Shown here piece by piece: positions 1 to 29,722 of a stretch of DNA of 29,722 nucleotides (position 1 is its first letter; every line of letters starts with the position of its first letter). A program made the position numbers and the translations under genes. Source of the DNA: a virus (lineage: Duplodnaviria; Caudoviricetes); the IMG/VR virus record IMGVR_UViG_3300017784_003818, positions 1 to 29,722 of that record; one strand, given 5' to 3'. A model generated the notes under the pieces. The model was given only the letters and a program-made list of their open reading frames with translations, was not told the DNA's origin and did no database searches.

Positions 1-110
1 CCGTCGGCCCCGTTACGGGCAACAACTTCATCGGCATCGTCTAGCGTTTCGCAAGCCCACAACTGGTCAGCAATCTCTATTTGACGCCGGGTCAGTCCCT
101 TGATAATCAT
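1..110 (-). CDS. Hypothetical protein, partial (runs off the left edge)
   Basis: ATG at 110 overlaps the upstream stop (ATGA). Open frame MIIKGLTRRQIEIADQLWACETLDDADEVVARNGAD to the edge; not in the ORF track. Confidence 0.65.
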   Translation of the reverse strand, partial: MIIKGLTRRQIEIADQLWACETLDDADEVVARNGAD

Positions 111-643
111 TCAGAATCCCGGGACTTGGCGTGTCGTGCAATGGCTGCTTCCAATGCTTCTTCGACGAACTGATTAAAAGTTATATCACGTTCGTGTGCC
201 AACTTCATATACTTCAACAGTTCTTCGTCTGTAAAGTCTACTGGCATACTAACACGAGTGTCATAGTCTTCACCTGTACAGATAGCGGCACCCTTTTCCA
301 GCATGTCGCTGGCAACATCTAGATCAATGTATAGAACATTGTCCCACGCTACTTTATTATCAACAGCACGGGCACGGCCTTCCCGATCAAATGCTCCTTG
401 CCAATCAGGATTGGTCCAGCGGTACGCTCGCGCATGAACATAGTCATGCGCTTCCATTTGATACACCACCTGCGTGGCAGTGTCAAACACAATGCTCAGG
501 CTGGGGTCTTGCTGTTCGCCGGCCCAGTGATCCATTCGGAATGCCTTGTTGCCAAAGCAGTCCCAACCGTACTCGCTACCTTCAGTGATACGGTATTCGA
601 TAACTTCCATAAAGTCGCGAATGGTGATTTGTTCTGTGTTCAT
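107..643 (-). CDS. Phage protein with C-terminal ribbon-helix-helix/HicB-like DNA-binding segment
   Basis: 178 aa ORF with RBS AGGAG. C-terminal LKYMKLAHERDITFNQFVEEALEAAI resembles an RHH motif. Confidence 0.65.
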   Translation of the reverse strand: MNTEQITIRDFMEVIEYRITEGSEYGWDCFGNKAFRMDHWAGEQQDPSLSIVFDTATQVVYQMEAHDYVHARAYRWTNPDWQGAFDREGRARAVDNKVAWDNVLYIDLDVASDMLEKGAAICTGEDYDTRVSMPVDFTDEELLKYMKLAHERDITFNQFVEEALEAAIARHAKSRDSE

Positions 644-786
644 ACTAGCTCCTGATTACGATTTTTGGGGTGACGTTGGTATTGCTTACGCGACTGTTCG
701 CGCCGCGGTTGGAACGGCAGCTCTTTGTCAAACAGCACACGATGTGCTCGAGTGCGCAGCTGGGGAATCTTAACAATGATCTTCAT
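640..786 (-). CDS. Small basic hypothetical protein (48 aa)
   Basis: Start moved to ATG 786, which follows RBS AAGGAG and lies downstream of the promoter at 814-842. ATGA overlap with the next gene. Confidence 0.6.
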   Translation of the reverse strand: MKIIVKIPQLRTRAHRVLFDKELPFQPRREQSRKQYQRHPKNRNQELV

Positions 787-813
787 CTCGCGTTCTCCTT
801 GTTGTTCAGCAGC

Positions 814-842
814 ATTATACACTAGGGATCGTTTGTTGTCAA
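814..842 (-). promoter_or_regulatory. sigma70-type early promoter
   Basis: TTGACA-N17-TATAAT, exact consensus. Confidence 0.85.
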
Positions 843-845
843 CTG

Positions 846-1055
846 TTAATCAATTTGAATGTCAGCAATGCGTTCCTCGCGGAACACAAAATAGAAGTTT
901 ATGGGCACACTGCTACCCCAAGCAACCCAAACACATTGATTCCCGGGCGACATGGTGTAGTGCTGGGCGGGATACTTGTTCTGCATGTAGTCCAACACGG
1001 TGAGCATTTCAAACTCGTTGATCCGATCACCATCTAGGATTCTAACTTGGCTCAC
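846..1055 (-). CDS. Hypothetical protein (69 aa)
   Basis: Likely GTG start at 1055 after GGAGG, overlapping the upstream stop (GTGA). Reads MSQVRILDGD... Confidence 0.6.
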   Translation of the reverse strand: MSQVRILDGDRINEFEMLTVLDYMQNKYPAQHYTMSPGNQCVWVAWGSSVPINFYFVFREERIADIQID

Positions 1056-1213
1056 ATGCCTCCACGCAGAGCTTGGTCGGTGCTGCTCACTTGCAGGTTC
1101 CACGCCAACTTTGCGGCACGGGCGTTAAACTGCGCCATCAACACATCTGCCAACTTGGCCAGATCTACGTTTGAAAGCTGTGCAATTTCTATCGCCAATG
1201 TTTCGATCTCCAT
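1052..1213 (-). CDS. Small helical hypothetical protein (53 aa), not in the ORF track
   Basis: MEIETLAIEIAQLSNVDLAKLADVLMAQFNARAAKLAWNLQVSSTDQALRGGM, with RBS AGGAG and its own promoter at 1246-1274. Confidence 0.7.
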   Translation of the reverse strand: MEIETLAIEIAQLSNVDLAKLADVLMAQFNARAAKLAWNLQVSSTDQALRGGM

Positions 1214-1245
1214 CTTTTGCTCCTAATTGCTAACTGTATAAAACT

Positions 1246-1274
1246 ATTATAGCAGAACAGAAATTATTGGTCAA
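1246..1274 (-). promoter_or_regulatory. sigma70-type early promoter
   Basis: TTGACC-N17-TATAAT. Confidence 0.8.
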
Positions 1275-1821
1275 CCGGTGCATGCTGTTCGCACAAGGTC
1301 TTGATCCAGCCCCGGCCGCGCAGCTCGCCCGGAGTGCCGCATCTTTCACAAGTGACGCCGGACATGGATTCTGCCATATCCACTAAGCCGGCCACAAACT
1401 CATCACCTCCGGAGTAGTAGAACCTTAGGGTCCCGAACTTTTCTTTTACTTGGATAGCCACCACCTGCTGAACAATTTCGGGAACTTCCCTGTACTCGGC
1501 ATTCTGAATTTGTTTATTGATGCGATTGCTGATCCAGTGATCAGTTGAAACTGCCCGATTGTCAAAATACAAATTAGTGATGCTGGTGCGATCTCCGGCA
1601 ATGGCTCGCTTTAGTGCTCGATTAAATCGCAAAGCTCGGGCACGTTCTTTCCGGCCCCAGTCGATGTGGCGTTGAATATTGTTGCACAGTTTATCAACAA
1701 TATTGTACCAGCCGTTATCTATTTCAAATCCCCAGATGCATGTTTGAGTCAGCACGGTGTGGGGATTACGAAAAATCTTCGGATACTTGTCAAAAAGTCG
1801 ATTGTCGAGTTCGTTTTGCAT
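1264..1821 (-). CDS. Conserved phage hypothetical protein with C-terminal Zn-ribbon
   Basis: QVKEKFGTLRFY motif followed by CERC...LCEQH; RBS AGGAG. Confidence 0.75.
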   Translation of the reverse strand: MQNELDNRLFDKYPKIFRNPHTVLTQTCIWGFEIDNGWYNIVDKLCNNIQRHIDWGRKERARALRFNRALKRAIAGDRTSITNLYFDNRAVSTDHWISNRINKQIQNAEYREVPEIVQQVVAIQVKEKFGTLRFYYSGGDEFVAGLVDMAESMSGVTCERCGTPGELRGRGWIKTLCEQHAPVDQ

Positions 1822-1839
1822 TGCTGGACTCTCCTATTA

Positions 1840-2199
1840 TTAAGCTTGCACAATGTAGAGCTGGTTCCACTTGCCGATGTTGATATCAACATACCAGCCC
1901 ACATCAAAGTAGTCGGTCATTGCATCACTGCGGTTGTGATTTCCAGTGTTCATGGCAGCAAGGACCTCTGCCAGGAACTTCTTGGCCTTACCTGAGTAAT
2001 GACTACCGTAGTGGTAGGGGTTAACCTGTTCGTACCCTGACGTTTCGTTGCCGATGAAGTCGATAGCTCCGGACTTGATATTCAAGCACAGGGTACTATG
2101 ATTTCGAACACTGAGCGATCCCTTGACACCGTACTTTTTCAGGATAGCCTTGATCTTGGGTGCAATTGCCGCTTTGGTTGCTTGGTTCACATAAGCCAT
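1840..2199 (-). CDS. Early phage protein, possibly related to polyvalent-protein LPD29-type domains
   Basis: 119 aa with C-terminal NRSDAMTDYFDVGWY; has its own promoter and leader. Family assignment is tentative. Confidence 0.65.
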   Translation of the reverse strand: MAYVNQATKAAIAPKIKAILKKYGVKGSLSVRNHSTLCLNIKSGAIDFIGNETSGYEQVNPYHYGSHYSGKAKKFLAEVLAAMNTGNHNRSDAMTDYFDVGWYVDINIGKWNQLYIVQA

Positions 2200-2205
2200 T
2201 TCGTA

Positions 2206-2237
2206 CTCCGTTTTGCTACAGTAAAAACATTATAACA
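2206..2237 (-). repeat. Promoter -10/leader/RBS repeat, copy 1
   Basis: ctccgttttgctacagtaaaaacattataaca is identical (32 nt) to 2922-2953. Confidence 0.9.
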
Positions 2238-2257
2238 CGAGTTGAATTTCGTGTCAA
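2229..2257 (-). promoter_or_regulatory. sigma70-type early promoter
   Basis: TTGACA-N17-TATAAT, exact consensus. Confidence 0.85.
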
Positions 2258-2267
2258 CCGTAATCTC

Positions 2268-2915
2268 TTAGCCCCAGACCAATCCAAAACGCTTGGCACA
2301 CACCGGGCCGTAACCAACTTGAGTGCTACGATCATCCTTCAAGCCATGATTGCAAAAACTGCAGCCGCCTGTGAGCCTGCCGTACTTGCCAGCAGTTCCT
2401 GCTGGGTCTTCGCTGAACTCTTTCACTAGCTCACACACTTCTTGCGTGGCGTTGCGGGTAGCAAAGAACTCGCCCGTAACATCAATGCGCCCAAAGAACT
2501 TGTTCTCGCCAAAGGGCAAGCCGTCTGTGATCATGACTTGCCCGGCATACTTGCTCATCGGGCCAGCACGATTAAACACCACGGCCTGTCCGCCTACAGC
2601 TTGCAGCTTGACCTTGATGCGCTTGAGCGTCTTGCCGGCCAGGTCGAACATGTCTTGAATGTTCTTGAAATCCACTGTGACCTGCGCAATAGGAGCCTGC
2701 TTGGGAGCAAGGCCACGAGCAGTCAGAGTCTCGACCCAGTGCAATTGTTTTTCACTCAGCCGACCCCACTGCGCGAAGTTGCCCAGCAGGTCGTTTGCGA
2801 ACTTGGCGTCGCCATAGCCCAGCGCAGGCAGCACGGCCCGCAGTGCATCCACTGCCGGGACTTGTTCAGGGTTGGCTTGACGCTGCACAGGCTTGCGATA
2901 GTTAGCATACATCAT
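2268..2915 (-). CDS. DUF6011-like Zn-finger domain protein
   Basis: C-terminal CSFCNHGLKDDRSTQVGYGPVCAKR matches the CxxC-L-D-S-G-GP-C pattern. Confidence 0.7.
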   Translation of the reverse strand: MMYANYRKPVQRQANPEQVPAVDALRAVLPALGYGDAKFANDLLGNFAQWGRLSEKQLHWVETLTARGLAPKQAPIAQVTVDFKNIQDMFDLAGKTLKRIKVKLQAVGGQAVVFNRAGPMSKYAGQVMITDGLPFGENKFFGRIDVTGEFFATRNATQEVCELVKEFSEDPAGTAGKYGRLTGGCSFCNHGLKDDRSTQVGYGPVCAKRFGLVWG

Positions 2916-2953
2916 TTCTTGCTCCGTTTTGCTACAGTAAAAACATTATAACA
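2913..2953 (-). repeat. Promoter -10/leader/RBS repeat, copy 2
   Basis: 2913-2950 matches 3288-3325 at 37/38 nt; 2922-2953 is identical to 2206-2237. Confidence 0.9.
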
Positions 2954-2973
2954 GGGTTTGATTTATTGGTCAA
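2945..2973 (-). promoter_or_regulatory. sigma70-type early promoter
   Basis: TTGACC-N17-TATAAT; the -35 box contains the TGA stop of the upstream gene. Confidence 0.8.
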
Positions 2974-3290
2974 CCAGCAGTCCGGGGCCAGGGGATAGCC
3001 CTGGCATCAATACGCGCATTAATCATCGAGCTCAAGCCTTCCAGGCTAATGGGATAGCCGCCTTCTTTGAGAAACTTACGAAACTGCAGGGCAACATAGC
3101 CCTTGGATTCCAGGATCTTCAGCGGAGCTTGTCCCCGGTCCAGCTGCGCAAAGTACTCTTCCACAGTGAACTTTGAGCACAAGAAATTCAGGAAACTAGC
3201 ACGGCCGCCACGCTTGAATCGCGCGACAAACTTGCCCCCGTAAGCAGCATATTCGCCAACGCTGAACTCAGACTTGATAAATTTGCTCAT
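2970..3290 (-). CDS. Hypothetical early protein (106 aa)
   Basis: ORF with RBS GGAG and its own promoter. Confidence 0.7.
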   Translation of the reverse strand: MSKFIKSEFSVGEYAAYGGKFVARFKRGGRASFLNFLCSKFTVEEYFAQLDRGQAPLKILESKGYVALQFRKFLKEGGYPISLEGLSSMINARIDARAIPWPRTAG

Positions 3291-3325
3291 TTCTTGCTCC
3301 GTTTTGCTACAGTAAATACATTATA
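3288..3325 (-). repeat. Promoter -10/leader/RBS repeat, copy 3
   Basis: catttcttgctccgttttgctacagtaaatacattata, one mismatch to copy 2. Confidence 0.9.
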
Positions 3326-3348
3326 GCATAAGTGCCATTTTGAGTCAA
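3320..3348 (-). promoter_or_regulatory. sigma70-type early promoter
   Basis: TTGACT-N17-TATAAT; the -35 box contains the stop of the GIY-YIG gene. Confidence 0.8.
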
Positions 3349-3674
3349 CCGTTTGCTCGCACCCGCACATCAGTGTTCAGGTTGGGTGCAAGCTCGCGAA
3401 TCATCTCGCGTTCAGCAGCATGAGCAGCGGCCTTGCCGCGCAGCACGTCGATCACAAGAACTGCAAAGGCTTCAGTGCCCTGCTTGCGCATAGCTTCGTA
3501 CAGCAGCCAGCTCTTGTCCTCGCTACGTGAGCGATAGATGTGCTTGTTGAAACGAGTCTGCGCTGACTTCTGCACAGTAGTTTCAGTCTTTGCAGTGACC
3601 CCAATGTAGAAGTCGCTGCCCGAAACTAAGGCATACACAATGTGGGTACGATCTGAACGCTTTTTTCTAACCAT
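3345..3674 (-). CDS. GIY-YIG nuclease, catalytic domain only
   Basis: HIVY...FYIGVT, RFNKH, catalytic-type E in AAEREMI and C-terminal LN; 109 aa. Confidence 0.75.
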
Positions 3675-3680
3675 GTAACC

Positions 3681-3709
3681 ATTATAGCACAGGATGAATT
3701 AATGGTCGA
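3681..3709 (-). promoter_or_regulatory. sigma70-type promoter, probably giving a leaderless GIY-YIG mRNA
   Basis: TCGACC-N17-TATAAT; only 6 nt separate the -10 box from the ATG, and there is no RBS. Confidence 0.65.
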
Positions 3710-3756
3710 CCGCTGAACTTTTGGTTCTTACCCCGAAGAACTTCGATCAAGTGCCC

Positions 3757-3785
3757 AGTATAGCACAGGATGAATTAATTGTCAA
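3757..3785 (-). promoter_or_regulatory. sigma70-type promoter, tandem duplicate
   Basis: TTGACA-N17-TATACT; the 21-nt tatagcacaggatgaattaat is identical at 3683-3703 and 3759-3779. Confidence 0.75.
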
Positions 3786-3798
3786 CCACAGAACTTGC

Positions 3799-4791
3799 CT
3801 AAGAATTCGCCGAACAAGATGTAACGCAGGCATACAATCTTCCTTCGGCTATACTAGATTTATTCCAAGTCTCTTCTACAGTATCGAACCATTTGATGCA
3901 TTCTTCTATAGGGTATTCAAGAGCATTATTTCGTTTGACTAGGATCTTGAGTTGTTCATTTCCCGGGTGATGCATTGTTTGTGGATAGTATCCAAGATAA
4001 CAACATGGATATATTTCGCCATTGGCTGCGATGTACAATTCTTTGCGAACTTTATGCTGACAACTAATATTAAGTGGAGTAGTATCTTTGGATGATTTAA
4101 ATGTTTTAGAATCATACCAAGTTATGTGACTTTGTACCATGGGTTTTATATCGGGCACATGATCATGCCAGGGCTCGCCTAACCAATGTGTGAAATCCCC
4201 GGCCCGTGTGTATACAGGCCCGTTGTCACGGCCTTGGTTAATATAATCAAATGACACAAACCCCAAATCCTTGGCCATTTGCCTGCATTCGGTTTCTTGA
4301 TGTAAATTATGCCCGAACGCAATAAATCTCCAACTAGCGTTACCGCCGGCAGCAATAAAAGCCTGCGCATTTTTAATTATGCTATTCCAGTCGGTGTTAA
4401 GGCGATATAATGAATGGGTATCGGCTAGTCCATCTAGTGCAAAACCAATTTGTACTTTTGGATGGGCAAGCTGAGCCCACCAACCAGGTGTTCTCATAGA
4501 TCCATTAGTGTGAATTCGAGTCAAGGCATTATGTTCAATGAAATACTCGACTATCTCAAGTGCATCTTTGGCTAGCCCAAAATCTCCCAAGTTACCATTA
4601 ACTAGTACCCGTTTATTTTTTATAAATTCTGGTGGTAAGATTTTTTTAATATCGGCTAGGGATAGTTCAGTAGTTGGATAGCCGCTGTTGTAGTCCGAGC
4701 CTCGATAGTTCCTCATACACATCGGGCACCGAGCATTACAACGAGTAGTTAATTCTATGTGAAGTGATTCTATATCTGAAATTATTAACAC
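3799..4791 (-). CDS. Radical SAM protein with SPASM/twitch-like C-terminus
   Basis: CNARCPMC (CxxxCxxC), HTNG, YIAANGEIYPCC and a C-terminal CxxxC. Confidence 0.85.
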   Translation of the reverse strand: MLIISDIESLHIELTTRCNARCPMCMRNYRGSDYNSGYPTTELSLADIKKILPPEFIKNKRVLVNGNLGDFGLAKDALEIVEYFIEHNALTRIHTNGSMRTPGWWAQLAHPKVQIGFALDGLADTHSLYRLNTDWNSIIKNAQAFIAAGGNASWRFIAFGHNLHQETECRQMAKDLGFVSFDYINQGRDNGPVYTRAGDFTHWLGEPWHDHVPDIKPMVQSHITWYDSKTFKSSKDTTPLNISCQHKVRKELYIAANGEIYPCCYLGYYPQTMHHPGNEQLKILVKRNNALEYPIEECIKWFDTVEETWNKSSIAEGRLYACVTSCSANS

Positions 4792-4795
4792 GGAA

Positions 4796-4803
4796 TATTT
4801 ATA
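4796..4803 (-). promoter_or_regulatory. T4-type late promoter
   Basis: TATAAATA 4 nt upstream of the GTG start of the radical SAM gene. Confidence 0.6.
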
Positions 4804-4827
4804 GGCACCTATAGTCCGGTAATCAAT

Positions 4828-5658
4828 TTAATCATTTGATGCAGCACCGCACTTGGCCCTTTTCGCCTTTGTAAGAGCACCAAAGTCTACCGGCCATTCT
4901 GTGCCGGGCTGCAATTCAACCGCAGCATTAGGGAATGCAAATTGCACGCCCGCTACTGATTCAATCTGTGTAACCGGCAAGCGGAACTTGGTCAAGTCAT
5001 TGCCCAAGTTGGGATAAGGAGCCATGTGCGGGAATGCCCATCCGGCTATCTCGTTGGTTTGATTGTTGATTACGATCTTGTAAAACCCATTTGGAACCAC
5101 AACCCCAGAGCCAATTTTCATATTCTTTGCATCGTACACCCCGCCCACGTACACCGTGTAGCTTTGATTACGTTGAACCGCCCATCCACGAATGCTGGTC
5201 TCGAGCAGTTTCCAGATGCCACGATTCAGGGAACCGGCCTGCGGGCTCATGTTGGTCATCAAGAATGATTCAAACTCTACCTGTACATTCCAAGATAGAT
5301 CTCCGTCCGGTGACATATGACCTTTATCGTAGCCAGTGCCGATATAATCAGCAGGGGTGGCTCCTCCTGCAACTGATTGATCGGTGGCAAAGGCATTAGT
5401 GCGAGCAACACAGCCAAGAGCATTTTGTGGAAGTAACTCATATGTTACATATTTAGGCAGCTTGGCTGCTGCATCATACCCTACTAAATAGGCTTGCCGG
5501 CAAATTGGCTGTACGCCTGTGGTCTGTGGGAACCCATAAGGAGCATGAACCTTACAAGTCTGTGGGTCTTGTGGGGCACGTTGTGTCCAGGCTGTTGCGC
5601 CGGGTGTGCCTGTTGCGGCAACAATCGCTACTGCTAACAATATTAGAAATTGTCTCAT
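4828..5658 (-). CDS. Secreted DNA/RNA non-specific endonuclease (Serratia NucA/EndoG family)
   Basis: Signal-peptide-like N-terminus; YDKGHMSP (DRGH motif); TNMSPQ..LNRGIWKLLE; VPNGFYKIV. Confidence 0.9.
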   Translation of the reverse strand: MRQFLILLAVAIVAATGTPGATAWTQRAPQDPQTCKVHAPYGFPQTTGVQPICRQAYLVGYDAAAKLPKYVTYELLPQNALGCVARTNAFATDQSVAGGATPADYIGTGYDKGHMSPDGDLSWNVQVEFESFLMTNMSPQAGSLNRGIWKLLETSIRGWAVQRNQSYTVYVGGVYDAKNMKIGSGVVVPNGFYKIVINNQTNEIAGWAFPHMAPYPNLGNDLTKFRLPVTQIESVAGVQFAFPNAAVELQPGTEWPVDFGALTKAKRAKCGAASND

Positions 5659-5697
5659 GCTTGCTGTGCCCTTAAAGTTAAAAGGGTCAGCTACTGT

Positions 5698-5823
5698 TTA
5701 CATGGAATCAATAATTCCGTGGGAATTTAGGTATGCATCTAATCGTGCTTGATAAGAGCTATCTGGAAACATTTCAGCCAACCGTTGTAGCATATTTAGC
5801 ATGGTGGTTGTTATGGATTTCAT
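5698..5823 (-). CDS. Small DUF3563-like protein, possibly C-terminally truncated
   Basis: MKSITTTMLNMLQRLAEMFPDSSYQARLDAYLNSHGIIDSM resembles the N-terminal two-thirds of the neighbour at 5912-6082. Confidence 0.4.
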   Translation of the reverse strand: MKSITTTMLNMLQRLAEMFPDSSYQARLDAYLNSHGIIDSM

Positions 5824-5911
5824 GATAGTTAGTACAGCTTGCTTATATGGCGAGAAGCCCGGATCTCTCCCCATGCTTCTAAAAAGTGCCAAATGGCCTT
5901 GATTACTGTCT

Positions 5912-6082
5912 TCATAGTATCCAGCCTTGGCCGCGAGTCATCTTGCGATCGTATTCTTTGACCCAGTATTCCATTTCTATCACCGAGGTTGGCTTTTTGC
6001 TGAGCACGAACCTATCAAGCTCATTTGAATAACTTGCCGATGAAAAAAAACGATCGAAAAATTTGATTAAGATTGCTAACAT
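5912..6082 (-). CDS. Small DUF3563-like protein
   Basis: Likely start MLAILIKFF after AAGGA; pattern of F..FF, LDRFVLS and EMEYWVKEYDR. Confidence 0.55.
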   Translation of the reverse strand: MLAILIKFFDRFFSSASYSNELDRFVLSKKPTSVIEMEYWVKEYDRKMTRGQGWIL

Positions 6083-6129
6083 GATGTGTCCTTTGTTAAG
6101 TATGCAGAAACTCATGGTTTCTACTTAGT

Positions 6130-6137
6130 TATTTATG
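6130..6137 (-). promoter_or_regulatory. Late-promoter-like motif
   Basis: Intergenic CATAAATA. Confidence 0.45.
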
Positions 6138-6159
6138 TTGCGACGCAACATACTAAAGA

Positions 6160-6531
6160 TTATTGATTGCGGGGTTCGACTAAATCAATCCAAGCTCGAA
6201 GGTCGCCGTGTAGAGTAGCCATAACAGCATCTCGACTGCTAAAGAACACCACACAGGTTCGACTTATGTAGTAAGGCCAAGTAAGACGCTGATCCAAGGC
6301 CAGCATGAACTGCTTGTTTAAAGTTTTACGTGGGTCTTCGATTGCTACTGACCAAGACTCAATCTCCAAGAGATCATGCAGCATACAGTATCCATGATCC
6401 GTAAGTCTGAGGCCACCAGTGCTGCGTATGTTCGCCCACCAAGTGACCATGGCCCGATCGACAGTCTCACGCCGAGCCTCGGGCACCAAGTCAATCAGCT
6501 TGCTTACTATTTCAAGTTTTCGATTTCTCAT
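6160..6531 (-). CDS. Conserved phage hypothetical protein
   Basis: 123 aa with WWANIRSTGGLRLTDHG; overlaps the upstream gene. Confidence 0.7.
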   Translation of the reverse strand: MRNRKLEIVSKLIDLVPEARRETVDRAMVTWWANIRSTGGLRLTDHGYCMLHDLLEIESWSVAIEDPRKTLNKQFMLALDQRLTWPYYISRTCVVFFSSRDAVMATLHGDLRAWIDLVEPRNQ

Positions 6532-6817
6532 TGGGGAATATCTGCTCCCCTTGTGTCAACAGTACTACTGAAAACTTGTCAGTTTTGAACTGGATATTGA
6601 GCTTCTTGGCCAAGTTTATAGCATGCCCTTGATTGGGGAAGCTGACTTTTTTATACTTGGGACCCGGGTACTGCACCAGTAGGTTACTGGTTTTTAAGTT
6701 GATGGGCTGGCGGTCAAAGAATACAGCCCAGACTCCTTCGGCTGCTAATACTTGCTCGGTCTTGTATGTACTACGATTAGTTACTTCAACAAGTACAGTT
6801 GGTCTGGGTCGGCTCAT
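6512..6817 (-). CDS. Conserved phage hypothetical protein
   Basis: ATG 6817 after AGGAG; PGPKYKKVSFPNQGHAINLAKKLN. Confidence 0.75.
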   Translation of the reverse strand: MSRPRPTVLVEVTNRSTYKTEQVLAAEGVWAVFFDRQPINLKTSNLLVQYPGPKYKKVSFPNQGHAINLAKKLNIQFKTDKFSVVLLTQGEQIFPNEKSKT

Positions 6818-6834
6818 CAATAAACTCCTACATT

Positions 6835-6842
6835 TATTTATG
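6835..6842 (-). promoter_or_regulatory. Late-promoter-like motif
   Basis: CATAAATA just upstream of the RBS. Confidence 0.5.
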
Positions 6843-6857
6843 AGCCAACTTCAGGGG

Positions 6858-7070
6858 CTAAAAGGTACCGCCCTCGACCTCAACTGAGATAACGTTGGTT
6901 GTTGGTGCAGCAGCCTGTCCTCGCTCTTGTAGTACCTGCACAGCCAACAGCAGCTTGGTAATATCAGCATGCAGGTCCCGGGCGTCAGTCATGGACATTG
7001 TGAGGTCACGCAGGCTGCGGCTTTCTGTAGCCTTGATCTTATCGATAAATTTGTTAATATGAATACTCAT
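6858..7070 (-). CDS. Hypothetical protein (70 aa)
   Basis: Start MSIHINKF at 7070 forms an ATGA overlap with the upstream stop. Confidence 0.7.
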   Translation of the reverse strand: MSIHINKFIDKIKATESRSLRDLTMSMTDARDLHADITKLLLAVQVLQERGQAAAPTTNVISVEVEGGTF

Positions 7071-7699
7071 TGAGTTTCCTGTTGTTTCCATAATCCTACC
7101 CAATTATTAGACTTTGGGAAATAATCTATCTTAAGGTTATCGGCTTTAATTAGGGTATATCCCATGTTTGACAATGCCCAATTAATAATAAAAAAAGGTA
7201 CTACAAAGTTCATACCACTTCCCTGCCAGCCTGGCCGATATTGTACATTGCCATGAACATTAGGTTCTTCGTACGCAAATACCAATGGGTGTGCTGCATG
7301 TACGCTATCTAATAAAATATGCTTGGGAGAGCAATTATTGACTATTAATTCTAATAGATGCAATGGACTATGTAGATGGTACAAGACTCCAAAACAAACG
7401 ACAACATCAAAATTTTTAGGAGACTGCAATGCTATCATAATATCATCACATAAGACATTGTCGATCCCTTTGATTAATCTTAGGATATCTACGGCGCTTG
7501 AATCGCCCTCGATTAATTCTAGATACGATGGATTATTTTTGATTATTAGTTTACTATGATCGGCAAGCGACCAAGGACCAAGCTCCAGCACACGAGATTT
7601 TTCGCAAACATGAAAGTAATGTTTGTTAAGATATTCTAGGTATTCTGATTTTGATCCTGTGACTGCTTCTTGATTAGTGAGAACATCATATGGGTGCAT
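7067..7699 (-). CDS. Class I SAM-dependent methyltransferase
   Basis: RVLELGP motif I and FDVVVCFGVLYHL; visibly AT-richer than its neighbours. Confidence 0.8.
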   Translation of the reverse strand: MHPYDVLTNQEAVTGSKSEYLEYLNKHYFHVCEKSRVLELGPWSLADHSKLIIKNNPSYLELIEGDSSAVDILRLIKGIDNVLCDDIMIALQSPKNFDVVVCFGVLYHLHSPLHLLELIVNNCSPKHILLDSVHAAHPLVFAYEEPNVHGNVQYRPGWQGSGMNFVVPFFIINWALSNMGYTLIKADNLKIDYFPKSNNWVGLWKQQETQ

Positions 7700-7707
7700 G
7701 TTGTCAA

Positions 7708-8148
7708 TTAATCCTCGGCCTCAACCTCGTTACGGAAAGGCCCTTTGTATTCATATCGTTGCAGAACAATCAACTTGGGGCTCTGGACCACTTGCCAAGT
7801 GCGGCCAGTACGCACACGATACCATCCAGCAGCAAACCAAGACTTGGACCTAGGTTCTCGTGTCCAGAGAGGTACCTGATGCTTGACATCATAGATGGCA
7901 TTGTATGGGCGCCCGGTAGTAGGGAACCCGTTAACCTCATTATCAACTACAGGCGCAGCTTTCTTCTTAACCGGTTCAAAGTCAATTTGAACTTTTTGTT
8001 TAAGAGTCTTGATGGATTTGTATTGTTGTACAACGTTGTTGATTTTGATTTGAAATCCATCTGGCCCAGCTTCGATGTTGCCGACTTTGATGTCACCTTG
8101 CCGTAGGATCCAATACTGATTAGGTATTACTGTTTTGGCTACTATCAT
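7708..8148 (-). CDS. Conserved phage hypothetical protein
   Basis: 146 aa ORF in the operon; SKSWFAAGWY, SPKLIVLQRYEYKGPF. Confidence 0.75.
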   Translation of the reverse strand: MIVAKTVIPNQYWILRQGDIKVGNIEAGPDGFQIKINNVVQQYKSIKTLKQKVQIDFEPVKKKAAPVVDNEVNGFPTTGRPYNAIYDVKHQVPLWTREPRSKSWFAAGWYRVRTGRTWQVVQSPKLIVLQRYEYKGPFRNEVEAED

Positions 8149-9145
8149 TATTAAGTACTCCTGGGTATGTTTGGTTCAGCCAACGACCGAATTGTTCTGC
8201 TGATTCAGATGCACGATTGAGTTCAAACTTGCCGCAAAACTTCATGAACCGTGCACCCACTTGTCCGATATCTCTGTGTCTAATTTGGGTTTTGATTGCG
8301 GTGTCTACCGCTGACTTGATGTTGTCGGGTTGTGCAGTAAGATCAATCAGCATGAGATTGCGCTGATAGTCATCCAGCACACGATGTTCGGCACCTTCAT
8401 GATCAGTCCAGCGTTGCAACATGAGATTGTTCCACGCATAACCTTGACGTTCTCGATCAGCAAATGCCTCAAGAAGCCCTATTTTGTTCTTGGTGCCCTT
8501 GACACGCACGCCGGGATAGGCCGAGAACACATTGTCGCTGGAATCTCCACGCATGCACTTTTCAAACAGTAGCCATTTGGGTTCGGGAACAGTCTTGGGT
8601 AGCTTGGTTTTTTTGTCAATTACGAGTTTGTTTTTGGCGTCAAAAATGCCTTCAAGAGTCAGCAGCTCGTCGGTGATGCCGTTGAACTGTTGCACGTTTG
8701 GTGCAAGCAATTGAACGAAGTCGGTGTCGCTGCTGACAATATAATGTTGGTCTTGGGGGTGTAACGCTATCCACCGCGCAATGATGTCATCGGCTTCGGC
8801 GTTTTCATGTCGGATAACTGAACAGTTGGTCTGCTCACTCAAGTATTTAGTAAAGTTATCAAATGTTTCCCAGAACAGTTTGTCTTCTTCTTGCTCTTTT
8901 TCTGTAGCAGCGGCCCGCACTTCAGCACGGTTGCGCTTGTAAGGAAGATACACATCCTTGCGCCAGCTGCGCCCCTCGAGTGCGAACACAACATGGTCAG
9001 CGTTGAACTTACGAGCCACCTTGTTTACTGCACTGAGTGTGATGTGTAGTGCGTAGCCAATCTTTTCCCAAGGATCACTGGCACGGAACGCCACATGACG
9101 TGCACGGAAGAACATGTTTGCAGTATCAATCAAAAGATATTTCAT
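8120..9145 (-). CDS. rnh: RNase H / 5'-3' exonuclease (T4 rnh, FEN-like)
   Basis: Start MKYLLIDTANMFFR at 9145 (TAATG overlap); YKRNR, EADDII, SSDTDFVQL, GDSSDNV. Confidence 0.9.
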   Translation of the reverse strand: MKYLLIDTANMFFRARHVAFRASDPWEKIGYALHITLSAVNKVARKFNADHVVFALEGRSWRKDVYLPYKRNRAEVRAAATEKEQEEDKLFWETFDNFTKYLSEQTNCSVIRHENAEADDIIARWIALHPQDQHYIVSSDTDFVQLLAPNVQQFNGITDELLTLEGIFDAKNKLVIDKKTKLPKTVPEPKWLLFEKCMRGDSSDNVFSAYPGVRVKGTKNKIGLLEAFADRERQGYAWNNLMLQRWTDHEGAEHRVLDDYQRNLMLIDLTAQPDNIKSAVDTAIKTQIRHRDIGQVGARFMKFCGKFELNRASESAEQFGRWLNQTYPGVLNNDSSQNSNT

Positions 9146-9858
9146 TAGGTGATCAGTTTGTGTTGTATCATGTATTGTAACACATATCGACTCCAGGCCG
9201 CATGGGCTTCTTGTCCAAAATGCCAAGAATCAGGTGCAACTGTTTGGAAATCGTTGTTTTTTAGCCACTGGTGGTAGGTCAATGCGGGATCATAAGGACC
9301 TATATAGCTATTTCCCCAATATCGCCGGTTCTCTGGTTGTATGTTGCCAAAGTGATTATTTCCGTTCGAGAAAACATGTTTCACTCCCAATGCGGTTAGC
9401 TCAAGATGAAAATCCCAAATAGTTTGATGTGCTTGGTTGGTTGCCTGTTTCCAGTCAACACTGACCACAAAGTTTTTGTACTGCTCTTTTAGCTCATCGG
9501 GAACTTGATCGATGCCTGATGCGTTAACTTGGTAGTAGACACCATTATGTAACCATTCTTCACGCTCCCAGGTGCTCCATTGAATGACTACTAGAACCTC
9601 GGTAGTTGAAAGATCTGTATCTTTTAACCATTGCCGTGCAGTGCGAAGTATCCTGGTGTTTGAACTGGCGGATTCTGCGTCACACTTGTAACTGGTTTTG
9701 AAAACATCAGATAATCTTTTGCCCCAGCTAACCGCCGAGTTATCTGGATGTGGTACACGGCCCATGTAAAAGTAGCGATGATCATCCTCGGCAAATGCAT
9801 GACAGTTAACAGCTTCGGCAGCCGCAGCATGGCTATCGCCATTGACGTATAAGATCAT
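9145..9858 (-). CDS. SGNH/GDSL hydrolase-like protein
   Basis: YVNGDSH at the N-terminus, SSN block and C-terminal DSWH. Confidence 0.65.
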   Translation of the reverse strand: MILYVNGDSHAAAAEAVNCHAFAEDDHRYFYMGRVPHPDNSAVSWGKRLSDVFKTSYKCDAESASSNTRILRTARQWLKDTDLSTTEVLVVIQWSTWEREEWLHNGVYYQVNASGIDQVPDELKEQYKNFVVSVDWKQATNQAHQTIWDFHLELTALGVKHVFSNGNNHFGNIQPENRRYWGNSYIGPYDPALTYHQWLKNNDFQTVAPDSWHFGQEAHAAWSRYVLQYMIQHKLIT

Positions 9859-10334
9859 TGGGCGCCTTTACAATTCTTTAAACTTTCTGATTCTACTACC
9901 CGTTTTCTCAGACTGCTACTGCTGAAGCTGTGGTCTCTTGCGTTGTAGATAATTTTGATGTTGCGTTGTGTGCAAATAGTTTTACCGGTAAAGTCACGGG
10001 CTGCGTACTCGATGCCCAGTATCCTAACATCCACAGGCAGTATAAGCAACAGGTCTTCTAGATCTTTTTCTGTTTGGTATACTACAACCTCATCAACATA
10101 CCGAGTAGCAGCCAACTGAATCTGCCGTTCCACAATGGTTTGAACCGGGGCATTCTTGGTTTCTGGCCTGTCTATGGTTGGATCTGTTTGTAGACCTGCA
10201 ATCAAGTAGTCACAGTAGTTCTTGGCTTCACTCAACATTGCAATATGCCCGGCGTGCAGCATATCAAATGTACTAAACACAATGCCGATTGTTTTACCCT
10301 GCTCTTTGAGCTCTTTTACTTTGTTGAATATCAT
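9855..10334 (-). CDS. TagD-like cytidylyltransferase
   Basis: FSTFDMLHAGH (HIGH motif), YLIAGLQTD, RYVDEV, SSSSLR. Confidence 0.85.
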   Translation of the reverse strand: MIFNKVKELKEQGKTIGIVFSTFDMLHAGHIAMLSEAKNYCDYLIAGLQTDPTIDRPETKNAPVQTIVERQIQLAATRYVDEVVVYQTEKDLEDLLLILPVDVRILGIEYAARDFTGKTICTQRNIKIIYNARDHSFSSSSLRKRVVESESLKNCKGAQ

Positions 10335-10337
10335 ACT

Positions 10338-10730
10338 TCAACTTACTTCTCTTCGCCCGTTGCCTAGATTCCTACTGCGTACATAAGGTTGTGGGTTCAT
10401 GGCTTGTTCCTGCTCCCATGTTTCCATTACAACGTGTCTGCAGACATTCTGGAACCACCGGTCTACAATTTCCGAGTCAGTGTCCTCACGCTTGAGTTGA
10501 TATCCGGCACGCACTAGATTAGCAACAAACTTTTCATTCCAGTCGATTTCAAATGCACCCTGATGCAGATTTTCGGGATCGACCTCTAGTCCAAGGATTG
10601 CCACATACGGTTCTCCGCGTTCGGTGGCCAGCTCCTTGGGAGATTTCTTTGGTGCAGCAGCGGCCTTCGGAGCCTTTGGTGCTTCGGGCTCCGCTGGCTT
10701 TGTAAATTTTTTCTTCAGATATTCAAACAT
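10338..10730 (-). CDS. Conserved phage hypothetical protein
   Basis: Start MFEYLKK at 10730 (TGATG overlap with queE); GAFEIDWNEKFV, EIVDRWF. Confidence 0.7.
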   Translation of the reverse strand: MFEYLKKKFTKPAEPEAPKAPKAAAAPKKSPKELATERGEPYVAILGLEVDPENLHQGAFEIDWNEKFVANLVRAGYQLKREDTDSEIVDRWFQNVCRHVVMETWEQEQAMNPQPYVRSRNLGNGRREVS

Positions 10731-11587
10731 CAAGTGCCCCACTCGTTCTTGAACAGCGGCACTTGGAGCCGATCGCTATACCTTAGCCCATGTTTGATTG
10801 CAAATGCCGCCACGTTGCGATTGTTCATGCCGTACACCTTTTCTACCCCGCCAATGGGCATCAGGTAAGCAGGCCCTTTAAATCCAGCTGCACGGTAAAT
10901 CTCTATAACTTCTAGTGCTTCAGCAGCATCCTCTTCGGACGCAATTACAAACTTTAGATAGGTGTATCCTAATTTTTCGTATTCGCATACGACTTCAGGA
11001 AGAATAGCATCTTCTCTTGATTCGCCACTGACCCCAAGCTTGGCGCTGACACTAAATGTAATAGCGTTGTATCCGCGTTTCTTAATACCCCAATCTTCGA
11101 GATATTGTTTGAACTCACCGGTTAACTGTTGAGTACCATTGGTTTCAAACGTGATCTCTTTCAGTCCTTGCATTGACGAATGGTTCAACAAGTCTGGATA
11201 AGCACGTTGCCATCCCAGCAAGGGTTCTCCACCTGTGATAACCAAGTGTTCTTCACGCCATTCTTTGTGTGGCAGCATTTCACAAATGCTCTTGACAATG
11301 TCCTTGGTATCAATCACCGGGCTAAGATGCTTAAATGCAGGATCCCAAGACGCATAGCTGTCGCATCCGGTACTAACAAGAGGCAGTTCTTTGTAGTTAG
11401 CGTATGGACCAAAACTGTCTAAGGCAGCAATCTTGATACGCTCTTGGCTTTTCTCGCCACGCGGCATACCAAATCCGTCGCAGGTAAAGTTGCAACCGAA
11501 TGTGCGCAAGAAGATTGACGGCACCCCCATAAATTTTCCCTCTCCCTGAATTGAGTAAAATAATTCAGCTATCTTAATCTTTGACAT
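10730..11587 (-). CDS. queE: 7-carboxy-7-deazaguanine synthase QueE (radical SAM)
   Basis: ELFYSIQGEG, FLRTFGCNFTC...GCDS, VITGGEPLL, FETNGT, YSDRLQ; folE and queD are nearby. Confidence 0.9.
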   Translation of the reverse strand: MSKIKIAELFYSIQGEGKFMGVPSIFLRTFGCNFTCDGFGMPRGEKSQERIKIAALDSFGPYANYKELPLVSTGCDSYASWDPAFKHLSPVIDTKDIVKSICEMLPHKEWREEHLVITGGEPLLGWQRAYPDLLNHSSMQGLKEITFETNGTQQLTGEFKQYLEDWGIKKRGYNAITFSVSAKLGVSGESREDAILPEVVCEYEKLGYTYLKFVIASEEDAAEALEVIEIYRAAGFKGPAYLMPIGGVEKVYGMNNRNVAAFAIKHGLRYSDRLQVPLFKNEWGT

Positions 11588-12116
11588 TACAATATTCCGT
11601 TAATTCGTTTAATGATACAAACATTTTCTGGCATTCAAACCCTTCTTTTTTCCATTTACTATTTGGCATACACCAACTTCTAACAGTAGTATGATTGACT
11701 TTATAGAATTCTCCAGCGTGTTGCAATGATGGAAACATCCCATTAGGAGTTGTTACAAACATTTTCCAATTTGGACGATCGTTATGATTAATTTTAATTA
11801 TACTATCTTCTACGTCCGGTACGCTAAATTCTCTTTCCATATATCCTATTGCTTTTTTTAGGTATTCAACATTGTCTTGAAATTTTCCTAATGCCATATT
11901 ACAGTTTGTACACAACAATCCTCTAACTTTTTTAGTAGTATGACAATGATCAACTGCTAGTGCCCTATTACACGGTTCTGGTTTTTCACATATAGCACAC
12001 ATATAATTTTGTGATTTAGCAATAGCTTCATAATGATCGGCGTGTATTCCAAATTTTTTAATAAGATCTGATCTCTGTCTGCGTTTAATTGTTCTTTCTT
12101 TTGAATGTAGTTGCAT
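11574..12116 (-). CDS. Endonuclease VII-family (His-Me finger) free-standing homing endonuclease
   Basis: CAICEK...LAVDHCHTTKKVRGLLCTNCNMALG plus a C-terminal HTH-like domain; AT-rich; inserted in the queE 5' end. Confidence 0.85.
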   Translation of the reverse strand: MQLHSKERTIKRRQRSDLIKKFGIHADHYEAIAKSQNYMCAICEKPEPCNRALAVDHCHTTKKVRGLLCTNCNMALGKFQDNVEYLKKAIGYMEREFSVPDVEDSIIKINHNDRPNWKMFVTTPNGMFPSLQHAGEFYKVNHTTVRSWCMPNSKWKKEGFECQKMFVSLNELTEYCNVKD

Positions 12117-12123
12117 AATGTTC

Positions 12124-12152
12124 TCCTCACACTTATTTATACAGAGCGAGGA
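12124..12152 (-). promoter_or_regulatory. RBS-sequestering hairpin with late promoter TATAAATA (12134-12141) in the loop
   Basis: Minus strand TCCTCGCTCT-GTATAAATA-AGTGTGAGGA: 9/10 pairs (one G.U); the 3' arm carries most of the GAGGAG RBS. Confidence 0.8.
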
Positions 12153-12163
12153 TATATATACTT

Positions 12164-12217
12164 TTAATAGACGCCTTGGATGCTATAAAATAGTTCTGAG
12201 ATTTTAAGTTTGCTCAT
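12164..12217 (-). pseudogene. queE: Orphaned original 5' end of queE (17 codons)
   Basis: MSKLKISELFYSIQGVY* versus functional MSKIKIAELFYSIQGEG; ATGA-coupled to the upstream mazG-like gene. Confidence 0.85.
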
Positions 12218-12504
12218 TCTGTTGTAACGTCATGTGTAAAAATATTCGACCATTTATGCAGTTTTGCTCGTTTTTGGAGCGCAGCATCATATACTTTCTT
12301 TTCGCTGAGAACACCCATCTCCATCATCAACTGAAGCATGCAAAGCAAGTCACCTGCTTCTTCTTCAAGATGTTCCCGGTTAGTCACTCGTGCTTGTGGC
12401 TTGCAATTGTCAATCCCAAACCTAGAGCACTTGCTGACAGCTTGAATGACCTCGGCACATTCTTCTTGAAGAATGTTCATAACTTCAGTTTCTTTGGAAT
12501 TCAT
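12214..12504 (-). CDS. MazG-like NTP pyrophosphohydrolase
   Basis: ILQEECAEVIQAVSK...LEEEAGDLL (EExxE...EExxD). Confidence 0.85.
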   Translation of the reverse strand: MNSKETEVMNILQEECAEVIQAVSKCSRFGIDNCKPQARVTNREHLEEEAGDLLCMLQLMMEMGVLSEKKVYDAALQKRAKLHKWSNIFTHDVTTE

Positions 12505-12523
12505 ATTGCTAGTTTAACATAGA

Positions 12524-12530
12524 TATTTAG
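12524..12530 (-). promoter_or_regulatory. Late-promoter-like motif
   Basis: Intergenic CTAAATA. Confidence 0.4.
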
Positions 12531-12581
12531 ATTACACAAGCTGTTTGGCTAATATTTTGGCTGTACCGGCTACTGTTATTT

Positions 12582-12953
12582 TCATGCCGCAAGCACAAAA
12601 CCCTTGAGCCTGGGCGGTTCCCAGTTTGTGGGTTTGAGAATTTTACCATCTTCTCTACGAATAACTTTACCAGTACGTTGATCAACCTTGGCAAAGTTAC
12701 TGCGCATTACTTCCTTCCAGGCGCCCGGGGAGTCAACGCCCATGCTGTGCAGTGCACCGGCTGTAACCACCATGATATCAATCAAGGCATCCAGCTGCTC
12801 AACACGATCGCTACTGGCAACAGCAGCGGCCAACTCGGCAACTTCCTCCTTGATCAAGTCACAGTACAACTTGAATTGTTCTGCATTGGGCGTGTCAATA
12901 GTTTGCCCACATGCTCGCATAAACTTACGTTGGTCATCAAAAACATCACTCAT
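12582..12953 (-). CDS. MazG-superfamily NTP pyrophosphohydrolase (DR2231/PRA-PH-like, possible dUTPase)
   Basis: LIKEEVAEL, EQLDALIDI, EVMRSNFAK, RREDGKILKP. Confidence 0.85.
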   Translation of the reverse strand: MSDVFDDQRKFMRACGQTIDTPNAEQFKLYCDLIKEEVAELAAAVASSDRVEQLDALIDIMVVTAGALHSMGVDSPGAWKEVMRSNFAKVDQRTGKVIRREDGKILKPTNWEPPRLKGFVLAA

Positions 12954-12978
12954 ATAAACTCCTGTTTTATGTTAAGTA

Positions 12979-13917
12979 TCAACGATTGAGCCATTCGGGA
13001 TTGTCCCGATACCACTGAATAGTGTGTGCTAATCGTTGATCGATTGCTGCTGGTTCTTGCCACCCTAGATCATATAGTTTACTAGGATCAATGCTGTAAC
13101 ACAAGTCGTGTCCTGGACGATCTATCGGAACTAATTTATATAGCAGTTCAAGATCCATCAAGCGGGCTATTTTTTGTGCAAACTCAAGGTTATCAATAAA
13201 TCTACTTCCGGCACTGTTCCATTTTTCACACTGTGTGGTCTGTGTTTGTAGAATAAATCTTGTGTGGCCGGCTACATCTCCAGCATACAACCATCGCCGC
13301 CCACCAATTACTCCATCTGTGCCCACGTGCAGGTTTATGGTCTGGCCTGCTAGCAATTGGCGCATGATTATAACTGGTAGCCGATTGCTTTGACAACGTG
13401 GGCCAAACGTGTTGTTGATGTGAATGATACTGACAGGAATACCAAACGAGTTGGCGTAAGATACGCATAGCTCTTCCCCGGCAGCCTTGGATGCTGCGTA
13501 AGGTGAGCGGCTATGGTAAGCATCGTTGGGCTGACTATCTTGCCCAACAGCAACAGGCCCAAACACTTCTCCTGAACTGTAGTACACAAATCGTTCAACT
13601 CGGTTATGCCGCGCATACTCTAGTAGATTTAATGTGCCTACTACATTATCCATGACCGACGCTGTGGGGTTGCTTAAACTGTCTGCTGCACTAGGGTTGG
13701 CGCCGGCGTGTAGTATTATGTCTGCTGCCGGTAGGCACAGACAAGAGTTTTTGATATCGTGCTCGATAATCTCAACCGCAGTTGCAATTTGTTGCAAGCG
13801 AGCCATGTTAGTGGTCCCGGGCCGAACTACACAAATCACAATGTGATCCTGTAGGAACTCTTCTGCTAGATAATGTCCAACAAATCCATTACTACCGGTG
13901 ATTAATACAGTTTTCAT
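12979..13917 (-). CDS. NAD-dependent epimerase/dehydratase (extended SDR)
   Basis: ITGSNGFVG, SSGEVFG, PYAASK (YxxxK), NTFGP. Confidence 0.9.
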   Translation of the reverse strand: MKTVLITGSNGFVGHYLAEEFLQDHIVICVVRPGTTNMARLQQIATAVEIIEHDIKNSCLCLPAADIILHAGANPSAADSLSNPTASVMDNVVGTLNLLEYARHNRVERFVYYSSGEVFGPVAVGQDSQPNDAYHSRSPYAASKAAGEELCVSYANSFGIPVSIIHINNTFGPRCQSNRLPVIIMRQLLAGQTINLHVGTDGVIGGRRWLYAGDVAGHTRFILQTQTTQCEKWNSAGSRFIDNLEFAQKIARLMDLELLYKLVPIDRPGHDLCYSIDPSKLYDLGWQEPAAIDQRLAHTIQWYRDNPEWLNR

Positions 13918-14588
13918 AAGCTGTGTGTGTAAACTTGATCGATATCGGATGCCATCACTTGGCTGTATCCCATGTCAATAAAAAATTTATCAAACTGCTT
14001 TTGATTTACGTTGTATCTGGCTGCCCAAGGGCTGTACCATTCTACTATAATCACTGGATGATATTTTTCTATTGTGTTCTGTGCACCCGTCAACGCAAAA
14101 TATTCATACCCTTCGATGTCCAATTGTATGAGACCACAGCCAGGCAGATTCAACTCGTCGATAATCACAGTTGGTACCACACCTTTGCCACCCACATGTA
14201 TTCCGCCGGCATCGGCAGTGTCGGCACCATGTTCTCTATATGTGTTTAATCCTACAAAATTCTTATTGTTGCCCACACAGGCCTGTGTTTTAATAACGTT
14301 AGTAGGGCAGTTCAAAGACAGACATACAAAGTTTAGTGGGTCAGGCTCAAAAGTATACACAGTGTCAAACAAATTTGCATATTGTCGTACATACTGCCCA
14401 CAATTGCCCCCGGCTTGTACCATGATGCTGCGATCAGATACATGACTCATTAGTGCGTCAAAAAATTCCTGACCCAATGGATACTGATGCATGTAGCTCC
14501 AGCAGCCCTGATCGTATTTTGGCCAGTACAGATTGCCTAACTCTGGTCTACTCGATACTCGCAGTTCTATTAAATCGGATATATTCAT
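13914..14588 (-). CDS. FkbM-family methyltransferase
   Basis: VQAGGNCG, YTFEPDP, IQLDIEGYE, GAQNTIEKYHPVIIVE. Confidence 0.85.
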   Translation of the reverse strand: MNISDLIELRVSSRPELGNLYWPKYDQGCWSYMHQYPLGQEFFDALMSHVSDRSIMVQAGGNCGQYVRQYANLFDTVYTFEPDPLNFVCLSLNCPTNVIKTQACVGNNKNFVGLNTYREHGADTADAGGIHVGGKGVVPTVIIDELNLPGCGLIQLDIEGYEYFALTGAQNTIEKYHPVIIVEWYSPWAARYNVNQKQFDKFFIDMGYSQVMASDIDQVYTHSL

Positions 14589-15064
14589 GATCTTCTAATA
14601 TTTAGATAACAAGGTTGGTTGTTGTACAAAAATTCTTCCCAGATTGATTCAAGTTCTTGCACAGTATCTGGTTGGTAAATCTTAATGTTGGGGAATACGC
14701 CGATAGCCCGGCCAGCGTCCTCGGCCCAGTGACTGAATCCCAAGTGCCCGTAGTCTTGATCTCGTCCTGCGCCTACTAGCTTTACTGGCGCAAGTTCGTG
14801 GTCTAGATAGTTACGAATCCACTCATAAGGACGAAACACTACAAATGGTGTGATGCTATAACAAATGGGAATTTTGCCACAGTGTGTGAGCCCCACAGCA
14901 GCACCTAGCATTAACTGCTCTGCTGCTCCAACATTGAGGGCACGATCCGGAGCTACCTGCCTTGATTTGTTCAGCACACCAAACCCTAAGTCGCCGGACA
15001 GCAACCACACGTTGGGATCTGTTACTAGTGTATCTGCCATGAGTTCGCCAAATCTATTTCTCAT
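14585..15064 (-). CDS. Transketolase-like pyrimidine-binding subunit
   Basis: LLSGDLG, NVGAAEQLMLGAAVGL, RPYEWIR, GFSHWAED; ATGA overlaps on both sides. Confidence 0.85.
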   Translation of the reverse strand: MRNRFGELMADTLVTDPNVWLLSGDLGFGVLNKSRQVAPDRALNVGAAEQLMLGAAVGLTHCGKIPICYSITPFVVFRPYEWIRNYLDHELAPVKLVGAGRDQDYGHLGFSHWAEDAGRAIGVFPNIKIYQPDTVQELESIWEEFLYNNQPCYLNIRRS

Positions 15065-15669
15065 AGTTTATCCATGTCCTCAGATTTTAACACATAGTAA
15101 TGTGTAAGGATGCCTTGAGCAAAAGGCCAACTTGGCGGTGTAGTGTTGCGTATGTTGATACGTGGCAAGAACGCTCGAAGACGTTGAATAATGTACTCGC
15201 GATCAATAAAATCATACGCAATCATGCCGTTAACATTAACGTATACTTCTAGGTTATCCAGCTGTGCTTCATAGATAAATCTCAGTGCTTCCCAGATAGA
15301 TCCCTCGCCGCACTCGCCGTCACTGATCAAACAATGCACACGACGACCACGATCAGCTAACGCATATCCGGTAGCCACAGTAAGCCCCATCCCTAGACTT
15401 CCGGTAGAGCACGGCAATCCATCTTCTGTGTTCCTATGCGGATGCACTCCGTGTTTGTGAAACAAGTAGTCGGCATCTTTACCTAGGTATTTTTCCAACA
15501 CCACGTACCAAGCCAGAGCTGCATGCCCGGAGCTCAAGATGAATGGCTCGTCGGCCTGCTTGTTTTTATAGATTTCTTCGATGATATTAACCGCATTCAA
15601 GTTTGAACTCAAATGCGATATTTTTTCTCGATAACTGATTTCTATTATTCTTTTTTCAACATCGTTCAT
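15061..15669 (-). CDS. Transketolase-like ThDP-binding (N-terminal) subunit
   Basis: SHLSS, ILSSGHA, STGSLGMG and the SDGECGEGSIWEAL...NVN ThDP motif. Confidence 0.85.
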   Translation of the reverse strand: MNDVEKRIIEISYREKISHLSSNLNAVNIIEEIYKNKQADEPFILSSGHAALAWYVVLEKYLGKDADYLFHKHGVHPHRNTEDGLPCSTGSLGMGLTVATGYALADRGRRVHCLISDGECGEGSIWEALRFIYEAQLDNLEVYVNVNGMIAYDFIDREYIIQRLRAFLPRINIRNTTPPSWPFAQGILTHYYVLKSEDMDKL

Positions 15670-16985
15670 AGATACAGGCTCATGAACCCATCGACCTTCT
15701 CGCCAATGTATTTGATTTGTTCCGGCGTAATAACCGGGCTACATCCATGGAAGTACGTGTTCTTCATTGTGAATGTGGCCACAGGGAAGTTGTCTCTGGC
15801 TGCTGCCGGATCCATCAAGTGACTATACGCTGGCTGCAACATGATGTTGCCGGCAAAGTAAGGTCGGGTTTGAATTAGATTTTCTTCAAGATAGTCCACA
15901 ATGTCCATGCGTGTAAACGGTACACCCTCACGGATAGTCAGCGGGAAAGCAAACCAGCTTACATCTGCTTTGTCCTGAGCACGGGGCAGGTGGAAGAACT
16001 CTTCGTATTTTTCATAAATTGCAAACAGCAGATCATAGTTGCGTTGACGTAGTGTGTGAATTTCTGGCAACTTCTTGATCTGTTCTAGCCCCATGGCTGC
16101 TTGCAGCTCGATGGGCTTCAAGTTGTAACCAATCTCGTCGTACACATACTTGTGGTCAAATATCACGCCTGGCATCTCGGGAATCCACTCGTTGAATCGT
16201 TTGCCACAGGTGCCACATTTTAACTTATTGGCCTCGGGACCTACACAATAGCAGCCCCGTCCCCACTCACGTAGAGAACGAACAATGATCTCTTGGTCGG
16301 GATCGTTTAGTGCAACAAATCCACCCTCGCCCATGGTCATGTGGTGCGCTGGATAAAAACTACAGCTGGCCATTTCGCCAAAACTGCCCAAGGGTTGACC
16401 ATCGTATGTTGTGCCTAAGCCATCACAGCAGTCCTCTAGCAGCACAAGCGAGTACTTGCGGACCAAGTCCATAACACGGTCCATGTTAGGAGGGTTGCCT
16501 AGCACATGAGCAAACGTGATAATTTTGATATCTGGATCAGTTGCAAGAATCTGTTCTGCTTGATCCAAGTCAATGTTCAGAGTGTCAATTTCAATATCGC
16601 AGAACACAGGTGTGAAATTGTTCTGAATAGTTGGATTCAACGTTGTAGGGAATCCTGCAATAGGCATCAGTACCTTGGTTCCGGTAGGGAAGTTGTATCC
16701 GCGCTTGGACTTCATTGCGGTCATCATGAGCAGGTTGGCGCTGCTCCCGGAGTTGGTCAGCACACCACGAGTCTTACCAAACTCTTTCGGAAACGTTTGC
16801 TCAAACTCTAAACTCTTGTTACCCATAACAAGCCAACCGTTGAGCAGTACTTCTGCTGCTGCCACATACTCCGAAGAGTCAAAATGCGGCCCTGCATAGT
16901 TTACAAAGTCTTTACCTGCGACCCAGGTTTTGTCTGTTTGTTTATTATCAATATATTTTTTAATATCTTCTAATATTTGTTTCAT
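15666..16985 (-). CDS. rfbH: NDP-4-keto-6-deoxyglucose 3-dehydrase (E1, DdhC/RfbH-like; PMP and [2Fe-2S])
   Basis: NSGSSANL, EDCCD, SFYPAHHMTMGEGG (His replaces the Schiff-base Lys), WGRGCYC...C, DHKYVY..IGYNLK. Confidence 0.88.
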   Translation of the reverse strand: MKQILEDIKKYIDNKQTDKTWVAGKDFVNYAGPHFDSSEYVAAAEVLLNGWLVMGNKSLEFEQTFPKEFGKTRGVLTNSGSSANLLMMTAMKSKRGYNFPTGTKVLMPIAGFPTTLNPTIQNNFTPVFCDIEIDTLNIDLDQAEQILATDPDIKIITFAHVLGNPPNMDRVMDLVRKYSLVLLEDCCDGLGTTYDGQPLGSFGEMASCSFYPAHHMTMGEGGFVALNDPDQEIIVRSLREWGRGCYCVGPEANKLKCGTCGKRFNEWIPEMPGVIFDHKYVYDEIGYNLKPIELQAAMGLEQIKKLPEIHTLRQRNYDLLFAIYEKYEEFFHLPRAQDKADVSWFAFPLTIREGVPFTRMDIVDYLEENLIQTRPYFAGNIMLQPAYSHLMDPAAARDNFPVATFTMKNTYFHGCSPVITPEQIKYIGEKVDGFMSLYL

Positions 16986-17719
16986 ATTTTAATTAAAAGT
17001 TGATTGCACATTTCTCTCATAATGTTTATTACAGCTTGACTACCACGACTGCCATGAAAATGTAATATGTGAGCCTGCTTTATATGTAAAGCATTCCATT
17101 CATTGTGCCAATCTATTTGCCAATCTATTGCCTGTTGGTCCGTGACTCTTAAATTCATTGCTTGATAGGCCATCTCTGGATGTAGTCTGTCAGAGTTCGA
17201 AATATTTTGACTCCAAAACATGGCATTATGTCTTAACTGATCAAACCCCCAATTACGGTCTGGGTGAGTTTCTCTTTGAGTCAACCACTCTTCGCCCAAT
17301 TTCCATACATCGGTTGACATGGTGTGTGGATAATATTGTATATCATCGTTGTAATAGTGTGCAAAATCTTTATAACTTTTTGGATCTGTATAATTGAACA
17401 ATCGGTATTGAGAGAACCTGTCAGAAAACAACTCTGTGGGCTGGATCATAAGTGTGTCGGCACCTGCCCAAAATATGTTGCAAGTTTCTTTGTGCCACAA
17501 TTCTTTGATATCTAACCAATTTTGATAGGTGCAAGTATCGCTATTGGTAGCAGGATCAGTCCACAATACTACTTCAAACGGTTCTTTTACAAAGTGTCGA
17601 AAACTGGCTAATCTTAAACGATACATTTCTTGATAGTCTAAATGCAGTTGTGCACTGTTTCGATACATCCAGTTCTCTGATATAGGGCGAACTGAACATA
17701 CTAGATAGTTCTTTACCAT
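16982..17719 (-). CDS. Putative GT-A (GT8-like) nucleotide-sugar transferase
   Basis: IFWAGADTL (DxD variant), FDQ and C-terminal HILHFHGS; sugar-operon context. Confidence 0.5.
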   Translation of the reverse strand: MVKNYLVCSVRPISENWMYRNSAQLHLDYQEMYRLRLASFRHFVKEPFEVVLWTDPATNSDTCTYQNWLDIKELWHKETCNIFWAGADTLMIQPTELFSDRFSQYRLFNYTDPKSYKDFAHYYNDDIQYYPHTMSTDVWKLGEEWLTQRETHPDRNWGFDQLRHNAMFWSQNISNSDRLHPEMAYQAMNLRVTDQQAIDWQIDWHNEWNALHIKQAHILHFHGSRGSQAVINIMREMCNQLLIKI

Positions 17720-18663
17720 ACAAAATTATTCCTATAATTCTCGACTATTTGTTCTAGTTCTTGGTCAAAACAGGCCACTGGTGACCAACCTAATTTTTTT
17801 AATTTGCTGTCATCGATAGCGTAGCGCACATCCTGACCACGTCTTTGACTGTCAGTGATGTAATTCTCCCAGCAATCTTCAGCACCGTTGCCGGGAAAGT
17901 GATGTAAAATCTTTTTAATAACATCTCGATTGGGCATTTCTGTGTTGCCTGAAATGTTGTAGATTTCATTAATGCTGCCTTGATCGATAAGAGTTATAAC
18001 TGCACGAGCAGTATCATCGGCATGTAACCAAGTTCGCACAGGATTACCGCGATCATGTAGGTCGATCTTCTTCCCTAGTGTGAGATACTTGATCGACTTT
18101 GGAATTAGTTTCTCTACATACTGCCCAATGCCATAGTTGTTGGTTGGGCGCACTATAATGTACTTGATACCAAAGGTTCTGTTCCACGCCAACACCAGCA
18201 TGTCAGCCGCAGCCTTTGATGCCGAATATGGATTCGATGGTCGTAACATATCTTGTTCAGTATGTGCACCCGAATTGATATCTCCATAGACCTCATCGGT
18301 ACTAAATTGCAAAAACACCGGCGCTTTGTGACTGGGTTGTTGCTTGATTAGTTCCAGCAAGTGATGTACCCCGTTGATGTTGCTGCGGATGAAAACTTCC
18401 GAGCTCATGATGGAGTTATCTACGTGTGTTTCTGCAGCCGTGTTAATAAAATAGTCGCAGTCAACCAATCGGTCTAAGTCGTTGATATCAGATTTGATAA
18501 ATTTGAACGTGGGATACGTTTCAAACTCAGTCATGAAATTACAATTACTGGCGTAAGTGCAACTATCTACCCCAATCACATACCATCCGAGGTCTAGGCA
18601 TTGACGTGTCACGTGCGATCCTATAAACCCCAAACATCCGGTCACGTAGACAATTTTCTTCAT
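17713..18663 (-). CDS. rfbB: dTDP-glucose 4,6-dehydratase-like SDR
   Basis: VTGCLGFIG, AAETHVDNSI, STDEVYG, PYSASKA, NNYG, GQDVRYAID. Confidence 0.9.
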   Translation of the reverse strand: MKKIVYVTGCLGFIGSHVTRQCLDLGWYVIGVDSCTYASNCNFMTEFETYPTFKFIKSDINDLDRLVDCDYFINTAAETHVDNSIMSSEVFIRSNINGVHHLLELIKQQPSHKAPVFLQFSTDEVYGDINSGAHTEQDMLRPSNPYSASKAAADMLVLAWNRTFGIKYIIVRPTNNYGIGQYVEKLIPKSIKYLTLGKKIDLHDRGNPVRTWLHADDTARAVITLIDQGSINEIYNISGNTEMPNRDVIKKILHHFPGNGAEDCWENYITDSQRRGQDVRYAIDDSKLKKLGWSPVACFDQELEQIVENYRNNFVW

Positions 18664-18675
18664 AATGTACTTATA

Positions 18676-19497
18676 TTATATCGACGGGGTCGATAGATGT
18701 TTGTTCACATCTGCAGCTATCATCCGCTCCCAGGGCAGTTGTTTTCCTTGTGCCACACTCGTCCAATAACTCATATCATAGCCCTGTGATATAAGATAAT
18801 TGCCGATTGTTTGGGCTTCTGTTAACCGTTGTTGACGTCGCGGCACATAGTTAAAATCTCGCGGATCCGATGGTTTACCTTCGAACACTATTCTCTTCCT
18901 GAAGGTAGCGTCGTTGTTTTTTCCGGTAAGGTCGTATCGTTCGTGGTCCACATGTACGTCAATTTTAACCATGATATCCAACAGCCAGGCTACCTGACTC
19001 ACCCAGGCATCGTTCAGCTGGTGCTGACTAAAGTGCCCAATCAGTTCAAGCCATTTGCGAGGCACAATAGGGAAAATGCTGTAAGGGTGTTTGTTGTGTG
19101 TTTCGAATGCCTGCAAACAAAAACGGTCACCTTGGTTTTTGATCGTTGTGTCCCAATTTGTAGTACGCATTATTGCGTCGTCATTCCAAAACACCATCCA
19201 TTTGCCTGTGCTGGTGTGTGCAAGTTGGTTCACATATTCGTGCAGTCGAGCGTAGCCCATTGGCTCAAAGCCAAGGCAGGTATATTTTGCCCCGGACTCT
19301 TGAATTTTAGGTAGAACATGGGATTGAAAGTATGCAAAACTTTCGGCATCATCGTTGTCAAACCCAAAGCACCACTGGATGTCAGCTGGCTCTTGTGCAA
19401 GGTTGATCAAACTTTCGATACTGCGCTTTAACTGTTCAGTTCGTCCCCGTGTGGGCAATAGGATACTGATGCCCGGTACTACAGTATCCGAAATCAT
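18676..19497 (-). CDS. Glycosyltransferase family 2
   Basis: ISILLPTRGR, GFDNDD, VFWNDDA. Confidence 0.8.
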   Translation of the reverse strand: MISDTVVPGISILLPTRGRTEQLKRSIESLINLAQEPADIQWCFGFDNDDAESFAYFQSHVLPKIQESGAKYTCLGFEPMGYARLHEYVNQLAHTSTGKWMVFWNDDAIMRTTNWDTTIKNQGDRFCLQAFETHNKHPYSIFPIVPRKWLELIGHFSQHQLNDAWVSQVAWLLDIMVKIDVHVDHERYDLTGKNNDATFRKRIVFEGKPSDPRDFNYVPRRQQRLTEAQTIGNYLISQGYDMSYWTSVAQGKQLPWERMIAADVNKHLSTPSI

Positions 19498-19979
19498 GCG
19501 TCGGCAAACTCGTTGTCTTCTCGATGCCCTTGCCGACCTGCCATGTTGCTATCGGTTTCCCGCACTTCGACCTTGCAGCACCAGACTCGTGCAGCCTCTG
19601 TACTGCCGCAGTTTGGTAGAAAGATAGTGTTGACGTACTCGTACAAAAAGTCAGCAAGGCCCTCACATCCGGTCTTTTCCACTTCTGTAATCTTGGCCAG
19701 TTTAAGTCTACCAAGCTCCAACAAGTGGTCACGCATGGGATCGTCTTGCGCAACCAACAAGGTATGGTCGAACCAGTTTTCAAGCTCGTCCTTTAAGGGC
19801 TTTAGACCGCCAAAGTCAGTGCACCAGTTACGTGCGTCTAAGGTGTCGCATTCAAACTCAAAGTGAAAGCTCATGGCATAACCATGAATTAGATTGCAGT
19901 GACTATCTGCCCTCCATTGCCGATACGCTACTGGGCCAATTTGCTTGTAAGTTTTTGTACTAAAATACTTTTTTGCCAT
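19494..19979 (-). CDS. queD: 6-carboxy-5,6,7,8-tetrahydropterin synthase QueD
   Basis: HCNLIHGY, DFGGLK, FDHTLL, GCEGLA, VEVRET. Confidence 0.88.
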   Translation of the reverse strand: MAKKYFSTKTYKQIGPVAYRQWRADSHCNLIHGYAMSFHFEFECDTLDARNWCTDFGGLKPLKDELENWFDHTLLVAQDDPMRDHLLELGRLKLAKITEVEKTGCEGLADFLYEYVNTIFLPNCGSTEAARVWCCKVEVRETDSNMAGRQGHREDNEFADA

Positions 19980-19990
19980 GCTATTCTCCC

Positions 19991-20203
19991 TTAGTTATCG
20001 AGATCCATCTCGCCGGCTTCTTTAACAAGAGCTAGCACTTCTTCGAGACTATTACACAAGATCTTGGCATTGACATAGTCGCCCTTCTTATTCCGGCCGC
20101 CTGCGTCTACCATAAAGCCATTGTCATACCGATTAACTGTGTATGATTCACTTATTTTGGTTAGCTTATCGCTAAGTTTGTTTACTGATTTTGTTGTTGA
20201 CAT
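19991..20203 (-). CDS. Hypothetical protein (70 aa)
   Basis: ORF fills the gap between folE and queD, with a purine-rich RBS. Confidence 0.7.
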   Translation of the reverse strand: MSTTKSVNKLSDKLTKISESYTVNRYDNGFMVDAGGRNKKGDYVNAKILCNSLEEVLALVKEAGEMDLDN

Positions 20204-20245
20204 AGTTTTCTCTCTTGCTAATTTATCTATTCTACTATTAGATGA

Positions 20246-20938
20246 TTAGTTCCTGTGACCTTTCATACTCAAGCAGATATCGTAAAATTCTTTCTTCAAT
20301 GCAGGATCCTTCTCAAATGCACCCATCATGATTGCTGTGGTCATATCACTAGAGTGTTCCCGTACGCCGCGTTGTGTCATACAAAAATGTTCTGCTTTGA
20401 CAACAATAGCAATGTTATCGGTCCTGGCATATTGTTTCAGTGCGTCGGCAATTTGTGTGGTCATCTCCTCTTGAATTTGAGGGCGCTCGCAAATATGATG
20501 CACCAAACGGTTGAACTTGCTCAACCCAATCACTTCGGTGTCGGGCACAATCCCGACCCAGCAGCTACCCACAATGTTTTGAAAGTGGTGGGCGCAGGTG
20601 CTACGAATAGAAATAGGCCCTGTAGTGTACAAGCTCTTATATCCCATGTTAGGGAAAGCAGTGATCTTGGGCACCGGACGATAGCGTCCACTGAAAGTTT
20701 CCTTTACGAACATCTTGGCCACGCGGCGTGCAGTGTCGTGTGTGTTGTGATCGTTTTCAGTATCAATCACCAAAGAGTCAAGTACGCCTTGCATTTTTGC
20801 AGCCACCTCATCAACAAGGCCTTCAAGCTCACCTTCGTGTACAAATTCGGCAATATTGTCATTGCTGTGAAAACGGGCGCCGGCTGCGTTGATACGGGCT
20901 CGGATTACTTGGGATAGATTGCGTTCTAGTTGGGTCAT
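20246..20938 (-). CDS. folE: GTP cyclohydrolase I
   Basis: TARRVAKM, STCAHH, IGLSKFNR, PQIQEEMT, AEHFCMTQRGV. Confidence 0.95.
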   Translation of the reverse strand: MTQLERNLSQVIRARINAAGARFHSNDNIAEFVHEGELEGLVDEVAAKMQGVLDSLVIDTENDHNTHDTARRVAKMFVKETFSGRYRPVPKITAFPNMGYKSLYTTGPISIRSTCAHHFQNIVGSCWVGIVPDTEVIGLSKFNRLVHHICERPQIQEEMTTQIADALKQYARTDNIAIVVKAEHFCMTQRGVREHSSDMTTAIMMGAFEKDPALKKEFYDICLSMKGHRN

Positions 20939-20982
20939 ATATGTTTGTTGGTTAAGATTAAGAATGGATACAGAATGTATCT

Positions 20983-21011
20983 ATTATACAGGTTATTTAG
21001 ATAAATGTCAA
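20983..21011 (-). promoter_or_regulatory. sigma70 promoter with nested late-type TAAATA (20994-20999), upstream of folE
   Basis: TTGACA-N17-TATAAT exact; the spacer contains CTAAATA and the -35 box contains the upstream stop. Confidence 0.8.
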
Positions 21012-21586
21012 CTAACAAAATTAATTTGCCGCAAGTCCGGATAACCCGCTTGCTGAGATAGTGGCTGAATGGTTGGCAGCAAGTTACTTCCCCGCTTACA
21101 ATCTTCAAGGGTCGGGCAATAGTGCCACCCTGGGCCGAATGTTGATTGAGCTTGCCAAGGAGCAATTGCTAGGTCTCGACCATCGCTGCGCATACGACTC
21201 AACTGTGAGTATGCTGGCTTGTCGTCAAGCAAGATAGCTCCGCATTTACCAATAGTCATGGGCTTACTGTGTCCGAAACTCAAGCATTGTACTTGGCCTG
21301 TGCGGTACATTCTGGGTTCAAGGCGCCGCGCTGAATCCCAGATGTTTGTGCCATGGAATTGATATTCACCTTGCCAAGCTTCATCAGTTAGGGTATATTC
21401 AATTCCCAAGTTAGCTAGGCATTGCGGTATACTAATATAGGTGCGGGCAGTGAATTCACACTGCCCGACTTGATACCATCTCATAGCTAGTTCAATGGCA
21501 TGGGTACATCCGTCTGTAACTACTACATAAGGTGCACCTGTGTACTCGGCTAATTCTCGTTCAAAACGGAACAGACTGTCAAACAT
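21008..21586 (-). CDS. Compact DegT/DnrJ/EryC1/StrS PLP aminotransferase-like protein (192 aa)
   Basis: FERELAEYTG, VTDGCTHAIELA, IWDSA, CLSFGHSKPM (Lys retained), GKCGAIL. Confidence 0.75.
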   Translation of the reverse strand: MFDSLFRFERELAEYTGAPYVVVTDGCTHAIELAMRWYQVGQCEFTARTYISIPQCLANLGIEYTLTDEAWQGEYQFHGTNIWDSARRLEPRMYRTGQVQCLSFGHSKPMTIGKCGAILLDDKPAYSQLSRMRSDGRDLAIAPWQAQSTFGPGWHYCPTLEDCKRGSNLLPTIQPLSQQAGYPDLRQINFVS

Positions 21587-22526
21587 TATACCAAGACCAA
21601 GCGTGTGAAATCATATCGTCAAGAGTAAATTTCTGCCAGCCTTTATAGATTCTTCCAAATTTATCTGCACTAGCAGTAAGTACATCTGGATCCCCAGATC
21701 TGCGTGGCCCTGTTGACACCTGTAATTTTTTTCCAGTAATGTGTTCGGCTGCATTAATAATTTCTAAATTACTAGTGCCCTTGCTTGTTCCGAGATTATA
21801 TACGCCAGCAGGCATATCATCATATAATGCACTCACATGCGCATCAGCAATGTCTTGCACATGTACATAATCTCTCACACAACTACCGTCATCTGTAGAA
21901 TAGTCTGCACCATTTAAAATAAATGGCTTGTTATCTCGAATACTCTCCAGCACTCTTGCAATAATATGAGTAGCCCCAGGTTCTTGTCCGTGACGACCAC
22001 TCATATCTGCGCCGCAAGCATTGAAGTATCGAAAAGAAACATAGTCGAGCCCGTATGCTTTGCAATAACTTTCTAATACCTGTTCGACCATAAGTTTGCT
22101 CTCACCATATGGACTAATTGGTTCACGCGGATCAACTTCATGACATGGATTCATGATCGGTGTCCCGTATACTGCTGCCGATGAACTAAAGATAAACTTA
22201 GTTTTTGGTATTGCTTGCAACATAAAGTCCAACAGATGTATGGTCTTAACTACATTGTTATTATAGTACTCGCACGGAGTTGACAGACTTGGACCAACCA
22301 AGCTTGTGCCAGCGCAATGTATGATAGCATCTGGCCGCGCCTCGAGCAACTGTTGTTTAGCAACATCACTATCGAAATCTGCCTGGAGAAAACTCATTAC
22401 ATCTTTGTCAAAATGATCCGGCAAGGGCCGACGATCAATGCCAATGACCGTGTGCCCGGCATCTTTAAGACGTAATGCAATATGACCACCTATGTATCCA
22501 GCGGCACCAGTTACTACAGTACTCAT
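21579..22526 (-). CDS. galE: UDP-glucose 4-epimerase
   Basis: VTGAAGYIG, SLVGPS, FSSSAAVYG, PYGESK, RYFNACGA, DGSCVRDYVHVQD. Confidence 0.9.
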   Translation of the reverse strand: MSTVVTGAAGYIGGHIALRLKDAGHTVIGIDRRPLPDHFDKDVMSFLQADFDSDVAKQQLLEARPDAIIHCAGTSLVGPSLSTPCEYYNNNVVKTIHLLDFMLQAIPKTKFIFSSSAAVYGTPIMNPCHEVDPREPISPYGESKLMVEQVLESYCKAYGLDYVSFRYFNACGADMSGRHGQEPGATHIIARVLESIRDNKPFILNGADYSTDDGSCVRDYVHVQDIADAHVSALYDDMPAGVYNLGTSKGTSNLEIINAAEHITGKKLQVSTGPRRSGDPDVLTASADKFGRIYKGWQKFTLDDMISHAWSWYNV

Positions 22527-23734
22527 GCTTCGATCTTAACCACAGGATACTTGGCGTGTGCGACATGATCTCGATACCTGGGACCAACACGCCGCCACTG
22601 TTCGCCTTTGCCTTTGTCCTCGAGGATATCCACAATGCGATCCACAGTGCTGTTGTTCCAATCAGAGATCAGGCCCATGTTGTGATGTGGTTTTTGCAAC
22701 AAGCTGGTAAGCTTGTTGAACGCATCATCTTCACTCCAGGGCACATACAAACGGTCCGGATCATTTGCAAACGTTTCCGGAAAACTGCGATAAGCTGGAT
22801 ACAGTACATTGCATCCTAGCGTGTCTGCTTCGCTTACAGTGTTGCTGACCCAGTCTTGCAAGGCACAATTAAACAGTACTCGAGTATTATTCAGCAGTGC
22901 ATAGTAATCATTCTTGCCGAGGTTCTCGTGAATTTCAAGCAGCCCTTGTTCCTGCATGGCTCTGGCGCGGTCAATGTATCGAGGGTTGTTGCTGCGCATC
23001 GGCCCGCCTGAAAACACAGCAAACTTGACTTGCGGGTATGTTGCTTGATACTCCTGCGCCAGATCCATAAAGAAGTCTGGTTGTTTCTCTTGGTCAAACC
23101 GTGCAGCAAATCCAACACGAAGATCTCGCGATTTGAACGGAGCAACATTCTCGGCACCACCAATGCGTTCTAGCACTTCTTCCTTGCCAAACGCCAGGCC
23201 ACTGATGTTGTAGATCGGGGCCTTCCATCCAGCAATACGCATGTGAGCAACCATCTCTTCGTTGGTAGCAAGCACACCGGTTACAAATTCATTAACCATC
23301 TTCTCGTATGTGCTCATCCATCCGGCCATACCCCATACATGAACAAAATCATCGGGGTCAATGGCTTGTGCAAGACAGCGCACATAGATTCGAGGACGCA
23401 TGTTGAGCGGCACTTGATCCAGGATGTAAGGCAAACTTTCAATGCCGGGTTGAAACATGTCCTCAAAGTAGATGACATCTTCGTTAGTGACATCACCACT
23501 GCGCATCATTTGCACCAAGTTCATCATCTGGCTCAATGAGAAATAGCTGCGACCGTGTGCATCCAGCACCTGGCCCACACTGATGCTTTTGGTGTTGTCA
23601 ATCACCGATCCAGGCACGTACACAACATCAAGTCCGCGGCGATCAAATACTCGCCGATTCCACTCTGTGAGTTGAAGTGTGTAACGAGCCTCGTAAGCCT
23701 CCAAGCCCATGTAAAACAACTTACGCACTGGCAT
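22523..23734 (-). CDS. GT-B fold (GT4-like) glycosyltransferase
   Basis: Start likely ATG 23734 after AGGA; FAARFDQEKQP, QDWVSNTVSEADTLG, YRSFPE. Confidence 0.8.
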   Translation of the reverse strand: MPVRKLFYMGLEAYEARYTLQLTEWNRRVFDRRGLDVVYVPGSVIDNTKSISVGQVLDAHGRSYFSLSQMMNLVQMMRSGDVTNEDVIYFEDMFQPGIESLPYILDQVPLNMRPRIYVRCLAQAIDPDDFVHVWGMAGWMSTYEKMVNEFVTGVLATNEEMVAHMRIAGWKAPIYNISGLAFGKEEVLERIGGAENVAPFKSRDLRVGFAARFDQEKQPDFFMDLAQEYQATYPQVKFAVFSGGPMRSNNPRYIDRARAMQEQGLLEIHENLGKNDYYALLNNTRVLFNCALQDWVSNTVSEADTLGCNVLYPAYRSFPETFANDPDRLYVPWSEDDAFNKLTSLLQKPHHNMGLISDWNNSTVDRIVDILEDKGKGEQWRRVGPRYRDHVAHAKYPVVKIEA

Positions 23735-23963
23735 ACTTCCTAAACACGCGATCTTCGGGCTTGCGACCGTCAATCACCCACATGTCCTTGGCAGCTTTGT
23801 TCTGCTGGTTCTTGGTGAATTGTTGATAAGCATAGCTCTTCCAATTGTAGAGATCGGATTCGTCGTACATGTATCCGAAGTCTTGGCAAAATTCCAAGTA
23901 CTGATCCAAATCATCAAAGATTTGGTGGACACGGGGGTTAGGTTCAAAAACAGTTTTAGCCAT
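23721..23963 (-). CDS. Hypothetical protein (80 aa)
   Basis: IFDDLDQYLEFCQDFGY.YDESDLY; overlaps the start of the glycosyltransferase. Confidence 0.7.
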   Translation of the reverse strand: MAKTVFEPNPRVHQIFDDLDQYLEFCQDFGYMYDESDLYNWKSYAYQQFTKNQQNKAAKDMWVIDGRKPEDRVFRKYASA

Positions 23964-23974
23964 ATTTTTTTTAA

Positions 23975-24418
23975 TTAAATTTTCAAGCGGTTAGGAGGTT
24001 GGTGAGTTTCGTAACGTATAAGGCATCCGTTCTCACCGTCTTCGGATACCTCAATCCACACTGCACGTCCAGGATGTCGGAAACTGATATGAGTGTATAG
24101 GTCATCTGCAATCATCTCGCAACTTTTATAGTCTAACGCTAGTATAGCATCTTTGTAGAGATTTTCCAACCATCTTTTGAACTGAATAAACTCAATATCC
24201 CGGTCATCATGGAACACATCAATCCAAACGCGGAAGTGAAAGATATGACGGTGCGGGTAGCCCAGAAAACTTACATCATATTCGTCCCCGGTAGCCAGCG
24301 CCGGGTCAGTTAATGCCGCCGGATACTTGTGGATACCTTCTTTTTGAAAGGTAACCCAGATCATCCTGGATGCAGCTTTACGAATACGTTCAGTGGAGTC
24401 TCTTTGGTCTTGGCTCAT
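23975..24418 (-). CDS. dpdL: QueD-like T-fold protein of DpdL type (putative CDG decarboxylase)
   Basis: FLGYPHRHIF matches LxxxHRHxF; DRDIEF, SCEMIA, EVSEDGENG; no QueD catalytic Cys. Confidence 0.75.
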   Translation of the reverse strand: MSQDQRDSTERIRKAASRMIWVTFQKEGIHKYPAALTDPALATGDEYDVSFLGYPHRHIFHFRVWIDVFHDDRDIEFIQFKRWLENLYKDAILALDYKSCEMIADDLYTHISFRHPGRAVWIEVSEDGENGCLIRYETHQPPNRLKI

Positions 24419-24930
24419 AGTGTTTTGTCCTTTGTATATTCATCCCAGCTTGTAAAACGATTCCGTGCCATGAGATCATGTACACTGTGACACCATACCC
24501 CGGGGTTTGTGGCATCAAAGTCATAATCATCAATCTTTACGGTTGCATTGTATCCCAGTTGCTGGATGTAGGGAATTTTAACAGATATCATGGGGATAAA
24601 TTTATAATTTTCGGTTAGGCCGCTTTCAAGTAATCCTTCTACACAATTTACATCAATGTCAAGTGTACAGGTGTACTCAAGCTCCAAGAAGAAACTAATC
24701 ATCTCTTCCCATTGTCCCCAGTTTTCCGCATCATTGATTGTTAGCCTAGGAAAGCTTTGATTAGCCCCAAAATAGATATGTTGAATAGAATCGCCGGCGC
24801 TGAGTTGAGCAGCAATGTCATCTACAGATTGTACCCCTACAACAAACAAGGTGTTCTTACCCCGCTGTGGAGTATTTTCAACTTCGATACCGGTAAAGAA
24901 CTTGATGTCCTCATGTCCTTCTCGATTCAT
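24415..24930 (-). CDS. Hypothetical protein coupled to dpdL
   Basis: 171 aa; GIEVENTP, HIYFGANQSF, KIDDYDFDATNPGVWCH; ATGA overlaps on both sides. Confidence 0.75.
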   Translation of the reverse strand: MNREGHEDIKFFTGIEVENTPQRGKNTLFVVGVQSVDDIAAQLSAGDSIQHIYFGANQSFPRLTINDAENWGQWEEMISFFLELEYTCTLDIDVNCVEGLLESGLTENYKFIPMISVKIPYIQQLGYNATVKIDDYDFDATNPGVWCHSVHDLMARNRFTSWDEYTKDKTL

Positions 24931-25139
24931 CGCCGGTCCTCCGAGCCAAGATCTACCCGCTGGTTATGTTCGTGTTGTTGACGACGCAGAAACCGTAGTT
25001 CGTCAAGCACAGCAAGCCGCCGTTTCTTAAGTTCTGATATCTGATGGTCTTCGAAAACGTTGTTCTTTTCCATAGCATCGACCCGATTATCTAGATCGGC
25101 GTGCACGTTTTCTAAGTGTCGAATTCTAGTTTCATACAT
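24927..25139 (-). CDS. DUF465/YdcH-like coiled-coil protein
   Basis: HADLDNRV...ISELKKRRLAVLDEL. Confidence 0.7.
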   Translation of the reverse strand: MYETRIRHLENVHADLDNRVDAMEKNNVFEDHQISELKKRRLAVLDELRFLRRQQHEHNQRVDLGSEDRR

Positions 25140-26656
25140 TATACACTGTCCTCAAGTTGATCAAGTCGAGATTGATCAAGTTCATCTGTAAGATCTTCCT
25201 CGACTACGCTGAATAAATTGTTATACTGAGTATGAGCGTTGACTGCTCGTTTTCCTGTGTACCCACGGGTTCCCACCACCCGTTCCCATACTTTAGCATG
25301 TCCGTCGATAATTTCCAAGCTCTTTTGGCGATCACGGGCAGAAAATATTCTATCAATTAGGTTAGTAACATTGAATGCTTCAGATATTGGATGTACCATC
25401 ATATCTGGGTAAACACCCGAATCACACATTCGATTTGCTCGTTGTACCGATTCTAAATGCATCCAAACATTATGTCCCATAAGCAAGGCGTAGCTGAAAC
25501 TATCCCAAGATGTGCGGCCTTCCTTACCAATCTTATTTAGGTCGCCGGGCTGGTAACAGCAAACATCACTAATTTTTAACCTACTGGTAATGGGACTGTC
25601 TTCGAATTTAGGATGGATTCCATCTTGCCGAACTGCATTACCAAACATACGAGAATCAGTAGAGTACTTTTTATCGTCTACCGTAGGACTCATGTTGTAG
25701 GACCATTTGCCCCTGCTCTCTGTGGTGATGTTATGGTATAATTGCCCGTTGGCTGTGGCCAAGAAGGGCGACGCACAGTCGAAACTAATTGTGAAGTTGG
25801 GATTGTGATAGTACCGAATTGAACGTTGAATGGCTGTGAGTAATACTGCCCATTCCAACTTCGATGTTCCCAAGAAATGCATCCAGTCATGTTGTCCTTT
25901 TTCTAACAATCCATCATGTATCAAGTGCACCAAGCGTTTAAGCACCAGGTGCGAATCGCACATGTTTTGCCCTCCCATGGCCCAACCATTAAAGGCATTT
26001 TGGTGCAGGCCAGGATCAGAATAGCCCTTCATCATGTCGTACCAATGATCAGCTTCGCTGTGATTGCTACCCTGCAACACGTTTAGAATCTTGGTCTTGC
26101 CATACCGATTTGCCATCCAGTACTCGTTGTTGTACTTAGAAGCGTTGACTGCATCATCATAACTGTGGATCCCGCACAGCACAGATGCTTCCTTGTCCAG
26201 GTAGGTCCAGGTAGGGATATCCATGGTCATTGCATAGTCAGCAATTTGACATTGCCACTCGAGCACTTGTCTGCGTTTCTTCTCTGCATTCAAGTCTGCA
26301 GGGTTGGCCCATTGTCCGGGCCACACGCCCTTGGCAATCTGGAATCCACCCGAGTCCAACAGCATGAAGCTGTCAGGATCTCGATCCCGTACCATGTCTT
26401 CCTTGGCACTGGGCTTGGTCATGTCAAGATTGGCGTGACCTGCACTGTAAAGACTCCAGCGATACGGGAACAGTGCCTTTTGTGGATTCAACCAGTTCAG
26501 TTGTTCCATCTCGGGAATACCCGCAGGCATGCGAGTCTGTTCTACATACGTGCCGGCACGTTGTTTGCCAATATAGCTGCCATAAAAACTGGAGATAGCT
26601 GGCAGAAAAATAGCGTAGTCGTTCTGCTTGGCAGTTAGGTCGTCTTGTTCAATCAT
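25139..26656 (-). CDS. dpdA: tRNA-guanine-transglycosylase-fold protein, DpdA-like DNA base-exchange enzyme
   Basis: LDSGGFQ, MTMDIP, NVLQG, GWAMGG, MHFLG, SFDCASP align with TGT motifs including the catalytic Asp residues; next to replication and deazaguanine genes. Confidence 0.8.
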   Translation of the reverse strand: MIEQDDLTAKQNDYAIFLPAISSFYGSYIGKQRAGTYVEQTRMPAGIPEMEQLNWLNPQKALFPYRWSLYSAGHANLDMTKPSAKEDMVRDRDPDSFMLLDSGGFQIAKGVWPGQWANPADLNAEKKRRQVLEWQCQIADYAMTMDIPTWTYLDKEASVLCGIHSYDDAVNASKYNNEYWMANRYGKTKILNVLQGSNHSEADHWYDMMKGYSDPGLHQNAFNGWAMGGQNMCDSHLVLKRLVHLIHDGLLEKGQHDWMHFLGTSKLEWAVLLTAIQRSIRYYHNPNFTISFDCASPFLATANGQLYHNITTESRGKWSYNMSPTVDDKKYSTDSRMFGNAVRQDGIHPKFEDSPITSRLKISDVCCYQPGDLNKIGKEGRTSWDSFSYALLMGHNVWMHLESVQRANRMCDSGVYPDMMVHPISEAFNVTNLIDRIFSARDRQKSLEIIDGHAKVWERVVGTRGYTGKRAVNAHTQYNNLFSVVEEDLTDELDQSRLDQLEDSV

Positions 26657-26662
26657 CAGCAG

Positions 26663-27394
26663 TTACTTGCCCATTGCAGGTAGGATATAATTGTATTCAG
26701 CAATGCCCGAGTTCACAGTGATCTGTGCAGCCCCGTCGTCACTGATGCGGATAATTTTGTCCCCGGTAAGGTTTAGAATACTAATCACCTGTGCTTTGGG
26801 ATACGACCATGAACGCTTAAGAACTCCCGATACTCCGGCCTGGAAAACAAATTCACCAGCATGTGTGCTGTGGTCGCCGAACATGAACTTCAAGTCTCCC
26901 TTGTCAGTTCTCACCTGAAAAGTGTCTTCTTCTGCATTGGCCTGCGCCTGCATTTTAAGTCTTAGGACAGAGGCAACACTGGGCTCAAATTCAATATGCC
27001 AGGCCGGAACCTTGAACTTCATGGTCTTGAGCTTTTCTGCAATGATCTCCGATGTCATGAACCGGTAGTCATTCGTAAAGTCCTTGGCAGCATTTTGAAA
27101 ATGCAGGCCCACTGGTATAGCCTCGCCGTTGCGATCCTGTCGCGACACAGTAATATCAGCACCTTCGCGATACTCTTGCAAGTTCAAAATAATTTTGAGC
27201 TTGTTAAGATTTGGCATACCAAATGTGCCAATGAATTCAGCCACCGGGGTCAAAAACTTCCCCTGCACAACCACACTGCGATCCTCTGACAAGCCATCAA
27301 TGATAGTGTCTTGGTCAGTACCGGTGGTTTTAATCAAATCAATGCAGCCAAGATCAAAAGTGTGTTCGACGAGGTCGAGTAGATAATCTCTCAT
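26663..27394 (-). CDS. Probable DNA polymerase sliding clamp (gp45-like)
   Basis: 243 aa, alternating beta/alpha pattern ending YNYILPA; near the polB gene. Fold inferred. Confidence 0.55.
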   Translation of the reverse strand: MRDYLLDLVEHTFDLGCIDLIKTTGTDQDTIIDGLSEDRSVVVQGKFLTPVAEFIGTFGMPNLNKLKIILNLQEYREGADITVSRQDRNGEAIPVGLHFQNAAKDFTNDYRFMTSEIIAEKLKTMKFKVPAWHIEFEPSVASVLRLKMQAQANAEEDTFQVRTDKGDLKFMFGDHSTHAGEFVFQAGVSGVLKRSWSYPKAQVISILNLTGDKIIRISDDGAAQITVNSGIAEYNYILPAMGK

Positions 27395-27430
27395 TATAAG
27401 TTCTCCTATATGGGTTAATTGTATTACAGT

Positions 27431-27437
27431 TATTTAG
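27431..27437 (-). promoter_or_regulatory. Late-promoter-like motif
   Basis: Intergenic CTAAATA upstream of the clamp gene RBS AGGAG. Confidence 0.4.
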
Positions 27438-27472
27438 ATTTTGCGACAGGTTTCGGTATAATTTTATAAACA

Positions 27473-28453
27473 CTATGGTTTAATTCTTACCCGCCTAGTG
27501 TGATGATCTTTGCTAGTCACTGGTATAATTTTCCCCAAGCTTTGTCCGCCGCGTAGCGATGTAAGGCGACCCGGCCGCCGCAGTTCTATTAACGCATTGG
27601 ATTTTTCTAGATAATACCATTGAATTATTTCAAAACCAAGAGTTTTTGCTAGTGTCTTAATCATGTGTCCGGGAGTGTAGCACATAAAACCTCGTTCAGC
27701 TAGCTCAACACCGCCGGCAATATCACAATCATTGAATGTCATTAGTAAACTTCCACCGGGCTTGAGCTTGTTGAATATCTCTGTTAGATACTGGCCGATA
27801 CGTTCCATGGGCATGAAATTGAAGTAGTGCAACGCAACCACTAATCCAAATTGTGATTGCGGTAGTGCTGATAACACTGTAGAATCTTCGTCTCTTGGTT
27901 CAATGTAAACTTGTAGCCGTCGTTGATACTCTTCCCGGAAACGATTCAGAGTCGGTTGAATCATTTCTTCACAGTAGTCTACTAGATACAACGGATCTGA
28001 CCCAACTAAGTCTTGGATCCAGTCTTCTCGTCCGGGCCGGATGACCATAGCCGGGTGATGCCAGTCGGACAACAATCTAAGTCGACTACGAATGTAATCA
28101 ACTGCATCCAGAGATAATTCTTGCTGTCTCGCAAGTAAATATTCGGGCTTATCTCCGTGCTGACCTGATTTATAAAGTTCAAAGCTGTTTGCAAAATATG
28201 CTGGTTCTAACTGATCAATCAAATCTTGTAGTTGTTCTCGTATTTCACGCACAGTAGATCGAAATTTCATAAACGCACCGTGTATTTGATCACGGTCACG
28301 ATTAAGCTGTTCTAGCAGATCCGGGAACTGTACTGCGCTAGCTCCGATGCTGTGCAAAATTGGACCAAGGTGACTACTAATCAAAAGATCTGTGTCGGCC
28401 GGATCTAATCTTGCTAACAAATTTCTATAGTCAATTATACAGCTAAGTTTCAT
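27473..28453 (-). CDS. Methyltransferase-fold protein with N-terminal coiled coil
   Basis: FGLVVALHYFNF and IFNKLKPGGSLLMTF; motif I is degenerate (VIRPG). Confidence 0.6.
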   Translation of the reverse strand: MKLSCIIDYRNLLARLDPADTDLLISSHLGPILHSIGASAVQFPDLLEQLNRDRDQIHGAFMKFRSTVREIREQLQDLIDQLEPAYFANSFELYKSGQHGDKPEYLLARQQELSLDAVDYIRSRLRLLSDWHHPAMVIRPGREDWIQDLVGSDPLYLVDYCEEMIQPTLNRFREEYQRRLQVYIEPRDEDSTVLSALPQSQFGLVVALHYFNFMPMERIGQYLTEIFNKLKPGGSLLMTFNDCDIAGGVELAERGFMCYTPGHMIKTLAKTLGFEIIQWYYLEKSNALIELRRPGRLTSLRGGQSLGKIIPVTSKDHHTRRVRIKP

Positions 28454-29722
28454 GTGAACTCAAATAGGGATTGGAATGTATTTTCTGTGTTAGTGGCCTG
28501 ACTAATGTCCCAGTTCAGTACACCCAACAAGTTGGATACTTTGCTGTCGATAATTGTAGTTTCCATCAAGCTGTCGTCGAATGGCAAGTCCCGGAACCAC
28601 TGTGGCAAGTGCATTTCGTCTGTGGGGTAACCGATCGAAGTCCAGCCGAGAGCGTTGGACTTTAGCTTGCAGACAATTGTTTTCATGCCGTCGATAATTT
28701 GCATGCTGTAATTATCACTGTTCATGCGCCGCATAGTATTCCAGTTAAGTGCAGCACGTACATGTCCGGGCATGTTAGCTCTGCCTTCCTTGAGTTCAGC
28801 ATCGCCATACTTGGTCAAGTTGTTCACACGCTTGGGTGTGCCTTTTTCCCAGGCTGGCCGCTCCATGAACAAGTACTTGAATGCTCGAATTTTTTCAATC
28901 ACATCTGCACGACTATGTCCAGTTAGTACATTCTCCAGGATCTCACTAAGAAATTCCTGGACTACCTTGGGAGTGTCTGACCTCTTGAGATCCAGGCCCA
29001 TGGCCTTGACCTTGCCCGGATAGCCATTAACATCAAGACGCTTGCCTTCCTTGTCATAGTAAAGTACAGCGTACCGCTTCTTGGTAATGAACAAGCCTTT
29101 GCTGGCAACAATCTCTCGGCCTCCCTTGATAACACTGCCCATTTCTCTAGGGCAATGGAATGCTTGCTCCATGAACCCCGGAAAGCTTTGGTTCACCTGT
29201 TCGGCAATGCTGTCATACAGAGAAACACAGATGTCCTTGTCCCATTCCATGCGCCCTGCTTCTACATCATCCTTGAGCATGGGCCAAGCAGAAAAGTAAC
29301 AACTGTCTGTATCACCATAGATGATAGCAGCGCCGGCATGATCGTACTTGCCGGTTACACATTCATTTACATGAGCATCCATGTGCTTGGCAATACTACG
29401 TCCGGTCAGCGTGGTACTTTGCCCAATCCGCTTGTCAAAGAACCTACAACCGGGATTCAAAATAGCACCATACAAGCTGTTCAAGTTAATCTTCTTGACC
29501 AACTGTCGCTTGTCCCAGTATTCTTCTTCTGTCTTATCTGTGCATTCCCTCAACTTGGCCTGCATTTGTTTACGTTCTGCATACCAACGCTTGAGCAAGC
29601 CTGGGATTACACCTTCTTTCTCATAGGTAAAGATAGTGCCATTGGCGCTTAGGATCCAAGGTTGGTTGCTGTCAAACACAGCCTTCCATACCTCGGCCGC
29701 CGAGTGCACAGAGCTGTTGCCA
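28450..29722 (-). CDS. Family B DNA polymerase, C-terminal part (start lies beyond the right edge)
   Basis: KINLNSLYG, IIYGDTDS, KKRY, KAMGLDLKRSDTP; the frame stays open to the window edge. Confidence 0.95.
   Translation of the reverse strand, partial: GNSSVHSAAEVWKAVFDSNQPWILSANGTIFTYEKEGVIPGLLKRWYAERKQMQAKLRECTDKTEEEYWDKRQLVKKINLNSLYGAILNPGCRFFDKRIGQSTTLTGRSIAKHMDAHVNECVTGKYDHAGAAIIYGDTDSCYFSAWPMLKDDVEAGRMEWDKDICVSLYDSIAEQVNQSFPGFMEQAFHCPREMGSVIKGGREIVASKGLFITKKRYAVLYYDKEGKRLDVNGYPGKVKAMGLDLKRSDTPKVVQEFLSEILENVLTGHSRADVIEKIRAFKYLFMERPAWEKGTPKRVNNLTKYGDAELKEGRANMPGHVRAALNWNTMRRMNSDNYSMQIIDGMKTIVCKLKSNALGWTSIGYPTDEMHLPQWFRDLPFDDSLMETTIIDSKVSNLLGVLNWDISQATNTENTFQSLFEFT

Follow-up and report, generated by a model that had tools for sequence, protein, structure and literature searches.

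An endonuclease VII-type gene within queE of freshwater phages belongs to a mobile cassette with its own queE start, likely a homing element

WHO elements, which insert into FBA1 in Torulaspora and Lachancea, invade a coding gene with neither an intron nor protein splicing and carry a resistant piece of the host gene; according to the accessible part of the text (PMC7282813) the displaced piece stays behind as a fragment, proposed to serve as a second homology arm, and allele-specific cleavage is demonstrated. The queE locus described here mirrors this arrangement at the 5' end: the host gene has had one of its ends replaced, and the old end persists as a fragment, here called the stub. It would act like a WHO element without being a member of that group. 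WHO proteins are intein-like with zinc fingers and swap about 400 bp at the 3' end in diploid yeast (PMC7282813, same portion of text), whereas here the protein is of the Endo VII type, the target is queE and the swap comprises ~65-90 bp at the 5' end. Unlike in WHO, the new start overlaps the endonuclease gene and no upstream gene is common to the hosts.

Mobile-ORF hybrids of fungal mitochondria (Glomus atp6, atp9, cox2 and nad3) are similar in that an endonuclease ORF brings a foreign gene end. The available sections of PMC3630166 report that the foreign end of Glomus atp6 is 63.5% identical in nucleotides and 91% in amino acids, the differences being mostly synonymous, and that the native end is displaced and matches relatives; an Allomyces atp6 hybrid is cited there. 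These hybrids replace the C-terminus, in an organelle, by means of LAGLIDADG or GIY-YIG enzymes and, in those sections, with no target residue mapped, whereas the 5' end is exchanged here.

Among phage enzymes, F-CphI/DHHRN has the Endo VII catalytic motif with all named residues in a free-standing gene, as does the gene described here (PMC6083498, in the text excerpt at hand). Its motif is C-terminal and a group I intron protects its own target, whereas here the motif is N-terminal and accompanied by a helix-turn-helix (HTH) domain, and protection would come from the carried gene start; the catalytic family is shared, the architecture is not. The same excerpt places N-terminal Endo VII motifs mostly in a resolvase clade, which counts against a homing reading. 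T4-type seg and mob genes and Aeh1 mobE home without an intron and with co-conversion, as proposed here, and a late promoter combined with a ribosome-site hairpin, predicted here, is described for I-TevI-III, segB and Aeh1 mobE (PMC2988022, accessible text). T4-type enzymes are intergenic and cut hundreds to thousands of bases away (PMC2988022, same text), whereas here the inferred cut would lie at most ~15 bases from the insertion and a stub remains. HEG-islands of ICP1-like phages contain small gene fragments beside phage endonucleases, suggested as substrates for later homing; they are multi-gene islands, and the part of the text available mentions no replacement start, empty allele or target site (PMC10055350). 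Our literature search, with most subscription journals and supplements outside its range, found no description of gene-start replacement by a phage homing endonuclease, nor of homing into queE.

Anatomy of the cassette and origin of the stub

The window, which is the whole 29,722-nucleotide stretch analysed, carries an interrupted queE on the minus strand. Two further records (L001 and L008) are identical to it across the junctions, and runs X2 and X3, neither of them the run that may be the source of the window, contain contig pieces without any difference from it. Downstream of a mazG-like gene of the host flank (12214..12504; PF03819) is the stub ORF MSKLKISELFYSIQGVY, 17 codons and a stop (12217-12164), whose ATG overlaps the mazG stop as ATGA; in empty alleles, which have no endonuclease gene, the queE ATG shows the same overlap. 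The endonuclease ORF of 180 amino acids (11574..12116; Endonuclease_7, PF02945, E 1.6e-23) begins 47 bases past the stub, and these are the only non-coding bases in the insert. A complete queE of 285 codons (11587-10730), the start of which reads MSKIKIAELFYSIQGEG, overlaps the last 14 bases of the endonuclease ORF, whose final codons also encode it. The queE ribosome site is weak, which counts against the explanation that we favour below. The queE product matches PHROG 2076 (QueE-like, E 2.7e-48), and NCBIfam QueE models hit it under their cut-offs. The endonuclease gene and the replacement 5' end are AT-rich (GC 0.32 and 0.29), compared with 0.47 for the remaining queE.

The insert comprises 630 bases (12171-11542) and lies 46 bases into queE, its first non-queE base being 12171. 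The 46 bases before it (12172..12217) correspond to codons 1-15 and the first base of codon 16. Searching for related loci yielded 65 queE loci, and we examined the 57 with a 5' end. In six of them (L002-L007, 94-95% amino acid identity) mazG is joined directly to queE and there is no endonuclease. The stub matches the first 45 bases of these alleles at 45 positions in L006, 44 in four others and 43 in L007, and its 46 bases are identical to the first 46 of L006. The stub-and-restart pattern is therefore not a chance resemblance: the host gene originally began with the stub sequence, and the second copy is of foreign origin. This is what the original prediction expected of relatives in which mazG directly adjoins queE. 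It had also expected endonuclease-free relatives to lack the stub, and a second, upstream copy of the 5' end was found at none of 256 such loci, against 8 of 10 endonuclease-bearing ones. The screen took in 287 queE loci, 266 of them with the queE 5' motif, and 17 of the 256 had less than 300 bases upstream; the queries were element-bearing QueE proteins, and 10 of 266 is no population frequency.

Over codons 1-15 the stub and the replacement share 13 residues, the exceptions being residues 4 and 7 (L4 and S7 in the stub, I4 and A7 in the replacement), and 28 of 45 bases, while just three codons are identical (ATG, GAA and TTT). Our recount of residues and codons agrees with the earlier one, and the 17-codon stub coupled to mazG through ATGA is exactly as described there. 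The prediction also spoke of a recoded replacement N-terminus. The replacement 5' end is indeed foreign; judged from base matches, it is better understood as part of a lineage of 5' ends carried by the element than as a recoded copy. Over 45 bases, replacements match empty alleles at 30.6 positions on average, empty alleles match one another at 34.5 and stubs match empty alleles at 33.8. The stub matches its own replacement at 30.4 of 45, no lower than the 30.6 of any empty allele with any replacement.

The span predicted for the element stopped at 11543, in codon 15 of queE. The locus was right, and this boundary has to be moved: the foreign tract reaches at least codon 21-25, possibly 31. 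The replacement shares codons up to 21 with the element in L085, its nearest relative, codons 30-31 differ from all six empty alleles, and the sequence is host-like from codon 35. From the comparison with L085 and the empty alleles, we assign codons 1-25 (11513..11587) to the element-borne 5' end, codons 16-25 of which (11513..11542) would form the resistant version of the target; the host-derived queE body (10730..11494) is 94-95% identical in nucleotides to empty alleles.

Family, insertion site and sideways transfer

Retrieval by the endonuclease gave 160 loci. Leaving out 115 that match the nuclease domain only and 10 repeat records, we analysed 35, which represent 26 distinct elements. 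All 25 distinct members with downstream DNA overlap the start of queE, and the hosts of the family differ in their upstream genes. Optional presence at one fixed site, together with empty alleles, is what characterizes a homing element. Four more distant members (L466, L472, L486 and L488) also lie directly before queE; L466 is the cultured Rhizobium phage RHph_I1_18 (MN988519.1), whose endonuclease is 39% identical. About 90 protein clusters cover most of the endonuclease query, and many of them appear to end in residues that can be read, from the protein alone, as a queE start in another frame. A subfamily ending in NVWN or NVRN was considered as targeting an amidotransferase and was dropped, as the one locus read (L472) precedes an MFG-type queE. 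L493, a nuclease-domain match that is not before queE, and L082 and L083, domain-only matches in other contexts, were not retained as members. At L466:2456-3902 the 'hypothetical' EVB91_067 is queE, in a frame that extends ~190 bases further upstream than annotated; its likely start reads ATT, behind AGGAG in the last codons of the endonuclease, and is either a rare start or a sequencing error. Over 11485-12205, X2 and X3 contain two element versions in the same samples, one identical to the window and one ~89% alike.

The left boundary of the cassette is marked by a motif of QG-V codons followed by an early stop (12164..12178), present in 23 of 29 family loci at 56-65 nt before the endonuclease start, with 0.26 expected by shuffling, for a motif defined only after the loci had been inspected. 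It resembles the QG-E codons. Shortened stubs meet it either after codon 3-5 or ahead of the ATG, as expected if the motif serves as microhomology. In L486 and L488 it forms part of a hairpin 5' arm; in L486 this is a near-perfect 19-bp hairpin of -34.5 kcal/mol, 75 bases before the endonuclease start, with the IQG-V motif in the 5' arm.

Between the motif and the endonuclease gene, an RNA hairpin (12124..12152) is predicted in which the endonuclease ribosome-binding site (12128-12123) is paired. Its stability is -15.3 kcal/mol (z -3.63), none of 200 shuffles is equally stable and relatives show similar stems. The hairpin loop holds the octamer TATAAATA (12134..12141), which resembles the T4-type late-promoter consensus. 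Of 25 family loci, 24 have the form [T/C]ATAAATA at 14-21 nt upstream of the ATG, mostly in a stem that pairs the ribosome site. A transcript starting behind the octamer has no predicted structure. By prediction, the leader thus has the late promoter inside a ribosome-site hairpin that is characteristic of T4-type regulation. The window contains two copies of the octamer, the other one (4803-4796, minus strand) just before a radical SAM/SPASM ORF (4791-3799).

The endonuclease of L085 is 91% identical in amino acids to that of the window, yet the host queE bodies are only 64.5% identical in nucleotides, compared with 94% between the body in the window and empty alleles, indicating that the cassette moved sideways. 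High identity to L085 extends from about stub codon 12 through the endonuclease to about replacement codon 21, as in lateral transfer of a homing element with co-converted flanking DNA. A contig of run X22 matches 11730-12217 with 19 differences and then continues into different upstream sequence. On a 61-row tree of QueE bodies, 8 gains or losses of the element are needed, at least 6 of them forced by well-supported branches. The element is clustered on this tree (8 changes against a shuffled mean of 17.8), so inheritance plus loss may account for part of the pattern. Stub distances follow those of the host body (Mantel r 0.50, p 0.01, n=10), not those of the endonuclease (r 0.22, p 0.15). 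For replacement 5' ends at 21 loci the correlation with the endonuclease (r 0.31) is about equal to that with the host body (r 0.28) and the test does not discriminate; in the 10-locus subset these ends correlate with neither.

Proposed homing cycle, target site and alternatives

We consider it highly probable that boundary motif, hairpin, Endo VII-type gene and queE 5' end together form a mobile cassette in queE, which needs no splicing and likely spreads by homing. Its anatomy, its presence or absence in near-identical phages, lateral transfer, the fixed site, an intact catalytic motif and purifying selection support this directly. The intron-less, intein-less invasion with its own queE start that had been predicted stands, given the stub codons in empty alleles and the lack of any stub at the 256 endonuclease-free loci.

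In the proposed cycle, the endonuclease would be expressed late, early transcripts hiding the ribosome site in the hairpin. In a co-infecting phage it would cleave an intact queE near codons 17-20, and the cassette would be copied into the break during repair. The right arm of the recipient would recombine within queE codons ~22-35 and so acquire the changed target of the donor. The left arm, in phages sharing no upstream gene, would pair with the stub of the donor or with the QG-V motif and remain as the new stub; the stub is the likely left homology arm. queE would then be translated from the start embedded in the last codons of the endonuclease. Finally, recombination between stub and replacement could remove the cassette and leave an endonuclease-free allele with a changed target.

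Alleles of this last kind may exist. Five of 172 empty alleles (L006, L341, L377, L293 and L284) bear an element-type tract. L006 consists of the 46 bases of the stub joined to the next 41 bases of the window, with no mismatch over 87 bases. Compared with an element allele, L006, L341 and L377 agree at all 36 bases of codons 16-27 and at only 21 of 36 in codons 2-13, and L293 and L284, which carry M20I, agree at 34 of 36. These alleles likely arose by recombination between stub and replacement or by partial conversion. An ancestral origin of L006 seems less likely, given that the distant element in L085 has the same codons 18 and 21.

We tentatively suggest, with a little less confidence than would make it our expectation, that phage homing has a third route in addition to introns and inteins. 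A miniature copy of the target at the left end would let the cassette enter phages that share no upstream gene. Each entry would leave a stub through which exact excision later becomes possible and immune alleles arise, substitutions of Met20, otherwise nearly invariant in a base-modification enzyme, would have been forced repeatedly, and many 'intergenic' free-standing endonucleases would represent late stages in which the stub has been lost. The family seems to include every stage of a homing cycle in uncultured freshwater phages (empty, with full stub, with short or lost stub, and endonuclease-free with the tract), and suggests how invasions within genes come to look intergenic and how a selfish gene can alter a conserved residue of a host enzyme. 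It also provides a predicted 30-base target for an uncharacterised Endo VII-HTH enzyme, with a distant member in the cultured RHph_I1_18, and cautions that phage ancestry is not reflected in the 5' ends of such queE genes.

The most serious alternative accepts the same homing element and differs in detail only: an ordinary free-standing gene upstream of queE, for which the stub and the synonymous differences would be passive, the replacement being the allele of the donor and the stub a scar that plays no part in later homing or loss. We regard this as somewhat doubtful, though a real contender. The left ends divide, at 25 loci, into 13 with a full stub of 15-17 codons and 12 that are shortened, partly deleted or absent, and the four most distant relatives examined have no full stub; a stub is thus not required, which weighs against the favoured explanation and for a passive scar, as does the match of stub to own replacement being no lower than the general one. 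A passive scar fits less well with the 13 full stubs, the boundary motif kept in 23 of 29 loci, the L006 allele that joins stub and element tract without a mismatch over 87 bases, and the replacement start built into the last codons of the endonuclease in 25 of 25 loci.

As regards the target, the evidence points to a site over codons ~14-25 with a cut within codons 17-20, a placement that we think probable. Met20 is retained in 168 of 172 distinct empty alleles and in 9 of 24 element alleles, in a set of related alleles whose counts are not independent, such that Fisher p-values overstate significance. Its substitutes are four residues, Ile, Gln, Leu and Ser, on separate branches of the endonuclease tree (FastTree). 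Of 134 columns that are at least 95% conserved in empty alleles, one alone stands out: Met20 differs in 15 of 22 element alleles, compared with 4 for the next column. L185 differs from its nearest empty alleles, over codons 15-21, at codon 20 only. The window allele keeps Met20 and is changed at codons 18, 19, 21 and 23-25 (R18K, Y19F, V25I and silent changes relative to five of the six close empty alleles); since it and eight other element alleles keep Met20, any resistance there would have to rest on neighbouring changes, a point against the favoured explanation. We found no single DNA motif that separates all element alleles from empty ones.

The original prediction placed the target near the IQG/EG junction, and the neighbourhood holds, while the cut itself is likely to lie just downstream, from G17-M20 onward. 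A cut at or to the left of that junction, with Met20 changes as hitch-hikers, is in our judgement unlikely. Such a cut would explain why 9 of the 13 full stubs break off at codon 16, ending in IQG-V, and it is in keeping with Gly15 being GGA in 20 of 24 element alleles against 32% of empty ones. In break repair, recipient DNA survives only as far as the cut. The other four full stubs (L090, L092, L099 and L100) keep E16 and three stubs retain GEG, implying a cut at or to the right of codon 16-17, and neither the single difference in L185 nor the outlying position of Met20 fits a cut at the junction.

The protein itself carries PF02945 at residues 20-94 of 180, with a complete CX2-4C, DHxH, R, CX2C, N motif (C40, C43, D56, H57, H59, R65, C69, C72 and N73). 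All 10 aligned members have D56, H57, H59, R65, N73 and the four cysteines unchanged, and in a set of 86 these residues are conserved to at least 90%. Each of 6 pairs shows purifying selection, with dN/dS of 0.04-0.17. The sequence aligns to T4 Endo VII and Hpy99I. Using a structure model of pLDDT 89.9 (a fold from a 10-sequence alignment, pLDDT 56.9, was set aside), residues 114-164 modestly resemble the DNA-binding domain of I-TevI (Z 5.0, rmsd 2.3, 47 aligned), and the C-terminal domain modestly resembles that of I-HmuI (Z 4.2, rmsd 3.8, 58 aligned). Foldseek with this model returned nothing at E <=0.001, the best being Hpy99I at 0.075, and an HTH atlas score of 0.77 is a lead only; this modest HTH match tells against the favoured explanation. 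The protein is therefore predicted to combine an N-terminal Endo VII (DHHRN) domain with a C-terminal HTH resembling the DNA-binding domains of homing endonucleases.

This architecture bears on an origin without homing, in which a phage resolvase or accessory nuclease would have been acquired through chance recombination or a local duplication; we consider this very improbable. An N-terminal Endo VII motif as in T4 gp49 and strong purifying selection would suit it; the gp49 match, though, covers only residues 11-86 of 157, not the whole length, and the C-terminus is like homing-endonuclease HTH domains. A T4 endonuclease VII resolvase would be a core gene, whereas this gene is absent at the locus in six near-identical phages. 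PF02945 is lacking in two of three near-complete element-free jumbo genomes and below cut-off in the third, which speaks against a core resolvase role. A resolvase would not explain the same site in distant hosts with different upstream genes, nor would local duplication yield a copy 89-91% like the element of a distant phage.

That the insert is an intron or is bypassed by ribosomes, with stub and body forming one product, we discount almost completely: stub and body do stay in frame across the 630 bases, and L006 is a natural instance of the joined form, but no Rfam intron family, and so no catalytic RNA core round the ORF, was matched at E up to 5, there are only 47 non-coding bases, the 12 loci without a full stub still have a complete queE, and the replacement supplies a full 5' end, in frame and starting from a codon of its own. 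Nor does the arrangement correspond to an intein, as the stub has a stop and the endonuclease its own start and stop. The stub-to-body joint was not seen in four DNA runs and is not among the contigs listed for four RNA runs, whose small shares are too thin either way. The X22 contig, which may be DNA, runs unspliced from the stub into the endonuclease.

Phage context and base modification

Among 24 listed runs, 13 hold at least half of the words of the window, and all are freshwater or lake samples. Related queE loci lie on contigs of 345-385 kb. As folE, queD and queE are all present in the window, it is plausible that queE here serves DNA modification; no DpdA/TGT-type inserting enzyme was confirmed beside them. 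An ORF of 505 amino acids (25139-26656, minus strand) gave an atlas lead of 0.93 to a TGT-like cluster (17% PF01702) and had no match in Pfam, NCBIfam, PHROG or PDB; PF01702 was found in 0 of 5 related genomes. The ORF is present in all five related jumbo genomes (41-55% identity) and is 35% like a protein of PA5oct/Paride-type phages. It is possibly a DpdA-type enzyme.

Other observations in the window and its relatives include the following. At G004:C1:163205-164836 the relative of the 505-amino acid ORF matches in two pieces within one frame of 568 amino acids, suggesting a short in-frame insertion. A GIY-YIG-like ORF of 109 amino acids (3345-3674, minus strand; PHROG 5123, E 3.9e-7) consists of the nuclease domain only. 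Sugar-nucleotide, glycosyltransferase and methyltransferase-like ORFs, recognized mostly by eye, are interleaved with queD and folE at 12979-23773 (minus strand). QueE of the window has C32 and C36, no third cysteine at the usual spacing and a conserved GCDS at C75, an atypical cluster motif that is common to its relatives.
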